From: a virus | Virus record (IMG/VR): IMGVR_UViG_3300042862_000198 | Span: 32,001-96,000 of that record | DNA length: 64,000 bases | Reading direction: 5' to 3' (one strand) | Shown: positions 1 through 64,000 of the stretch, one piece after another | How positions within the stretch are numbered: position 1 is the first letter of the stretch | How the letters are laid out: each line of letters opens with the position of its first letter | Made by a program: the position numbers and the translations under genes | The notes under the pieces: generated by a model | Told to the model about the DNA's origin: nothing | The model's database searches: none | What the model saw: only the letters and a program-made list of their open reading frames with translations

Positions 1-659
1 TAGTTGCTGAATCTAATTTAACTTTTGATGGAAGTATACTAACAATAAATGATAGACTGTTAACTACAAGTTCTACTTACCCAAACATTGATACTCAAAA
101 TGGTCAATTGATTACACCAAGTGGTACAACCATAGCATTTAGTTGGTTATCTGATTTTATAGCATATGGTAATTTATATTCTTTATGGTATAAAGATATA
201 AACATACAAAGATTTTTTTCATTTAATAATGCCCTATCACCTACATTTTACTATGAGGGTGATGTCATTGAAGGAACCTATTATTCAGCACCAACCCTTT
301 ATAGTTTGGTTTCTTTAAGAACTGATGGTACTTGGGAGATGGCTGACCAATCAACTGCCTCATCAACAAAAATGTTAGGGATATATGTTGAATCTGCTGG
401 TTCTGGTACTATTAAAATTCTTTTAGAAGGGCATGTGCAGGTTGAAGATACAAATAATGGTTTAGCACCTTTTGTAACTGCATTAGACCACGGCCTTCCT
501 ATCTACATTAAAGGTGCTACTACTACTGGTCTATTATCCACTACATTACCTACCAAAGATTATGTACGCATCTTGGGTTATGCTTATCATCAAAGCACAG
601 ACACACCAACAATATGGATTATGAGATTTGATCCGGATAATACTTGGATTTTCGTATAA
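1..659 (+). CDS. Tail fibre-like protein, C-terminal part (5'-truncated)
   Basis: The frame of ORF 108..659 is open back to position 3 (VAESNLTFDGS..., a fibre-type motif). It ends in RFDPDNTWIFV and lies in the fibre region. Confidence 0.55.
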   Translation, partial: VAESNLTFDGSILTINDRLLTTSSTYPNIDTQNGQLITPSGTTIAFSWLSDFIAYGNLYSLWYKDINIQRFFSFNNALSPTFYYEGDVIEGTYYSAPTLYSLVSLRTDGTWEMADQSTASSTKMLGIYVESAGSGTIKILLEGHVQVEDTNNGLAPFVTALDHGLPIYIKGATTTGLLSTTLPTKDYVRILGYAYHQSTDTPTIWIMRFDPDNTWIFV

Positions 660-686
660 AATAAATAAATAAATAAAAAGGATGTT

Positions 687-989
687 ATGAACATTAATGG
701 TGTACCTATAGGAGGAGGAGGAAGTTCTACAATAAGACTAGCATCTCAAACATTAACTTCAGCAAGTTGGTCACTTGTAAGTGGATACTATACATATACA
801 TTTTCTAATACAAACATAACAGTAAATACAAGAGTAGACTTTACTCCTGATAGAGCTAGTTATCTTGAAGTAACAACTTGTGGAATGCAATCTGAAGTAA
901 CAGTAGGTGCAGGATCATGTACATTTTATTCATTATTTCCACCTCAAACAAATATATTAGGAGAAATAACTATATTCCCAACAGTATAA
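687..989 (+). CDS. Small beta-rich structural/fibre-associated protein
   Basis: 100-aa ORF with A-rich leader, Gly linker and Thr/Ser-rich beta-type sequence. Confidence 0.5.
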   Translation: MNINGVPIGGGGSSTIRLASQTLTSASWSLVSGYYTYTFSNTNITVNTRVDFTPDRASYLEVTTCGMQSEVTVGAGSCTFYSLFPPQTNILGEITIFPTV

Positions 990-991
990 CC

Positions 992-3193
992 ATGGCATTT
1001 AACTTACCATTACAAAATTATTTTAGTAGAACAACAGGTCCAGCAGTATATTCAAGACCTGCATGTTGGCCTGTAATTACAGATGTAGCTACAGAAGTAC
1101 AATTTTTATTTTGTGATCTTGGAGATGCAGCATGTCAAATTAGAACAACATTTACAAGAACATCAGGCACCCAAAATATAACTATAGATTGGGGAGATGG
1201 ATTTACTAGTACAGTTACAAATACTTTTTCAACAGATACTACTCATACATATACTCCAGGAACAGGAACACCTTGTCCATCTTTAGGTTACACAACATTT
1301 AAAATTAGAGTTTATTTTACAGGAACTGGAGTATCAGTTTTAAATAACTGTAATATAATGGCTATTCTAAATACTGCTAGTACTGCAGTTGGTAGTCCTC
1401 AAATTTGTCATGTATTAGAAGCATATTATGGAAATAGCACACAAAATGCAACTCCTGTTAATTTTTATTCAATCATAGGTAGTTCTTGTTTATCTATATA
1501 TAGCAATTTACAATTTGTAAAATTACCAGCAACAGTATCTTGGACAACATGGACTACAACTTTTAGTTATTGCTTTTCCTTACTTAAAGTTGTTATGCCA
1601 ACTTCTAATTCTGCTGTAACTTCATATGCAAGTGCATTTCAAAATTGTTGGAATTTACTAGAAATTATACTTCCTTCTAATTCAACAGGTATTCAAAATA
1701 TGAATGCCTCATTTATTGGTTGTAGTAACTTAAGATCTGTTACTCTTCCAACTACAATGAATTCTTGTACTGATTTGGGTAATTGTTTTTTTAACTGTAC
1801 TAATTTGAGATCTGTTACATTACCCTCTATTAATGCTTGTAATAACTTACAATTTACATTTTACACTTGCATGCAATTAGAATGGGTAAAATTTACAAGT
1901 ATGCCAACGGTAGGAGCTAATATGCAAAATTGTTTTCAAGACTCCGTAAATTTACAAACTGTATATTTCCCTGCTACAGTATCAAATCCTTTATCCCTGT
2001 ATTCTTTAAACAGTGCATTTAATAGTTGTCGTCAATTAAAAAACATTGTTTTACCATCAAATATGAATGTTAGTACGTTTGAGAGTGCTTTTAATAGTTG
2101 TACTTCATTAACATCTTGTATATTACCTGCAACTTCTCCAGGTTGTGGAGCATATAACAATATATTCTTAGCATGTGTTTCTTTACTTAAAATTACATTA
2201 CCTGCAGCACCAACAGCTGCTGTTACTTTTCAATCTGCGTTTAATGGTTGCATAAAATTACAAGAAGTTACAATTCCTTCTGGATATATACTTAATAATT
2301 TTAATCAAACATTTCTTAATTGTTTTAGTTTAAAAACAATATCATGGACCCCAGGTGCTCAAAATTCAATATCAGGAATGCAATTAACATTTGTTAATTG
2401 TTATCTATTAACAAGTTTTACAATGCCTACTTCTATGAATGCTTTAACAACTCTTTCATCTGCATTTAGTGGTGCAAGGTCTTTATCAAGTTTAACATTT
2501 CCTTCAAGTTTAAATGCTGTTACTACAATGGCAAATTGTTTTTCTGGTAATACAGGACTTACATCTGTTACTTTACCTACTTCAATGTCTGCATGTACTA
2601 ACTTTAGTGGTACTTTTAATAGTTGTATCTTACTTACCAACATTACTTTACCAAATACTGTAGGAGCAGTTACAACATTTAATGGATGTTTTTCCGGTTG
2701 TAATAGTCTTAAAACTTGTGTTTTACCTGGAGCTGCTCAGTTGTCTTTAGTAAATGACATTAATGCAATGATTCAAGGGTGTTCTGATTTGGTTACACTT
2801 ACAAACTTTGATAAAATTGGGTCTTTAACTGCAACACCTTTAATGTCTGCCGCTACTTTTAATAGCAATAGATTTAAAGGTGGATCAGCAATTTCATTTT
2901 ATGGACCATTAAGTTTACTTCAATTAAATGGATTAAACGTTAAAACAGATACACAAGCAGTAAGACTTTTAAATACTTCAGCAGGACAATGGACAGGAGG
3001 ATCTCCTCAAATAAATGTATCTTTTACTAATATGAGTACAGCACAAATAGTACAATTATTTAATGATATGGCACTTCAAGGAACTCAAGCAACAACAAAA
3101 ACAATTAATATAACTGGAGCAACAGGAGCAGCAGCTTTAACTACAGCAGATAGATTAATAGTAACATCAAAAAATTGGACAATAATAGGATAA
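992..3193 (+). CDS. BspA-type leucine-rich repeat protein with PKD-like (IDWGDG) N-terminal domain; putative adhesin/receptor-binding protein
   Basis: About 20 repeats of F.xC.xL.xx.LP. Start moved to the in-frame ATG at 992 (MAFNLPLQ), just after the upstream stop at 989. Confidence 0.75.
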   Translation: MAFNLPLQNYFSRTTGPAVYSRPACWPVITDVATEVQFLFCDLGDAACQIRTTFTRTSGTQNITIDWGDGFTSTVTNTFSTDTTHTYTPGTGTPCPSLGYTTFKIRVYFTGTGVSVLNNCNIMAILNTASTAVGSPQICHVLEAYYGNSTQNATPVNFYSIIGSSCLSIYSNLQFVKLPATVSWTTWTTTFSYCFSLLKVVMPTSNSAVTSYASAFQNCWNLLEIILPSNSTGIQNMNASFIGCSNLRSVTLPTTMNSCTDLGNCFFNCTNLRSVTLPSINACNNLQFTFYTCMQLEWVKFTSMPTVGANMQNCFQDSVNLQTVYFPATVSNPLSLYSLNSAFNSCRQLKNIVLPSNMNVSTFESAFNSCTSLTSCILPATSPGCGAYNNIFLACVSLLKITLPAAPTAAVTFQSAFNGCIKLQEVTIPSGYILNNFNQTFLNCFSLKTISWTPGAQNSISGMQLTFVNCYLLTSFTMPTSMNALTTLSSAFSGARSLSSLTFPSSLNAVTTMANCFSGNTGLTSVTLPTSMSACTNFSGTFNSCILLTNITLPNTVGAVTTFNGCFSGCNSLKTCVLPGAAQLSLVNDINAMIQGCSDLVTLTNFDKIGSLTATPLMSAATFNSNRFKGGSAISFYGPLSLLQLNGLNVKTDTQAVRLLNTSAGQWTGGSPQINVSFTNMSTAQIVQLFNDMALQGTQATTKTINITGATGAAALTTADRLIVTSKNWTIIG

Positions 3194-3195
3194 TT

Positions 3196-3405
3196 ATGGA
3201 AGATACATCAGGATTTTATAAATTAGAAGATAATAATTGGCAGTATGCACCTAACTTTGTATATGGTCCAAATTATGAATTAGTTAGAAATAATAAAGAT
3301 TCTTATACATATCCTGTAGAAGGATGGACTTGGTATGATAAATCACCTATAGAAGAATCATTTATAGAAGAAGCAGTTATAATAGAAGACTTAAATAGTT
3401 TATAA
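3196..3405 (+). CDS. Small hypothetical protein (possible fibre chaperone)
   Basis: MEDTSGFYK...YPVEGWTWY. The in-frame ATG at 3196 follows the LRR gene stop. Confidence 0.55.
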   Translation: MEDTSGFYKLEDNNWQYAPNFVYGPNYELVRNNKDSYTYPVEGWTWYDKSPIEESFIEEAVIIEDLNSL

Positions 3406-3428
3406 CATTAAAGTATAAATAAATTTAT

Positions 3429-3436
3429 TACATTTG
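3429..3436 (+). promoter_or_regulatory. Bacteroidota sigma-A -7 element (TAnnTTTG)
   Basis: TACATTTG in the intergenic gap, 18 nt before ATG 3455. Confidence 0.5.
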
Positions 3437-3454
3437 TAATAAAATATACAGAAA

Positions 3455-5680
3455 ATGAATAATCTATGTCAACTTGCCCTTCAAAAAGGAGGTTCTTTAA
3501 ATTACTTAATGTTACCAGCTACTATAACAGAAGGGTTAGGTTTAACTAATCCTTCTATTTTTATACATAAGGGGCATTATTTTCTTAATCTTAGACATGT
3601 TAAATATGCATTATATCATAGTGAAGGAGAACAAAAATTTCAATCTTCATGGGGACCATTAGCATATCTTAACCCAGAAGATGATCTTACTCTTAAAACA
3701 ATTAATTATTTATGTGAATTAGATCCTAATACATTAGTTATTAATAAGTATCAAAAAATAGATACTTCTAAATTAGATGTTAAACCTATTTGGCAATTTA
3801 TTGGTCTTGAAGATGCAAGAGTAGTATATTGGGATAATAGTTTATTTATTACAGGAGTTAGAAGAGATACAACTACTAATGGAGAAGGTAGAATGGAACT
3901 TTCTACAATAGATAATAAAAATAAAGAAACTAAAAGAATTAGAATTGAACCACCTACAAAAGGTTCTTATTGTGAAAAAAACTGGATGCCTATTCTTGAT
4001 TTACCATATCATTATGTTAAATGGACTAATCCTACTGAAGTAGTTAAAGTAGATCCTATTAAAGGTATTTCTGAAACAGTTTTTTTAGTAGAACAAAAAA
4101 TAAAATTTCCAAGAGATATTAGAGGTGGTTCACAAGTTATTACAATTGGAAATTATTATGTTGCTGTAACACATGAAGTAGACCTTTGGTATAATGAACA
4201 AAAAAATAAAGATTCTCACTATTACCATAGATTTATTATATGGGATAAAAAATGGAATATTGTTGCTTATTCTTCTGAATTAAAATTTATGACAGGAGCA
4301 ATTGAATTTACTTGTGGTTTAGCTTTTGATGGTAATAATATTATATTACCATTTGGATTTCAAGATTCTACAGCTTTTATTCTTAAATTTCCTATTAATC
4401 TTTTAGAAACATTATGTAATTTAAAACTTGTAAAACCTAAAATAAAAAAATCATTAATATCGGTTACTCCAAAAAAATTAGAAAACTTTATTTATCAACC
4501 ATATAATGAAGATATTACATTTGAATTAGGAGAATATTATTTTTTAAATGGTCATTATGCATCTGCAATGTCTTTTTATTTAAGAACAGCAGAATACTCA
4601 AAAAATTCAAATAAAACATATGAAGCATTATTAATGACTGCTAAATGTTTATCTAATATTAAAAGAAGAGAAGTTACTGAATTAGGGTTATGGCTTAATG
4701 CACTTAACTTTGATACAGAAAGACCGGAAGCATATTTATTTATAAGTGTATATTATGAAAAACAAAAAAAATATAATCAAATGTATAGTTATGCTATATT
4801 AGGATTAAAATATTATGCAAATGCTAAACCAGTAACTTCTAATCTAGGATATGAAGGTAGCTATCAACTTAATTTTCAAAAAGCAGTTTCTGCTTGGTGG
4901 ATTGGTAAATCAAAAGAATCTAAAGATGAGTTTATTAAATTACTTAATAAAAGTACAGAATTAAGTGAAACATACCAAAAAATGGTACGATCTAATATTA
5001 CATTTTTAGATTCTGGACCATATCCTTTTTTAAGATATTACAAAGGATTTTATGATCAGTTAAGATATAAGTTCCCAGGATCAGAGTCTATTGAAAAAAA
5101 CTTTTCTCAAACATATCAAGATATGTTTGCATTATCTATGGTTAATGGTAAAAGAAATGGAACATACTTTGAAATTGGTGCAGCAGATCCATTTCATGGA
5201 AATAATACAGCTCTTTTAGAACAATTTGGATGGACAGGTACTTCATTAGAAATTTTACCACATGAAGTTGAAAAATTTAAATTACACAGAAAAAATGAGA
5301 TTATATTATGTGATGCTACAAAGTTTGATTACTCTATACTTAAAGGTCATATTGACTACTTACAAGTTGATTGTGAACCACCAGAAACTACTTATAAGAT
5401 ACTTACAATGTTACCTTGGGATCAATGTACTTTTGGAGTAATTACATATGAGCATGACTACTATACAGATGTAACACAATCATTTAGAAAAAAGTCTAGA
5501 GAATTTTTATTAAGTAAAGGTTATATGCTAATAGCAAGTAATATATCTCCAAATGATGATTGTCCTTATGAAGACTGGTGGGTACATCCAAAACATATAG
5601 ATAAAGATATAATTAAAAAAATGTTGGCAGATAATGATTCAACTAAAAATGCAGAAAAATATATGTTTGGAAAGTTGTAA
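3455..5680 (+). CDS. Fusion protein: beta-propeller glycosidase/glycosyltransferase-like domain, TPR region and FkbM-like SAM methyltransferase
   Basis: GLEDARV and EKNWMP propeller motifs; TPR-like helices (ELGEYY..A...Y); C-terminal SQ..QD, YFEIGAAD..GNNT, IDYLQVDCE, ITYEHD, YEDWWV. Confidence 0.7.
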   Translation: MNNLCQLALQKGGSLNYLMLPATITEGLGLTNPSIFIHKGHYFLNLRHVKYALYHSEGEQKFQSSWGPLAYLNPEDDLTLKTINYLCELDPNTLVINKYQKIDTSKLDVKPIWQFIGLEDARVVYWDNSLFITGVRRDTTTNGEGRMELSTIDNKNKETKRIRIEPPTKGSYCEKNWMPILDLPYHYVKWTNPTEVVKVDPIKGISETVFLVEQKIKFPRDIRGGSQVITIGNYYVAVTHEVDLWYNEQKNKDSHYYHRFIIWDKKWNIVAYSSELKFMTGAIEFTCGLAFDGNNIILPFGFQDSTAFILKFPINLLETLCNLKLVKPKIKKSLISVTPKKLENFIYQPYNEDITFELGEYYFLNGHYASAMSFYLRTAEYSKNSNKTYEALLMTAKCLSNIKRREVTELGLWLNALNFDTERPEAYLFISVYYEKQKKYNQMYSYAILGLKYYANAKPVTSNLGYEGSYQLNFQKAVSAWWIGKSKESKDEFIKLLNKSTELSETYQKMVRSNITFLDSGPYPFLRYYKGFYDQLRYKFPGSESIEKNFSQTYQDMFALSMVNGKRNGTYFEIGAADPFHGNNTALLEQFGWTGTSLEILPHEVEKFKLHRKNEIILCDATKFDYSILKGHIDYLQVDCEPPETTYKILTMLPWDQCTFGVITYEHDYYTDVTQSFRKKSREFLLSKGYMLIASNISPNDDCPYEDWWVHPKHIDKDIIKKMLADNDSTKNAEKYMFGKL

Positions 5681-5726
5681 ATTTTTTTGTATATTATAGA
5701 TATAACATCATTTAATATATAAAACT

Positions 5727-6203
5727 ATGTCAGTAGGAAATTTAAAAACAGATGGTCAAAAAGGAAATAACTTTCCTTGGCAATTAAAAATGCTAAAAGG
5801 ATTACAAGGTATTATTAATGCTATTGCTTCATCAACTAATATAAATATTATAGGGCCATTAGGACAAAGAGCTTGTAGTGATTCAGTTTCTACAACTTTG
5901 TGTGATAATCAAGCTAATGTACCAATTTTGCCAGGTATAAATACAGTTACTGGACTTAAAAATATGGCCTTTTATACTGGAGGAAGTGCAAAATTATTAA
6001 CACTATCAATTTATAATCAAGACACTACTGTTTCTATTTTAGTAAGTACAGATAATGGTGTTACTTATGTTTCTGTTCCTAAAGGTGTAACAATTAATTA
6101 TGATGCCGCAGGATTACTAAATTATTTTAATCCAAGTAGAATATACATTAATCAAAATTCAGCTACATTAAATCCACTTATTATTTATACATATACATTA
6201 TAA
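5727..6203 (+). CDS. Hypothetical (probable virion) protein
   Basis: 158-aa ORF with a good leader; TAATG coupling to the next gene. Confidence 0.6.
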   Translation: MSVGNLKTDGQKGNNFPWQLKMLKGLQGIINAIASSTNINIIGPLGQRACSDSVSTTLCDNQANVPILPGINTVTGLKNMAFYTGGSAKLLTLSIYNQDTTVSILVSTDNGVTYVSVPKGVTINYDAAGLLNYFNPSRIYINQNSATLNPLIIYTYTL

Positions 6204-6391
6204 TGTCTACAAGTATTAATACTAATAAAGTTCTTGGTAGTACAAGTGGCACATCAATAATAACAGATGGAGGGGGGGATGTAGTTACTAGCATTGTTGA
6301 TTCTTTTAAGACAAGGGTATTAGCTGATGGAGGTGTGTTCGAGGCTGAACCTTGTATACTAGCTCAATTAACACTTTTAAATAATATATAA
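6203..6391 (+). CDS. Small hypothetical protein
   Basis: 62 aa, F..RV.ADGG..E motif, TAATG-coupled on both sides. Confidence 0.55.
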   Translation: MSTSINTNKVLGSTSGTSIITDGGGDVVTSIVDSFKTRVLADGGVFEAEPCILAQLTLLNNI

Positions 6392-7584
6392 TGAGTTTAT
6401 TAACAGATGCAAGTTTAATTGTAACACCCAACGCTTATAAGGCAAGCAAGTTATATTCTGTTATTCCAAACACAGTTTTGGGCGATATGAATATTGTAAG
6501 AGCAACAACAGCTACAAGGGTAAATAGTGCAGGACTTATAGAAAGTGTTGCTATCAATGTTCCACGTTTAGATTATACATTAGGTAGTTGTCCAAGTATA
6601 TTGGTAGAGCCGCAGAGGACTAATTTAGTTTTATATAGTGAGCAGTTTAATAATGCAGCTTGGGATAAAGGAATAGGAGGAAGTATTTCAGCTAATTCAG
6701 TTATTTCACCAAGTGGAACTTTAACTGCAGATGCTTATACTTGGGCATCTTCAACAGTTTCATTTGCTTATTTATCACAAACTGTAGCAGCAATATCTCA
6801 AATTTCAAATACATTTTCTATATGGTTAAAAAGACCACTTGGTTCAGGAAGTCGTACAATAAGGCTTAATATTAGTGATCTATTTATTTCAACTGCACCT
6901 TCTTCTACTTTTACAGTTACAGAAACTTGGCAACGTTTTGAATTTACAAGAGCAAGTCCAAACACTACAGGAAATGTTGGGGTTGGACTTATATTTGGTA
7001 CATCAGGTACTCCTATTGCAGCAGGAGAAATCCTTGATGTATGGGGAGCTCAACTCGAAGCAGGCTCATCCCCAACATCCTATATTTCAACAACAGCAGC
7101 TACAGTAACACGAAATGCTGATGTAATTAGTAAGACAGGAATAAGTAGTTTGATAGGGCAGACTCAAGGGACTATCTATGCTGAAATCAATAATACTTTA
7201 ATGACATCTTATTCAACAGGTTATGTTATGAGAATATTTGCAGATGCTAATAATGAAGTATGGATAAGAAAAGAAGCAGGTTCAAATAAATATACTGCAA
7301 AATGGAGAGCTAATAGTGTAGATGTTTATACTCAATCAAATATATCTGTTTTAAATGGAAATAATAAGATTGCTATTGCATACAAAACAGGTGATTCAGC
7401 TGTATACTTAAATGGTACACAAATAGCAACAAGTGCAAGTACAGGAGCTTTTTCTGTAGCACCGAGTCAAATTGGTATAGGCTCTTCAAGTACTGCTGAT
7501 TTCTTTAATGACAGAATTGAATTAGCTACTCTATTCCCTACAAGATTAACGAATGCACAATTAGCAACCTTAACAACTCTATAA
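6391..7584 (+). CDS. Head-spike/fibre-like protein with carbohydrate-binding and LamG-like domains
   Basis: RATTATRVN.AG, PRLDY, ILVEPQRTNL, WGAQLEAG..PTSYI.T...VTR.AD motifs typical of phage spike fibres. Confidence 0.65.
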   Translation: MSLLTDASLIVTPNAYKASKLYSVIPNTVLGDMNIVRATTATRVNSAGLIESVAINVPRLDYTLGSCPSILVEPQRTNLVLYSEQFNNAAWDKGIGGSISANSVISPSGTLTADAYTWASSTVSFAYLSQTVAAISQISNTFSIWLKRPLGSGSRTIRLNISDLFISTAPSSTFTVTETWQRFEFTRASPNTTGNVGVGLIFGTSGTPIAAGEILDVWGAQLEAGSSPTSYISTTAATVTRNADVISKTGISSLIGQTQGTIYAEINNTLMTSYSTGYVMRIFADANNEVWIRKEAGSNKYTAKWRANSVDVYTQSNISVLNGNNKIAIAYKTGDSAVYLNGTQIATSASTGAFSVAPSQIGIGSSSTADFFNDRIELATLFPTRLTNAQLATLTTL

Positions 7585-7862
7585 TGAACATCTACAAACT
7601 CAAATACATAACTAAAGCAGATGCTGAAAAAGACCTACAAAAAAAAGGAATCCTTGACTATTGTGAGGGTGTCCACGCAGTAGTTGAGATAGGTAAAATT
7701 ATCACTACTGATGGCATTTATGATGAAGAAGGCAATGAACTTAATGCTCCTGTATATGCTGATGGCTACCATTACGATGTGATGTGTGAGCAAGACATAG
7801 ATTTTGGAAGTAACTCAATAGAAGTAAACAACCCAAAACACGTTTTTTTAGGACATAATTAA
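7584..7862 (+). CDS. Small protein associated with the spike gene
   Basis: 92 aa, coupled to the upstream gene, ends in V.NPKH.F.G. Confidence 0.55.
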   Translation: MNIYKLKYITKADAEKDLQKKGILDYCEGVHAVVEIGKIITTDGIYDEEGNELNAPVYADGYHYDVMCEQDIDFGSNSIEVNNPKHVFLGHN

Positions 7863-7880
7863 AATTATTATATTATATAT

Positions 7881-8369
7881 ATGAAATATTTATTATATTT
7901 ATTGTTAATTATTTTAGTTAGTTCTTGTTCTCTTGAAAAAAGATTAGCAAAGTATTGTCCACTATGTGTACAAAAAGATAGTACAGTAACTATAATACAA
8001 ATCAAAGATACTACAATTGTAATACCTGGAGAAACTATAACCTTAATTGACACTTTATATTGTGATTCATTAGGTAATATTATATCTAAACTAAAAGAAG
8101 ACTTAAGAGATAAAGATGGTACTTTAGTTAGTGTGCAAACTAAGATTAAAGATAATGTGTATTACACAAAAGCTAAAGTTCATACAATCTATAAAACAAT
8201 TAAAGGTAATGATGTCTATCATACCAGAGTTGTTACCAAAACTTTAAAACCAGAAAAAATTAAATACATTCCATGGTGGGTAAATTTCTTTGCTGTACTA
8301 GGGGTAATACTATTTATTATACTACTTGTATACTTTGGTTACAAGCTGATTAAACTTTATTTATTATGA
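7881..8369 (+). CDS. Putative unimolecular spanin (u-spanin)
   Basis: N-terminal lipoprotein signal (LLLIILVSS-C), beta-rich middle and C-terminal TM helix (WWVNFFAVLGVILFIILLVYFGY), adjacent to the holin. Confidence 0.7.
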   Translation: MKYLLYLLLIILVSSCSLEKRLAKYCPLCVQKDSTVTIIQIKDTTIVIPGETITLIDTLYCDSLGNIISKLKEDLRDKDGTLVSVQTKIKDNVYYTKAKVHTIYKTIKGNDVYHTRVVTKTLKPEKIKYIPWWVNFFAVLGVILFIILLVYFGYKLIKLYLL

Positions 8370-8833
8370 AAACACAATTATCACTATTACTAATATCTAT
8401 ACAACAAGAACTTTTGACTTTAATATCTATTTGCCTTGCATTCTTTTTACCAATCTCAGGAATACTGCTAATGATTGGAGTATTAATAGCTATTGATACT
8501 TTTACAGGGATATGGAAAGCTAATAAGTTAAATGAAAAAATTACTAGTAGAAAACTATCAAGTATAATTAGCAAATTAGCACTTTATGAGGTAACTGTAA
8601 TTATGTTTTTTCTTATAGACAAATTTATTCTTAATGATATCATACTAACTTTTTTTAGTGTACCATTTATGTTAACTAAAGTAGTAGCATTGGTCCTAGC
8701 TAGTATAGAAGTAATGAGTATTAATGAGAACTACAAAGTAGTAAAAGGCATAGACTTATGGCAATCAATGAAGTTATTATTTGCTAGAGCTAAGGATATT
8801 AAAGATGATATAACTAAAATAAACAAAAAATGA
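8366..8833 (+). CDS. Holin (phage holin 4-like)
   Basis: Three to four hydrophobic helices, D..TG..KA, ITSRKL and E..SI.EN motifs, basic C-terminus. Confidence 0.8.
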   Translation: MKTQLSLLLISIQQELLTLISICLAFFLPISGILLMIGVLIAIDTFTGIWKANKLNEKITSRKLSSIISKLALYEVTVIMFFLIDKFILNDIILTFFSVPFMLTKVVALVLASIEVMSINENYKVVKGIDLWQSMKLLFARAKDIKDDITKINKK

Positions 8834-9429
8834 CTACTAAAGAACAAAGATTACAAGAATTAACTAATATTGCTCCAACAGTATCAGTCAAAATGGATAT
8901 GGAATGGTTAAGTTCAACTACTAATACTGCAGATTTTCAGATCCGGTTAACAAATACTGGAACAACAGTAGTTAAATTAAATGCTTTAATTATACGTGGT
9001 GTACATGCTCCAAAGTTAACAACAGGAGCAATAACCTGGAAAGCACTAAATGACAATACTGATCCGGCATGGTTAGGTTGGCCTAAAGTAACAACTAACT
9101 TACCGTATATCTCAGGACAAAGAAAATTAAATTTTTCTTCAGCAACAAATATCTTTACCAATGAGACAGCTCCTATTATACCTACTGACAAAGGAGTAGT
9201 AGTTGGAACTTTTAGGATTTCTACAACAACAACATGGAATCCAAATACTGACTTTAAATTTGTATGGGAAATGACAACAGGGGGAGTAGTAGGTTATGTA
9301 AATTTTGAAACACAATCTTCAACTTCATTACTACCAGTTGGTTTTATGCATTATGGACCAACAACATCTAATTCAATAGGTAAATGCTTAACAGTAACAG
9401 CACCAAGTACACAACCTTTAAGTAAATAA
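8830..9429 (+). CDS. Hypothetical beta-sandwich protein inside the lysis cassette
   Basis: 199 aa, ATGA overlap with the holin, FQIRLTNTG strand motif. Confidence 0.55.
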   Translation: MTTKEQRLQELTNIAPTVSVKMDMEWLSSTTNTADFQIRLTNTGTTVVKLNALIIRGVHAPKLTTGAITWKALNDNTDPAWLGWPKVTTNLPYISGQRKLNFSSATNIFTNETAPIIPTDKGVVVGTFRISTTTTWNPNTDFKFVWEMTTGGVVGYVNFETQSSTSLLPVGFMHYGPTTSNSIGKCLTVTAPSTQPLSK

Positions 9430-9435
9430 AGTTAA

Positions 9436-10029
9436 ATGTTATATACTAGAGAACAAATAGAAAAAGCAGTAAAAGAAAAAGGATACACTTATTTTAAAGG
9501 TCCTGGAAACTATGATGTTAATATAGTAGGAGTAAGAAACTCTGATACTGGTAAAACAGTAACTAATCTATTTGATGATAAGATAACTCTATCTTATAAG
9601 TTAGATGGAGTATGGCAGTATCATGAATGGGACAACACAACTGAGCCCGGTAAAAAAGGAGTTACACAATATCACAATGCTAATGGTGTAGCTAGATTAG
9701 TACCAGGACAATATAGAGGAGTATATGCCATATCTAAGCACCAAGGAAAGTATGAAGCTCTGTGCCAAAGACTAGGTAATGTGACTGTATGGAGAGATAA
9801 AAATAAAAACATGACCTTTGATGAAGTTGAAACAGATACAGGAATGTTTGGTATAAATATACACAAGGCAGGTTCAGTATCAAACTTTGTAGAGAATTGG
9901 TCAGAAGGATGTCAAGTATTTAAAAGATCAAAAGATTTTGATGCGTTCATGAAAATAATAAATAAAGCAAAAGACTTTTATGGTAATCATTTTACATATA
10001 CTTTACTAGAAAGTAAAGATATTAAATAA
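9436..10029 (+). CDS. Putative endolysin with YkuD/L,D-transpeptidase-like Cys-His site
   Basis: GINIHKAG...NWSEGCQV motif; located in the holin/spanin cassette. Confidence 0.6.
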   Translation: MLYTREQIEKAVKEKGYTYFKGPGNYDVNIVGVRNSDTGKTVTNLFDDKITLSYKLDGVWQYHEWDNTTEPGKKGVTQYHNANGVARLVPGQYRGVYAISKHQGKYEALCQRLGNVTVWRDKNKNMTFDEVETDTGMFGINIHKAGSVSNFVENWSEGCQVFKRSKDFDAFMKIINKAKDFYGNHFTYTLLESKDIK

Positions 10030-10043
10030 TTAAACAAACAATT

Positions 10044-10202
10044 ATGAAATTTAGAAACAACTGGAAATCAGCAAGAAAACAATGGGATAAGATATCTATA
10101 AGACTTAGATTATCTTCAGTAGATGTATTTACTTTAGAGATAGATATCTATAGAGAATTTTACATGCTAACAATATTAAACTTAACTATTAAAAACAGAT
10201 AA
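10044..10202 (+). CDS. Small hypothetical protein (52 aa, missing from ORF track)
   Basis: MKFRNNWKSARKQWDKISIRLRLSSVDVFTLEIDIYREFYMLTILNLTIKNR*; fills the gap and has an A-rich leader. Confidence 0.55.
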   Translation: MKFRNNWKSARKQWDKISIRLRLSSVDVFTLEIDIYREFYMLTILNLTIKNR

Positions 10203-10204
10203 TC

Positions 10205-10510
10205 ATGAAAGATAGTAAAAATCAAATAATTAGATCTATGAAAAGTTATGAAACAGGAGGATCATCAGATGACCCTTGTATGGAGACTGTTATGGTAGAT
10301 GGTTGGCCAAAACGTAGAAGAAGACCTAAATGTGGAAAAACTAAAACATTTAGAGTTAGAAGTGCTGGAGAAAAATTAGGTCTTGGTGCTAAAATAGCAG
10401 CAGGAGCAGGTGCAGTAGGTTTAGGTATTGCAGAACTTACAAATAAAACTGTAAGTAATATGTTTAAGAAAAAACAAAAAAAAGGAGGCATTATTAAAAC
10501 TAAAAAATAA
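10205..10510 (+). CDS. Small basic protein with GG motifs and a Gly/Ala hydrophobic segment
   Basis: SYETGG ... LGAKIAAGAGAVGLG ... KKGGIIKTKK*. Confidence 0.6.
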   Translation: MKDSKNQIIRSMKSYETGGSSDDPCMETVMVDGWPKRRRRPKCGKTKTFRVRSAGEKLGLGAKIAAGAGAVGLGIAELTNKTVSNMFKKKQKKGGIIKTKK

Positions 10511-10531
10511 AACTCTTATTTAAGCTATAAT

Positions 10532-10565
10532 AATCCAGGTAATTTAATTTATCTGGATTTTTTTT
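10532..10565 (+). terminator. Rho-independent terminator
   Basis: aatccaggtaa / ttatctggatt stem followed by a T-tract. Confidence 0.7.
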
Positions 10566-10596
10566 GTTTAAATATTTTTTATTTAAACTTTTATAG

Positions 10597-10604
10597 TATA
10601 TTTG
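10597..10604 (+). promoter_or_regulatory. Bacteroidota -7 promoter element
   Basis: TATATTTG between the terminator and ATG 10628. Confidence 0.5.
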
Positions 10605-10627
10605 TTTAAACTTTAAAAATATAAACA

Positions 10628-10897
10628 ATGGAAAATGTAAATCAACAAGAACAAGAATTAGATTTAACTCCTGAACAGTTAACAGAACGTAAGGAACAAA
10701 TGCTTTCTTTTTATACTGAATCTTTACCTTATTTAGAAGCTCAATTAAAATATGAAAGTTTACTAACTAGCATAGATGAAATAAGATTTAAAAGAACTAA
10801 TATTCAAATGCAGTATGCTATGTTAGCATCAGAAATGCAAGAAGGACCAGAAGAAGAAACTACTGAACCTACTAAAAGAACATTAAAGAAAAAGTAA
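10628..10897 (+). CDS. Hypothetical coiled-coil protein
   Basis: 89-aa ORF, first gene of its operon. Confidence 0.6.
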   Translation: MENVNQQEQELDLTPEQLTERKEQMLSFYTESLPYLEAQLKYESLLTSIDEIRFKRTNIQMQYAMLASEMQEGPEEETTEPTKRTLKKK

Positions 10898-10899
10898 TC

Positions 10900-11277
10900 A
10901 TGGCTTTAGTTAACCAGGTACAGAAACGTGTAAAAATGCCCAAGTGGGACATTGTTAAATTTCAGATTTTAACTCATTGTTATGTTAATCATATAACAAT
11001 GAGTGATTCTGATCTTAACTGTCTTACTCTATTAAGTTTTAACCAACCTATAGAACTTACTCATTTTTGTTATGATGCTTCTGCAGAAGATGAAAAAATA
11101 TTTAAATCTTCTCAAACAGTAAGAAATTCTTTAAATAAATCAGAAAAAAATAATCTTATAATAAAAGATGATAGTAATAAAAAAATTATAATGTTAAATC
11201 CAAGTTTAAAAATACAAACTCAAGGTAAAATATTATTAGATTATAAATTTTTAGATAATGATTCCGAAGAAGTATAA
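10900..11277 (+). CDS. Hypothetical protein, possible winged-helix DNA-binding
   Basis: S.QTVRNSLNK.EKNNLI.K resembles a wHTH recognition helix and wing. Confidence 0.5.
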   Translation: MALVNQVQKRVKMPKWDIVKFQILTHCYVNHITMSDSDLNCLTLLSFNQPIELTHFCYDASAEDEKIFKSSQTVRNSLNKSEKNNLIIKDDSNKKIIMLNPSLKIQTQGKILLDYKFLDNDSEEV

Positions 11278-11647
11278 CATATTATACAAACATGTTGCAG
11301 AAGAATTAAATATTAGTGAAACACTTGTTGAAGATGTAATTTCTTTTTATTATAAAGAAGTAAGACAAAATCTTAGTAATCTAGTTTTTCCAAGAATTAA
11401 CATTGAAGGATTAGGACATTTTATTATAAGAACTAAACTTGTTAGAAATGCAATACCAAGATATACTAATTCACTTGAAAATCATGATACATCAACATTT
11501 GCAGCTTATTATAATAAAAAAGGTATTGAAACAAAATTAGAATTATTAATAGAACTAGATAAAATAATTCAACAACAAGAACTTAAAAAAATAAATTTTA
11601 TAAAAAATAAAAATGAAAAACCTTTTAACAACTCTGTGGAAGAATAA
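11258..11647 (+). CDS. HU/IHF-like DNA-binding protein
   Basis: VAEELNISETLVEDVI...INIEGLGHF pattern. Confidence 0.55.
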   Translation: MIPKKYNILYKHVAEELNISETLVEDVISFYYKEVRQNLSNLVFPRINIEGLGHFIIRTKLVRNAIPRYTNSLENHDTSTFAAYYNKKGIETKLELLIELDKIIQQQELKKINFIKNKNEKPFNNSVEE

Positions 11648-11915
11648 AAAACAAATTCTAGAAGGAGTAAAAAATTCTATTATTAGAGATGAATTTGTAG
11701 AAGAAGTAGCAAGAATAAGATATGATATCTGTAATACTTGTGAACTTAAAGGAAAAAAATGTGCAGTAAAAGGTACTGCTCCATGCTGCAATGAATGTGG
11801 ATGTTCTTTAACATTTAAGACTAGATCTTTATCTTCATCTTGTCCTCATCCAGAAGGTGCAAAGTGGGAAGCAATTATGAGTCAAGAAGAAGAAGATAAA
11901 CTTGATGCATTATGA
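11613..11915 (+). CDS. Zn-finger protein
   Basis: R..IC..C ... C.ECGC....K.RS....CP...W. Confidence 0.6.
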   Translation: MKNLLTTLWKNKKQILEGVKNSIIRDEFVEEVARIRYDICNTCELKGKKCAVKGTAPCCNECGCSLTFKTRSLSSSCPHPEGAKWEAIMSQEEEDKLDAL

Positions 11916-12745
11916 GTATTACATTTAATGCCATAGATCATAGTTATAATAGTATAAACACTGAAGGTATAGACTGGATTAGTGTAACAACTCTTGTTTC
12001 TCATTTTAAGAAATCCTTTGATGCTAAAAAGGTTGCTGAAAAAGTTTCTAAAAATAAAAAATCTAAATGGTATGGTATATCACCAGATGAAATTCAAAAT
12101 ATATGGAATGCTGAATCTACAAGAGCAACTACACTAGGAACTTACTATCATAACCAAAGAGAATCTGATTTATGTGCATTAGCATCTATTGAAAGAGAAG
12201 GTTTTACAATTCCAATATTTTCACCACTACCAGAAAAAGATGGTATAAAATATGCTTCTATACAAAAGTTAGAACCAGGAGTATATCCTGAACATATGAT
12301 GTATCTTAAATCAGTTGGTATTTGTGGACAATCAGATTTAGTAGAAATAGTAAATGGTAAAGTAAATATCATAGATTATAAAACTAATAAAGAAATAAAA
12401 ACAGAATCATATACAGATTGGGAAGGTAAGTCAGATAAACTATTACCACCTCTAGATAATTTAGATGATTGTAATTTTAATCACTATGCCTTACAATTAA
12501 GTATTTATATGTATATTATACTTAAGCATAATCCTAAATTAAAACCTGGAAGAATATTTATCCATCATATTTCATTTGAACAAGAAGATGTTGATAAATG
12601 GGGATACCCAATAGCTAAACTTAATTATAATAATGAACCCATTGTAAAAGAAGTACTTCCAATTGCAGTTCCTTATCTAGTTGATGAAGTAATAAGCATT
12701 ATGCATTATTTGCATGATAATAAACATAAAGTAAAAAAGAAATGA
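11912..12745 (+). CDS. PD-(D/E)xK nuclease (exonuclease-like)
   Basis: SVTT, GT..H, GQSDLV, IIDYKTN, HYALQLSIY motifs. Confidence 0.8.
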   Translation: MSITFNAIDHSYNSINTEGIDWISVTTLVSHFKKSFDAKKVAEKVSKNKKSKWYGISPDEIQNIWNAESTRATTLGTYYHNQRESDLCALASIEREGFTIPIFSPLPEKDGIKYASIQKLEPGVYPEHMMYLKSVGICGQSDLVEIVNGKVNIIDYKTNKEIKTESYTDWEGKSDKLLPPLDNLDDCNFNHYALQLSIYMYIILKHNPKLKPGRIFIHHISFEQEDVDKWGYPIAKLNYNNEPIVKEVLPIAVPYLVDEVISIMHYLHDNKHKVKKK

Positions 12746-13257
12746 TTGTAAGATTATTTGATGTTCAGAATGGTGTGGTTATTCCTACAGAACATTGTTA
12801 TACACTAAAAGCCCTTAAAGATATAATGGATAACTATCCAGAAGATCATCTTAACATATATTTATATCTTTTTTATATGACTTGTCCTAATCCAGATTTG
12901 AATCCTTTTTTTCATACTCCTGAGATTGATAAAGAAAGTATTATTCTAAAAGAAATAAATGCTGAATTTTCTACAGAAGATGATGATATCTTTATTGCTT
13001 TACAGTTTTGTCAAAAAATGTATGAAACTCCTACATCAAGAGCTTATAAAGGAATGGCTTCTATGTTAGATAGATTAGCTAAATATATGGAGACTACACA
13101 GATTACAGCAGGAAGAGATGGTAATATTAATTCACTAGTAGCTGCAGCCAAAAACTTTGACCAGATTAGAGCATCATTTAAAGGAGTATATAAAGATCTT
13201 CAAGATGAACAATCTAGTAAAGTTAGAGGTGGAATTGGTATGGCTTATGATCAATAA
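12742..13257 (+). CDS. Conserved protein upstream of terL (possible terminase small subunit)
   Basis: Helical 171-aa ORF directly before terL, ending VRGG; the call is positional. Confidence 0.45.
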   Translation: MIVRLFDVQNGVVIPTEHCYTLKALKDIMDNYPEDHLNIYLYLFYMTCPNPDLNPFFHTPEIDKESIILKEINAEFSTEDDDIFIALQFCQKMYETPTSRAYKGMASMLDRLAKYMETTQITAGRDGNINSLVAAAKNFDQIRASFKGVYKDLQDEQSSKVRGGIGMAYDQ

Positions 13258-13259
13258 TT

Positions 13260-15461
13260 ATGAGTGAAATATATCAAGACATACCCTGTTGGGATAATGG
13301 TACATGGACAACAGTATCATTTGATTCTAGAGAAGAATTTTCTAACTCTATTGCTGAAATATTTTCTGAACCTGGAAAGTATAAATTTGATGATACAAGT
13401 TTTCTTTTTAATCAAGAAGCAGTAAGGTTTAGAGAACAAAATGTATATTGTACATTTCCATTTAGATCTAAAGATTTTATAAATTATTGGGACAATCAAA
13501 AAGAAAAATGCAGAAAAGGAGTGTTCTATATAAAAGATACCAAGAAATGGTATATTACAAGAGACTACTATATGTGGTTAAACTTTTTACCAATCTTTGA
13601 TAAAGAACAACAGAAGTTTGACTTTGCAAAAATTAGAGATGCTCAGTATCATATGGCACTATATGAACTACTTGCAGAACTTAATTATAAACATGTTGCT
13701 ATTCTAAAGAAACGTCAGATAGCATCTTCTTACTTTCATATATCTAAGTTACTTAATCAGCTTTGGTTTGAGTCAGGGGTTACACTTAAAATAGGTGCTA
13801 GTCTTAAAGATTATATAAATGAAAAAGGTTCATGGAAATTTCTTGCAGAATATGCTGCATTTTTAAATGAACATACTGCTTGGTATAGACCTATGTCTCC
13901 TGATAAAGTTTTAATGTGGCAACAAAAGATTGAGGTAAGAAAAGGGGATAGAAAAACAGAAGTTGGTCTCAAAGGTACAATGCAGGGGATGTCATTTGAA
14001 AAGGATCCAACAAATGGTGTAGGTGGACCAGTAAAATATTTCTTTCATGAAGAAGCTGGTATAGCACCAAAGATGGATCAGACTTATGAGTACATGAGAC
14101 CGGCAATGAGATCAGGTTTAACAACTACAGGAATGTTTATTGCTGCAGGATCAGTTGGTGATTTATCACAATGTAATCCATTAAAGGATATGATGCTTAA
14201 TCCTACATCAAAAGATATTTATGCTATTGAAACTGATCTTATAGATTCTAAAGGTACTGTAGGTTTGTCAGGTTTATTTATTCCTGAACAATGGTCAATG
14301 CCACCACATATTGATGAGTATGGTAATTCACTTGTAGAAGAATCATTAAAAGCTCTAGATGAACAGTTTGTTAAATGGAAAAATGAATTATCTCCAGAAG
14401 ATTACCAATTAAGAATATCTCAGCATCCAAGAAATATTGAAGAAGCTTTTGCACATAGATCTGTATCTGTTTTTCCTCCACATCTAGTAGCTGCACAACA
14501 AAGAAGAATTGAAGAAAAAGAATATTCATATGAATTTTTAGATATTTCTACAGATGAAAATGGAAAGCCTACTGTTAAACATTCTAATAAACAACCTATT
14601 AAAGAGTTTCCAATAACTAAAAAAACTGAAGATAAAACAGGAGTATTAGTTGTATGGGAAAGACCAATTAAAGATCCAACATTTGGACAGTACTATGCTT
14701 CAATTGACCCTGTATCTGAGGGAAAAACAACAACATCAGAATCATTATGTTCTATATATGTAATGAAAGCTCCAGTAGAAGTTACAAAAGTAACCGGAAC
14801 AGAGACAGAAACTTACATAGAACCAGATAAAATTGTAGCAGCTTGGTGTGGTAGATTTGATGATTTAAATAAAACACACCAGAGATTAGAATTAATTATA
14901 GAATGGTATAATGCATGGACAGTTATTGAAAATAATATTTCTTTATTTATACAGTATATGATATCTAGAAAGAAACAAAGATTCTTAGTACCTAAGAGTC
15001 AGATCATGTTCTTAAAAGATCTAGGTGCTAATGCTAATGTGTTTCAGGAATATGGTTGGAAGAATACTGGAACCTTATTTAAACAACATCTTCTTAATTA
15101 TGCTATAGAATATACTAAAGAAGAATTAGATGTAGAAACTAAAACAGATGGTACTATAGTAAGAACTAAATATGGCATAGAAAGAATACCAGATCCTATG
15201 TTATTAACAGAAATGAGAGAATATGCAGCAGGTGTCAATGTGGACAGACTAGTTTCTTTTGCAGCTTTAGTTGCCTTTATGAGAATACAACAATCTAATA
15301 GAGGTTATGCAAAAAGAGTTATTATGGATGATGCAGCAAAAAACTTGCAAAAGTCAGAAAATTTGTTTAAATTAGATAGAAGTCCGTTTCGTCACATGGG
15401 AAATAATAATCTTGCAAAAGGTAGAGGATTTAATAAATCTGCTTTTAGAAACTTAAAGTAA
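13260..15461 (+). CDS. terL: Terminase large subunit
   Basis: LKKRQIASS Walker-A-like, FFHEEAG Walker B, ASIDPV nuclease Asp, IENN and NVDRL motifs; crAss-type synteny. Confidence 0.9.
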   Translation: MSEIYQDIPCWDNGTWTTVSFDSREEFSNSIAEIFSEPGKYKFDDTSFLFNQEAVRFREQNVYCTFPFRSKDFINYWDNQKEKCRKGVFYIKDTKKWYITRDYYMWLNFLPIFDKEQQKFDFAKIRDAQYHMALYELLAELNYKHVAILKKRQIASSYFHISKLLNQLWFESGVTLKIGASLKDYINEKGSWKFLAEYAAFLNEHTAWYRPMSPDKVLMWQQKIEVRKGDRKTEVGLKGTMQGMSFEKDPTNGVGGPVKYFFHEEAGIAPKMDQTYEYMRPAMRSGLTTTGMFIAAGSVGDLSQCNPLKDMMLNPTSKDIYAIETDLIDSKGTVGLSGLFIPEQWSMPPHIDEYGNSLVEESLKALDEQFVKWKNELSPEDYQLRISQHPRNIEEAFAHRSVSVFPPHLVAAQQRRIEEKEYSYEFLDISTDENGKPTVKHSNKQPIKEFPITKKTEDKTGVLVVWERPIKDPTFGQYYASIDPVSEGKTTTSESLCSIYVMKAPVEVTKVTGTETETYIEPDKIVAAWCGRFDDLNKTHQRLELIIEWYNAWTVIENNISLFIQYMISRKKQRFLVPKSQIMFLKDLGANANVFQEYGWKNTGTLFKQHLLNYAIEYTKEELDVETKTDGTIVRTKYGIERIPDPMLLTEMREYAAGVNVDRLVSFAALVAFMRIQQSNRGYAKRVIMDDAAKNLQKSENLFKLDRSPFRHMGNNNLAKGRGFNKSAFRNLK

Positions 15462-15466
15462 AAAAC

Positions 15467-18217
15467 ATGCAAATAATAAATGCAATACAAGCAAAGAATG
15501 GAGTTAAAACTGAACAGAACAAACTTGGTACTGTTACACAACCTTTACAATTTATTTCTAAAAAGGATAAGACTCAAGAATGGGCAGCTTGGAATTTAGA
15601 TTGGATTGAATTACAAGGACTTAAACAGATCCGTAGAAATGCTAGAAGGTTAATGAAAAATTATAAACTAGCAAAAGGAATAATAGATAAATCAGATTAT
15701 ATTGTTGAAGAAAATAATGAATATAGAGATGTAGTAGAAATACTAACTAAAGAAGATACATCAGCTTTAGAATTAAAATTTTATCCAATAATACCTAATG
15801 TTATAAATGTTCTTGTTGCTGAATTTGCAAAAAGATCAACTAAACTTACTTATAGAGCAATTGATGAGTTTTCATATAATGATATGATTGAACAGAAAAG
15901 AGCAATGGTTGAAGAAACATTACTTGCTGATGCTCAAATAAAACTAACTGCTGCATTAATGGAACAAGGTTTAGATCCTCAATCTGAAGAAGCAGCACAA
16001 CAATTATCTCCAGAAAATCTTAAATCATTACCTGAGATAGAACAATTCTTTAAAAAGGATTATAGGTCTATGGTAGAAGAATGGGCTACCCACCAACATA
16101 AAGTTGATGTAGAAAGATTTGGTATGGATGAATTAGAAGAAAGAGGATTCAGAGATATGCTTATTACAGACAGAGAGTTTTGGCATTTTAGAATGATGGA
16201 AGATGATTATGAAGTAGAACTTTGGAATCCTGCTATTACATTTTATCATAAATCACCAGATTCAAGATATATTTCTCAATCTAATTGGGTTGGAAAAACA
16301 GATATGATGTCAGCATCAGATGTTATTGATAGATATGGTTACATAATGACAGAAGAACAATTATCTGCATTAGAAGCTATTTATCCAATTAGAGCTGCTG
16401 GATACAATATTCCTGGTATACAAAATGATGGTTCTTTTTATGATGGTACAAAATCTCATGAATGGAATACTAATATGCCATCATTAGGAATGAGACAATA
16501 TACTTCTTTTATGGGAAGCAATGCAATTAATGGTAGTGATATAATTTCTGAAATTCTTTTACAAGGTGATGAATATTTAGATGAAGGAGGAGAGTTCTTG
16601 TTAAGAGTATCTACAGTGTATTGGAAATCACAAAGAAAAATTGGACACTTAACTAGTGTAGCAGAAAATGGAGAAGTTATTAATGAAATTGTTGGAGAAG
16701 ATTATGTTGTTGAAAATAAACCTATTTATGATAATAGATTATTTAAAAATAAAACAAAAGATAATATAATATATGGAGATCATCTTGATTGGATATGGAT
16801 TAATGAAGTATGGGGTGGAGTAAAAATAGGTCCTAATATTCCATCATATTGGGGTATGAATAATCCAGGAGGCTTTACTCCTATATACATAGGTGTTGAT
16901 AAAATTAAAATTGGTCCTTTAAAATTTCAATTTAAAGGAGATTCAACATTATATGGTTGTAAGTTGCCAGTAGAAGGGGCAGTTTTTTCAGATAGAAATA
17001 CTAAGTCAACAGCTTTATTAGATTTAATGAAACCATACCAGATTGGATATAACATAGTAAACAACCAAATTGCTGACATATTAGTAGATGAGTTAGGAAC
17101 TATTATCATGTTAGACCAAAACACTCTTCCTAGGCATTCTTTAGGAGAAGACTGGGGGAAAGGAAATTTATCTAAAGCATATGTTGCTATGAAGAATTTT
17201 GGTATGCTTCCTCTAGATACATCTATAACAAATACAGAAAATGCATTAAACTTTAATCATTTCCAGAAACTAGATCTATCTCAGACTGAAAGATTAATGT
17301 CAAGAATACAAATAGCAAACTACTTTAAATCTCAGGCATATGAAGTAATAGGTGTTAATCCTCAAAGGATGGGACAACAGTTATCTCAAATGACTGCTAC
17401 CGGAGTAGAACAAGCAGCAGCTGCATCTTATGCACAGACAGAAGTATTCTTTATTCAACATTGTGATTACTTAATGCCAAGAGTTCATCAAATGAGAACT
17501 GACTTAGCTCAGTATTATCATTCAACAAAGCCATCATCAAGACTTACTTATATAACAAGTGCTGATGAAAAAGTTAATTTTCAAATTAATGGAACAGATC
17601 TATTAATGAGAGACTTAAATATTTTTTGTAGTACTACTGCAAATCATAGAGCTGTTCTTGAACAACTTAAACAAATGGCTATGACAAATAATACTGCAGG
17701 AGCTAGTATATATGATCTTGGTAAAATTGTTCAGTCTGATTCAATTGCTGAACTTAATACTGTATTAAAAACATCTGAAGAAAAAACACAACAGCAAAAA
17801 CAACAAGAACAGCAAGCTCAACAACAATTACAACAGGAGCAATTAGCTTCTCAAGAGAAACAAAAACAGATGATGATTCAAGCTGAAGCTGAAAATCAAG
17901 ACAAACAACTTCAAAATAATATTACTGTTGCTGAAATTAGATCAGCTGGTTTTGGTGCTGCTTCAGATGTTAACAAAAATGAAATGTCTGATTATCAAGA
18001 TTCAATGAAAGATATAAGACAGTCTGAACAGTATAGACAACAAACAGAACTAGCAAGAGATAAACAATCTAATGAGAATTTAAGACAATCTCAAAAAATG
18101 AGTATTGAACAACAGAAGTTACAAATGCAAAAAGAAGTTGCAGATAAACAACTTGAAATAGCAAGAATAAATAAAAATAAATTTGATTCAGGAAATGATA
18201 AGAAAAAGAAAAGCTAG
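15467..18217 (+). CDS. Portal protein
   Basis: 916 aa following terL; FYPIIPNVINVL..E and MKPYQI.YNIV.NQ motifs; Gln-rich coiled-coil C-terminus. Confidence 0.85.
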   Translation: MQIINAIQAKNGVKTEQNKLGTVTQPLQFISKKDKTQEWAAWNLDWIELQGLKQIRRNARRLMKNYKLAKGIIDKSDYIVEENNEYRDVVEILTKEDTSALELKFYPIIPNVINVLVAEFAKRSTKLTYRAIDEFSYNDMIEQKRAMVEETLLADAQIKLTAALMEQGLDPQSEEAAQQLSPENLKSLPEIEQFFKKDYRSMVEEWATHQHKVDVERFGMDELEERGFRDMLITDREFWHFRMMEDDYEVELWNPAITFYHKSPDSRYISQSNWVGKTDMMSASDVIDRYGYIMTEEQLSALEAIYPIRAAGYNIPGIQNDGSFYDGTKSHEWNTNMPSLGMRQYTSFMGSNAINGSDIISEILLQGDEYLDEGGEFLLRVSTVYWKSQRKIGHLTSVAENGEVINEIVGEDYVVENKPIYDNRLFKNKTKDNIIYGDHLDWIWINEVWGGVKIGPNIPSYWGMNNPGGFTPIYIGVDKIKIGPLKFQFKGDSTLYGCKLPVEGAVFSDRNTKSTALLDLMKPYQIGYNIVNNQIADILVDELGTIIMLDQNTLPRHSLGEDWGKGNLSKAYVAMKNFGMLPLDTSITNTENALNFNHFQKLDLSQTERLMSRIQIANYFKSQAYEVIGVNPQRMGQQLSQMTATGVEQAAAASYAQTEVFFIQHCDYLMPRVHQMRTDLAQYYHSTKPSSRLTYITSADEKVNFQINGTDLLMRDLNIFCSTTANHRAVLEQLKQMAMTNNTAGASIYDLGKIVQSDSIAELNTVLKTSEEKTQQQKQQEQQAQQQLQQEQLASQEKQKQMMIQAEAENQDKQLQNNITVAEIRSAGFGAASDVNKNEMSDYQDSMKDIRQSEQYRQQTELARDKQSNENLRQSQKMSIEQQKLQMQKEVADKQLEIARINKNKFDSGNDKKKKS

Positions 18218-18306
18218 TTTAGCTATATATTACAAAAAATTACTTTTTCTATTTTAAATTTATCAAGTTTAATTTGTATATTGAAGTATAAACAAAAACC
18301 AACAAA

Positions 18307-19560
18307 ATGAGTAAAGAAATTAATGACCTCAATAAAGAGGTGAAAGATTCTACAACGGTAGATCTAGTAGATGTAAATATTGATGAGTTATTTGGAGTAC
18401 CTGGAGCAGAAAATATAATGCTTCCAAGTAATGAAGAAGACAAACCAAAATCTATGTTTTCTAAAGAAAATGTAGATACAACGTTCCTTGACAACCCTGC
18501 AAGACCTTCTAATAAAATAGAAGAAGCAGAAAAGAAAGCAGAAGTTGATGAGACTATTGCAGAGCTTGATAACTTAATTAGTCAAGAAGAAGATGCTGGT
18601 AATAAAGGAAGACCAAAGATTGATAAGTCTGGTCTTTATGAATTAGCACAGAAAATGATTGAAGAAGGAGCTTTAGTTGCTTTTGATGATGATAAACCAT
18701 TAGAAGAATATAGTACTAAAGACTTTAGAGAATTGTTTGAAGCTAACTTCCAAGAAAGAGAAGACAAGATTAAAAAGAATGTTCCAAAAGAATTTTTTAA
18801 TTCTTTACCAGAAGAACTTCAAATTGCAGCTAAGTATGTAGCTGATGGAGGACAAGACTTAAAAGGATTATTTAGAACACTTGCACAAGTAGAAGAAATG
18901 ATTCAATTAGATCCTTCAAATGAATATGATCAAGCTGAAATTGCAAGACAATATTTGCATGCTACAAATTTTGGAACAGCAGAAGAAATAGAATCTGAAG
19001 TTCAAGATTGGAATGACTTAGGTAAACTAGAACAGAAAGCTAACCAGTTTAAACCAAAATTGGATAGGATGCAAGAAGAGATAGTTGCAAGACAGTTAGC
19101 AGAACAAGAACACAAGAAAGAACAACAAGCATCTGCAGCAAAAGCTTATACAGATAATGTATATAATACACTTTTAACAGGTGAGTTAGGTGGAATAAAA
19201 ATTGATAAGAAAATACAAAGTCAACTTTATTCAGGATTAGTTCAACCAAACTACCCATCAATTTCTGGTAAACCTACAAATATGTTAGGACACTTATTAG
19301 AAAAGTATCAGTTTGTAGAACCAAGACATGATCTTATTGCTGAAGCTCTTTGGTTACTTTCAGATCCTGACGGATATAAAGGTAGAGTAAGAGAACAAGG
19401 TAGTAAAGAAGCTACTGAAAAAACAGTAAGAATGTTGAAAACAGAGGAATCTAGAAAAAATACTCCTTCTGCCCGTGATGATGAGCAGGAAGATAGAAGA
19501 TCTAGCAAACCTCAAAGAACAATTCCTAGAAATACTGGAAATATATTTAGGAAATTTTAA
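18307..19560 (+). CDS. Acidic scaffold-like head assembly protein
   Basis: Very acidic helical protein between portal and MCP, as in crAss-like phages. Confidence 0.65.
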   Translation: MSKEINDLNKEVKDSTTVDLVDVNIDELFGVPGAENIMLPSNEEDKPKSMFSKENVDTTFLDNPARPSNKIEEAEKKAEVDETIAELDNLISQEEDAGNKGRPKIDKSGLYELAQKMIEEGALVAFDDDKPLEEYSTKDFRELFEANFQEREDKIKKNVPKEFFNSLPEELQIAAKYVADGGQDLKGLFRTLAQVEEMIQLDPSNEYDQAEIARQYLHATNFGTAEEIESEVQDWNDLGKLEQKANQFKPKLDRMQEEIVARQLAEQEHKKEQQASAAKAYTDNVYNTLLTGELGGIKIDKKIQSQLYSGLVQPNYPSISGKPTNMLGHLLEKYQFVEPRHDLIAEALWLLSDPDGYKGRVREQGSKEATEKTVRMLKTEESRKNTPSARDDEQEDRRSSKPQRTIPRNTGNIFRKF

Positions 19561-19588
19561 TTAGTAACAAATAAAAACAAAATAAAAA

Positions 19589-21205
19589 ATGGCAACTCCA
19601 GTAATGAACAATGGCATATTCCTTCGGGATACAGCCTATGCAGCTAGTTCCCATGTGGATTCTTACCACTTGGTGAACATGCTAAAAGACGCAGAACCAA
19701 TGGACTTAGGTCCAGTGGATTTATGGGCTATGTCCCAAAAGGTAGAAATGCCTCTTTATCAAATGTCCTCATTTGGTGGGAAAAATGTAATTAATGTAGA
19801 TAATGCTCGTGGAGAGTACAAATGGCAGACTCCTGTTGTTATTGACCTTCCATACATTATTGAAGACATTGAGTCAAGTAATACATTTAAAGGTATTGAT
19901 GGTGCAACATTCCGTATTAAACTTAACAGGAGAGAATTTGGACATGGTGATATTATCACATATGACAAATACAATGGTGTTGAGATGTACATTACAGCAG
20001 ATGATATCCTTACTTTAGGTGATGGATTTATCTATACTGTACAGTTAGTAAACAATGATAACTTCAAATACCTAGATAATAAGTATTTAGCTAATGGTAC
20101 TAAAGTATTCCGTAAGGGTTCTGCCCGTGGGGAATATGGAGAAAGATTCTCTGACATTACAACAAAAACAGGATTCCGTGAATTCTATAACTTTGTTGGT
20201 GGAGCAGAAGCTCATGTACATTATTCAGTTTCTTCACGTGCTGACTTAATGATCAAAGGTGGAATGAATGCAGATGGTACAGTTCCTGTAACTGAAATCT
20301 GGAGAACATTTGACAAATCAATTGATCCATCTATTTCTTCTTTAGAAGATATGGTTAAAGTAATGGGTAAAGATAAAGTTAAGAAAGCATTTGATAATGG
20401 TGACTTATCTAGAACTTTCCTTACTGGAATGGAAGCTGCACACTTATCTAAAATTGCTTCTGACATTGAGACTTACTTAATGTGGGGACAAGGTGGTAGA
20501 GTACGTCAGGATGGTCCAGATGATTTAAGGTTATCAGTAGGTCTTTGGAAGCAGTTGGATAACTCTTTCAAAAGAATCTATAACAAGAATAACTTTACAC
20601 TTGACCTATTCCGTTCTGAAATTTATAATTTCTTTAATGGTAAAGTTGAGTTCCAAGGTCCAGATCCAAAACGTTCACTAGTTGTACAAACTGGTATGGG
20701 TGGTATGCGTATGGTAAATGAAGCTATTAAAACTGAAGCAGTTTCTTCAGGTTTATTAATTCAAGCTGCAGACATAGGAGCTATCACAGGAAAAGGAATG
20801 GACTTGAACTTTGGATTTGCATATACTTCATATGTAATACCTTTCTTAGCAAATGTTAAGTTTGTGCTTAATCCAGCATTTGATAATGTTCATACTAATG
20901 ATATTGAAAACCCAATCATTGATGGTTTCCCATTATCTTCTTATAGCTTCATTATCTTTGATATCACTGATAATACTAATGACAATATCTTCTTATTGAA
21001 GTTGTCTTGGGATAATCAATTGAAGTGGTGGTACCAAAATGGAACTATGGACTATATGGGCCGTACACAAGGATTCCAGTCTTCAGGACAATTTAATGGA
21101 TACCGTGTAATGATGTCTCAAACAATGCCAGCTATTTGGGTAAAAGACCCAACTAAAGTTTTAAAGATTGTAATGAGAAACCCAATCACTGGTGGATCTT
21201 TCTAA
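19589..21205 (+). CDS. Major capsid protein (crAss-like)
   Basis: 538 aa, synteny, high-expression codon bias (cgt, ttc, aac), strong downstream terminator. Confidence 0.85.
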   Translation: MATPVMNNGIFLRDTAYAASSHVDSYHLVNMLKDAEPMDLGPVDLWAMSQKVEMPLYQMSSFGGKNVINVDNARGEYKWQTPVVIDLPYIIEDIESSNTFKGIDGATFRIKLNRREFGHGDIITYDKYNGVEMYITADDILTLGDGFIYTVQLVNNDNFKYLDNKYLANGTKVFRKGSARGEYGERFSDITTKTGFREFYNFVGGAEAHVHYSVSSRADLMIKGGMNADGTVPVTEIWRTFDKSIDPSISSLEDMVKVMGKDKVKKAFDNGDLSRTFLTGMEAAHLSKIASDIETYLMWGQGGRVRQDGPDDLRLSVGLWKQLDNSFKRIYNKNNFTLDLFRSEIYNFFNGKVEFQGPDPKRSLVVQTGMGGMRMVNEAIKTEAVSSGLLIQAADIGAITGKGMDLNFGFAYTSYVIPFLANVKFVLNPAFDNVHTNDIENPIIDGFPLSSYSFIIFDITDNTNDNIFLLKLSWDNQLKWWYQNGTMDYMGRTQGFQSSGQFNGYRVMMSQTMPAIWVKDPTKVLKIVMRNPITGGSF

Positions 21206-21223
21206 CCAGTTACTATAATAAAC

Positions 21224-21251
21224 AAGGAGGGGGAAACTCCTCCTTTTTTTT
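21224..21251 (+). terminator. Rho-independent terminator after MCP
   Basis: aaggagg(g)...ctcctcctt stem followed by a T-tract. Confidence 0.85.
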
Positions 21252-21304
21252 GATTTTAATTTAACTTAACCAATAATAATAATAACTAAAAACCAACAAA
21301 CAAA

Positions 21305-22321
21305 ATGGAAAATTTCACAATGGTAGAAACCGGAAAAGGATCAGCTAAAGTAACACCAATAGCTATAAGACCTTTTTTTGATTCAAGTGCTTCTAATATG
21401 GGCTTAGAAGATTATGGTATGTCTTTATTTGATGGGGTAACTCATCATGAACAATTAGCATGCTTAGAAAATAATGGAGTAGTAAGATATTTAACTGGCT
21501 TAAATGAATTTTCTCCAGAAATTAGATTATTAAATGAAGATGATAAAAATGCAAGAGTTAGAGAAATAAGATCTGCAGTATCTGAATTAGAAAAAGAATT
21601 AGCTGCAAATGTTATTGAATTAGATGATCCACAATTTTGGAATAAAGTAAAATTATTAAAACCTGATAATTCTCAATTTTGGAATAAAATTAGTATTGCT
21701 TGTGGAAATGAACCTTTATTTTTGGATCCAAAAAATCCATATGATAGAATTAAATTATATGGAATTGAAGCAGGAGGATTTTCATTGGTAGCTAAAAGCT
21801 TTGAAGATGCAAGATCAAGACCAGTTGCTCCTAAGTTTTACTTAGATAAAACAGAAGAAACAGTAATGGCTAGAACTGAATATAAGAAGTTGCGTAATAA
21901 GGCTCTTTCTGAACTTCAGAAATTATTTGATAAAAATAGTACCAAGTTATTCTACATTGCAAAAGCTGTAGATATAAATAGTACACAATATAAAAAGTCA
22001 ACACCTAATGATGTTATCTATGAAAACATGGATAACTATATCAATGGTTTAGGTGGAGAAGGTAATAAAGAACGTGCAGCTAAATCTTTTGTTGAAACTG
22101 CTAATTTAGATATGGAATCATTAAAAATCAAATCAATTGTAAGAGATTCCGTTTTTTTTAAGTATATTATAAATAAGGCAGATGGTTATATTTATCATAC
22201 TAAGTCTGATTCATTACTAGGAAGAAATGTAGCAGATGTTGGTGAGTATTTAAAAAATCCTTTAAATGAGGATATTTTAAAAGATTTAAATATTGCTGTT
22301 GAGAAATATTGGAACTCTTAA
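21305..22321 (+). CDS. Conserved crAss-like protein downstream of MCP
   Basis: 338-aa ORF in the usual post-capsid position (Y.TGL.E, FW motifs). Confidence 0.65.
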   Translation: MENFTMVETGKGSAKVTPIAIRPFFDSSASNMGLEDYGMSLFDGVTHHEQLACLENNGVVRYLTGLNEFSPEIRLLNEDDKNARVREIRSAVSELEKELAANVIELDDPQFWNKVKLLKPDNSQFWNKISIACGNEPLFLDPKNPYDRIKLYGIEAGGFSLVAKSFEDARSRPVAPKFYLDKTEETVMARTEYKKLRNKALSELQKLFDKNSTKLFYIAKAVDINSTQYKKSTPNDVIYENMDNYINGLGGEGNKERAAKSFVETANLDMESLKIKSIVRDSVFFKYIINKADGYIYHTKSDSLLGRNVADVGEYLKNPLNEDILKDLNIAVEKYWNS

Positions 22322-22333
22322 ACTAAAAATAAA

Positions 22334-23026
22334 ATGAAAGCAAAAAAAATGCAATATGGTGGTGTTAAAAAAATGCAAAAAGGTGGACCTAAAATGATTA
22401 GTACAGTAAAAGGAACCAGTGCAATAAATACAAAACTCAATCCAAAAAAAATTATTGAAACAGGTTTTAATTATAATACTGAATTAGCTAAAAAACAAAA
22501 AGCTGATACTGCCAAAAGAACTGCTGCAAAAGCAGCATCTGGTAAAAAAGTTAAAGCTGTAATTGAAGGTATAACTAGAGATAATCCTAAAAAGACTCCT
22601 ATTAAACCAAAAGCAACCACACAATATAAACCTGTCGGAAGTGCAAAAGTTTCTATAACAAATTCAAAAATAAAAATTGAACCTAATTTAGGTAAAAATA
22701 GTTCTTCTGTAAAAACTCCAGTTAAGACTCCAGTTGTAAAAACTCCTGCTGGTAAAACAGTATCTGAAATATGGAAAGAAAAAACGGGAACCTCTTGGTC
22801 TGAAGCTAAGAAAAAAGGTTTAACAGATGGTTCAATGAAAGCTAATTTAGCATTACTTGCAAAATTAAAATCTGGTTCATTTGATAAAGAAAATCAACCA
22901 CCAGCAAAAATGGAAACAAAAAAAGCAACTGATATGAAAGTATCAAGTACAGGTCCTACTGAATTAGCAGGAGTTAAGTCTCCAGAGAAAAAGAAAAAAG
23001 GTGGTATTATTAAAACTAAAAAATAA
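22334..23026 (+). CDS. Lys-rich protein with GG motifs
   Basis: KKMQYGG, KKMQKGG, VKTP repeats, KKGGIIKTKK*. Confidence 0.65.
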   Translation: MKAKKMQYGGVKKMQKGGPKMISTVKGTSAINTKLNPKKIIETGFNYNTELAKKQKADTAKRTAAKAASGKKVKAVIEGITRDNPKKTPIKPKATTQYKPVGSAKVSITNSKIKIEPNLGKNSSSVKTPVKTPVVKTPAGKTVSEIWKEKTGTSWSEAKKKGLTDGSMKANLALLAKLKSGSFDKENQPPAKMETKKATDMKVSSTGPTELAGVKSPEKKKKGGIIKTKK

Positions 23027-23035
23027 TAATTAATA

Positions 23036-23374
23036 ATGCCAAAAGATGCCTGTTATTCTAAAGTAAAAGCACAGTATGCTGTGTTTCCTTCAGCAAGGGC
23101 TTCTCAAGCAATTGCTAAATGTAGGAAAGGTTCTGGCGTAGTTAGAAAAACTAAAGCTGGTACAAACCTTAAAAGATGGCAAGCAGAGAAATGGCAAGAT
23201 ACAAAATCAGGTAAAGCTTGTGGTGCCGGTGGTTCTAATGAATATTGCCGGCCTACAAAAAGAGTATCAAAGGATACTCCTAAAACAAAGTATGAACTAA
23301 CTCCTTCTAAACTAGCTGCTAAGAAAGCTGAGAAGTCAAAAGTAGGTATGGGAAGAAGAGTAAAAAAAGCATAG
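23036..23374 (+). CDS. Small basic phage protein (KDACY.KVK...PSA.AS family)
   Basis: Motifs widespread in aquatic phages: L.RW..EKW.D, CRP.KRVS..TPKT. Confidence 0.7.
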   Translation: MPKDACYSKVKAQYAVFPSARASQAIAKCRKGSGVVRKTKAGTNLKRWQAEKWQDTKSGKACGAGGSNEYCRPTKRVSKDTPKTKYELTPSKLAAKKAEKSKVGMGRRVKKA

Positions 23375-23376
23375 TT

Positions 23377-23649
23377 ATGGCAAAGACAGCAGCTTGGACT
23401 AGAAAAGAAGGTAAGAATAAAACCGGAGGTTTAAATGCAAAGGGAGTAGCCAGTTATAGAGCAGCTAATCCGGGATCTAAACTTAAGATGGCAGTCACTA
23501 CTAAGCCATCTAAGTTAGATCCAAATGGCAAAGCAGCAAAGAGAAGAAAAAGTTTTTGTGCTAGAATGTCAGGAATGCCTGGTCCTGCAAAAAAACCAAA
23601 TGGAGAACCTACAAGAAAAACTCTTGCTTTAAGAAAATGGAATTGTTAA
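23377..23649 (+). CDS. Small basic phage protein (DUF6321-like)
   Basis: GGLNAKG..SY...NPGS.LK, RRKSFCARM.G, ALRKWNC. Confidence 0.7.
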   Translation: MAKTAAWTRKEGKNKTGGLNAKGVASYRAANPGSKLKMAVTTKPSKLDPNGKAAKRRKSFCARMSGMPGPAKKPNGEPTRKTLALRKWNC

Positions 23650-23665
23650 TTAAACTATATATATT

Positions 23666-24052
23666 ATGAAAACAAAATGTATGAGCTGCGGAGGTTCTAT
23701 GAAAAAAATGGCAGTAGGAGGAACTACTACTAAAAGAATAATTAAAAAAAGTACTGGTGGTATGTATGGTATACCTCAAGAAAATATGGGTACTTCTGAT
23801 CAATATGGTTTTGGACAGAAAGGTGGTACTGTTAAAAAACCTCTAAAGAAAACAAGAATTATTGATAGTAAAATTCCAATGAAAGGTCCAGGTGCTCCAG
23901 TATATAAACCTCTTTTAGCAAAAAAAGGTGGTACTGTAAAAAAAATGAAAACAGGTGGTGCAACTAAAGCAGCTAAGTTTGCAGCATTAGCTCCTCCATA
24001 TAATAAAGCAACTTTTGCTGACAAAATTGTTGGTGCTAAAAAGAAAAAATAA
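23666..24052 (+). CDS. Lys-rich protein built from short GG-terminated units
   Basis: MSCGG, MAVGG, KSTGG, GQKGG, AKKGG, MKTGG within 128 aa. Confidence 0.65.
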   Translation: MKTKCMSCGGSMKKMAVGGTTTKRIIKKSTGGMYGIPQENMGTSDQYGFGQKGGTVKKPLKKTRIIDSKIPMKGPGAPVYKPLLAKKGGTVKKMKTGGATKAAKFAALAPPYNKATFADKIVGAKKKK

Positions 24053-24198
24053 TGGCTGAGAAGAAGGATAAGAAGTGGATACAAAAAGCAGTTAACCCTA
24101 AACATAAAGGTTACTGTACTCCTATGTCTAAACCTACTTGTACACCAAAGAGAAAAGCATTAGCTCGGACATTTAAAGCAATGGCTAAAAATAAATAG
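24052..24198 (+). CDS. Small basic protein (48 aa, missing from ORF track)
   Basis: MAEKKDKKWIQKAVNPKHKGYCTPMSKPTCTPKRKALARTFKAMAKNK*; TAATG-coupled. Confidence 0.65.
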   Translation: MAEKKDKKWIQKAVNPKHKGYCTPMSKPTCTPKRKALARTFKAMAKNK

Positions 24199-24201
24199 AA
24201 C

Positions 24202-24900
24202 ATGTTAAATAGCACTATTACTATAAAAATGAAGCAAAGGCTTAATAAGCTTGACAGCAATGACTATGATAATATAGAGTGCTGGCAAATTGTTGAGTCT
24301 TTTAATAAAGCACAAGTAGAGTGGACTAGGAGACAATTACATGGAGGTAATCAATATAAAGAAGGAGATGAACAATCTACTAGAAGAAAAGATGACCTAC
24401 AAGTATTAATGAAAAAATATGATTTATCATTATATCCAAAAGATTATTATTATTTTGCAGCATTACCGGAAGATTATTTACAATGGAAAAGAACAGATGT
24501 ATTTGCCAAAAATGATTGTTGTGATAAAAGAAGAATGACAGTATATTTTGCAGAAGAATCAAATCTACAACAATTATTAAATGATAAACTAAAACAACCT
24601 AGTTTTGAATGGGCAGAAACATTTGCTACTTTAATAGGAAATGATGTACATATATATACTAACAATCAATTTAATATAGAAAGTGCAGACTTAATATATT
24701 ATAGACAACCTATTAAAATTCAAATAGAAGATTGTATTGATCCTTACACAGGTGTAGTATCTTTAACAAATGTACAATGTGAATTTAAGGATGATATAAT
24801 AGAATTACTAATTGATGAAGCAGTAAGTATATTAGCAGGAGATTTAGAGTCTAATAATCAGTTTGCTAGAGGAAGTGCAAATGCAGAAAAAAATAACTAA
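24202..24900 (+). CDS. Tail ring/head-tail adaptor protein
   Basis: LNK.DSN, FNKAQ, LP.DYL, Y.RQP, I.D.AV pattern of crAss ring proteins. Confidence 0.6.
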   Translation: MLNSTITIKMKQRLNKLDSNDYDNIECWQIVESFNKAQVEWTRRQLHGGNQYKEGDEQSTRRKDDLQVLMKKYDLSLYPKDYYYFAALPEDYLQWKRTDVFAKNDCCDKRRMTVYFAEESNLQQLLNDKLKQPSFEWAETFATLIGNDVHIYTNNQFNIESADLIYYRQPIKIQIEDCIDPYTGVVSLTNVQCEFKDDIIELLIDEAVSILAGDLESNNQFARGSANAEKNN

Positions 24901-24902
24901 AA

Positions 24903-25355
24903 ATGGAAAAGCCTAGACTATTAAAAAGAAATACTGAATCAACTGCATCATACTCAAGTGCTCCAGCAGGAGGCTCTATAGATACAATGACAGCAGCATG
25001 TGTATCTGAATTAATGAATGCTTCTACAAGTTTTCATAAGTTACATCTTAAAGTAACTGGTGTAGGATCATTTGCTGCTCATAAAACTCTTAATGATTTA
25101 TATGATGCATTAGTTGATCATGCTGATAATTTAGCTGAAGGATATCAAGGAGCAACAGAAAAATTACTTACTTACTCTGAGTCATCTCCTAAAACTTTAA
25201 ATAGTGTAGATGAAGGATTAAATTATATTCGTGAAATAATAAACATGGTAACTGACTTACAATCTAAAATACCATATTCAGAAATAGTAAATGAACTTGA
25301 CACAGTTAAATCAAGTTTAAATTCTGCAAAATATAAATTAAAATTCTTAAAATAG
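24903..25355 (+). CDS. Dps/ferritin-like protein
   Basis: HKLHLKVTG.GSFAAH..L..LYD......D.LAE four-helix ferroxidase pattern. Confidence 0.7.
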   Translation: MEKPRLLKRNTESTASYSSAPAGGSIDTMTAACVSELMNASTSFHKLHLKVTGVGSFAAHKTLNDLYDALVDHADNLAEGYQGATEKLLTYSESSPKTLNSVDEGLNYIREIINMVTDLQSKIPYSEIVNELDTVKSSLNSAKYKLKFLK

Positions 25356-25422
25356 TTTTGATATTTCAAAACTTTTTATTATATTATATATGTATTATAT
25401 TATTAACTAAAAACTAAAAACA

Positions 25423-27138
25423 ATGAGTTATTTTAATCATGCTTTTAAGAAAGCATTCTTGGCTACAGGGCCAACACAAACAGCTGTACCTATTACTAAT
25501 CCTTTAGGAGGTTCATTAGGTACTGCTACAACATCTCTTGGCTATTTAACTACAGGTGGTTTGCCAACTTATACTCTTAATCAGTTATCTGCATTAACAG
25601 TTGCTACTTATGGTACTGCACCTACAGCTACTACAGATGGTTATATTGGATGGTTTAATCCAAGAACAAATGTATCAGTTGATATTAATGACGAAGAATT
25701 TGCTCCTTGTTGTAATTTATATCTTGCTGGTTCAGCAATTTATTCTAATGATAAAATTGGTCCATTAGCAGGTGGTTATCAAGAGACTAACAAGTCTAAA
25801 ATGATTAATCCTAAATATGTATCTAGGTTTTATTCATCAGCACCATGTGCTCCACAAAATAATGTTATTCACGTAGGTTCTACTTACTGGACTGCAGGTG
25901 GTGGTATTTTAACTGTTAATGCTGCTATTACTGGAACAAATACATTGTATGCAGTTTCTGCAACTGATGTTGTTGCAAAACCTGTAACTACTACAGGTAC
26001 TGGAAAAGGTCTTGAAATTTCTTATGATACAACTGCAGGTGGTAAAATTGCTAATAGTTCAGTTGTTATTCTTAATCCTGGAAAAGGATATGCTGTAGGA
26101 GATACAGTAACTGTTCCTTATTCAACTGGTTTACCTGGAAATGCAATTATTACTATTTTAACAGTAACTACAGCACATACTCAAACAGGTTGTGGTACAA
26201 CATCTACATGTTGTAAAGAATTTCTTTGTGGTGAAACTTACTCATTAAGAGTAGATGTAAAAGGTTCTCCTGCAATGAGATTTTTAAATCACAATGCATA
26301 TGCTACTATTGATGCTTATACTGGTTGTTGTCCAGATGGTGCTATTGCACCTACAGCTGTTGATTCAACTGGAGTATTTATTGCATGGGCAAATGGTTTA
26401 ATTACTAATCCAATTGTAGCTCCGTTTTTACAAATTGTTGTTCAAACAGAACTTGGTGATTTATTATATGCTCCAGGTACATCTGCTGCATTCTTAACAG
26501 CTAATGGTGCTACTACTTGGGATTTATATGTATCTCCAGGACACACAGCTAATGCTTGTGCAGGAATAATTATAAATGGTGCATATGTAGATACTAAGTT
26601 TGGAGATTGTTCATTCCAGATTTCTGATTTCTATGAAAAAGAGCCAGTTAGATTATATGCTTCTGAAGTAGATCTTAATGGTGATCCTTGTACATTTGAT
26701 TCTTTATGTACAGTTACTGAATGTGAAGGTCTTCAAGCTCAAGGTTTAGGTGAAACTATTTTAAGAGATCTTACTTTGTCAGAATCTTACAGACAAAATT
26801 TCTTAGCAACAGATATCCGTATCCGTGAGATTACTCAAGGAAATCAAATTGTAACTTCTATTAATAGAAATGCACAGTATTACAGATACATGTTACAACA
26901 CAATGTACCACGTAATTACAATCCATCAGGAACATTTGATTCAGATCAGTATGTATTAGAGATATATTCTTTATTACCTCTTGCAACATTTTATACTGAT
27001 ACTGCTGGATGGTTAGGGTCTTGTGGTGTATGTGAAACAGAAGAATATACATGTTCTACAACATGTGTAGTTCCTATTCTTTTCCCTGCATTACCTGTAT
27101 TTAATCCTTATAATACAGTTTCTTGTTGGGGACTATAA
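25423..27138 (+). CDS. Abundant structural protein (auxiliary capsid/decoration-like)
   Basis: 571 aa, Thr/Gly/Cys-rich, own promoter-like element and terminator, internal NPGKGYAVGD fibre-type insert. Confidence 0.55.
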   Translation: MSYFNHAFKKAFLATGPTQTAVPITNPLGGSLGTATTSLGYLTTGGLPTYTLNQLSALTVATYGTAPTATTDGYIGWFNPRTNVSVDINDEEFAPCCNLYLAGSAIYSNDKIGPLAGGYQETNKSKMINPKYVSRFYSSAPCAPQNNVIHVGSTYWTAGGGILTVNAAITGTNTLYAVSATDVVAKPVTTTGTGKGLEISYDTTAGGKIANSSVVILNPGKGYAVGDTVTVPYSTGLPGNAIITILTVTTAHTQTGCGTTSTCCKEFLCGETYSLRVDVKGSPAMRFLNHNAYATIDAYTGCCPDGAIAPTAVDSTGVFIAWANGLITNPIVAPFLQIVVQTELGDLLYAPGTSAAFLTANGATTWDLYVSPGHTANACAGIIINGAYVDTKFGDCSFQISDFYEKEPVRLYASEVDLNGDPCTFDSLCTVTECEGLQAQGLGETILRDLTLSESYRQNFLATDIRIREITQGNQIVTSINRNAQYYRYMLQHNVPRNYNPSGTFDSDQYVLEIYSLLPLATFYTDTAGWLGSCGVCETEEYTCSTTCVVPILFPALPVFNPYNTVSCWGL

Positions 27139-27163
27139 GAACAAATAATTAATTATTAACTAG

Positions 27164-27200
27164 AAAGGGGAGAAGAGTTTCATACTCCTCCCCTTTTTTT
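27164..27200 (+). terminator. Rho-independent terminator
   Basis: aaaggggag.agagt...actcctcccc stem followed by a T-tract. Confidence 0.8.
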
Positions 27201-27211
27201 ATATAAATACT

Positions 27212-27754
27212 ATGGCAAATCATGTATTAAGTTTAGAGGTACCTACTGTGATGAACACATGTATTTTAAGTATATTTGATACAAGTGTATATTCTGAATT
27301 AATTCCTGTTAGCTGTCCATTATTAACTATTACAGTACCAGGTTTTGCATATTCTGTACAAATTCCAGTTTCACCAAATTTCAATGAAACTATAACAGCA
27401 TGTGATTTAAATTTACAAACAGAAAATTGTGGAATAAGTTATAATAATATACCTGATGGTATTTATATTATTAAATATTCAGTAGAACCATCTGATATAG
27501 TATTTGTAGAATACAATCATTTGAGAATTACAAAAGCATTAAATAGATATAATAATATTTTATGTAGAGTGGATGTTGCTGATTGTGACCCACCTTTTAG
27601 AATTAAAGAAAAATTAGAAGCACTTAGAATAATACGTATGTATCTAGATGCTGCTAAATCTAAAGTAGAAGTTTGTCATGAACCTCAAAAAGGAATGTCA
27701 TTATACAACTATGCTTTAAAACTTTTAATGAAAATGGAATGTGTAAATTGTTAA
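27212..27754 (+). CDS. Conserved crAss-like structural protein
   Basis: D.S.Y, I.VPG, IPDGIY.IKYSV.P motifs. Confidence 0.6.
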   Translation: MANHVLSLEVPTVMNTCILSIFDTSVYSELIPVSCPLLTITVPGFAYSVQIPVSPNFNETITACDLNLQTENCGISYNNIPDGIYIIKYSVEPSDIVFVEYNHLRITKALNRYNNILCRVDVADCDPPFRIKEKLEALRIIRMYLDAAKSKVEVCHEPQKGMSLYNYALKLLMKMECVNC

Positions 27755-27781
27755 ATTATTAAACCTTTAAAAACCAACCAA

Positions 27782-27994
27782 ATGAGTCAATGTTCAAATT
27801 GTAATCAAAAATTATCTTGTGGATGCCAAAGAAGAAATGCATCTAATGGAGTTCAAGTATGTAGTAATTGTTTAACTAGTTATGAATCTCAAATACAAGC
27901 TACTAATCAACCTTCTGTAATTACAGAAGCAGAAGTAAAAACAGAAGAACCTCTTCATAGAAGAGCAATGTTACAAAGAAGATTTACAAAATAA
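27782..27994 (+). CDS. Small Cys-rich (Zn-binding) protein
   Basis: CSNC...SCGCQ...CSNC; AACCAAC leader. Confidence 0.6.
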   Translation: MSQCSNCNQKLSCGCQRRNASNGVQVCSNCLTSYESQIQATNQPSVITEAEVKTEEPLHRRAMLQRRFTK

Positions 27995-28003
27995 AATTAT
28001 ATA

Positions 28004-30571
28004 ATGCCTGATACTGCTTTAATTTATTTTATTCCTTGCTGTGCTCCTGGAGATACTAGTATAGTATTTAGAGGTGCTCCTATTGCTGGTATAACAAATA
28101 ATTCTTATTGGGTTTATACAGATGCAACAGCTATTCTTGGACAAGGTACATCACCATGGGATTCATTAATCCCTGGTCAATGTTATAATATATTTTTTGG
28201 TTCAACACCAGGTATTTCTACTGCTCCAATACTTACTTTAACTGTTTCTAGTTTTAGTAATAGTGCAGCTTATTTTCAAACAGATAAAACATGTACCGCA
28301 CCTTATTGTGTGAATATTTGTAATCCTTTACCACCACAAGAATTTACAAATAGATACTATAAGTTTACACCTTGTTGTGATCCTGATAATCCAGTTTATT
28401 TTAAACCTGTTACTTTAGGAACACAGATAGCAACCGGTGTTGCAATATATTCTGCAACAATTACTCCAAATCCATATCCAACAACTGATATTTTTGGAAA
28501 TCCAGATAATCCACTTATTGCTAATTTTTGTTATAGCATAACAATGGAAAATGCAGGACCTGGAATGCATGTAACAAATGCTACTGAATGGAATAATTTA
28601 CAAGAAGCTCCTAATAATGCTTCATCAAATTTTTTATATGTAAGTCAAGGTACAAGTTGTACAGCTCCACAAGTTATTAGCAGTTGTCCAAGTTGTAATC
28701 CTTTTTGTTTTACCTTATGGTCATGTGATGGTTCTCAACCTCTTTTTACAACTTATACAGATTTAACAGCTTATATCGGAACTAATATACTTGTAAGTAG
28801 TTTAGATCCAGATGATAATATAGTTGATGTTTGTGTATTTGTTCAAGACTCAACTGGTAATAATTGTACAAATGCAATTGAAGTTGTAGTAGAATCAGAA
28901 ACTTGTGAATGTGACTGTACATGTTATACTATACTTGGTGTAATTAAATCAGTAGAATGGATTGATTGTGATGGTGTCTATCATTTAGTAGCTACACCAC
29001 AAAGTCCTTTTCAAATATGTGCCGGAGCATATCCATTAACATATCCTTCAATACCAGATAACCCTTTACAAATTATAGACAATGGTTTATGTATTGAAAG
29101 TACAATTTTTAATGATGAAACATGTGAGGAAGAAACTGTATTTAATTGTGAGCCTGCTTGTTATTTATTAGAAGATTGTTTAGATAATACAAATGTTATT
29201 TATTCTAACTCACCTTCATTACTTGGTCCTGCAAATCTTGGACAAGTAGTTACTATTGCTGGTTATACAGAATGCTGGAAAATATTAATTCCTCAAATAT
29301 GTGACTGTCCAATAAATGTAACAGTATTAACAGTAAGTGACTGTTGTGAAGCATGTTTACCTAATATAAATTATAAACTTACAACCTGTAATGATTCAAA
29401 TGTATATGTTTATACATCAGATGATTTAAGTCTATATGTTGATAAAGTTATAAGAAGAGAAGACTGTCCAGATGAATGTTGGATTGTATCTCAAATTGAT
29501 GGTAACATACCAACAGATATACCTATTGTAGTTTTAGAAGATTATTTAGATTGTGAATTATGTTATAGAAAATATTATTTGCTTGAAGATTGTATAGGTT
29601 TACAAAATGATATAATAACATATACGGATCTTTCAGATTATGTTGGTAAAGTAATTACATTAGATTGGTGTCCTGAAACATGTTGGGAAATAACTGAAAC
29701 TATTGAAGATGATACTGCTGGTATTATATCAGATATTTTAAATACATATAATGTCTGTGTTGATTGTTTAACAAATGCTTCTTGTATTTGTAGTACAATA
29801 AAAAATTATAATACTATATCACAAATATATAAGTATTTAGATTGTTATGGAATATTACAAAGTATTACATTACTTCCAAATCAAAAAAGTAATAGGTTAT
29901 GTTTAATAAGATGGTATGCACCAGAACCTTGTGATGAACTTATAGTAACTATAACATCTTCTACAGGAATTGTATCTAATATTACACTATATCAAAATAG
30001 TGTAAATCATCCAGGACCTGTAATTGTAAATGATAAACCAACTTGGAAAGATACAGGAAATAATTTATATATATATTATGATGGTGCAAAATGGATATTA
30101 AGTAAAAATTTGACTCCATCGGTATTACCTTCTGTTTATACTACTATTGGTTTTATTAACTGTAATGGAGATTGTGATTGCCCAACAGGAACATGGGAAC
30201 AAAGTTCAAGCATTCCAAATCAAGATGTTTATGTAACAACTGAACTTAAATATACAATAGAATATTTTGGTAACTGTATAAATGGTGTATGTCCTCCAAG
30301 AAAAAATAGTCAAAAATCTGTTACTCCTGGTTACAATACTCCAGGGTGTGAAGCATGGAAGTATGAAGAAATTTCTTGTAGAGCTGCAGAAGCAATGTAC
30401 AAACAAGTTTTAGAATTAAGATATGGAATATCAAATTGTTGTCCTGATGAGGATGAACAATATATTGTACAAAAAGAACTTATAGATTTAGCTGCATTAA
30501 ATGATCCAGCTTATCCATGTTCTACAAATTCATGTGGATGTAATAATGATTGTAATTGTTCAACAACATAA
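28004..30571 (+). CDS. Cys-rich repetitive structural protein
   Basis: Repeats of Y.L.DC...I.T..DLS.YV..V......CW.I...C..C. Confidence 0.65.
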   Translation: MPDTALIYFIPCCAPGDTSIVFRGAPIAGITNNSYWVYTDATAILGQGTSPWDSLIPGQCYNIFFGSTPGISTAPILTLTVSSFSNSAAYFQTDKTCTAPYCVNICNPLPPQEFTNRYYKFTPCCDPDNPVYFKPVTLGTQIATGVAIYSATITPNPYPTTDIFGNPDNPLIANFCYSITMENAGPGMHVTNATEWNNLQEAPNNASSNFLYVSQGTSCTAPQVISSCPSCNPFCFTLWSCDGSQPLFTTYTDLTAYIGTNILVSSLDPDDNIVDVCVFVQDSTGNNCTNAIEVVVESETCECDCTCYTILGVIKSVEWIDCDGVYHLVATPQSPFQICAGAYPLTYPSIPDNPLQIIDNGLCIESTIFNDETCEEETVFNCEPACYLLEDCLDNTNVIYSNSPSLLGPANLGQVVTIAGYTECWKILIPQICDCPINVTVLTVSDCCEACLPNINYKLTTCNDSNVYVYTSDDLSLYVDKVIRREDCPDECWIVSQIDGNIPTDIPIVVLEDYLDCELCYRKYYLLEDCIGLQNDIITYTDLSDYVGKVITLDWCPETCWEITETIEDDTAGIISDILNTYNVCVDCLTNASCICSTIKNYNTISQIYKYLDCYGILQSITLLPNQKSNRLCLIRWYAPEPCDELIVTITSSTGIVSNITLYQNSVNHPGPVIVNDKPTWKDTGNNLYIYYDGAKWILSKNLTPSVLPSVYTTIGFINCNGDCDCPTGTWEQSSSIPNQDVYVTTELKYTIEYFGNCINGVCPPRKNSQKSVTPGYNTPGCEAWKYEEISCRAAEAMYKQVLELRYGISNCCPDEDEQYIVQKELIDLAALNDPAYPCSTNSCGCNNDCNCSTT

Positions 30572-30631
30572 TTTAAATATATAGCAATAAGATAATATAC
30601 TACTTTAAATAAAAATAAAAAAATACTAAAA

Positions 30632-32926
30632 ATGGAAGCAATACTTTTAAAAATTGAAGAATTAGGAAAAGAACTTTTTTTAAACAATAATTCTAGATTA
30701 AATACTTCATCTAATATAACTAGTATTTCATATGGTTATAAACATGTTAATAATATTCAAACAGATGAGTTGTGTGTTGTTTATACTGTTAAAGAAAAAA
30801 AACCAATATCAGAACTTTTACCTTCAGAAATTATTTCAAAAACAATATCAATTGATAATGCACTTGTAAAAACTGATGTAAAAGAATTACATAGTATAGA
30901 ATTATTAGTATGTAATCCAGTATGTGGTCAAGTTGCAGGTCCAAATTCTGCAGCTAACAGAGCTCTTACAAGACCATTAAAAGGTGGATTATCAATAACT
31001 TCTACTAATACAGTAACTAGTGTTGGAACAATGGGTTTTATTGCTGTTCATACTGCTACTAATACTTTAGTTGGTGTAACAAATAATCACGTTGTAATAC
31101 AAGATGCATATATTGCTTGTGATAGAGGAAATTCTACTCCATATGAAAATGAATATCAACCAATAAATAGTGTATATCAAAATGGAGAAGCAGGTGTAAT
31201 ACCTCCTCCAAATTATACAATTGGGCAAACATTAAAATATAAACCAATATATGCTAGTACAACAAATGATGTAGATTGTGCTATATTTTCATTAAGACAA
31301 CCAGATATTGATATGACTAATCCTTCAACATCTGGAATGCAAGTAGGAGAAGCTTATACTAATTGTTTACCTTTTGCAACAACTGCAGAAATAAATAATT
31401 TGCTTGTATCTAATCCTATGTTATATTCTTCAGGAAGAACAACAGGACCAAAAGGAGGGGTTGGTTGTCCACTTAGAATACTATCAACATTTAATGCTTT
31501 TCAAATAAATTATCCATTACAAGGTGTTAATGTTCCATGTACTTTTATTAATGTACTTTCATTTGTAAAACCTGAATTTGATCCTAGTTTATCAACCACA
31601 TGTTTTAATCCTATTGTTCCTGGTGATTCTGGTTCAGCATTAATTGCTGATTTTGGAGGAGTTAGAAAAATTATTGGTTTAGTTTTTGCAGGTGCAAAAG
31701 ATTCAGCTGGAAATACTATTATTGGTTATGCATGTAGAATTGATGTTGTAGCTACTCAAATGGGTATACAAGCATGGGATTGTACAAATAAAAGTTTTGT
31801 AGATGAATCATCTATTGTATATAAAACAGTACCTGGATTATCATGTATTGAAACATTACAGTGTTCTCTTTCAGATCCTATATATTATCAAGCTGGAATA
31901 ACTAATACACTTAGCAATCCTTGTCCAACTCCTCTTATAAATGATTTTACTACAACATGGGAAACTACAACTGCAAGTGAATCTATTGAACTACCTTATA
32001 TTGCACCAGGAGATGGAGGAGTTTATTTAGGAACTATTAATTGGGGAGATGGTAATATAACTACTAATAGTTTTGCTAATAGAATTCATACTTATTTAAC
32101 ACCAGGAACTTATACTGTAACAGTAACTGGAACTTGTAAAGGTTGGAACTTTAATAGAACAAATCCATATATTATAACTAATGCAGTACGTGCTAAAATT
32201 AAATCTGTAGTATATTGGGGACAATTACAATCTCATCCTGGTGCTTTTCCTGGTACTGGTTTTGAGGGTATGTTTTATGATTGTATAAATTTAAATTTAA
32301 ATTTAGTTTTAGATACTTTAAATCTAACAGGAGTTGTTTCATTATCTGGAATGTTTAGTGGCTGTTCTTCTATTACTTCAGTTAACGGTATTAATTTTTG
32401 GATTACTTCAGGAATTACTTATATGTCTCAAATGTTTCAGAATTGTTTTTCTTTCAATCAACCATTAAGTTTTGATACTTCAGCAGTTATTAATATGAAT
32501 AGTATGTTTTTTGGGTGCTCGGTGTTTGATTCACTATTAACATTTAATACCTCTGCAGTAATTGATATGCAGTATATGTTTATAAATTGTACTAATTTTG
32601 ACCAACCATTAAATTTTAATACTATATTAGTTAATAATATGCAGTATATGTTTAATGGTGCCACAGCATTTGATCAAAATATAGGAGCATGGAATATAAC
32701 AAGTGTTACTAATTTCTCAAACTTTATGTTAGGCAAAACACCTGCAACTTGGTCTCAAACAAATTTTGATAATCTTTTATGTGGATGGAGTTCTCAAACA
32801 GTTAATCCAAATTTAATTATAAATTTTGGAACAGCTAATTTTACAAATGCAACAGGATTAGCATGTAAAAATGTTTTAACTGGTGCACCTAATAATTGGA
32901 TAGTAAATAGTGGTGGAGGTGTTTAA
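30632..32926 (+). CDS. Trypsin-like serine protease domain fused to PKD-like and DUF285/BspA-like repeats
   Basis: Catalytic triad motifs TNNHV, DCA, GDSGS; WGDGN; repeats of MF..C..FNQPL.F.TS.V. Confidence 0.75.
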   Translation: MEAILLKIEELGKELFLNNNSRLNTSSNITSISYGYKHVNNIQTDELCVVYTVKEKKPISELLPSEIISKTISIDNALVKTDVKELHSIELLVCNPVCGQVAGPNSAANRALTRPLKGGLSITSTNTVTSVGTMGFIAVHTATNTLVGVTNNHVVIQDAYIACDRGNSTPYENEYQPINSVYQNGEAGVIPPPNYTIGQTLKYKPIYASTTNDVDCAIFSLRQPDIDMTNPSTSGMQVGEAYTNCLPFATTAEINNLLVSNPMLYSSGRTTGPKGGVGCPLRILSTFNAFQINYPLQGVNVPCTFINVLSFVKPEFDPSLSTTCFNPIVPGDSGSALIADFGGVRKIIGLVFAGAKDSAGNTIIGYACRIDVVATQMGIQAWDCTNKSFVDESSIVYKTVPGLSCIETLQCSLSDPIYYQAGITNTLSNPCPTPLINDFTTTWETTTASESIELPYIAPGDGGVYLGTINWGDGNITTNSFANRIHTYLTPGTYTVTVTGTCKGWNFNRTNPYIITNAVRAKIKSVVYWGQLQSHPGAFPGTGFEGMFYDCINLNLNLVLDTLNLTGVVSLSGMFSGCSSITSVNGINFWITSGITYMSQMFQNCFSFNQPLSFDTSAVINMNSMFFGCSVFDSLLTFNTSAVIDMQYMFINCTNFDQPLNFNTILVNNMQYMFNGATAFDQNIGAWNITSVTNFSNFMLGKTPATWSQTNFDNLLCGWSSQTVNPNLIINFGTANFTNATGLACKNVLTGAPNNWIVNSGGGV

Positions 32927-33022
32927 TATATAATACTTTAAATCAACCTATATGCTTTTTTAAAAATAAACAATAGTTGCAAGTCTTAATAAAATTTTGT
33001 ATATTATATTAATAGTAAACTT

Positions 33023-35539
33023 ATGAAACCATTAAATTACGATAACTCTCCATGTAGTCCAACATCATCTAACTGTGTTATTTGGCAAGGACCTAATTTA
33101 CATTGTATTAAATTATGTACAGGAGATACTATATCAGATGTAATTGCAAATCTTGCAACTGAATTATGTACAGTAATGGATCAGTTATCTATTACAAATT
33201 ATGATCTTTCTTGTTTTAATTTAGTTGGTTGTAAACCAGAAACTTATCAAGAACTGTTACAATTTTTAATAGAACAGATTTGTTTAGCACAAGGTATATC
33301 TCCAACAACTGTTGATGGTAAAAGTAATGATGCTTTAATAACTGTAGCACCTTGTTTCATAGTTAATGGAATTACTGTAATGTCATTAACTGATTATGTA
33401 ATTGCAATAGGACTTAGAATTTGTAATATAATTGATCAAATTTCAATTATTAATAATACACTTAATGAGTTAAATATAAGAGTTTCAATATTAGAAGATG
33501 CTGTACCACCTACATATACATTACCATCTATTACTAGTGATTGTATATTACAAAATAGTCCTCAAATTGGAGGTAGTGGTTCTGGGCCAGTTCCTCTTGA
33601 TCAATTATTAAGTATTCTTATAAATGATGATAATAATGGATACTGTGCATTAAGAAGTGCAACTGGATTACCTGTTGACTTAGTTAATTCTGTATTATCA
33701 CAATGTATATTAAATTCTGATTTACAGTTATCTAATAATTTACCATTTTCTAATAATCCAAATTGGGAATCTAATTGGAATGTTGCTCCTACTATTACTG
33801 TAGCATCTTCAATAAATAATATTTGGGTAGCACTTTGTGATATATATAATTATTTAAATACACCACTAGGGTTAACAATTACTGAAACTGTTTGTGAAAC
33901 TGGTATTTCAGATGATGCAGATATTTATGGTTATATAGATAGTTCTTCTGGACCATATAATGGATCTAGTGCAATTGCTATACAAAATAGAGCAATAGTA
34001 TGTTCAGCACTTAATGCTTGGTTTGTGAATTATCAATTAGCAAATCCAAGTTATACTGGTAATCTTTATATTTTTTCTACACCTATTGAAACCTATTTAA
34101 GTCATCCTAATAGTATTAAGTTAGGTCTTAATTTTAGTCAAACTTGGTTAAATCCTGCTGATGGTACTACTACAGGAGCTGTAGTACCTCCAGGTTATGC
34201 ACCTGGATGGGCTGGACCTACTGCAATGTTATTTGTAGCATTTGTAAATGAATCTAATGCTGTATATCATAGTGCTACTGTTCCTCCTTCTTTAATTAGT
34301 CCTGCCCAACCAACTGCTACATGGACTAGTAACTTTAATACATTTGTATTAGATTATAATACATATTGGTCTAGTTTTAATGCTGTTATATATCCAGCAT
34401 ATACAGCTAGTGCTAATGAAGAAAATTTTTTACTTCAAGCTTATGCTGCTACAAATAATGTAGATATTTCATTAGCTGGTTTAAGTGGAGCACTTGGAGT
34501 AAATTATAACTCTGCACTAACTAGTTTTGGAGGAACAAATGTTGGACCTGGAAGTAATGTTTATTTAGCTGCAAGTCAAGGTTTATGGAGTTATGGTTGG
34601 GGATCAATACTTAATAAAGCTGTAGATGGAGCAGGATTGCTTACATTTACAACTGTAGAATTTGAAACTGACTTAAATAATTTATTAATTGGAGATACTT
34701 CTTGTAATTCAGAATCTTTAATTGAATCTTGGGATCCTATTTCACAGTCTTTAGTATTAAGACAAATAACATCATGTTGCTTAGATTTAAGTGTAACTTC
34801 TGAAGGATGTCTTTCTATAGAGTGTGCACCCGGAAGTTTAGCAATTGTAGAAGCTGGATCAAATATAGTTCTTCAAAATAATACTATAGGAACAACAACA
34901 ACATATACTGTTAATAGTGCTGGCTTAGATTATTATTTTGCAAATGTTTTAATAGGAGGACCTAATGGTTGTAATACTGTTACTGCAAGTATCCCTTCTG
35001 TAAGCAATGCTCCTGGTAAAACAGTTGCATATGGAGGTAATAATTATTCTGTGCCAAATAGAGTTCAAGATGTATTAAATTATAATTATGTAGATTCAAA
35101 TGGAACTTATGTAGATTCTAGAGGAGGTACATCTTATGTTACAACTCCACCAACATCACCATTCTTATCTCTTGATAATGCTACTGGAATATTTACTATA
35201 TCTGAAGCAGGAGAATACTCATTAACTATGTCTTGTTCTTTAAAAGCATCTCAAAATAATGATGCTTATTGGAAAACAACTGGAACAGATGGACGTTTTG
35301 ATATAGGTATATGTAGTGGAGGTACTAATTCTAGAGAAATATTTGCTGGTGCTTCAAAAAATATTGTTACAAATATGGATAGCAATGTACTAGTTACTGC
35401 ACAATGCACAACACTGTTAGAAATTAATGATCAAGTAATTTTTAGATTATTAAATTTAACAGATGTAAATTATAATGGTGGTGCTTATGGTAATTCAGAT
35501 AGTATAAGTGTTAGTATAGTAAAACTTAGAGATTTATAA
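33023..35539 (+). CDS. Tail fibre-like protein
   Basis: Cys-rich N-terminus (SSNCVIWQG), coiled coil, and C-terminal C1q/BclA-like beta domain (TGIFTISEAGEY). Confidence 0.6.
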   Translation: MKPLNYDNSPCSPTSSNCVIWQGPNLHCIKLCTGDTISDVIANLATELCTVMDQLSITNYDLSCFNLVGCKPETYQELLQFLIEQICLAQGISPTTVDGKSNDALITVAPCFIVNGITVMSLTDYVIAIGLRICNIIDQISIINNTLNELNIRVSILEDAVPPTYTLPSITSDCILQNSPQIGGSGSGPVPLDQLLSILINDDNNGYCALRSATGLPVDLVNSVLSQCILNSDLQLSNNLPFSNNPNWESNWNVAPTITVASSINNIWVALCDIYNYLNTPLGLTITETVCETGISDDADIYGYIDSSSGPYNGSSAIAIQNRAIVCSALNAWFVNYQLANPSYTGNLYIFSTPIETYLSHPNSIKLGLNFSQTWLNPADGTTTGAVVPPGYAPGWAGPTAMLFVAFVNESNAVYHSATVPPSLISPAQPTATWTSNFNTFVLDYNTYWSSFNAVIYPAYTASANEENFLLQAYAATNNVDISLAGLSGALGVNYNSALTSFGGTNVGPGSNVYLAASQGLWSYGWGSILNKAVDGAGLLTFTTVEFETDLNNLLIGDTSCNSESLIESWDPISQSLVLRQITSCCLDLSVTSEGCLSIECAPGSLAIVEAGSNIVLQNNTIGTTTTYTVNSAGLDYYFANVLIGGPNGCNTVTASIPSVSNAPGKTVAYGGNNYSVPNRVQDVLNYNYVDSNGTYVDSRGGTSYVTTPPTSPFLSLDNATGIFTISEAGEYSLTMSCSLKASQNNDAYWKTTGTDGRFDIGICSGGTNSREIFAGASKNIVTNMDSNVLVTAQCTTLLEINDQVIFRLLNLTDVNYNGGAYGNSDSISVSIVKLRDL

Positions 35540-35551
35540 AAATAAAAAATA

Positions 35552-38500
35552 ATGAGCTGTAATAACACTAATAGTACTTGTACTAATTGTAATCATAACT
35601 ATAGTAGTTGTAATAACAAATGTGCAAAATGTGGATGTAGAGATAGTTTTTTAACTAGTCCTCCTTCATGCCCTACTCCTCAAGGTTGTCCAGATCCAAT
35701 CCCTTGTCAAGAAGTATTAAGTTCAGATTGTGTTATATACACTGGAGTTCCAATTATGTGTGATGATGTGGTAATTATACCATCTGATTCAACTATGACT
35801 GAAGCACTTATGGCTCTTGTAGATTTTATGTGTGGATGTTGTGGAACACCACAACCTGCTGTTAGTTATAATTGTCTTACTGGTGTTTGTTTTGATCCGG
35901 GAGATGGTACGGGAATTTATCCAACATTAGCTGCTTGTCAAACTGTATGTACTGAACCAACTCAACCATCTTGGAATTGTGTAAATGGTACTTGTATAGA
36001 TCCAGGAAATGGTTCAGGACAATATTTATCTTTAAGTGCTTGTCAAACTAATTGTATACCAACACCAGTTACTTATAATTGTGTGAGTGGTAACTGTGTA
36101 AATCCAGGTGATGGTTCAGGTATGTATGGTACTCTTGCTCAATGTCAACAATTTTGTGAAGATGTATATGAATCTTATGATTGTCTTAATGGAGTTTGTA
36201 GTGATCCAGGAGATGGATCAGGAGTATACCCAACACTACTAGCTTGTGATACTGCTTGTACTTTTCCACCACCTAACATTTCTTATAATTGTCTTAATGG
36301 TAATTGTACTGATCCGGGTGATGGTTCAGGTGTTTATCCTACATTACTTGATTGTACAAATGTTTGTGCTGATCCACCTCAAGTTTCTTATAATTGTTTC
36401 TTAGGTCAATGTACAGATCCAGGAAATGGTTCTGGAGTATATCCTACATTATTAGCTTGTCAAACAGCTTGTGTACCAATTGCTCCTGTTAGTTATAATT
36501 GTGTAAGTGGAAATTGTGTTGATCCTGGTAATGGTTTAGGACTTTATCCTACATTAAATGCATGTGAAGTTGTATGTAATCCTACTCCACCAATAACACC
36601 TTGTAATACAGAATGTGAATTAGCTATAATGGCACCACTTCCAGGAACTACATTAGTGTATAGTGGTTATACTATTACTAGTACTAGTAGTTATACTCCT
36701 CTTTACTCTTTTAATCCTGCTAATACATTATCTTGTAATTTACAAAATATTTTTAGTGGTGCAGTATGGTTTGATTGGGGTTTTGGACCACTTTTTCCTG
36801 GTGGGCCATTTGTTGATATACCTTTTACTTATACATTAAATTTTAGTTCACCAATTAATAATGTATATATATTTTTGCTTGGATATAGTGCTGTAGGTGC
36901 GCCAAATCCAAATACTCCTGGTGCTGAATCATTTGTATTTACAACAAATGCAGGATTTGTTGATATAACTTGTGCTGATTATTGTTGCGCTACTATTACT
37001 GGTGGAAATACTGTTACAGCAATGAATGGTCCAGGTATTAATTGTCTTCCTGATACATTTTGTATTCCTGGGACCTGTAATGGTAGTGGTGCTTTTATAA
37101 TTTCAAGTTCTCTTCCATATACATCTTTAACTATAACAGGATCAGGTGGACAGGCTGGAGTTAATATAGGTTTATGTGAAGCTCAATTTGGTACATCAAG
37201 TACAAGTACAATATATACTACTTTTGATGCTCTTCCTATACCTGCTGTTAGTTATGATTGTGTAGATTGTGAATGTGTTTCTGTAGCAGGTCCTAGTGGA
37301 CAATTTCAAACATTAAGAGCTTGTCAAGCTAATGGATGTGAAGCTAATAAATTTGTTACAACATGGGAAACTACTACAGCAAGTGAAAGTATTACTTTAC
37401 CTTATTATTTAGGAGGTAATTACGCAGGTACTATAGATTGGGGAGATGGTAATACAAGTGTTAATAGTTTTGCTACTTCTACACATATTTATGCTACTCC
37501 AGGAATATACACTGTAACCATATGTGGAAGAATTGCTGGTTGGAATTTTTCAACAACTTCTACTAGTGTTTTAAAAATTAAATCAGTAGTAACATGGGGA
37601 CAATTAACTTTAGGAGCTGATACAGGAGGTTATTTTAATGGTTGTACTAACTTAGATTTAAGTTCAGTTACAGATACTTTAGATTTATTTGGTACAGGCA
37701 TTACTAATTTTCAAAATATGTTTCTTGGTTGTACATCTATTACAACAATTAACAATATAAATTTTTGGGACACTTCAGCAATTACAAGTATGGGTAGTAT
37801 GTTTAGTGGTTGTTCATCATTTAATCAACCATTAAGTTTTGATACTTCATTTGTTACTTATATGGTTTTTATGTTCCGAGATTGCATAGTATTTAATAGT
37901 GCATTAACATTTAATACTTTTGCAGTTACTGGTATGAGTGCTATGTTTTATAATTGTTCATTATTTGATCAACCATTAAATTTTAACACTTCAGTTGTTA
38001 CTGATATGGATCAAATGTTTTTTAATTGTATTAATTTTAATTCACCATTAACATTTACAAGTACTTCATTAGTTACTGGTATGGGTGCTATGTTTTCTGG
38101 TTGCACAGCATTTAATCAAGCATTAAATTTTGATACATCAGCAGTTCAAAATATGAGTGGTATGTTTTCTGGTTGCACAGTATTTAATCAACCATTGAAT
38201 TTTAATACAGGAGCAGTAAATAATATGAATAGTATGTTTTTTAATGCTACATCATTTAATCGACCATTAACTTGGAATACAGGATTAGTTGCTACTATGG
38301 CTAGTATGTTTATGAATGCTACTGCATTTCAACAAAACATAGGTTCTTGGGATATATCAAGTGTTACTAATTTTACAAACTTTATGACAGGTAAAACACC
38401 TGCAACATGGCCTACAACATATTTTGATAATCTGTTGTGTGGATGGAGTCCACAAACAGTTGTACCTAGTCTTACAATAAATTTTGGAACAGCTAGTTAT

Positions 38501-38584
38501 ACAACTTTAACAGGAGGACCATGCAGAACTGTTTTACAAGCTGCACCAAAACTTTGGACTATAAATAGTGGACCAGGAGTTTAA
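35552..38584 (+). CDS. Fibre/surface protein with Cys-rich tandem repeats, PKD-like and DUF285-like repeats
   Basis: SSDCVIYTG N-terminal motif, 7+1 four-Cys repeats, IDWGDG, MF..C..FNQPL repeats. Confidence 0.7.
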   Translation: MSCNNTNSTCTNCNHNYSSCNNKCAKCGCRDSFLTSPPSCPTPQGCPDPIPCQEVLSSDCVIYTGVPIMCDDVVIIPSDSTMTEALMALVDFMCGCCGTPQPAVSYNCLTGVCFDPGDGTGIYPTLAACQTVCTEPTQPSWNCVNGTCIDPGNGSGQYLSLSACQTNCIPTPVTYNCVSGNCVNPGDGSGMYGTLAQCQQFCEDVYESYDCLNGVCSDPGDGSGVYPTLLACDTACTFPPPNISYNCLNGNCTDPGDGSGVYPTLLDCTNVCADPPQVSYNCFLGQCTDPGNGSGVYPTLLACQTACVPIAPVSYNCVSGNCVDPGNGLGLYPTLNACEVVCNPTPPITPCNTECELAIMAPLPGTTLVYSGYTITSTSSYTPLYSFNPANTLSCNLQNIFSGAVWFDWGFGPLFPGGPFVDIPFTYTLNFSSPINNVYIFLLGYSAVGAPNPNTPGAESFVFTTNAGFVDITCADYCCATITGGNTVTAMNGPGINCLPDTFCIPGTCNGSGAFIISSSLPYTSLTITGSGGQAGVNIGLCEAQFGTSSTSTIYTTFDALPIPAVSYDCVDCECVSVAGPSGQFQTLRACQANGCEANKFVTTWETTTASESITLPYYLGGNYAGTIDWGDGNTSVNSFATSTHIYATPGIYTVTICGRIAGWNFSTTSTSVLKIKSVVTWGQLTLGADTGGYFNGCTNLDLSSVTDTLDLFGTGITNFQNMFLGCTSITTINNINFWDTSAITSMGSMFSGCSSFNQPLSFDTSFVTYMVFMFRDCIVFNSALTFNTFAVTGMSAMFYNCSLFDQPLNFNTSVVTDMDQMFFNCINFNSPLTFTSTSLVTGMGAMFSGCTAFNQALNFDTSAVQNMSGMFSGCTVFNQPLNFNTGAVNNMNSMFFNATSFNRPLTWNTGLVATMASMFMNATAFQQNIGSWDISSVTNFTNFMTGKTPATWPTTYFDNLLCGWSPQTVVPSLTINFGTASYTTLTGGPCRTVLQAAPKLWTINSGPGV
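35861..36580 (+). repeat. Seven tandem ~105-bp coding repeats
   Basis: Protein consensus SYNC..G.C.DPG[DN]GSG.YPTL.AC...C. Confidence 0.85.
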
Positions 38585-38624
38585 TATATATTTTAATTAA
38601 AATATATTAATTTATATTATAAAG

Positions 38625-38692
38625 AAGTTACAGTTTGTTGGTTACTGTGGCAACAAGACAATACCCTCGCACTTGTGAGGGTTTTGTTTTTT
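38625..38692 (+). ncRNA. Candidate small regulatory RNA (5' stem-loop plus terminator hairpin)
   Basis: GC-enriched island in an AT-rich gap, with TATATTAT at 38613-38620 upstream. Stem 38627-34/38644-51 with loop UUGUUGGUU, antisense to AACCAACAA gene leaders. Confidence 0.5.
38658..38692 (+). terminator. Rho-independent terminator
   Basis: accctcgc-actt-gtgagggt stem followed by tttgtttttt. Confidence 0.8.
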
Positions 38693-38748
38693 ATACTATC
38701 TTTACATTTGTTAATCTCAGTAATTTTTAGTATATTAATATATAAAGT

Positions 38749-39330
38749 ATGAAAGAATTTAAAAAACCAGATGTTAAGGCTCCAAGGTTTAGGCCGGAAA
38801 CAAAGAATATTTTAACTAAAGAATTTTTTATTTTATTTAAAAAGAAATATCCAAAATATAAAACAATTGATAATATAGAGTTAAGAAAAATTATAAAAAA
38901 ATTTAATCAAGTTGTATATCAAACAGTAATTGATAATAGAGATGGTGTACAACTTCCAGAACAAATTGGATGGCTTTTTATTGGAACATGTCAACAAAGT
39001 AAAAAAGAAAATATTGACTATGCAAAATCATTAAAGTATGGATTGAGAGTAAGCAATAAAAATTGGGATTCAGATGGTAAGTTAGCAAAAATATTTTTTT
39101 CTAATCATGCACCAAAACATAAAATTAAGAATAGAGAATTTTGGAGTTTTGTAGCATGTAGAGAATTTAAAAGATCAGTTGCAAAATCTTATCCTGAAAA
39201 TTGGCAAATGTATGTAGAAGCTAATCCTCAAACTAAATTACAATATACTTATGGAAGAACTCTATATAAAAATGTAATATTAAAAAATACAGAAAAAGAA
39301 CTTCAAAAATATAATGACTTTGAATTATGA
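38749..39330 (+). CDS. IHF/HU-like protein of the crAss tail module
   Basis: LRKIIKKFN......IDNRDGVQLPEQIGWL pattern; position before the ring genes. Confidence 0.55.
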   Translation: MKEFKKPDVKAPRFRPETKNILTKEFFILFKKKYPKYKTIDNIELRKIIKKFNQVVYQTVIDNRDGVQLPEQIGWLFIGTCQQSKKENIDYAKSLKYGLRVSNKNWDSDGKLAKIFFSNHAPKHKIKNREFWSFVACREFKRSVAKSYPENWQMYVEANPQTKLQYTYGRTLYKNVILKNTEKELQKYNDFEL

Positions 39331-39989
39331 CAACAATTGGTGAAACTATATCAAGAGTAAGAAATACATTAAAAGCTGTAAAAGAAGATGCTTTTTTAAC
39401 AGATAGAATAATTTATTCTTCATTATTAAAATATGCACAAACATTAATTAAAAGAGAAGACAATCAATTTAGACTAATGAAGATTAGTTCTTTATTTAGA
39501 GTTCTTCCTTATATAGAATTAATAGATGTAGATAAAGTAGAAGCTGGTTGTCTTGGAGTATATTCAGGTTGTTATTTCAAAAGGTCAAAAGAAAAGATTC
39601 CGGGAATATTAAATGGAATGGCAGGACCTATTATACGTACTACATCTTCAATAGATGGTACTATAGAAATGTTTAGAACAGATCCAGGTACCTGGGTTTC
39701 TATGACTAAAACTACAACTTGGAAATATAATAGAAATTTTTATTTTTGGTATTTAGATGGTTACATATATTGTCCTAATGTAGATTGGGAAGCAATAAGA
39801 ATGGAAGCTATCTTTGAAGGTACCCTTGAAACATGTGATACTAAAGAATGTGAAACAAGACAAAATGAACCTTTCTCATTACCAGAATATTTATTTTCTG
39901 AAGTAGAACAATTTGTAATAAAAGAATTAACTATAACTATGTCAATTCCAACAGATGGACCTGATGATAGTCAAAATACACTTAGATAA
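39327..39989 (+). CDS. Tail ring protein
   Basis: crAss tail synteny; YFWYLDGYIY and P.D..DDS C-terminus. Confidence 0.55.
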   Translation: MTTIGETISRVRNTLKAVKEDAFLTDRIIYSSLLKYAQTLIKREDNQFRLMKISSLFRVLPYIELIDVDKVEAGCLGVYSGCYFKRSKEKIPGILNGMAGPIIRTTSSIDGTIEMFRTDPGTWVSMTKTTTWKYNRNFYFWYLDGYIYCPNVDWEAIRMEAIFEGTLETCDTKECETRQNEPFSLPEYLFSEVEQFVIKELTITMSIPTDGPDDSQNTLR

Positions 39990-41044
39990 TGGACTTTAAT
40001 TATACTTTAAGATACAGAACTTTTGATTCAGTCTTAGAAGATGTATCAATAGACTTTAATACTTTTGCTTTAGAAAATATGATAGAGCCTCAACAGCTTA
40101 TCAAGTTAGCTAAAAAATTAAACTATGATTTAGGTTTGAGAATAAATCAAACTAAAGAAGTTGTATTAGAGGTATGCCATGGTAAAGTAAAGTTACCAGA
40201 TGACTTTTATGTATTTAATTATGCATTACTTTGTGGTTCTTATACTGAAAGTGTAGGATACAATGGAATGGTTGGTGGAACTAACATACAAGAGGTTCCA
40301 TATGTTGAAACTCCAGCTAATGTTAATGTATGTGCACCTATCACAATTAATTGTTCTACATGTAATTCTAATCCATGTAATCATACTGCAGCTTGTCCTA
40401 CTAATACATGTGCTTCAGAATGCCCCACACCAACTATTCCTACGTCTTTTGATGCACTTAATCCTTCTGGAGATACTTGTATAAGGCCAAGAGTTTTTAT
40501 GAACTGTAAGGGAGAAAAATCTGAACTTATTCAAATAGTAAATACTGGGCAAACAAGAACCTATAGTACACTACTTCCATTAAGAATGAAAACTAGTCAA
40601 GAAATTTCTTGTGACTGTCCAAACTTATATGTAAATACTTTAGATGAAGGTTGGATAAAAGGTGGTTTTTTATTCACTACACTAGATACCTGTAAAGTTT
40701 ATTTAAATTATCAAGGAGCTATGGAAGATGATAATGGAAACTTATTAGTTCCAGATCATGATCTTATAAATGAATATTATGAGTATGCTTTTAAATCAAG
40801 AATTCTTGAGAACTTATTAATGAATGGTGAAGATGTTTCACAAAGAATGCAGTTAATAGAAGGTAGATTAAAAGCTGCTAGAAATCAAGCACTTAGTTTA
40901 GTTAATACTCCAAACTTTAGTGAACTTGAAGAAATCTGGTGGACAAATAGAAGAGCTATGCATAGTAAATATTATGATATGTTTACAAGTCATAGACCAA
41001 ATAATGAACATCCAAGAAGTTTTAGAAACACAAGAGTTATATAA
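39989..41044 (+). CDS. Tail tubular/ring protein
   Basis: KLPDDF, VYLNYQG..ED..G.LLVPD motifs; Cys-rich insertion. Confidence 0.6.
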   Translation: MDFNYTLRYRTFDSVLEDVSIDFNTFALENMIEPQQLIKLAKKLNYDLGLRINQTKEVVLEVCHGKVKLPDDFYVFNYALLCGSYTESVGYNGMVGGTNIQEVPYVETPANVNVCAPITINCSTCNSNPCNHTAACPTNTCASECPTPTIPTSFDALNPSGDTCIRPRVFMNCKGEKSELIQIVNTGQTRTYSTLLPLRMKTSQEISCDCPNLYVNTLDEGWIKGGFLFTTLDTCKVYLNYQGAMEDDNGNLLVPDHDLINEYYEYAFKSRILENLLMNGEDVSQRMQLIEGRLKAARNQALSLVNTPNFSELEEIWWTNRRAMHSKYYDMFTSHRPNNEHPRSFRNTRVI

Positions 41045-41046
41045 AA

Positions 41047-44000
41047 ATGGCAGAGTCAGAAAATTCAGGACAAAGTATAACACACACGTTTACTAAAGGA
41101 TTAAATAAAGATTCAGATCCTACATATGTAAATGAGGGTATGTGGACACATGCCCGTAATGCTGTTAATAATACTTCTGAAGGTGACTTAGGTACATTAT
41201 CAAATGAAACATCAAATTATTTATGTGCAATAACAGGTGCAACTATGCAGGCTGCTGTTACAGATATATATATAATTGGTTGCATTCAAATATTTTCAGA
41301 TAAATGGATAATTTTTACAGCTGGTCATGATAATCAGGGTAGACCAATTATGTCTGAGATAGGTTTATTACAAGAAGAAAGATGTATTTATCAACCTATT
41401 GTACAAGATGCTTGTTTAGCCTTTGATAAAAGATTTTTAATATCTGGTGTATCAAGAGAAAAAGAAGATTGTACATGGCAAGTATATTGGGCTGATGGAT
41501 TAAATCCAGATAGATATTTAAATATTGGAGATCCTCAAACTTGGATACCAACATCATATACATATTTTGGTAATTCTTCAGGTCCATTACTTGTAAACTA
41601 TTATAGTAATGGTGTAAATCCACCTGAATTATGGCCAGGAGTTGAATGGGATAAATTATGTAGTGATAATGCAGGATGTAATCAAACATCTCCGGGAGTA
41701 TGGCCATTTGGTTGTCCTCCAGTAAATGCTTGTATTACTTGCACACCAGTTAATAGTTTAAACTGTGATAAAATAAGATTAGCAAGATTTATGACTACAC
41801 CTTGTCTTAATGTAACTTTAGGAAGTTCTGGAGGTACATTAAGAAATGGAACATACTATGCATGTATAGCTTATAGTATAAAAGGTCAAAAAGTAACTGA
41901 TTATTTTTCTGCTAGTAATACTCAACCAGTATGGTCACCTGATGATTTAGAAGGAGCCATAAGAATTTCAATAAATGCAGATTCAGAAAATTTTGATGAA
42001 TTTATTTTAGTAGTTGTACAAATTATTAATCAAGGAGCTGTTGCTAAACAAATTGGTTTTTATTCTACTAATACTACAGTAGTTGAGTTAGATCAAATTA
42101 AAGAAGATTTGATTACTGTACCAATTGGTTTTTTACCAATACAAACTCCTATATTTGAAAAATCAGATCAGATATCAGAAGTAAATAATTATTTATTAAG
42201 AGTTGGTCCAACATCAAAACTTGATTTTAATTATCAACCACTAGCAAATTTAATTACTTCTAAGTGGGCTTCAGTTGAATATCCAGGAAATTATTATGTT
42301 AAAGGTGGTGGAAAAGGATCTTATTTAAGAGATGAAGTATATGCTTTTTTTATTAGATGGATTTATGATACTGGTGATAAATCATCTTCATATCATATTC
42401 CTGGAAGAATTCCTAGTACTTATAATAATATTATTGAAACAGCAGTTTTATCTAATGCTAATCCAGCAAATATAAATAGTTTAACACCTGATGATGAGTT
42501 ATATGAAGTTTTTAATACAGCATCACAAACAGCAACTCCAGGTACTGTTTTAGATGATGGAGGTAGAGTAATTGCTGTTGGAAATATGGCTTATTGGGAA
42601 TCTAATGAAAAATATCCTGATAAAAAACCTGATATATGGAATTCAACTTCACAGTGTTGGACTCCTCTTACAATTGATCCTTTAACAGGTTTACCAACTA
42701 CGGCATTTGATTTATGTGGAAAAAACATAAGACATCATAAATTTCCAGATAATGCTTTAAATATTAATACTTATCATTTTTTAGCAAATCCTGCAACAGC
42801 TACTCAAAATAATGATAATCAAATTAGACTCATGGGAGTTTATTTTGAAAACATTACTTATCCAAAAGATAATGAAGGAAATGATATTCCAGGAATAGTT
42901 GGTTATGAAATACTAAGAGGTTCAAGAGAAGGTAACAAATCTATTATTGCAAAAGGTATGTTAAATAATCTTAGAACATTTGCAATAAAAGGATCTAATG
43001 CTGCAACAGCAACAACTGGTTTATATCCTAATTATCCATTTAATACTATTACACCACCAAGTGCTTCTATTGGAGGAAATGTTGGTGCTCAAAATGATCC
43101 ATATATTAGAATACCTCAAACTCCTGGTGCTCAAAAACCAAGTAGTGGTATTATAAATCAATCTGTACCAAGTGATATGATGACTTTTCATTCACCTGAT
43201 ACAATGTTTAGAACACCTTTTTTATCAGTTACTGAATTAAAACTATATGGTCAATTAAGAGGAACTTCTCAACATCAATTTCTTACTCCAAGTGATCATC
43301 CACAATTTAAATTATTAAGTGATACATCAACAATAGTTATGATTGTAGGTGGTATTATTGAAGCTATACTATCAAATATTGGAAGAACAGAACAAACAAT
43401 TGATTCTCCATTTTTAGGTGAAACTATAACAGGAGGTACTACTGTGCCATCTGTTGGTAATGCTGCTTATGCCCCTCTTGAAGCGGCATATGAACTTAGA
43501 TTAGGTGATCCAACAACAGCAAATCCATTATCATTGTTGGGATATTTTAATGCAGCTGGTGGAGTAGCTGATTTTACAACTTTAGGATTAACTAGTATAA
43601 CTTCAAGAACAAATATTTTTAATACAGCTACGGCTGCTATTCCAGGTGTTATATCACAAAAAAGAAGTTATAAAAATGATTTAGGAGATAGACAAGTACT
43701 TGGTAGAGTTGGTAGTGTTGCATTTAATGCTATTGGAAAATTTACTTATTATTTTGCTAAAGGAGCAGATACATCTAAAAAATTAATATTGTTATTTGTA
43801 AAATATAAACAATATGCATTACAAAGTGTTGCTCATGGTTTTTATGGAAATTTTGTTCCTGAACCTGCTGCAAATATTTTTAGATATAGTATAGAAGATG
43901 CTTTTTATATTAGAGATACTATACAGGAAGTTCCAAGATATCAAAGTACTATTACTGGTCTTTCTCAATCATATAGTATTAATAATTTAAAAAGATCTGA

Positions 44001-46590
44001 TACAGTTGTTTTAAGAACTCAAAATGGTAATGCTCAAACTGATGGCCCATTACCTATTAATGCTGATAATTCATTAGTTACATTAGGTACATTAATACAA
44101 ACATCTTCTGCTGCGGATAGACCAACTTTGCCAAGTTTTACTAGTTTAGAAATTCCTTTTAATAGACAAATTGCTAGTCATTATGCAGGTATTAAAGTTA
44201 GACTTAGAAATCAATATGGACAGTTAGATGGTATTAAACAAATACCTATTACACCGTGTGAACAAAAAATGAATTTTAATGTTACTACAGCTCCTTTCCC
44301 AGAAAATAATTTTGTTACTATAAATTCTGGAAGAGACTGTCCTACAATATTTAATCCTACAACAGGAAATAGTAATTTAATTTGGTTAAGATTAGCTCAA
44401 ACTCCTATATTTTTTGGAGGTGATACTTTTATAAATAGATATACTGAAAGAAATACATTTTTTTATTTTTATGATTGGTTGTTTAATGAACCTGATGGGT
44501 ATGAATTTAATTATACATTGTATAATATGATTCCTACTGCAAGATTTTTTATAAATAGCATTGAATATGATCCATCTGTATTAGCACCTAATCAAGCAGT
44601 AGTTTTAGCTTTAATTAATCCAGGTAGTATAACTCCTTCTGGTACTGGTCCATGGCCAAGGGATTATTATCAACTTGATTGGTGGACAGATGATAATTCT
44701 AATGATCGTTATAATTATATTAATGATGATGAAGGTAATTATGGTTCTACTTGGGACTTAAGTGTGCCAAATGCTAATTTTTATTTAGCAAATTCTAGTG
44801 TTAGAGACTTTTTTGTTGAATCAGATGTATTAGTAGATTTTAGACAACAAGGATTAACAGAAGGTGAAAAACATTATGATCCATATAGATATACTGATTT
44901 AGAACGTATGTTTAATATTAATCCTGAAACTATAACAAAAGGAAATAGATATAGATATGATTATTCTTTAAGTATATCTAAAGCCTTTACTCAATATTTT
45001 TCTCAAGGTACTTTACAAAGCAGGTATTATAATCCTCAAGTTTCACAACTTTGTTATACTTATTATCCTGATAGAATATATTATTCTTTACAACAGCAAG
45101 ATGAATCATTTAAAGATAGTTGGTTTATATATTTAGCAAATAATTACAAAGAATTTAAATCACAAGTAAGTGGTGTAAAAAGTGTAAATAAAAGTGGTAT
45201 ACTAATTACATTTAAAAATGATGGTCCTTTAATGTTCCAAGGTACTGATCAGTTACAAACTGATTTAGGAACTAAACTTACTATTGGAGATGGAGGATTA
45301 TTTTCACAACCCGGACAAGCTATAACAAATGCTGATAAATCATATGAATATGGTTCATCACAAAATAGATTATCAGTTATTGCATCTCCTGTAGGAATAT
45401 ATTATATATCTCAAAATCAAGGTAAGATTTTTACTTATGGTCAAGGATTAGAAGAAATATCTTCTATAGGATTAAAGTGGTGGTTTAATTTATTTTTACC
45501 ATATAAACTTACTGATGACTTTCCTGATTATCCATATAAAGATAATCCAGTAGCTGGTATAGGTTGTCAAACTATGTATGATAGTGATAACACAATGTTA
45601 TATTTTAGTAAAAAAGATTATAGGTTAAGAAAAACTACTGATCCAATTCCAAGAGTTCCCGGAACTGTTGCTTATGTACCTTTAATAACATATGGTAAAG
45701 ATACTGGTAAAGGAGATTACTTTACATTAAATGGACAAGGAAGATATTTATTAGGAGATCCTTTCTTATTTGAAGATGCCTCTTGGACAATAAGTTATGA
45801 CCCAAAAATAAAAGCATGGATTTCTTTTCATGACTGGCATCCTAGCTTATCTTTAGGTACCAAAAATACTTTTTTAACAACCGGAGACATAGGAAAACAA
45901 AATTCATTATGGAAACATAATTTTGTATGTAATAACTTTTGTAATTTTTATGATACACCATATCCTTTTGAAGTTGAGTTCCCTCACATTACTGGACAAA
46001 CAGTAACTACTATAAGATCATTTGAATATATGTTAGAGTGTTATAAAAGATCAAGTATTAACTGTGTTGACCAGTTTAAAATTTTAGATTATAATTTTGA
46101 TAAGGTTGTTATATTTAATAATGAACAAGTATCTGGATATTTAAATTTAAATATATTTCCAAAAAACAATGTAACTTTAAGTTTAACATATCCTAAATTA
46201 AATACAACAAACTTTGCTTCTTATGATATACTATTTTCTAAAGAAGAAAGTAAATATAAATTCAATCAATTTTGGGATATAACTGCAGACCGTGGTGAAT
46301 TTCCAGTAGGTTCAGGTTATCCACCATTAGGGCCAGTAATTCCTGGTACAACTGTATTGTCTGGAAATTATACTGAAAGAAATATATGGATAACAGATGC
46401 AAGTGGTTATAAAAAAATATTAAACCCATCTAATTTAAATTATGCTAAACCACCATTAGAAAGAAAAAAGTTTAGAAGTTATTTAAATTTTTTAAATTTA
46501 ACAAGAAATGCAGCACCTGTTGGAGTTGTAAATGATGTTAATATGATAATTAAAGTGTTTGATGCTAAAATTCAATATTCTCCAAGATAA
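41047..46590 (+). CDS. Tail muzzle/stabilisation protein
   Basis: 1847 aa; F.KGLNKD, YLRDEVY.F.I, IRHHKFP, FGGDTFI, WTISY......WISFHDW.P motifs. Confidence 0.7.
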   Translation: MAESENSGQSITHTFTKGLNKDSDPTYVNEGMWTHARNAVNNTSEGDLGTLSNETSNYLCAITGATMQAAVTDIYIIGCIQIFSDKWIIFTAGHDNQGRPIMSEIGLLQEERCIYQPIVQDACLAFDKRFLISGVSREKEDCTWQVYWADGLNPDRYLNIGDPQTWIPTSYTYFGNSSGPLLVNYYSNGVNPPELWPGVEWDKLCSDNAGCNQTSPGVWPFGCPPVNACITCTPVNSLNCDKIRLARFMTTPCLNVTLGSSGGTLRNGTYYACIAYSIKGQKVTDYFSASNTQPVWSPDDLEGAIRISINADSENFDEFILVVVQIINQGAVAKQIGFYSTNTTVVELDQIKEDLITVPIGFLPIQTPIFEKSDQISEVNNYLLRVGPTSKLDFNYQPLANLITSKWASVEYPGNYYVKGGGKGSYLRDEVYAFFIRWIYDTGDKSSSYHIPGRIPSTYNNIIETAVLSNANPANINSLTPDDELYEVFNTASQTATPGTVLDDGGRVIAVGNMAYWESNEKYPDKKPDIWNSTSQCWTPLTIDPLTGLPTTAFDLCGKNIRHHKFPDNALNINTYHFLANPATATQNNDNQIRLMGVYFENITYPKDNEGNDIPGIVGYEILRGSREGNKSIIAKGMLNNLRTFAIKGSNAATATTGLYPNYPFNTITPPSASIGGNVGAQNDPYIRIPQTPGAQKPSSGIINQSVPSDMMTFHSPDTMFRTPFLSVTELKLYGQLRGTSQHQFLTPSDHPQFKLLSDTSTIVMIVGGIIEAILSNIGRTEQTIDSPFLGETITGGTTVPSVGNAAYAPLEAAYELRLGDPTTANPLSLLGYFNAAGGVADFTTLGLTSITSRTNIFNTATAAIPGVISQKRSYKNDLGDRQVLGRVGSVAFNAIGKFTYYFAKGADTSKKLILLFVKYKQYALQSVAHGFYGNFVPEPAANIFRYSIEDAFYIRDTIQEVPRYQSTITGLSQSYSINNLKRSDTVVLRTQNGNAQTDGPLPINADNSLVTLGTLIQTSSAADRPTLPSFTSLEIPFNRQIASHYAGIKVRLRNQYGQLDGIKQIPITPCEQKMNFNVTTAPFPENNFVTINSGRDCPTIFNPTTGNSNLIWLRLAQTPIFFGGDTFINRYTERNTFFYFYDWLFNEPDGYEFNYTLYNMIPTARFFINSIEYDPSVLAPNQAVVLALINPGSITPSGTGPWPRDYYQLDWWTDDNSNDRYNYINDDEGNYGSTWDLSVPNANFYLANSSVRDFFVESDVLVDFRQQGLTEGEKHYDPYRYTDLERMFNINPETITKGNRYRYDYSLSISKAFTQYFSQGTLQSRYYNPQVSQLCYTYYPDRIYYSLQQQDESFKDSWFIYLANNYKEFKSQVSGVKSVNKSGILITFKNDGPLMFQGTDQLQTDLGTKLTIGDGGLFSQPGQAITNADKSYEYGSSQNRLSVIASPVGIYYISQNQGKIFTYGQGLEEISSIGLKWWFNLFLPYKLTDDFPDYPYKDNPVAGIGCQTMYDSDNTMLYFSKKDYRLRKTTDPIPRVPGTVAYVPLITYGKDTGKGDYFTLNGQGRYLLGDPFLFEDASWTISYDPKIKAWISFHDWHPSLSLGTKNTFLTTGDIGKQNSLWKHNFVCNNFCNFYDTPYPFEVEFPHITGQTVTTIRSFEYMLECYKRSSINCVDQFKILDYNFDKVVIFNNEQVSGYLNLNIFPKNNVTLSLTYPKLNTTNFASYDILFSKEESKYKFNQFWDITADRGEFPVGSGYPPLGPVIPGTTVLSGNYTERNIWITDASGYKKILNPSNLNYAKPPLERKKFRSYLNFLNLTRNAAPVGVVNDVNMIIKVFDAKIQYSPR

Positions 46591-47867
46591 TGTTAAATAA
46601 AAAAGTTTTATCTAAAATAGATTTAGGAAGTTATAAAAAACCTAATCCTTATAGTAAGGATATAATCTATGATCCAAAAGGTCAATGGAAATATCCTGGA
46701 CAAAACACTAGAATACCTGGTGGAGATATTACTATGCAAGGAGTACCATATCCTGTATGGGCTCAACCTAATGTAGGTCAACCACAAATGATGTATCCTG
46801 ATCAAAACTATCAGTTTCCAGGAGCAGATTATGTAGATGAGTTTCCTCAGATGAGAAAAGGAGGTAGAATAAAAGGTCTTGTATCAATGCCAAAACCAGG
46901 TAAAAAAGGTTTAATGTCTAAAAAGTATTCTAGAAGTTTAGATGCAACTAATAAACTGTTTACACAAAACTATTTATTTGCAAAACCTAAATCTAGAAAG
47001 AATAAAGTATTTGATCCTAATGCAAACTATGCAAAAGGTGGTGCTTTACTTACTAAAGAAGTAACATGTAAAAAGTGTGGTTGGGAATGGGATGCTGCAG
47101 ATGGTGGTAAAAATATTACTACATGTCATAAATGTGGTGGTCAAGGATTAGTTCATGCTCAGAAAGGTGGTTCTCAAATTTATAAATATGCAGATAGACC
47201 AGAAGCTACTTATAAAAAAGATGCTAAAGGAAATTGGTTAATAAACTTACCCTCTACTAAAGGAGAGTATGTTCCTATTAAAGACCCAACAGGTAAACGT
47301 GCAGGTGAACTAAATGAAAAAGCTAAACCTATAACATTTAAGATGCCTGTTATTGTTAGTGCAGAAGAAAAATATCATGATGGTCCTTTAATGGGAATAG
47401 GAAAAAACATTAATGGTGGTGATGGTATGATGGAAAACATCTTTGAAGTAGTTGATCCATCAGGAATAACATCATGGGATGATATTGCTAGAAGTTATGA
47501 AAAAGAAGGTATGTCACCTAATACGTGGTTAGAAATAGCTGGTGCTATTCCTTTGCTTGGTAAAGCTGCCAAGGCTTCTGCCGCAGGTATACATATTGCA
47601 AAATACAAAGGTTTAGATAAACTGTTGTATAATATGTTACCTAAAAGTAATACTGTGTCACGTACATTAAAAGGAGCAGGTTATGCTGGTCGTGGATATG
47701 ATGGATACCAAGTTTATGATGAGGCTAACAGACCTTATACTTTAAATAATATGGGACCAAAATATGAAGAAGGTGGAGCAAGTAATGATTATGTAGATGC
47801 AGAATTAACACCAGAAGAAATAAAAGATTTAATAGCACAAGGTTATGTGATAGAAGAACTCAATTAA
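46590..47867 (+). CDS. Modular putative cargo protein (GG-delimited modules, Zn ribbon)
   Basis: GQW.YPG..T.IP...ITM.GV module, CKKC...CHKC; MRKGG, YAKGG, AQKGG, YEEGG. Confidence 0.6.
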   Translation: MLNKKVLSKIDLGSYKKPNPYSKDIIYDPKGQWKYPGQNTRIPGGDITMQGVPYPVWAQPNVGQPQMMYPDQNYQFPGADYVDEFPQMRKGGRIKGLVSMPKPGKKGLMSKKYSRSLDATNKLFTQNYLFAKPKSRKNKVFDPNANYAKGGALLTKEVTCKKCGWEWDAADGGKNITTCHKCGGQGLVHAQKGGSQIYKYADRPEATYKKDAKGNWLINLPSTKGEYVPIKDPTGKRAGELNEKAKPITFKMPVIVSAEEKYHDGPLMGIGKNINGGDGMMENIFEVVDPSGITSWDDIARSYEKEGMSPNTWLEIAGAIPLLGKAAKASAAGIHIAKYKGLDKLLYNMLPKSNTVSRTLKGAGYAGRGYDGYQVYDEANRPYTLNNMGPKYEEGGASNDYVDAELTPEEIKDLIAQGYVIEELN

Positions 47868-47924
47868 ACTTTATAAGTTTACTGAATAAATTAAAATTTA
47901 TTATATTTAATTATAACTAGTTAT

Positions 47925-50900
47925 ATGAAAAAAAGAGTAAGAATTTATAAATCATCAGATGGTGAAGGTAAATTTATAAATAAAACTGCACAATTTTTAC
48001 AAAGAGCCCAAGAAGGGGGAGTTCCTGATTCTAATATGATGGGATATCCAGGTGCTCAACAACAATCTCAAGAACTTACTGATGATCAGTTAGCATCTGT
48101 TGTATTACAAGATATATCAAATTCTGCACCTAGAGAAGCAATTGTTGTAAAGTTAGTTAATGTATTTGGTAAAGAACCAACGCAAGCTATGCAATTTGTA
48201 GATCAAATGTATAACTATGTTAAAGAACAACAACAATCAGAAATAGATAGTGAAGATAATGAAGATGAAGAATCAGAAGATATAGTATCTGGAAATGATG
48301 TAATAGAAATTGCAGAACCTGAAGAAGAAGAAGAATCTCAATCAGGTACAGACATGTCAAATGAAATGATTCTAGAAGATGATGGATCAGATTATGATGA
48401 CAATGCAGCAGCATCAGATTTAATTATGCAATATGGTGGTTACTATAAAGCTCAAGATGGTGTAGAAGTTCCTATTGAAATGCCTGATCTAAGTGCTTAT
48501 TTACCACAAAATATTTCTGATTACTATGATAATTTAGATTATATATCACAAAGGGCATACCCAGAACTTGAAGAGGATACTGAAGAATATCAAGATTTTG
48601 TAGCACCTGACGTGCCTGAAGATGTTGATTTTGATGTTGCAAGATATGGTGGAAGTAAAAAAAGTAAAAAACAGTTTGTAAATTCTGTTCTTAATCTTGT
48701 TAAAAAACAAATGGGTGGTCCTAATGAAGATAGTGAAACTTCAAGTAATGATGCAGACCCAACTGGTTCTAATGTAAGAAAACAAAATCTTGATAAATTT
48801 ATTAATTCTGTAAAAAATGAATCTGCAATAGCAACAGCTCAAAAACAAGCTGAAGAACATTATGATCAAATGATACAACAACAGCAAATGCCACAACTGA
48901 ATGAAGAAATGCAAAGAGGTGGTAGAGTAGTTCGTGGTAATAAATTGAGATATAAAGCAAATCAGTTAAGAGATTTTTTAACAGGTAGAAATAGAAGAGA
49001 AGAAAATGATTATAGTAATGTTGATAATAATTCTTCAACAGGCTATGAAAGTGGAGATTACAATCAAGATGGTTATACAGATGCAACTGATTATGCTGTT
49101 AGAGGACAATTTGATGAACAAAGACCTAGTTATAGAGTAGATGTTAGGAAATCAAATTGGTTAACAGGTAGACCTAGTAAATACACAATTGATTATTATG
49201 GACAAAGTCCAATGCCAGGAATGGGTTCAAAAAACCAAGGTACTGGAATGTATACTCTTGATGGCAAAATATATAGGTGGCCTGCAACTAGGAAAAAAGT
49301 TGAAGTAGCTGCAGCTTCTGTAAACAAAGATGCAATTAAAGAAGTAGCAACTGCTACTCCAGATTCAAAAGCTACAACTAAAGCTTCTGAAACTGCTGTA
49401 ACATCTACTACAAGTACATCAACTCAAGGAACTGTTGCAAAAGATGTTAAAGCTGGTGATATAAAAGAAACAGTAACAACAACTAAAAATGGTAAAACTA
49501 CTGTTGTTCCAACTAATTATGGAACTATTGATCCTAGTAAAATGTTAAGATTAGATACAGTAGGTAATAATTTTGTAACTAAGTATCTTGATTCTGAATC
49601 TAAGACTCCTATAATTAAACAAAGAGATAATTGGGGTAGACCAGTAGGTGATAAGTTCTATGGATATAATCCTAAAACAAAAAAATATGAACAAGGAAAA
49701 CTAAAAAATAAATATGGAGGTTCTATGCCTTATGAAATAGGGGGATCAGTTAATGATCCTTTTATGGATCCTTATGGAAACTTACAGCAATTTATAGATG
49801 GTGGAGATGAAGACTTTACTCAAGCTGACATAGATGATGTGTATTCTAAAAATACTGCTAATGCAGATTTTCCAGAATCTGAATATCAAAGAGGTGGTGG
49901 AGTTAGAAGGTTTATTGAAAATAATTTTCCAGGAAATATAATAGGTCCTAGAAGAACTTATAGAAATGAAATCCAAAGAGTTTATGATCCAAGAACAGGT
50001 AAGACAGTTGCTATGCCTATTAATATGGGTAACTTATCTTCAGTAAATGTAGATAAATCTAGATTTTCAGGTGCTCCAAAAAAATATACTATGTATTTTA
50101 ATGGTCAATCTGGTCAACCTAGTACTACATCAAAAGGTAATACTACTTCTCAAAGTGGTCGTGATAGATATTGTTTAGATTTTCCTAATTCACCAAATTG
50201 TCAAGGTGGAAAAAAACCAGTTAAAGATAATTATACTGAAGATACTAGAGAAAATAATAAAAATCAAAGATCTGGAAGACAAGGTTATGGTTTTATGAAT
50301 GATTTAAAACTTAGAATGCAAGGTTTAGATGAATATGGAAATCCTAAAGGTAGTAAGCAAAGTGATAAAGTACCATTGTCTAATGAAGAAATGCTTATAA
50401 AACAAGGTAAAATTTGGGATGAAAAAAGTAAACGTTGGATTGTAAAACCAGAACCACTTTCTGCACCTATGCAGTATATGAAAGATTCATTAACTTTACC
50501 CAATAATCCTCAACCTTTTTCATCTGATCAATTAATTAATACATCAGGACCAAGAAATACAGAAATGCAATATGGAGGAGGCTTAGAAATGTTTATTCCT
50601 AGAGCACAAGATGGTTTTCAAACTCCTTTAAGTCCAGGAGAATGTCCAATGGGTTCTACTAAAAATGCAGCTGGAGATTGTGTAGATTTTATGGGTAAAG
50701 TTGTTAAAAAAAGATCTACAGGATCTGACTTTGGAAATAATACTCAAGATATGAAACAACCAGGAGTAATGGATGAAGATTATAAAAATCCATTAACAGG
50801 TGAAAAGCCTGGTGTTATTAAAGGTGCTGATGGAAATCTTAAAATGAATCAAGAAGATCCAACATTTTATGGAGATCAGTATGCTGTTGATGTAGAAAAT

Positions 50901-51284
50901 AAAAGAAATAAAGGAAAACTTACCTTTGGTAAAAATAATACTGGAGTTAGTGAAGCAAGATTAAGTTTATTTAATACAGGAGTTGATATGATAGATAGTG
51001 CTAGTAGAAATAGAGACTATCAAAAAGCAGAAGCTGAAATGCAAGAAGATTTAAATTCTAATAATCTTTATGCTTCTAAATCAACTCTTGACAAAGGAGA
51101 TTATGAAACTAATTCAGGTTTATTTAGACCTGATGAACAAGGAGCAATGCGTGAAAGTAGATCTAAACAATATGGTGGAGATGTATATCAAGATGGAGGT
51201 TATGTAGAAGGTGATGAAGTTTTCATGACTGATGAAGAAATACAAGAATTTCTTGCTAATGGTGGTGATTTAGAATTTATATAA
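47925..51284 (+). CDS. Low-complexity putative cargo protein with many GG motifs
   Basis: 1119 aa, acidic and probably disordered, about a dozen xxxGG motifs. Confidence 0.6.
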   Translation: MKKRVRIYKSSDGEGKFINKTAQFLQRAQEGGVPDSNMMGYPGAQQQSQELTDDQLASVVLQDISNSAPREAIVVKLVNVFGKEPTQAMQFVDQMYNYVKEQQQSEIDSEDNEDEESEDIVSGNDVIEIAEPEEEEESQSGTDMSNEMILEDDGSDYDDNAAASDLIMQYGGYYKAQDGVEVPIEMPDLSAYLPQNISDYYDNLDYISQRAYPELEEDTEEYQDFVAPDVPEDVDFDVARYGGSKKSKKQFVNSVLNLVKKQMGGPNEDSETSSNDADPTGSNVRKQNLDKFINSVKNESAIATAQKQAEEHYDQMIQQQQMPQLNEEMQRGGRVVRGNKLRYKANQLRDFLTGRNRREENDYSNVDNNSSTGYESGDYNQDGYTDATDYAVRGQFDEQRPSYRVDVRKSNWLTGRPSKYTIDYYGQSPMPGMGSKNQGTGMYTLDGKIYRWPATRKKVEVAAASVNKDAIKEVATATPDSKATTKASETAVTSTTSTSTQGTVAKDVKAGDIKETVTTTKNGKTTVVPTNYGTIDPSKMLRLDTVGNNFVTKYLDSESKTPIIKQRDNWGRPVGDKFYGYNPKTKKYEQGKLKNKYGGSMPYEIGGSVNDPFMDPYGNLQQFIDGGDEDFTQADIDDVYSKNTANADFPESEYQRGGGVRRFIENNFPGNIIGPRRTYRNEIQRVYDPRTGKTVAMPINMGNLSSVNVDKSRFSGAPKKYTMYFNGQSGQPSTTSKGNTTSQSGRDRYCLDFPNSPNCQGGKKPVKDNYTEDTRENNKNQRSGRQGYGFMNDLKLRMQGLDEYGNPKGSKQSDKVPLSNEEMLIKQGKIWDEKSKRWIVKPEPLSAPMQYMKDSLTLPNNPQPFSSDQLINTSGPRNTEMQYGGGLEMFIPRAQDGFQTPLSPGECPMGSTKNAAGDCVDFMGKVVKKRSTGSDFGNNTQDMKQPGVMDEDYKNPLTGEKPGVIKGADGNLKMNQEDPTFYGDQYAVDVENKRNKGKLTFGKNNTGVSEARLSLFNTGVDMIDSASRNRDYQKAEAEMQEDLNSNNLYASKSTLDKGDYETNSGLFRPDEQGAMRESRSKQYGGDVYQDGGYVEGDEVFMTDEEIQEFLANGGDLEFI

Positions 51285-51294
51285 ACTATATAAG

Positions 51295-53583
51295 ATGTTA
51301 AGAAGAGTAAAAATTAAAGTTGTTCCTAAAGCTAAAACTGGTTATCAAGTTCAAGGATCATTATATAATAGCCCAGCAACTATTGGTGGAGCTGATTATA
51401 ATGCTAATATGGGGGCACCTGATGCTAAAGTTAAAAGAACTATATCAAGAGTTCCTAGAAAAGAAGCTAACTTAGAAGCTGAAGGTGGAGAGACTGTAGT
51501 TGGTAACTTAGATGGAAGCATGATGCCTTCATTTAAAACAATTGTAGGTCCAAGACATAGTAGTGGTGGTGTTCCTCTTAATTTACCTGATGACAGTTTT
51601 ATTTTTAGTGATACTAAATCTATGATGATTACTGATCCTGTTATTTTAAAAATGTTTAATAAAAAACCAAAGAAAGGTGGTTATACTCCTGCTGAGTTAT
51701 CAAAGAAATTTGATATCAATAAGTATAGAGAACTTTTACAAAATCCTGATGCAGATAAGATAGATATTAAGACTGCTGAATTAATGATTAAGAATAGTGT
51801 ATTAAAGTTAGGAGCATTAGCATTAGCTCAAGAATCTAAAAAAGCTTTTCCTCAAGGTATTCCAGAAATTGCTAAACCATATATGGAAGCAAATGGAATA
51901 GCTGAAGAAGATTTAATACCACAGCCACAACAACAAAATCCTGAAATGCAAAATCAGGAAATGGAACAAGAGATGCCAATGGAAATGCCAAATGGTGAAC
52001 CTGTTGCAATGCCACAAGAAGAAATGTTACAACCAGGCATGGATCAACCAGCTCCTATGGCAGCTTATGGTATGTCTATGGGTGGTTATGATATGCCAGA
52101 GTATATGGCTTATGGTGGCATGTTCCAAAGAGGTGGGCCAAATACAACAAGACAACAATCAAAAACTGATTATACTAAAGATTATGGTATTAAACTTAAT
52201 GAAGAAGGTATTGGTGTTGATAGATATGAAAATATTCAAGGAAAATCAAAAATAGGTTTTGGAAATGCTGAAGAAAACTTAAAGAGTTTTGCTAAATGGG
52301 AAAAAATATATCCAGGATATGCTGAATTATTAAAAGAAATAAATAAACCAGGTGGTCCAGGAAAAAATAATCCTAAAGTTAAGCAATTTCAAACTTGGAT
52401 TAATAATGATTACATACCTGAACAAGTAGCAGAACTTAATTCTAAAAGAGTTTCTTCTGGAAGACCAGCCTATACTGAAAATGAGTTAACTAATTTAAAG
52501 TCTAGTCTTATAAGTGATTTTGGTTTTGACAGTAGCACAGGACAAAGAATTGATGCTGATTTTGGAGCTTTTACATCATCAAGAACACCTATAAATTTTG
52601 ATTTTGAAAAGATGCCAGATAAAGAAAAAGGTCCTTGTCAATGTGAGGATGCTACAAAAACTGGATATGAATCTAAAGTAAATGGTGTATGTCCATGTGA
52701 TACTAAAAAGTCTCCATGTGAATGTACTGACCCTGATACTGGTGACACATATGATCCTGGTGAAGATGCAAATGGTAATTGTAATGAATGTTCAAAAGAA
52801 TATCCTGGTGAAACCCCAGAAAAAGAGAATGCTAAATGGTGGTTACAAGATAACATAAATACTATGGGTGCAGCTTCTGATCTAGCAGGTATTAAAAAAT
52901 ATATGCCGTGGGAAGCAAGAGTTGATCTTGAAGAACCAAGACCTACATTTTTAGATCCTACAAGAGAACTTGCTGCACAATCTGAACAAGCTAATATTGC
53001 TTCTCAAGCTTCTGCATCTTTTGCAGGTCCTCAAGGATTAGGTGCAAGAAATGCAGCAACACAAGGAAATGCAGCAACTCAAGCAGCAAACACTTTAGGT
53101 AATATAAATAATCAAAATGTAAATATAGCAAACCAGTTTGAGGCAAATCAAGTTGGTGTTAGAAATCAAGAACAAGCTATGAACCAACAAATGGCTACTA
53201 GACGTTATGATAAAAATGTTATTGCTAACCAACAATTTGATAATGCTAAAAGACAAGGAAGAAAAGCTTTAAGAGATTCCTATACTACAGCTATTACTAA
53301 TAGAGCTAAGACAGATGCTATGAATCAAATGTATCCTAATTATCAAGTAGATCCAGCATCTGGAGGTTTTGTTGACTATACTCCAACTGATAAAGAATTT
53401 GATAAAACAAAAGAAGCGGATATATTTGAGTATAGAAATAAACTTAAAGCTGCAGGTTGGTCTGAAAAAGAGATTACTGCAGAAATGGCAAGAAAGTTTG
53501 GTAAAAAGTTTGGTGGTGCAATTTATGGTAATGGTGGAGGAGTTTATGTAATGGGTGGTTCAGTTTATCCTTTTTTAGACTAA
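51295..53583 (+). CDS. Putative cargo/ejection protein
   Basis: EAEGGE, G.RHS.GG...IFSD domain, Gln/Ala/Asn-rich helical C-terminal region, GG motifs. Confidence 0.6.
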   Translation: MLRRVKIKVVPKAKTGYQVQGSLYNSPATIGGADYNANMGAPDAKVKRTISRVPRKEANLEAEGGETVVGNLDGSMMPSFKTIVGPRHSSGGVPLNLPDDSFIFSDTKSMMITDPVILKMFNKKPKKGGYTPAELSKKFDINKYRELLQNPDADKIDIKTAELMIKNSVLKLGALALAQESKKAFPQGIPEIAKPYMEANGIAEEDLIPQPQQQNPEMQNQEMEQEMPMEMPNGEPVAMPQEEMLQPGMDQPAPMAAYGMSMGGYDMPEYMAYGGMFQRGGPNTTRQQSKTDYTKDYGIKLNEEGIGVDRYENIQGKSKIGFGNAEENLKSFAKWEKIYPGYAELLKEINKPGGPGKNNPKVKQFQTWINNDYIPEQVAELNSKRVSSGRPAYTENELTNLKSSLISDFGFDSSTGQRIDADFGAFTSSRTPINFDFEKMPDKEKGPCQCEDATKTGYESKVNGVCPCDTKKSPCECTDPDTGDTYDPGEDANGNCNECSKEYPGETPEKENAKWWLQDNINTMGAASDLAGIKKYMPWEARVDLEEPRPTFLDPTRELAAQSEQANIASQASASFAGPQGLGARNAATQGNAATQAANTLGNINNQNVNIANQFEANQVGVRNQEQAMNQQMATRRYDKNVIANQQFDNAKRQGRKALRDSYTTAITNRAKTDAMNQMYPNYQVDPASGGFVDYTPTDKEFDKTKEADIFEYRNKLKAAGWSEKEITAEMARKFGKKFGGAIYGNGGGVYVMGGSVYPFLD

Positions 53584-53649
53584 TAAACTTTTTAAATTTA
53601 CTAAACTTATAAAATTTTAATATATTTACAGTATAGATAATAATAAATT

Positions 53650-56586
53650 ATGGCAACATATCTTCAAGGTGTCACCGATTATATTCCTGAGTATCAGCCT
53701 TTTCAGCCTGATCTAAATTTTTATTCTAATGTTTTACAAACAAAGCAGACTCAGTATGACACAAACTGGAAAGCTTTAAATAAAATGTATGGTCAGTATT
53801 ATAATGCTGATTTAACAAGAGATGAAAATGTTTCTAAAAAAGATAATTATTTAAAGCAAATTGAATTTAATTTACAAAGAGTTTCTCAATTAGATTTATC
53901 ATTAGAACAAAATGTAAATCAAGCAACTCAAGTTTTTAAACCTTTTTATGAAGATAAAGGCTTGGTTAAAGATATGGCTTGGACTAAAAATTTTATGAAT
54001 CAAGTTGGAAGAGCAGAAGGACTTAAAGGTTCAAATATAGTAGCTGAAAGAGAACAGTATTGGAATGATGGTGTGCTTGCAATGAATTATAAAAGAGATG
54101 AATTTAAAGAAGCTTCATCTGAAGATGCTTTATCTTTTGAAAATGCTAGTTATACTCCATATGTAAATACAGTTGAAAAAGCACAAGAAGTTGCCAAAGC
54201 TGCTGGTCTATCTATTGAATCTGTAGATTTTAGTAAAGATGGAAAATGGATTATTAAATCTAAAAATGGTGAGCAACTTACTGAACCTTTACAAAGATTA
54301 TTTGAAGCTAGACTGGGAAGTGATCCTGCTATACAAGAAGTTTATAAAACTCAAGCTTATGTAAATAGAAAAAATGATGCCTATGCTAATGCTGCACAAT
54401 TTGGTGGAGATAAAAATATGGCAGAATTAAAATATCTTGAGAATAGTTTTAATGTTTTAAAAGCTCAAAGTGCTGTAAGATATCTTGGACTTAAAGAAAG
54501 GTCCGTATCTTATGATGCAAAAATAAAAGATCTTGAAAGTCAAGTTGAAAAGGGAACAGCATCTCCAGAAGTAAAATTGATGCTCTCTCAATATAAAATG
54601 AATAAAGATATTAATGACCAAGTATTATTAAGAGCAGAAAATGAACAAAAAGAATTAAGCAATGGTCAAAGTACTGCAACTACATCTACTGGTTTTGTAA
54701 ATCCTTTTGGAGATATTAAGTCTTTAAGGTATAAAGTTGATAATGGAATGGCTTCTACTTTAATGAAAAAAGATTTAGATGAGGCTGCTAATATATTTGC
54801 CTTTAAAGATGCTAAAGTAGACATTGATGCTAATCCATATGCTGTATTAGATGTAAAACACCGTTATAGTATGCAAGAAACTGCAGCTAGAAATGCTGGT
54901 TTAGAAAGAGCTGCTAGAATTAGAAATGCAGGTGAAAAAGATACAGCACTAATGAAATGGAAATTAGAATCTGGTACTTATTATCAAGATGAAGAAACTG
55001 GAGAAATTCTACCAGTAGAAGCTTTAAATCAAATGTTTGTAGATCCAAATGATAAAGGTACATCTACTGATAAACTTAATTTAAAAGAAGCTAGTAGACA
55101 TATTAATAGATTACAAACTGAAAATATTGCAAAGCCTCACTTAACAAATGCACTTACTTTAATTGAAAAAATGGTTAAAGAAGGTACAATGAGTAAAGAA
55201 GAAGCTGGTAAGATATTATCTTATGGCAAAAATCCTAACATTAGTGTTGATTTATTTTCTAAAAAACTTAATAAATATGGTTCTGAATGGTTACGTGCTG
55301 AAGTAGGAGCTGATGATTTAGCTAAGATAAATAGTAGAATGAATACTTGGGTATCTCAAAATGGTCAATTATCTGGATTATCTACCGCTGAATATAAAAA
55401 CTTTGCCGTTAGTTCTATGAAGTTTCAAGATTATACTAATTATCTTAAAGCAGATGCTGATTGGAGAAAACAAACTTCTTATGAAGTAGAAAGAGATTTA
55501 AGAAAGCAAGGTTTCAAATATGTAGATTATCTATATGATAATAAGGGTAATCTAAGAAGTCAAAAAGACTTTTATGGAGCTCTTGAAAAAGCTGGTAAAA
55601 TTAATAAATCAGAAGCTGAGAAAGGTAAAACATATAAAAAAGATCCAGTTTATGTATCTATGGGACCAGGTTTACCTGCTATGCCTGTAGAATCTCAACC
55701 AGAATCTGTAGATTATAATAGCTTAGTAAAAGCAGCTAGTAGAGTATATACTTCAGGCAGAGTTAAAAAAAATGTACCAGGTTTAGATAAATTAGGTACT
55801 ATGTCGGGTACAGGTAAGTTTACTATGGGTACCACAACTACATGGGTTAATCCTAAAGCACATGGTACAGCAAGTACAATTTGGACAGCTGAAGCTTTTA
55901 AAGACTTAGCTAAAATGGACTGGGGTGCTAATGATAAAAACAGAGTAACTTTTGGAGGTCTGAGTAAAGATACTTGGAATAAAAGAGGGGAGATGGAATC
56001 TAAGAATAATGTTGGTAAAGCATTATTTGAAGCTATAAGAGGTGAATTAACTAATCCAAAAACTAAAATGGGAAATTTCCGTATTGGTGTTTCTCCAATA
56101 GCTATTGGATCAATGAATAAAGCTGCTATTATTATCCATCCAAATGCTGAATGGTTGAAAGATTATGTAAAATCTGGTAAAGAAGGTACAGGAACAGGTC
56201 TAATTAGTCAAGATGAATATAATTATATTTTACAGAATGGTATTTCTTATATTACTGATTCTAAAGATATGACTAATACAATGTACAAAAGTGCATTCCA
56301 GTCTCCTTTACAATCTTATGTAGATCAAGTTGGATCATATACATATACTGATCCAAGAAATGAAAATTATAAATTTACAATTGAAAAAAATAAATTAGGT
56401 ACAGGTGATTATACTACTTCAACTTCATTTCCATTATGGAATCCACAGAAAGGTAAATATGAATATGAAACTGAAGTAGAAAATACTTCAAACCTTGGAA
56501 CTAATTTAGAGTCTACAAGAGACATGATGCCCGATCAATTTGATGCAATAATGGATTTAAATAAACAGTTATCTAATGGCAATTAA
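53650..56586 (+). CDS. Large putative cargo/ejection protein
   Basis: 978-aa helical protein with P..PD..FY...L..KQ..YD N-terminus, in the post-tail cargo position. Confidence 0.6.
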   Translation: MATYLQGVTDYIPEYQPFQPDLNFYSNVLQTKQTQYDTNWKALNKMYGQYYNADLTRDENVSKKDNYLKQIEFNLQRVSQLDLSLEQNVNQATQVFKPFYEDKGLVKDMAWTKNFMNQVGRAEGLKGSNIVAEREQYWNDGVLAMNYKRDEFKEASSEDALSFENASYTPYVNTVEKAQEVAKAAGLSIESVDFSKDGKWIIKSKNGEQLTEPLQRLFEARLGSDPAIQEVYKTQAYVNRKNDAYANAAQFGGDKNMAELKYLENSFNVLKAQSAVRYLGLKERSVSYDAKIKDLESQVEKGTASPEVKLMLSQYKMNKDINDQVLLRAENEQKELSNGQSTATTSTGFVNPFGDIKSLRYKVDNGMASTLMKKDLDEAANIFAFKDAKVDIDANPYAVLDVKHRYSMQETAARNAGLERAARIRNAGEKDTALMKWKLESGTYYQDEETGEILPVEALNQMFVDPNDKGTSTDKLNLKEASRHINRLQTENIAKPHLTNALTLIEKMVKEGTMSKEEAGKILSYGKNPNISVDLFSKKLNKYGSEWLRAEVGADDLAKINSRMNTWVSQNGQLSGLSTAEYKNFAVSSMKFQDYTNYLKADADWRKQTSYEVERDLRKQGFKYVDYLYDNKGNLRSQKDFYGALEKAGKINKSEAEKGKTYKKDPVYVSMGPGLPAMPVESQPESVDYNSLVKAASRVYTSGRVKKNVPGLDKLGTMSGTGKFTMGTTTTWVNPKAHGTASTIWTAEAFKDLAKMDWGANDKNRVTFGGLSKDTWNKRGEMESKNNVGKALFEAIRGELTNPKTKMGNFRIGVSPIAIGSMNKAAIIIHPNAEWLKDYVKSGKEGTGTGLISQDEYNYILQNGISYITDSKDMTNTMYKSAFQSPLQSYVDQVGSYTYTDPRNENYKFTIEKNKLGTGDYTTSTSFPLWNPQKGKYEYETEVENTSNLGTNLESTRDMMPDQFDAIMDLNKQLSNGN

Positions 56587-59500
56587 TGATGAAGTTTTTA
56601 ATTCTTTGGATCCATTAGGGCCTGAGTATGGAAAAATAAATGCACCTATAATAGATAGTAAAGGTTTATCTCCTTTTGAGGGAGATGGAATTGAACTACC
56701 TAAAATTAATTTTCCTGATCAAGGAGAACAGTTTTTCCCAATAAGACCTAATATAAATAATCTTGAGTCTCCACAAAAAAATGTAAGACAAAGTATTGTT
56801 GGAGTTCCACAAAATAAACCTGGATTAAATAAATCAGCTAACTATAATGATATAAAAGCTGCTGTTAAACAAAATTTAAAAGCTTCTATACAAGCTAAAC
56901 AAGATAAAAACACTTATGCAAAGATATACTCTTATGATGCAGGACCAGATGGTAATGCATTTTATAAAAGATATCAAGCATATGGTCAAGAAAAGTTTGA
57001 TGAAATAGGATTCTCTCCAATAAGAGATAATGAATCTTTATTTAATGCACATACTACTTGGTGGGATGATCATAAAAGAATGATGACTAATTCATTCTGG
57101 CCTTTGTTTGGAAGAGGTTTTGTAGCTGGTCCTAAAAGTTTAGGTAAAATGCTTACTGGAGATTTTTTTGGAACAGACCTTGAAGATGCAGCAGCTTATA
57201 AAGAAGCAGCAGCTATTGGTCAATCTAGCAAAAAAGGAGTTGCTTCATTTGCTAACAATACCATAATGAACTTTGGATACTCAGCAGGTATTATGTCTGA
57301 AGCTATCTTAGAGGAAATTGGTGGTGTTTTACTTGCTCCTGAAACATTGGGAGGTAGTTTTGTTGTATCTACTGCTAACTTACTTAAGAATACTGCAAAA
57401 GCATTTAGGGGTTTAGACATGGCTAAAGATGGCTATAAAGCTGTTAATTCAACTTTAGATAGCATTAATAATGTTCAGAGTGCTAGAAAATTTTGGGAAC
57501 AAGCAAGAAATGTAGGTAAGATGCCTCTAAGCCCTATAGGTGGTACAGTTAGAGCATATGAAGCTGCAAAGACTGCAGATAATTTAACTAACTTGGGAAA
57601 GGCTTATAAAACAGCAGGAGGTTTTTACAGAGATGTTGTAAGAATGAACATGGCTTTATCTGAGGCTAGACTTGAAGGTGGTATGGTAGAGAATCAAATT
57701 TATGATAATCTATATAACCAATACTATGCTAAAAATGATAAGGCTCCAGGTAATGCTTTACAGTATGATATGATTAAGCAATCTAAGAAAGGAGCTCTTA
57801 ATACAGTACTGTGGAACTCTGCTCTTATATATGGTAGTAATGCTATTGTTTTCCCAAATATCATGGGACCAAAAGGTGGCATTAGAGGTTACTTAAAAAG
57901 CTCTATTAATGAGTTTCAAACAATTAAAGGTGGAAAGTTTGGTGATTTTGGTAATATAATGTACAATAAAGCAGGTAAAAAAATTCAGTTTGAAAAAGCT
58001 AATTTTAAAAACATGATTTTAGATTACATGAGAAAACCTATTCATAAAGCTGCTTTAGGTACCTTAGGTTATTTTAAAAAGAATTTTACAGAAGGTATTC
58101 AAGAAAATTTACAAGAAGTTATTTCTGGAGCAAATGAAAAATACTACTCAGATACATTTAATAGTAAAGCTTTAGGTTCACATGAGTATTCAAAAGCAGT
58201 ATCTAAATATAATACTGCATCTCAATTAGATTATTATGGTAAGGAACTAGGTAATCAATTTACAGCTACTGGATTTGAAACATTTGCTTCAGGTTTTGCT
58301 ATGGGAACATTAGCTTCTCCATTAAATTTTGCATTTAAAGAATTATCTATTGGTTATAATAGAATGTTTGATAAAGAAACTTATAATACATTTAAAGAAC
58401 AAAAATTAAATATTACTAAAAATCTTATTGCTCAGTTAAATGGTATAGGTATACAAGAATTTTTAGATTCTAAAACTTTTAATTATGCTGTACAAGAAGG
58501 TGTAGCAAATATAAAAGAACAAGGTTCTAAAAAACAAGCAAATGATGCTGACTTAGAAGGAATTGTAAGTCAAATGGAATATTTGTTTAATTCAGGAACT
58601 ACTGATATCTTTAAAGAAAAAATGAGACATTTTAGTGAAATGACTCCAGAAGAATTTGAAGAAGCTGTACCTACTGTACCAAAAGGTGAGGGTGCTAAGT
58701 ATCAAGCAAAGATTCCAGATACTCTTAAAAAACTAGATGAAGTAGAACAAGACTATAAAAATATTAATGAAAGATATCCTAATCCAATTACTGATGATAA
58801 TCTTCCACCAAAAGGTAGTCCTGAATATGCAGATGCTGTAGCATTAAGTCATGGTTGGAAAAAAGCAGTACAAAATGCTGTTTATTTTAAACAATCCTTT
58901 AAGGATACTATGGCTAGAAAAGCACAAATTATGGCTAAGTATCTTTCACAAGCTCCTTTACAGGGAATGACACAAAGAGACTCTGAAGTTATTTTTGATT
59001 ATGATAAGTTAAGAAATGAAGCTGCTATGCTTAAAGATGAAGTAGCAACATTAAAAGAACTTAAAGATCCTGAATCTCAAAGACAGTATACTATTAAACA
59101 AAGAAAATTAGAAGCTTTAACTAAGCTAGGAGAAAAAACTGTTAAGTTCAGTAACTTTTTTAATAGATATGAAAAAGCTGCTGCTATAAAAGCTGAACTT
59201 CAAAAACAAAAAGGTGATGTACCTGTAACTGATGAAGAAGTTGAAAAAGTAATGGATAGTGTATTAGGAGAATACAATGATGAAAATAAAATAAAAACAT
59301 TTTCAGAACATGAAGCAGCCTATAAAGATTATTTAAGAGCACTTGGTGAAGTAAATGGAGATTATCTTTTTGATCAAAATGTTGATGAGTCATATGAATT
59401 ACTAGCTGATCACTATAAATTAGGATATGAAGCTAATAACTTAATGCAGTATGTAAATTTATTACATGATCCAAATGCATTCATGGAAACTGCTGATAGA

Positions 59501-62500
59501 AACAGAAAATGGATGAAAGAACTCTATAATAAAAGAGGAGAGATATATGAAAAAATGATCAAAGAGCAATTAGATTTAGTTATAGATAATGCTTTATTAA
59601 ATAAATTAGCAAATGAAGGTATTTATATTAGCCTTGATGATTTTGCTCAATGGAAAAAAGATGCTACTCCACCTTCAGAATTTTTTGATAATACAAGAAA
59701 GATGATTATTCCTGAAGGAACAACAGCTTATGATGAATATTATGCATTTTTTGAACAAGCTTCTAGTCTTAAAGATCAATCAACAGGAACATTAAAAGAA
59801 TCATTAGATCAATCATTGAGTGTTAAACTTGATGAGATAGATGAGCAAATGGCAGAAGCTATTGATAGAGTTCCAAAAAAAGAAGTTAAGACTGTTAGCA
59901 CTACACTTAAATCTAAGAATGGAGTTAACATAACTCTTGCTGAAATTTTTAATACACTTAATCAAGAAGAATTTGCAGAAGGTGTTTTTAGTGAAGATGC
60001 AGAACCTTTAGTGTTATATAAAGATCTTGAAGGAAATCTTAGACTAGGCGGAAAAGAAGGTGAAATTTTTAAAAATTTAAAGGCAACTGTTGATTTTACA
60101 AGTGTTCAAATATATACTGTCAGTGAGCAATCTGATCCTCAATTAGTTGCTCCTATAGAAAAAAGATATGAAGAACTTAAAAATAAGACAAGAGAAGAAT
60201 ATGCAGATAGACTTGAAGAAATTACAACTGAAGAAGAAAAACCTGTAGAAGATTTTGTACCTGTTACAAATGACTATGAGAGTCTTCTTGATTATCCAGC
60301 TTTATATAATAGTTTATATAAATCTTTTAATGAAAAAATTCTATCTAAATTAAGTGACCAAGATCAGGTTAATCTTACAGAAGAAGAAGAGATAAATTTA
60401 TTCAATAGGTTTTTAAAAACTGATAAAGAAGCAAAAGCTGAGATAGATGAATTTAATAAAAAGAAAAAGTTAGATGTAACTACTAAAGAAACTGGTGAGA
60501 AAGGTGAGTTTAAATTTATGTACCAAGGTAAAGAAAAAAGTACAGAGGACTATAAAACAGTTGTTGATCTTAGAAAAATTCAAAGAAGGTTCATAGCACT
60601 TATCAATGAAATTGATAATAAAGAAAATGCTACTACAGAGGATATGACTAATAAGAGTAAGTACAAAGTTCTTGTTACTGACTTTGAAAAACTTATTGCA
60701 ACTAGATCCAGAAAAGGATTAACTCCTGAACTTAGAGCAGCCATTGATAAAATTAATACTATTAAAGAAAAGCAAGGTGATATAGTTATAACTGAAGAAG
60801 GCATAACAGTAAATGGTGAAGAATACCAAACTGCTAATAATGCATTAGGTATTGAAGAAGTTAAATCTCCATTTAAAGATTATGTAGATGAACAAGTTAA
60901 AAACTTATTTGATCCAGAAGGAACTCCTATGTTTGATGAAACTAAAATTACTCAAGAAGCATATGATAATTTATTTGGTGATAAAGGATATCTTACTAAG
61001 TTAAAACAAAGAGTAGATAATGGTGAGTTATTTATTGTATCTCAAGGATTGACGGTATATGATACTAAATCTAAAATGGCTAGTACAATAGACTTACTAG
61101 TAGCAGATGCAAATAGTAATTTAACTATTGTAGCAGTGACCCCGGATTCAAAAAGTAACTGGGATATCTTTAATAAAAAAGATAATCCTAAGTCTAAGAT
61201 AAAACAAGCAGCAATGCTACAAACAGCTAATGCTAATTTGTTAATGAGTATGCTTGGCACAGAAGCTAAGATTGCTGTCTTACCAATTGAGATGAGTGTC
61301 AGCACTACAGATGATAAAATATTATCAGCTAATAAACCTACTTCACCTACATTACTTGCTACTGATTTCTTAATTGCTTTAAACAAGACAGAAGCTCAAG
61401 CAGAGATTGATAAACTAATCCCTGTTGAAAAAGTTACTACTACTACAGATACTAAAGCTGATATAGAAAAACAAAAAGAATTAGAAAATAAAGTAAAAGA
61501 GTTAGAAGAACAAAGAAAAGCTTTAAGATCTGAAGATGGTTCTATACCAGCAGATAAAATGTCTGAGTTTAAAAGATTAGGAGAAGAAATTAATAAAGCT
61601 AAAAAAGCAGCAACAAGAGGTTATTCTGATAATTCAATGCTTATTAAAAGATTTTCAGAAGGTGCTGATACTAGTGTAACAGATCCAAAAATACTATCTG
61701 CTGAAGACAAAAAAGAAGCCGCTGATATAATTGAGCAAGTAATACAAAACAGTAAAACAGCAGAAGAAGCTCTTAAAAAAATACAAAGGCTTGGTTATAT
61801 ATTTGATATATCAGTTACTCAAAATCTTAAAAAATATTTAGATGATAGATTTGATCAAAATGTTCCTAAAATTGGTAATAATAAGGATAGCTTCCAAGCT
61901 TGGATATATGGAAAAACTGATGCAGAACTAGCTGCTTTAGAAACAAATGTTGTTCCTGCAGATGCTGAATCAAGTGATGATGTAGAATCTCCTGCAGTAG
62001 AAGCAGAAGTAAAAGAAAGAGAAGTTGTTGTTATTGATGAGTCAGTAAGATATAAGATATCTGACTTTAAAGCTGACTTAGATAAAGTAACTACAAAAGA
62101 AGAGTTAAATAATTTATTAGCTGATCTTAGTATTAAAAATTCAGAACAGTTAATTTCTTATGAAGATTTGCAAGAAATGGCAACTATGGTTAAAGAAAAA
62201 GCTAACCAATTAAATACTCCACAAGATATTAAAATTGTTCCGGAATCATTGGCTCCAGGTACAGAACTTGTTGCAAAAAATACTATCTTTGTTTCAGGTG
62301 TTAATGTTCAAGTAGATGAAACAGTAGTTGTTAAATCAGTAAATGCTAGTAATAAAACTATAGTAGTTACTCCACTAAATTCAACATCTTCTGTAACACT
62401 AACTTTTAATACATTAAACCAATCATTTACATTAAAAGATGCTGTAATGAATGCAACAGAAATAGAAGAAGAAAAAGTTACACCAGAAGATAAAATTAAA

Positions 62501-62635
62501 ATAGTTGAATCTACAGACTTAGTAGATACTTTTGTACAAAATAAGACTGGTAGAATTGATCAAATTGAAGAGACAGCTTCAAATAAATCTCTTGAAGAAT
62601 TAGATGAAGAATTAATGGATGACTTAGAATGTTAA
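56576..62635 (+). CDS. Giant putative cargo protein (virion RNAP-associated gene block)
   Basis: 2019 aa with Gly/Ala hydrophobic segments, EG.QE..Q motif, coiled coils and a degenerate nuclease-like segment. Confidence 0.6.
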   Translation: MAINDEVFNSLDPLGPEYGKINAPIIDSKGLSPFEGDGIELPKINFPDQGEQFFPIRPNINNLESPQKNVRQSIVGVPQNKPGLNKSANYNDIKAAVKQNLKASIQAKQDKNTYAKIYSYDAGPDGNAFYKRYQAYGQEKFDEIGFSPIRDNESLFNAHTTWWDDHKRMMTNSFWPLFGRGFVAGPKSLGKMLTGDFFGTDLEDAAAYKEAAAIGQSSKKGVASFANNTIMNFGYSAGIMSEAILEEIGGVLLAPETLGGSFVVSTANLLKNTAKAFRGLDMAKDGYKAVNSTLDSINNVQSARKFWEQARNVGKMPLSPIGGTVRAYEAAKTADNLTNLGKAYKTAGGFYRDVVRMNMALSEARLEGGMVENQIYDNLYNQYYAKNDKAPGNALQYDMIKQSKKGALNTVLWNSALIYGSNAIVFPNIMGPKGGIRGYLKSSINEFQTIKGGKFGDFGNIMYNKAGKKIQFEKANFKNMILDYMRKPIHKAALGTLGYFKKNFTEGIQENLQEVISGANEKYYSDTFNSKALGSHEYSKAVSKYNTASQLDYYGKELGNQFTATGFETFASGFAMGTLASPLNFAFKELSIGYNRMFDKETYNTFKEQKLNITKNLIAQLNGIGIQEFLDSKTFNYAVQEGVANIKEQGSKKQANDADLEGIVSQMEYLFNSGTTDIFKEKMRHFSEMTPEEFEEAVPTVPKGEGAKYQAKIPDTLKKLDEVEQDYKNINERYPNPITDDNLPPKGSPEYADAVALSHGWKKAVQNAVYFKQSFKDTMARKAQIMAKYLSQAPLQGMTQRDSEVIFDYDKLRNEAAMLKDEVATLKELKDPESQRQYTIKQRKLEALTKLGEKTVKFSNFFNRYEKAAAIKAELQKQKGDVPVTDEEVEKVMDSVLGEYNDENKIKTFSEHEAAYKDYLRALGEVNGDYLFDQNVDESYELLADHYKLGYEANNLMQYVNLLHDPNAFMETADRNRKWMKELYNKRGEIYEKMIKEQLDLVIDNALLNKLANEGIYISLDDFAQWKKDATPPSEFFDNTRKMIIPEGTTAYDEYYAFFEQASSLKDQSTGTLKESLDQSLSVKLDEIDEQMAEAIDRVPKKEVKTVSTTLKSKNGVNITLAEIFNTLNQEEFAEGVFSEDAEPLVLYKDLEGNLRLGGKEGEIFKNLKATVDFTSVQIYTVSEQSDPQLVAPIEKRYEELKNKTREEYADRLEEITTEEEKPVEDFVPVTNDYESLLDYPALYNSLYKSFNEKILSKLSDQDQVNLTEEEEINLFNRFLKTDKEAKAEIDEFNKKKKLDVTTKETGEKGEFKFMYQGKEKSTEDYKTVVDLRKIQRRFIALINEIDNKENATTEDMTNKSKYKVLVTDFEKLIATRSRKGLTPELRAAIDKINTIKEKQGDIVITEEGITVNGEEYQTANNALGIEEVKSPFKDYVDEQVKNLFDPEGTPMFDETKITQEAYDNLFGDKGYLTKLKQRVDNGELFIVSQGLTVYDTKSKMASTIDLLVADANSNLTIVAVTPDSKSNWDIFNKKDNPKSKIKQAAMLQTANANLLMSMLGTEAKIAVLPIEMSVSTTDDKILSANKPTSPTLLATDFLIALNKTEAQAEIDKLIPVEKVTTTTDTKADIEKQKELENKVKELEEQRKALRSEDGSIPADKMSEFKRLGEEINKAKKAATRGYSDNSMLIKRFSEGADTSVTDPKILSAEDKKEAADIIEQVIQNSKTAEEALKKIQRLGYIFDISVTQNLKKYLDDRFDQNVPKIGNNKDSFQAWIYGKTDAELAALETNVVPADAESSDDVESPAVEAEVKEREVVVIDESVRYKISDFKADLDKVTTKEELNNLLADLSIKNSEQLISYEDLQEMATMVKEKANQLNTPQDIKIVPESLAPGTELVAKNTIFVSGVNVQVDETVVVKSVNASNKTIVVTPLNSTSSVTLTFNTLNQSFTLKDAVMNATEIEEEKVTPEDKIKIVESTDLVDTFVQNKTGRIDQIEETASNKSLEELDEELMDDLEC

Positions 62636-62639
62636 TACT

Positions 62640-64000
62640 ATGAAAGTTACTTGTGCACTTACTCAATCTCAAGTTGAGAAATTATATGCTAATGTTTATG
62701 GTCACATGCTCAACCAAGGGGAAGCATTTGATGCTAAACAATACATGACAGATCTTTTTAATAAGATTGCAAAAAATAAGGATGTAGATACTGCAGCTAA
62801 GTTTTTGCAACAAGTACCATCTTTGATTGGTACTGCTTCATTTAGACCTAGCATAGAAGAGTTTGAGATAAGCACAGACATGCTTAGACCGTTGATTAAA
62901 CAATTTAAGAAAGATGACAATGGTCTTATTAATGCCGTTACTTATTTTAATCCAACTTTAAATCCAGAAGTTAAAAAAGAACTAGTTGAAAAAAAAGCTA
63001 ATGAAGCTTTTGAAATAAAAGAAACTTCTTCAGATTCAATTACTGTTGATCCCTTTAATTATCAACCATATTCAGCATTATCTACTACATTCCAAGAATT
63101 TATTTCTAAAGATCCTAATAAAGATATTGAAACAGAAACCTTAGATCAAGGTAGAAGAACTATCTATACTACATTAAGTGCTATTAGAGAGAATGCAAAT
63201 AACAATACTCCATTAAAAGAACTTATTTATCAAGACACAGTATTAAAGTTAAAGCCTATTAAGCTTTCTGATATAAATCCTGAGTTATTAGATAAGACTA
63301 CATTAAGATTACTCAACCGTGCTGGATTTTTACTTGGTGCTAGAAAGGCTCAAGCAAATGTAACTACACCAGATAAGATATTCTTAATGGTTATTACAGA
63401 TAATGTTGAGACTGGAAATCCATTATTCTTTGATGAGAAAGGAAATATTACTACTAAAGAACTGGGGGGCACAATAGTGTTTCAGTTTTTAAGAGAAGTA
63501 AGAAAAGAAGGTTCTAATTATAGAGTAACAGATATCTATGGTAAAAGTGATCAGATTATTGATCCGGCAATTGTAGCACAAAAAGCTGGTATTTCTTTTG
63601 AAGAAGCAGAAGCTAGACAGCAAAAGGAATTTGAAGAGCTCTATAACTTTAGACAAAAACTAATTAAAGATAACACAGCTCCTTTAATTGATATTGTTGG
63701 AGTTAGTACAGGAGTTGGTAGTAATAAACCTCAGTCATTAAATCTTTCTAATGTAACACTTATTCTAGAAGATAATGATGATGCTATTAGATCTCTTGAT
63801 CTTGTAAAGTCACCAAGAGCTGGCTTAATAGAAGGTCAAGGTATAATTACTATTAAAGGTGAAGAAATTAAAGTAGATAGACCAAACCTTACTGAAGATA
63901 TTGCTAGAAAGATTGCTGCAGTATTGACTAATAAGAAGATGACTAATAAGGAGAAGTATTTATTTGTAACTCAATTCTTGGCAGATAATGTTTCTCCTGC
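62640..64000 (+). CDS. N-terminus of another giant protein (3'-truncated; possibly the virion RNA polymerase-containing protein)
   Basis: ATG at 62640 (MKVTCALTQSQVEKLYANVYG...) appears open to the window end. No RNAP catalytic motif is visible in this part, so the call is positional. Confidence 0.55.
   Translation, partial: MKVTCALTQSQVEKLYANVYGHMLNQGEAFDAKQYMTDLFNKIAKNKDVDTAAKFLQQVPSLIGTASFRPSIEEFEISTDMLRPLIKQFKKDDNGLINAVTYFNPTLNPEVKKELVEKKANEAFEIKETSSDSITVDPFNYQPYSALSTTFQEFISKDPNKDIETETLDQGRRTIYTTLSAIRENANNNTPLKELIYQDTVLKLKPIKLSDINPELLDKTTLRLLNRAGFLLGARKAQANVTTPDKIFLMVITDNVETGNPLFFDEKGNITTKELGGTIVFQFLREVRKEGSNYRVTDIYGKSDQIIDPAIVAQKAGISFEEAEARQQKEFEELYNFRQKLIKDNTAPLIDIVGVSTGVGSNKPQSLNLSNVTLILEDNDDAIRSLDLVKSPRAGLIEGQGIITIKGEEIKVDRPNLTEDIARKIAAVLTNKKMTNKEKYLFVTQFLADNVSP

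Follow-up and report, generated by a model that had tools for sequence, protein, structure and literature searches.

Base-pairing sRNAs of bacteria include a type that is derived from the 3′ UTRs of mRNAs, such as CpxQ, SroC, DapZ, and MicL. GcvB is a free-standing enterobacterial sRNA, which acts next to Shine–Dalgarno sites. Among phage RNAs, P1 c4 pairs through loop sequences and lies on the same transcript as its target, and P1 c4, P22 sar, and lambda OOP all serve lysogeny or immunity decisions. Hosts of the Bacteroidota type largely do without Shine–Dalgarno pairing. For GcvB, passages of the literature describe a G/U-rich region that silences C/A-rich (ACA) translation enhancers, the target element itself being stimulatory for translation (PMC3879156). 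According to sections of a further publication, phage regulatory RNAs are mostly cis-antisense or aimed at host genes; lambda OOP is listed there as cis-encoded and P22 sar as "trans", although the only target of the latter is the ant mRNA (PMC12197685). In crAss-like phages, as far as the available text of the phi14:2 study goes, gene regulation is known at the level of transcription only, through RNA polymerases and promoters, and no regulatory RNA of these phages is described in the literature searched at title and abstract level.

Here, we describe a candidate regulatory RNA from a phage of this kind. The window, by which we mean the whole stretch of 64,000 nucleotides that was analyzed, comprises bases 32001–96000 of a 122,176-bp virus record and contains a hairpin and an intrinsic terminator directly downstream of a tail-fibre gene (Table 1). 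With moderate confidence, we favor the reading that this hairpin acts as a regulatory RNA from within the fibre mRNA's 3′ UTR and that its loop would pair in trans with boxes in front of virion genes and lower their translation.

In its anatomy, the element appears closest to the 3′-UTR-derived sRNAs that use the terminator of their parent. Like these, it would lie in the 3′ UTR of a coding mRNA, share the intrinsic terminator of that mRNA, and present a short, conserved, single-stranded seed that complements the start regions of several mRNAs made elsewhere. Unlike these, it is a candidate RNA of a virulent-type crAss-like phage, would be aimed at the phage's own virion genes, carries its seed in a hairpin loop, and has no sequence or Rfam relation to them. 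In its mode of action, the closest known system appears to be GcvB, judged from the passages cited above, since both set a G/U-rich segment against a C/A-rich element just upstream of several mRNA starts, in the phage by sequence complementarity only. By analogy with the GcvB target element described in these passages, it is plausible that the AAACCAACAAA box is itself a translation enhancer. In contrast to GcvB, the phage element is a 3′-UTR hairpin without an Rfam match at the gathering score, and its box abuts the AUG. With P22 sar and lambda OOP, as they are summarized, it would share the principle of a small phage RNA that pairs in or close to ribosome-binding regions and so regulates phage genes; it differs from these two and from P1 c4 in that its putative targets are several virion genes, 11–20 kb away and in other transcription units.

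Genomic context of the element

The window has a GC content of ~30%, and its long ORFs all lie on the + strand. Pfam searches identified the crAss-like tail ring proteins CrAss_Ring_2 at 39327–39989 and CrAss_Ring_1 at 39989–41044, PHROGs searches placed the major head protein at 19589–21205, and the gene order agrees with that of Cellulophaga phage phi14:2. The host phylum is presumably Bacteroidota, and near-identical DNA was found in lake-water metagenome runs. A blastn search of 37600–39700 against GenBank phages returned one weak, unrelated match only. The 193-aa and 338-aa proteins of the window (see below) had no tblastn match in the same set, so that the clade appears to be without a sequenced isolate among the GenBank phages searched.

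The gene downstream of the hairpin, which encodes the 193-aa protein, starts at 38749 and is the first of the next operon. Its product has no match in PHROGs, Pfam, or PDB sequence searches. By gene-order position, it corresponds to phi14:2 g074 ("virion structural protein"), and the phi14:2 "IHF subunit" gene corresponds to the following gene, which encodes CrAss_Ring_2. An earlier note on this DNA had called the gene downstream of the hairpin IHF-like; the IHF annotation belongs one gene further on.

Table 1. Features of the hairpin–terminator locus and of its candidate targets (window coordinates)
Feature	Position	Strand	Remarks
Candidate target box AAACCAACAAA	18296..18306	+	11 nt, abuts ATG 18307; gene of a 417-aa acidic protein between portal-like and capsid genes
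Candidate target box AAACCAACAAAC	21290..21301	+	12 nt, 3 nt before ATG 21305; gene of a 338-aa virion-module protein, right behind the major capsid gene
Shorter candidate target box AAACCAAC	27771..27778	+	8 nt, 3 nt before ATG 27782; gene of a 70-aa Cys-rich protein
Promoter-like box TTTGTATATTA	32996..33006	+	exact match in a gene gap; the fibre transcript probably starts here
Final gene (1010 aa) of the tail-fibre operon, with DUF285 repeats	35552..38584	+	Pfam DUF285, E 8.4e-75
Spacer from fibre stop codon to hairpin	38585..38626	+	holds TATATTAT and a conserved AAGAAG just 5′ of the stem
Putative anti-leader hairpin	38627..38651	+	stem 38627–34/38644–51, loop 38635–43 (UUGUUGGUU)
Hairpin stem, GTTACAGT with ACTGTGGC	38627–38634 with 38644–38651	+	8 pairs, two of them G–U
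Hairpin loop core TTGTTGGTT	38635–38643	+	9 nt
CAACAA box adjoining the stem	38651..38656	+	complements the 5′ half of the loop
Predicted intrinsic terminator	38664..38692	+	stem-loop 38664–38681, then U-run to 38692; would terminate the fibre mRNA together with the hairpin RNA
Promoter-like region (TTTG ... TTAGTATATTA) of the next operon	38707..38737	+	conserved in relatives; exact match at 38727

A hairpin–terminator unit behind the fibre stop codon

The stem, the loop, the terminator, and the promoter-like letters TATATTAT (38613–38620) all lie in the window sequence exactly where they had been placed before. The unit contains no ORF and follows the stop codon of the fibre gene. RNAfold predicts both hairpins in 38585–38748 (z = −4.62), and none of 200 shuffled sequences folds as well. 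A covariance model built from the main clade of relatives (see below) has a single match in the 64-kb window. The earlier note recognized no described RNA family in the unit, and Rfam 15 agrees: the whole window has no match at the gathering threshold, GcvB included, and the three matches around the element score 20–22 bits vs thresholds of 50–60.

Two further candidates were examined and rejected. A second copy of the loop sequence in the same genome (29102 of G000:C1, outside the window) lies inside a collagen-like Gly-X-Y coding repeat (~28950–29260) and is a chance match rather than a second element. A packaging or terminal site was discarded because in G004, a 126,226-bp genome with direct terminal repeats, the hairpin is internal, at 87,702.

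The spacing between stop codon and hairpin bears on how the RNA is made. The preceding stop codon is only 12–31 nt away from the loop core in 77 of 92 distinct contexts, and most of the larger distances are artificial, with a small gene skipped by the 100-aa ORF cut-off or a second core match picked. The stop-to-loop spacer of this window (53 nt, with the stem starting 43 nt after the stop) is the longest apart from these artefact cases; the distance from stop codon to hairpin is mostly 2–20 nt in the relatives, and a long spacer occurs only here and in locus L001. The position of the stem, a few bases past the stop codon in most relatives, argues that the element is borne on the 3′ UTR of the fibre mRNA. 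The letters TATATTAT are absent from the relatives, which, together with the closeness of the hairpin to the stop codons, suggests that they are a local accident and not a conserved promoter.

These observations weigh on the proposal, made in the earlier note, of an independent sRNA gene, in which a promoter at 38613–38620 drives a discrete RNA of ~65 nt that ends at the terminator. The layout of hairpin and terminator does resemble that of a classical sRNA, and TATATTAT has seven letters (TATATTA) in common with the promoter-like box GTATATTA. However, the 38613 site is not among the matches to the promoter-like pattern with at most one mismatch, and the short distances between stop codon and loop leave no space for an intergenic promoter in most relatives. 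A conserved promoter inside the upstream genes is also unlikely, as these genes are mutually unrelated. We therefore regard a promoter-driven unit as very unlikely; what was found in its place appears to be part of the 3′ UTR of the fibre mRNA, an outcome named beforehand as speaking against a discrete sRNA.

The likely start of the fibre transcript is given by a promoter-like pattern, TTWGTATATTR, which has four exact + strand matches in gene gaps (5686, 18273, 32996, and 38727). It resembles the host-RNA-polymerase middle and late promoters described for phi14:2, and the available text of that study has host RNA polymerase reading the middle and late genes from a tripartite promoter upstream of this gene block. 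The TTWGTATATTR boxes may thus act as promoters. From these copies, the fibre transcript probably runs from ~33000 to the terminator at 38692. A strong terminator at 21224–21252 lies between the targets 18307 and 21305, both of which belong to transcription units other than that of the fibre. A longer common motif, TTTG followed by TCAxxTATTTTWGTATATTA, was seen before several operons (38700–38748, 18250–18306, 32980–33022, and 5680–5726). For the 193-aa gene of some relatives, the ATG lies only ~5 nt past the promoter-like box (GTATATTAATATG), which suggests very short or absent leaders there.

Conservation and covariation of the hairpin in relatives

The main clade consists of 57 IMG/VR loci with a relative of the 193-aa protein, and all 57 contain the hairpin. 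It lies just upstream of this relative in 56 of them. In the remaining locus, L052, it is found 1.5 kb farther upstream, separated by an inserted phosphoesterase gene, with a wholly different stem (TCAGAAT/ATTCTGA) and the same loop. In a sister clade of 69 loci, reached via the orthologue in genome G006, 66 have the hairpin, and the other three (L233, L259, and L270) are without upstream DNA. The 66 comprise 51 matches of a flanked-stem scan and 15 variant hairpins seen by eye; the scan gave 52 loci, from which the match in L233, judged to be a chance match inside coding sequence, was left out. Sister-clade stems differ again (GTGGTGG/CTACTAC, GTGATGG/CTATCAC, and GATAG/CTATC). A terminator follows 3′ of the hairpin in every aligned relative, at a distance of 10–25 nt, and hairpin and boxes are both kept in more distant genomes (57–63% protein identity). 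A calcineurin-like phosphoesterase gene with its own promoter separates the hairpin and terminator from the 193-aa orthologue in the sister clade and in G001 (L052 1466–3000; L206; L207); phi14:2 has such a gene, g075 (L326 18229–19152), in the corresponding gap, and the window does not.

The stem covariation and loop conservation that the earlier note proposed to look for are both present. In an alignment of the 46 distinct main-clade sequences, 98.1% of cells are paired, with two-sided changes in 10 of the 14 pairs, and none of 500 shuffles reaches these values; slid controls of the same alignment pair at 31–58%. Helix 1, the stem of the hairpin, is 97.8% paired, with changes on both sides in five of its seven pairs, and helices 2 and 3 of the terminator are 99.6% and 95.7% paired, again with changes on both sides. 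The nine letters of the loop core TTGTTGGTT are invariant in 46/46 sequences, while the stems are replaced wholesale. RNAalifold independently recovers both helices in the main clade. When the sister clade was aligned by a model built from the main clade only, 97.0% of cells paired and 13 of 14 pairs had changes on both sides, in an alignment that is by construction fitted to the structure. The covariance model found 48 matches in 70 other sources, every one of them on the gene strand and at most one in each source. Taken together, the comparison indicates that the element is a conserved structured RNA.

The strand that folds can be told from the G–U pairs, which occupy 67 of 322 helix-1 cells in the main-clade alignment. 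On the other strand they would be A–C mismatches, which identifies the folded strand as the sense strand and points to an RNA rather than a DNA cruciform.

The same comparison speaks to a reading in which the junction is conserved as a recombination handle beside the rapidly changing fibre genes and the loop regulates nothing. In its favor, the upstream gene differs among close relatives, with a different, unrelated gene ending in place of 35552..38584, whereas the hairpin, the terminator, and the next promoter stay alike. Homology, however, would keep the letters of the stem, and it is these that are swapped by compensating pairs around a fixed loop; the boxes described below would also be left unexplained. 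We hold this reading to be extremely improbable.

Close to the stem, the AACA columns of the CAACAA box are nearly invariant in the main-clade alignment, and the box is missing in L052. A CAACAA-type box flanks the stem in both clades, on the 3′ side in the main clade and on the 5′ side in the sister clade. Such a box may provide an alternative, self-masking fold of the hairpin. A pseudoknot between the loop and the CAACAA box was rejected by inference, as 0–1 nt would need to bridge a 7-bp stem.

Loop-complementary boxes at the starts of virion genes

The complement of the loop was found, as claimed before, in front of ATG 21305, ATG 18307, and ATG 27782; the matches extend over 12, 11, and 8 nt, respectively. 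The 11-mer AACCAACAAAC occurs exactly at 21291–21301 and with 10/11 letters at 18297–18307, and AACCAAC occurs at 27772–27778. The box at 18296..18306 is preceded by the promoter-like box at 18273. The gene list used for the following counts consists of 123 crude ORFs of the 122-kb genome, with start codons picked by simple rules. Matches to the loop complement of at least 8 nt of the 12-mer within the last 25 upstream bases occur at genes 21305, 18307, and 27782 only.

Enrichment of the motif at start codons, another point raised earlier, depends on what is counted. Raw numbers are weak against chance: there are five matches to the 11-mer with at most one mismatch vs 2.06 expected, and 5 of 100 shuffles reach five. 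Position is not weak, as three of the ten occurrences of AAACCAAC on both strands of the 122-kb genome fall into the −25..−1 windows of the 123 crude genes, which make up 1.26% of positions. When these 123 leaders were ranked by RNA duplex energy with the hairpin, gene 21305 came first (−15.6 kcal/mol) and gene 18307 second (−15.0 kcal/mol), against a median of −7.4 kcal/mol.

The box is tied to the same genes in relatives. Each distinct leader was counted once, and the motif was read from the window at its coordinates. In leaders of the 338-aa gene, the box 7-mer and 9-mer are both present in 49/49; in leaders of the 417-aa gene, the 7-mer is found in 23/23 and the 9-mer in 21/23; and in those of the 70-aa gene, the 7-mer is found in 17/22. 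Across all 80 loci with the 338-aa gene, the box adjoins the ATG, often with a second copy ~15 nt upstream. By comparison, the 7-mer is absent from all 182 leaders of five neighboring control genes: portal-like (0/49), capsid (0/39), 232-aa (0/38), 571-aa (0/29), and 180-aa (0/27). Many sister-clade boxes match the loop over only 7–8 nt. The antisense relation to the leaders of three virion genes is very unlikely to have arisen by chance.

Loop and boxes also appear to be absent together. In bases 50001–100000 of phi14:2, no hairpin was found (the best model score, 15.1 bits with E 0.24, lies on the strand opposite to its genes), and no box precedes g092 or g090. This co-absence, in a phage of the same gene order, supports a link between loop and box. 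G007, in turn, keeps an 11-bp hairpin with the usual loop and has no box in its 338-aa and 417-aa leaders. No leader among the 151 crude genes of this genome is exceptional in duplex energy, and the box 6-mer is present in four other leaders, one of them before a 47-aa ORF; either the targets have moved in this genome or the hairpin has a second role.

The products of the target genes are poorly characterized. PHROGs, Pfam, and PDB sequence searches returned nothing for the 338-aa, 417-aa, and 70-aa proteins, and the ESM Atlas gave only "hypothetical protein" clusters and, for the 417-aa protein, a scaffold lead (0.82) below threshold; this protein is scaffold-like by position only. The 338-aa protein (21305–22321) is 79–98% identical across the 80 loci. 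Its AlphaFold model (pLDDT 83.5) has no clear fold match in the PDB, with a best Foldseek E of 0.51 and a best VIA-align Z of 6.3 over ~60–85 residues. The 70-aa protein has several CxxC-like pairs, and the preceding ORF has a CxxC-like motif at its very C-terminal end (27212–27994); from these motifs, the two neighbors may be a small zinc-binding pair of virion-module proteins.

Compatible variation of loop and box

In the G006 subgroup, loops read TTTATTGGTTTT, TTTTATATTGGTTTT, or TTTAATTGGTTTT, not TTTGTTGGTTTT. We compared seven sister-clade genomes of this A-type, in which a loop G is changed to A, with eight G-type genomes. In 23 boxes that belong to A-type loops, the box letter facing the changed position is T in 11, A in 11, G in one, and never C; in 17 boxes that belong to G-type loops, it is C in six, T in five, and A in six. 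In the main clade, the facing letter is C throughout. At the 417-aa gene, the loop–box pair shifts from G with C to A with T, and in G027 the variant loop and the leader of this gene were seen by eye to be complementary over 13/13 nt. T-boxes under G-loops are plausible wobble intermediates. Such a compatible change of loop and box is what intermolecular pairing would predict, although the A-type subgroup is probably one lineage and the change may reflect one or two evolutionary events. In an energy swap of the loops, G-type genomes paired better with their own loop at 11/16 sites. At the 14 A-type sites, the swap gave no support (5 better, 5 worse, and 4 equal), because G–U wobble lets the usual loop fit T-boxes as well.

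Two further explanations have to be weighed against these patterns. The motif AAACCAACAAA could be a double-stranded DNA site of a DNA-binding regulator, read in either orientation, whose copies drift along with the specificity of the protein; the occurrence of both orientations and the concerted change in one subgroup would fit. Such a site would not account for an inverted copy that always lies exactly in the loop of a covarying hairpin, about one-fifth of whose stem cells are G–U and thus mark one folded strand. Nor would site identity produce T-boxes with G-loops but never C-boxes with A-loops, a pattern that wobble pairing explains, and the boxes abut start codons rather than promoters. 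We give very little credence to this explanation.

The second explanation holds that a phage or host protein reads the loop on the nascent transcript, for terminator read-through in the manner of lambda nut/boxB or for 3′-end protection, and that the match to the boxes is secondary. It would fit the place where the hairpin is always found, at an operon border and 10–25 nt ahead of a terminator, and it would agree with G007, which has the hairpin without boxes on the two main genes. An RNA-library contig in X16, which comes from an L001-like relative, covers 38622–38738 and extends to both sides across the terminator, which would also fit, but it may represent DNA carry-over; the RNA-library data are patchy Logan contigs from four of six runs (shares 0.08–0.14), which do not resolve RNA ends or levels. 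The position before a terminator would fit a nut site; complementarity to leader boxes is not a feature of such sites. The exact complement of the loop at three gene starts and at none of five control genes is left unexplained by protein binding, as is the lack of boxes with C opposite a loop A, and no candidate binding protein was identified. We consider this role unlikely.

A candidate mechanism of loop–box pairing

In the preferred reading, pairing in trans from the fibre 3′ UTR, the hairpin would be carried on the tail-fibre mRNA and would use the same intrinsic terminator. The G/U-rich loop, which is single-stranded and reads UUUGUUGGUUU in most relatives, would pair with the A/C-rich box AAACCAACAAA on two to three virion-module mRNAs from other transcription units, where the boxes, at −2 to −13 of the start codons, lie in unstructured A-rich leaders within the ribosome landing zone. 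Since the boxes fall inside the footprint of the ribosome, repression of initiation is the most likely outcome; pairing would block the loading of 30S subunits and lower translation. In this way, the output of the scaffold-like 417-aa, the 338-aa, and the 70-aa proteins would be tied to the amount of fibre transcript. We infer the pairing of the hairpin and leader RNAs and its repressive effect; the active form may be either the entire tail of the mRNA or a ~70-nt piece processed from it. What the comparison of relatives shows is the structure, the conservation of loop and boxes, the gene specificity, the strand, the 3′-UTR position, and the compatible change in one subgroup.

The earlier idea of a trans-acting, loop-seeded sRNA survives in part: a structured, ORF-less RNA whose loop is antisense to a conserved leader motif of virion genes appears to exist, but not as a self-contained unit with its own promoter. 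A role in timing is not obvious, because the regulator and its targets seem to use one promoter type (TTWGTATATTR). More tentatively, it is possible that environmental crAss-like phages run a dedicated post-transcriptional circuit, in which the phage-specific A/C-rich box is a translation enhancer of chosen virion genes in hosts without Shine–Dalgarno pairing and the single anti-box hairpin of the fibre mRNA switches these genes down as fibre transcripts accumulate. Such a circuit would couple head and tail production through RNA alone and would be conserved in a large uncultured clade.

A conserved trans-acting RNA, if confirmed, would be the first example for this abundant phage order. It would also offer a handle on the choice of translation starts in Bacteroidota-type hosts. 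The prediction is sharp and cheap to test, as it involves an 11-nt loop, three boxes, and a natural G-to-A/C-to-T pair.

In L175 (G004:C1, ~119300–119340), a distant relative, a box, an 8-nt loop, and an anti-box form one hairpin, which is located away from the fibre junction.
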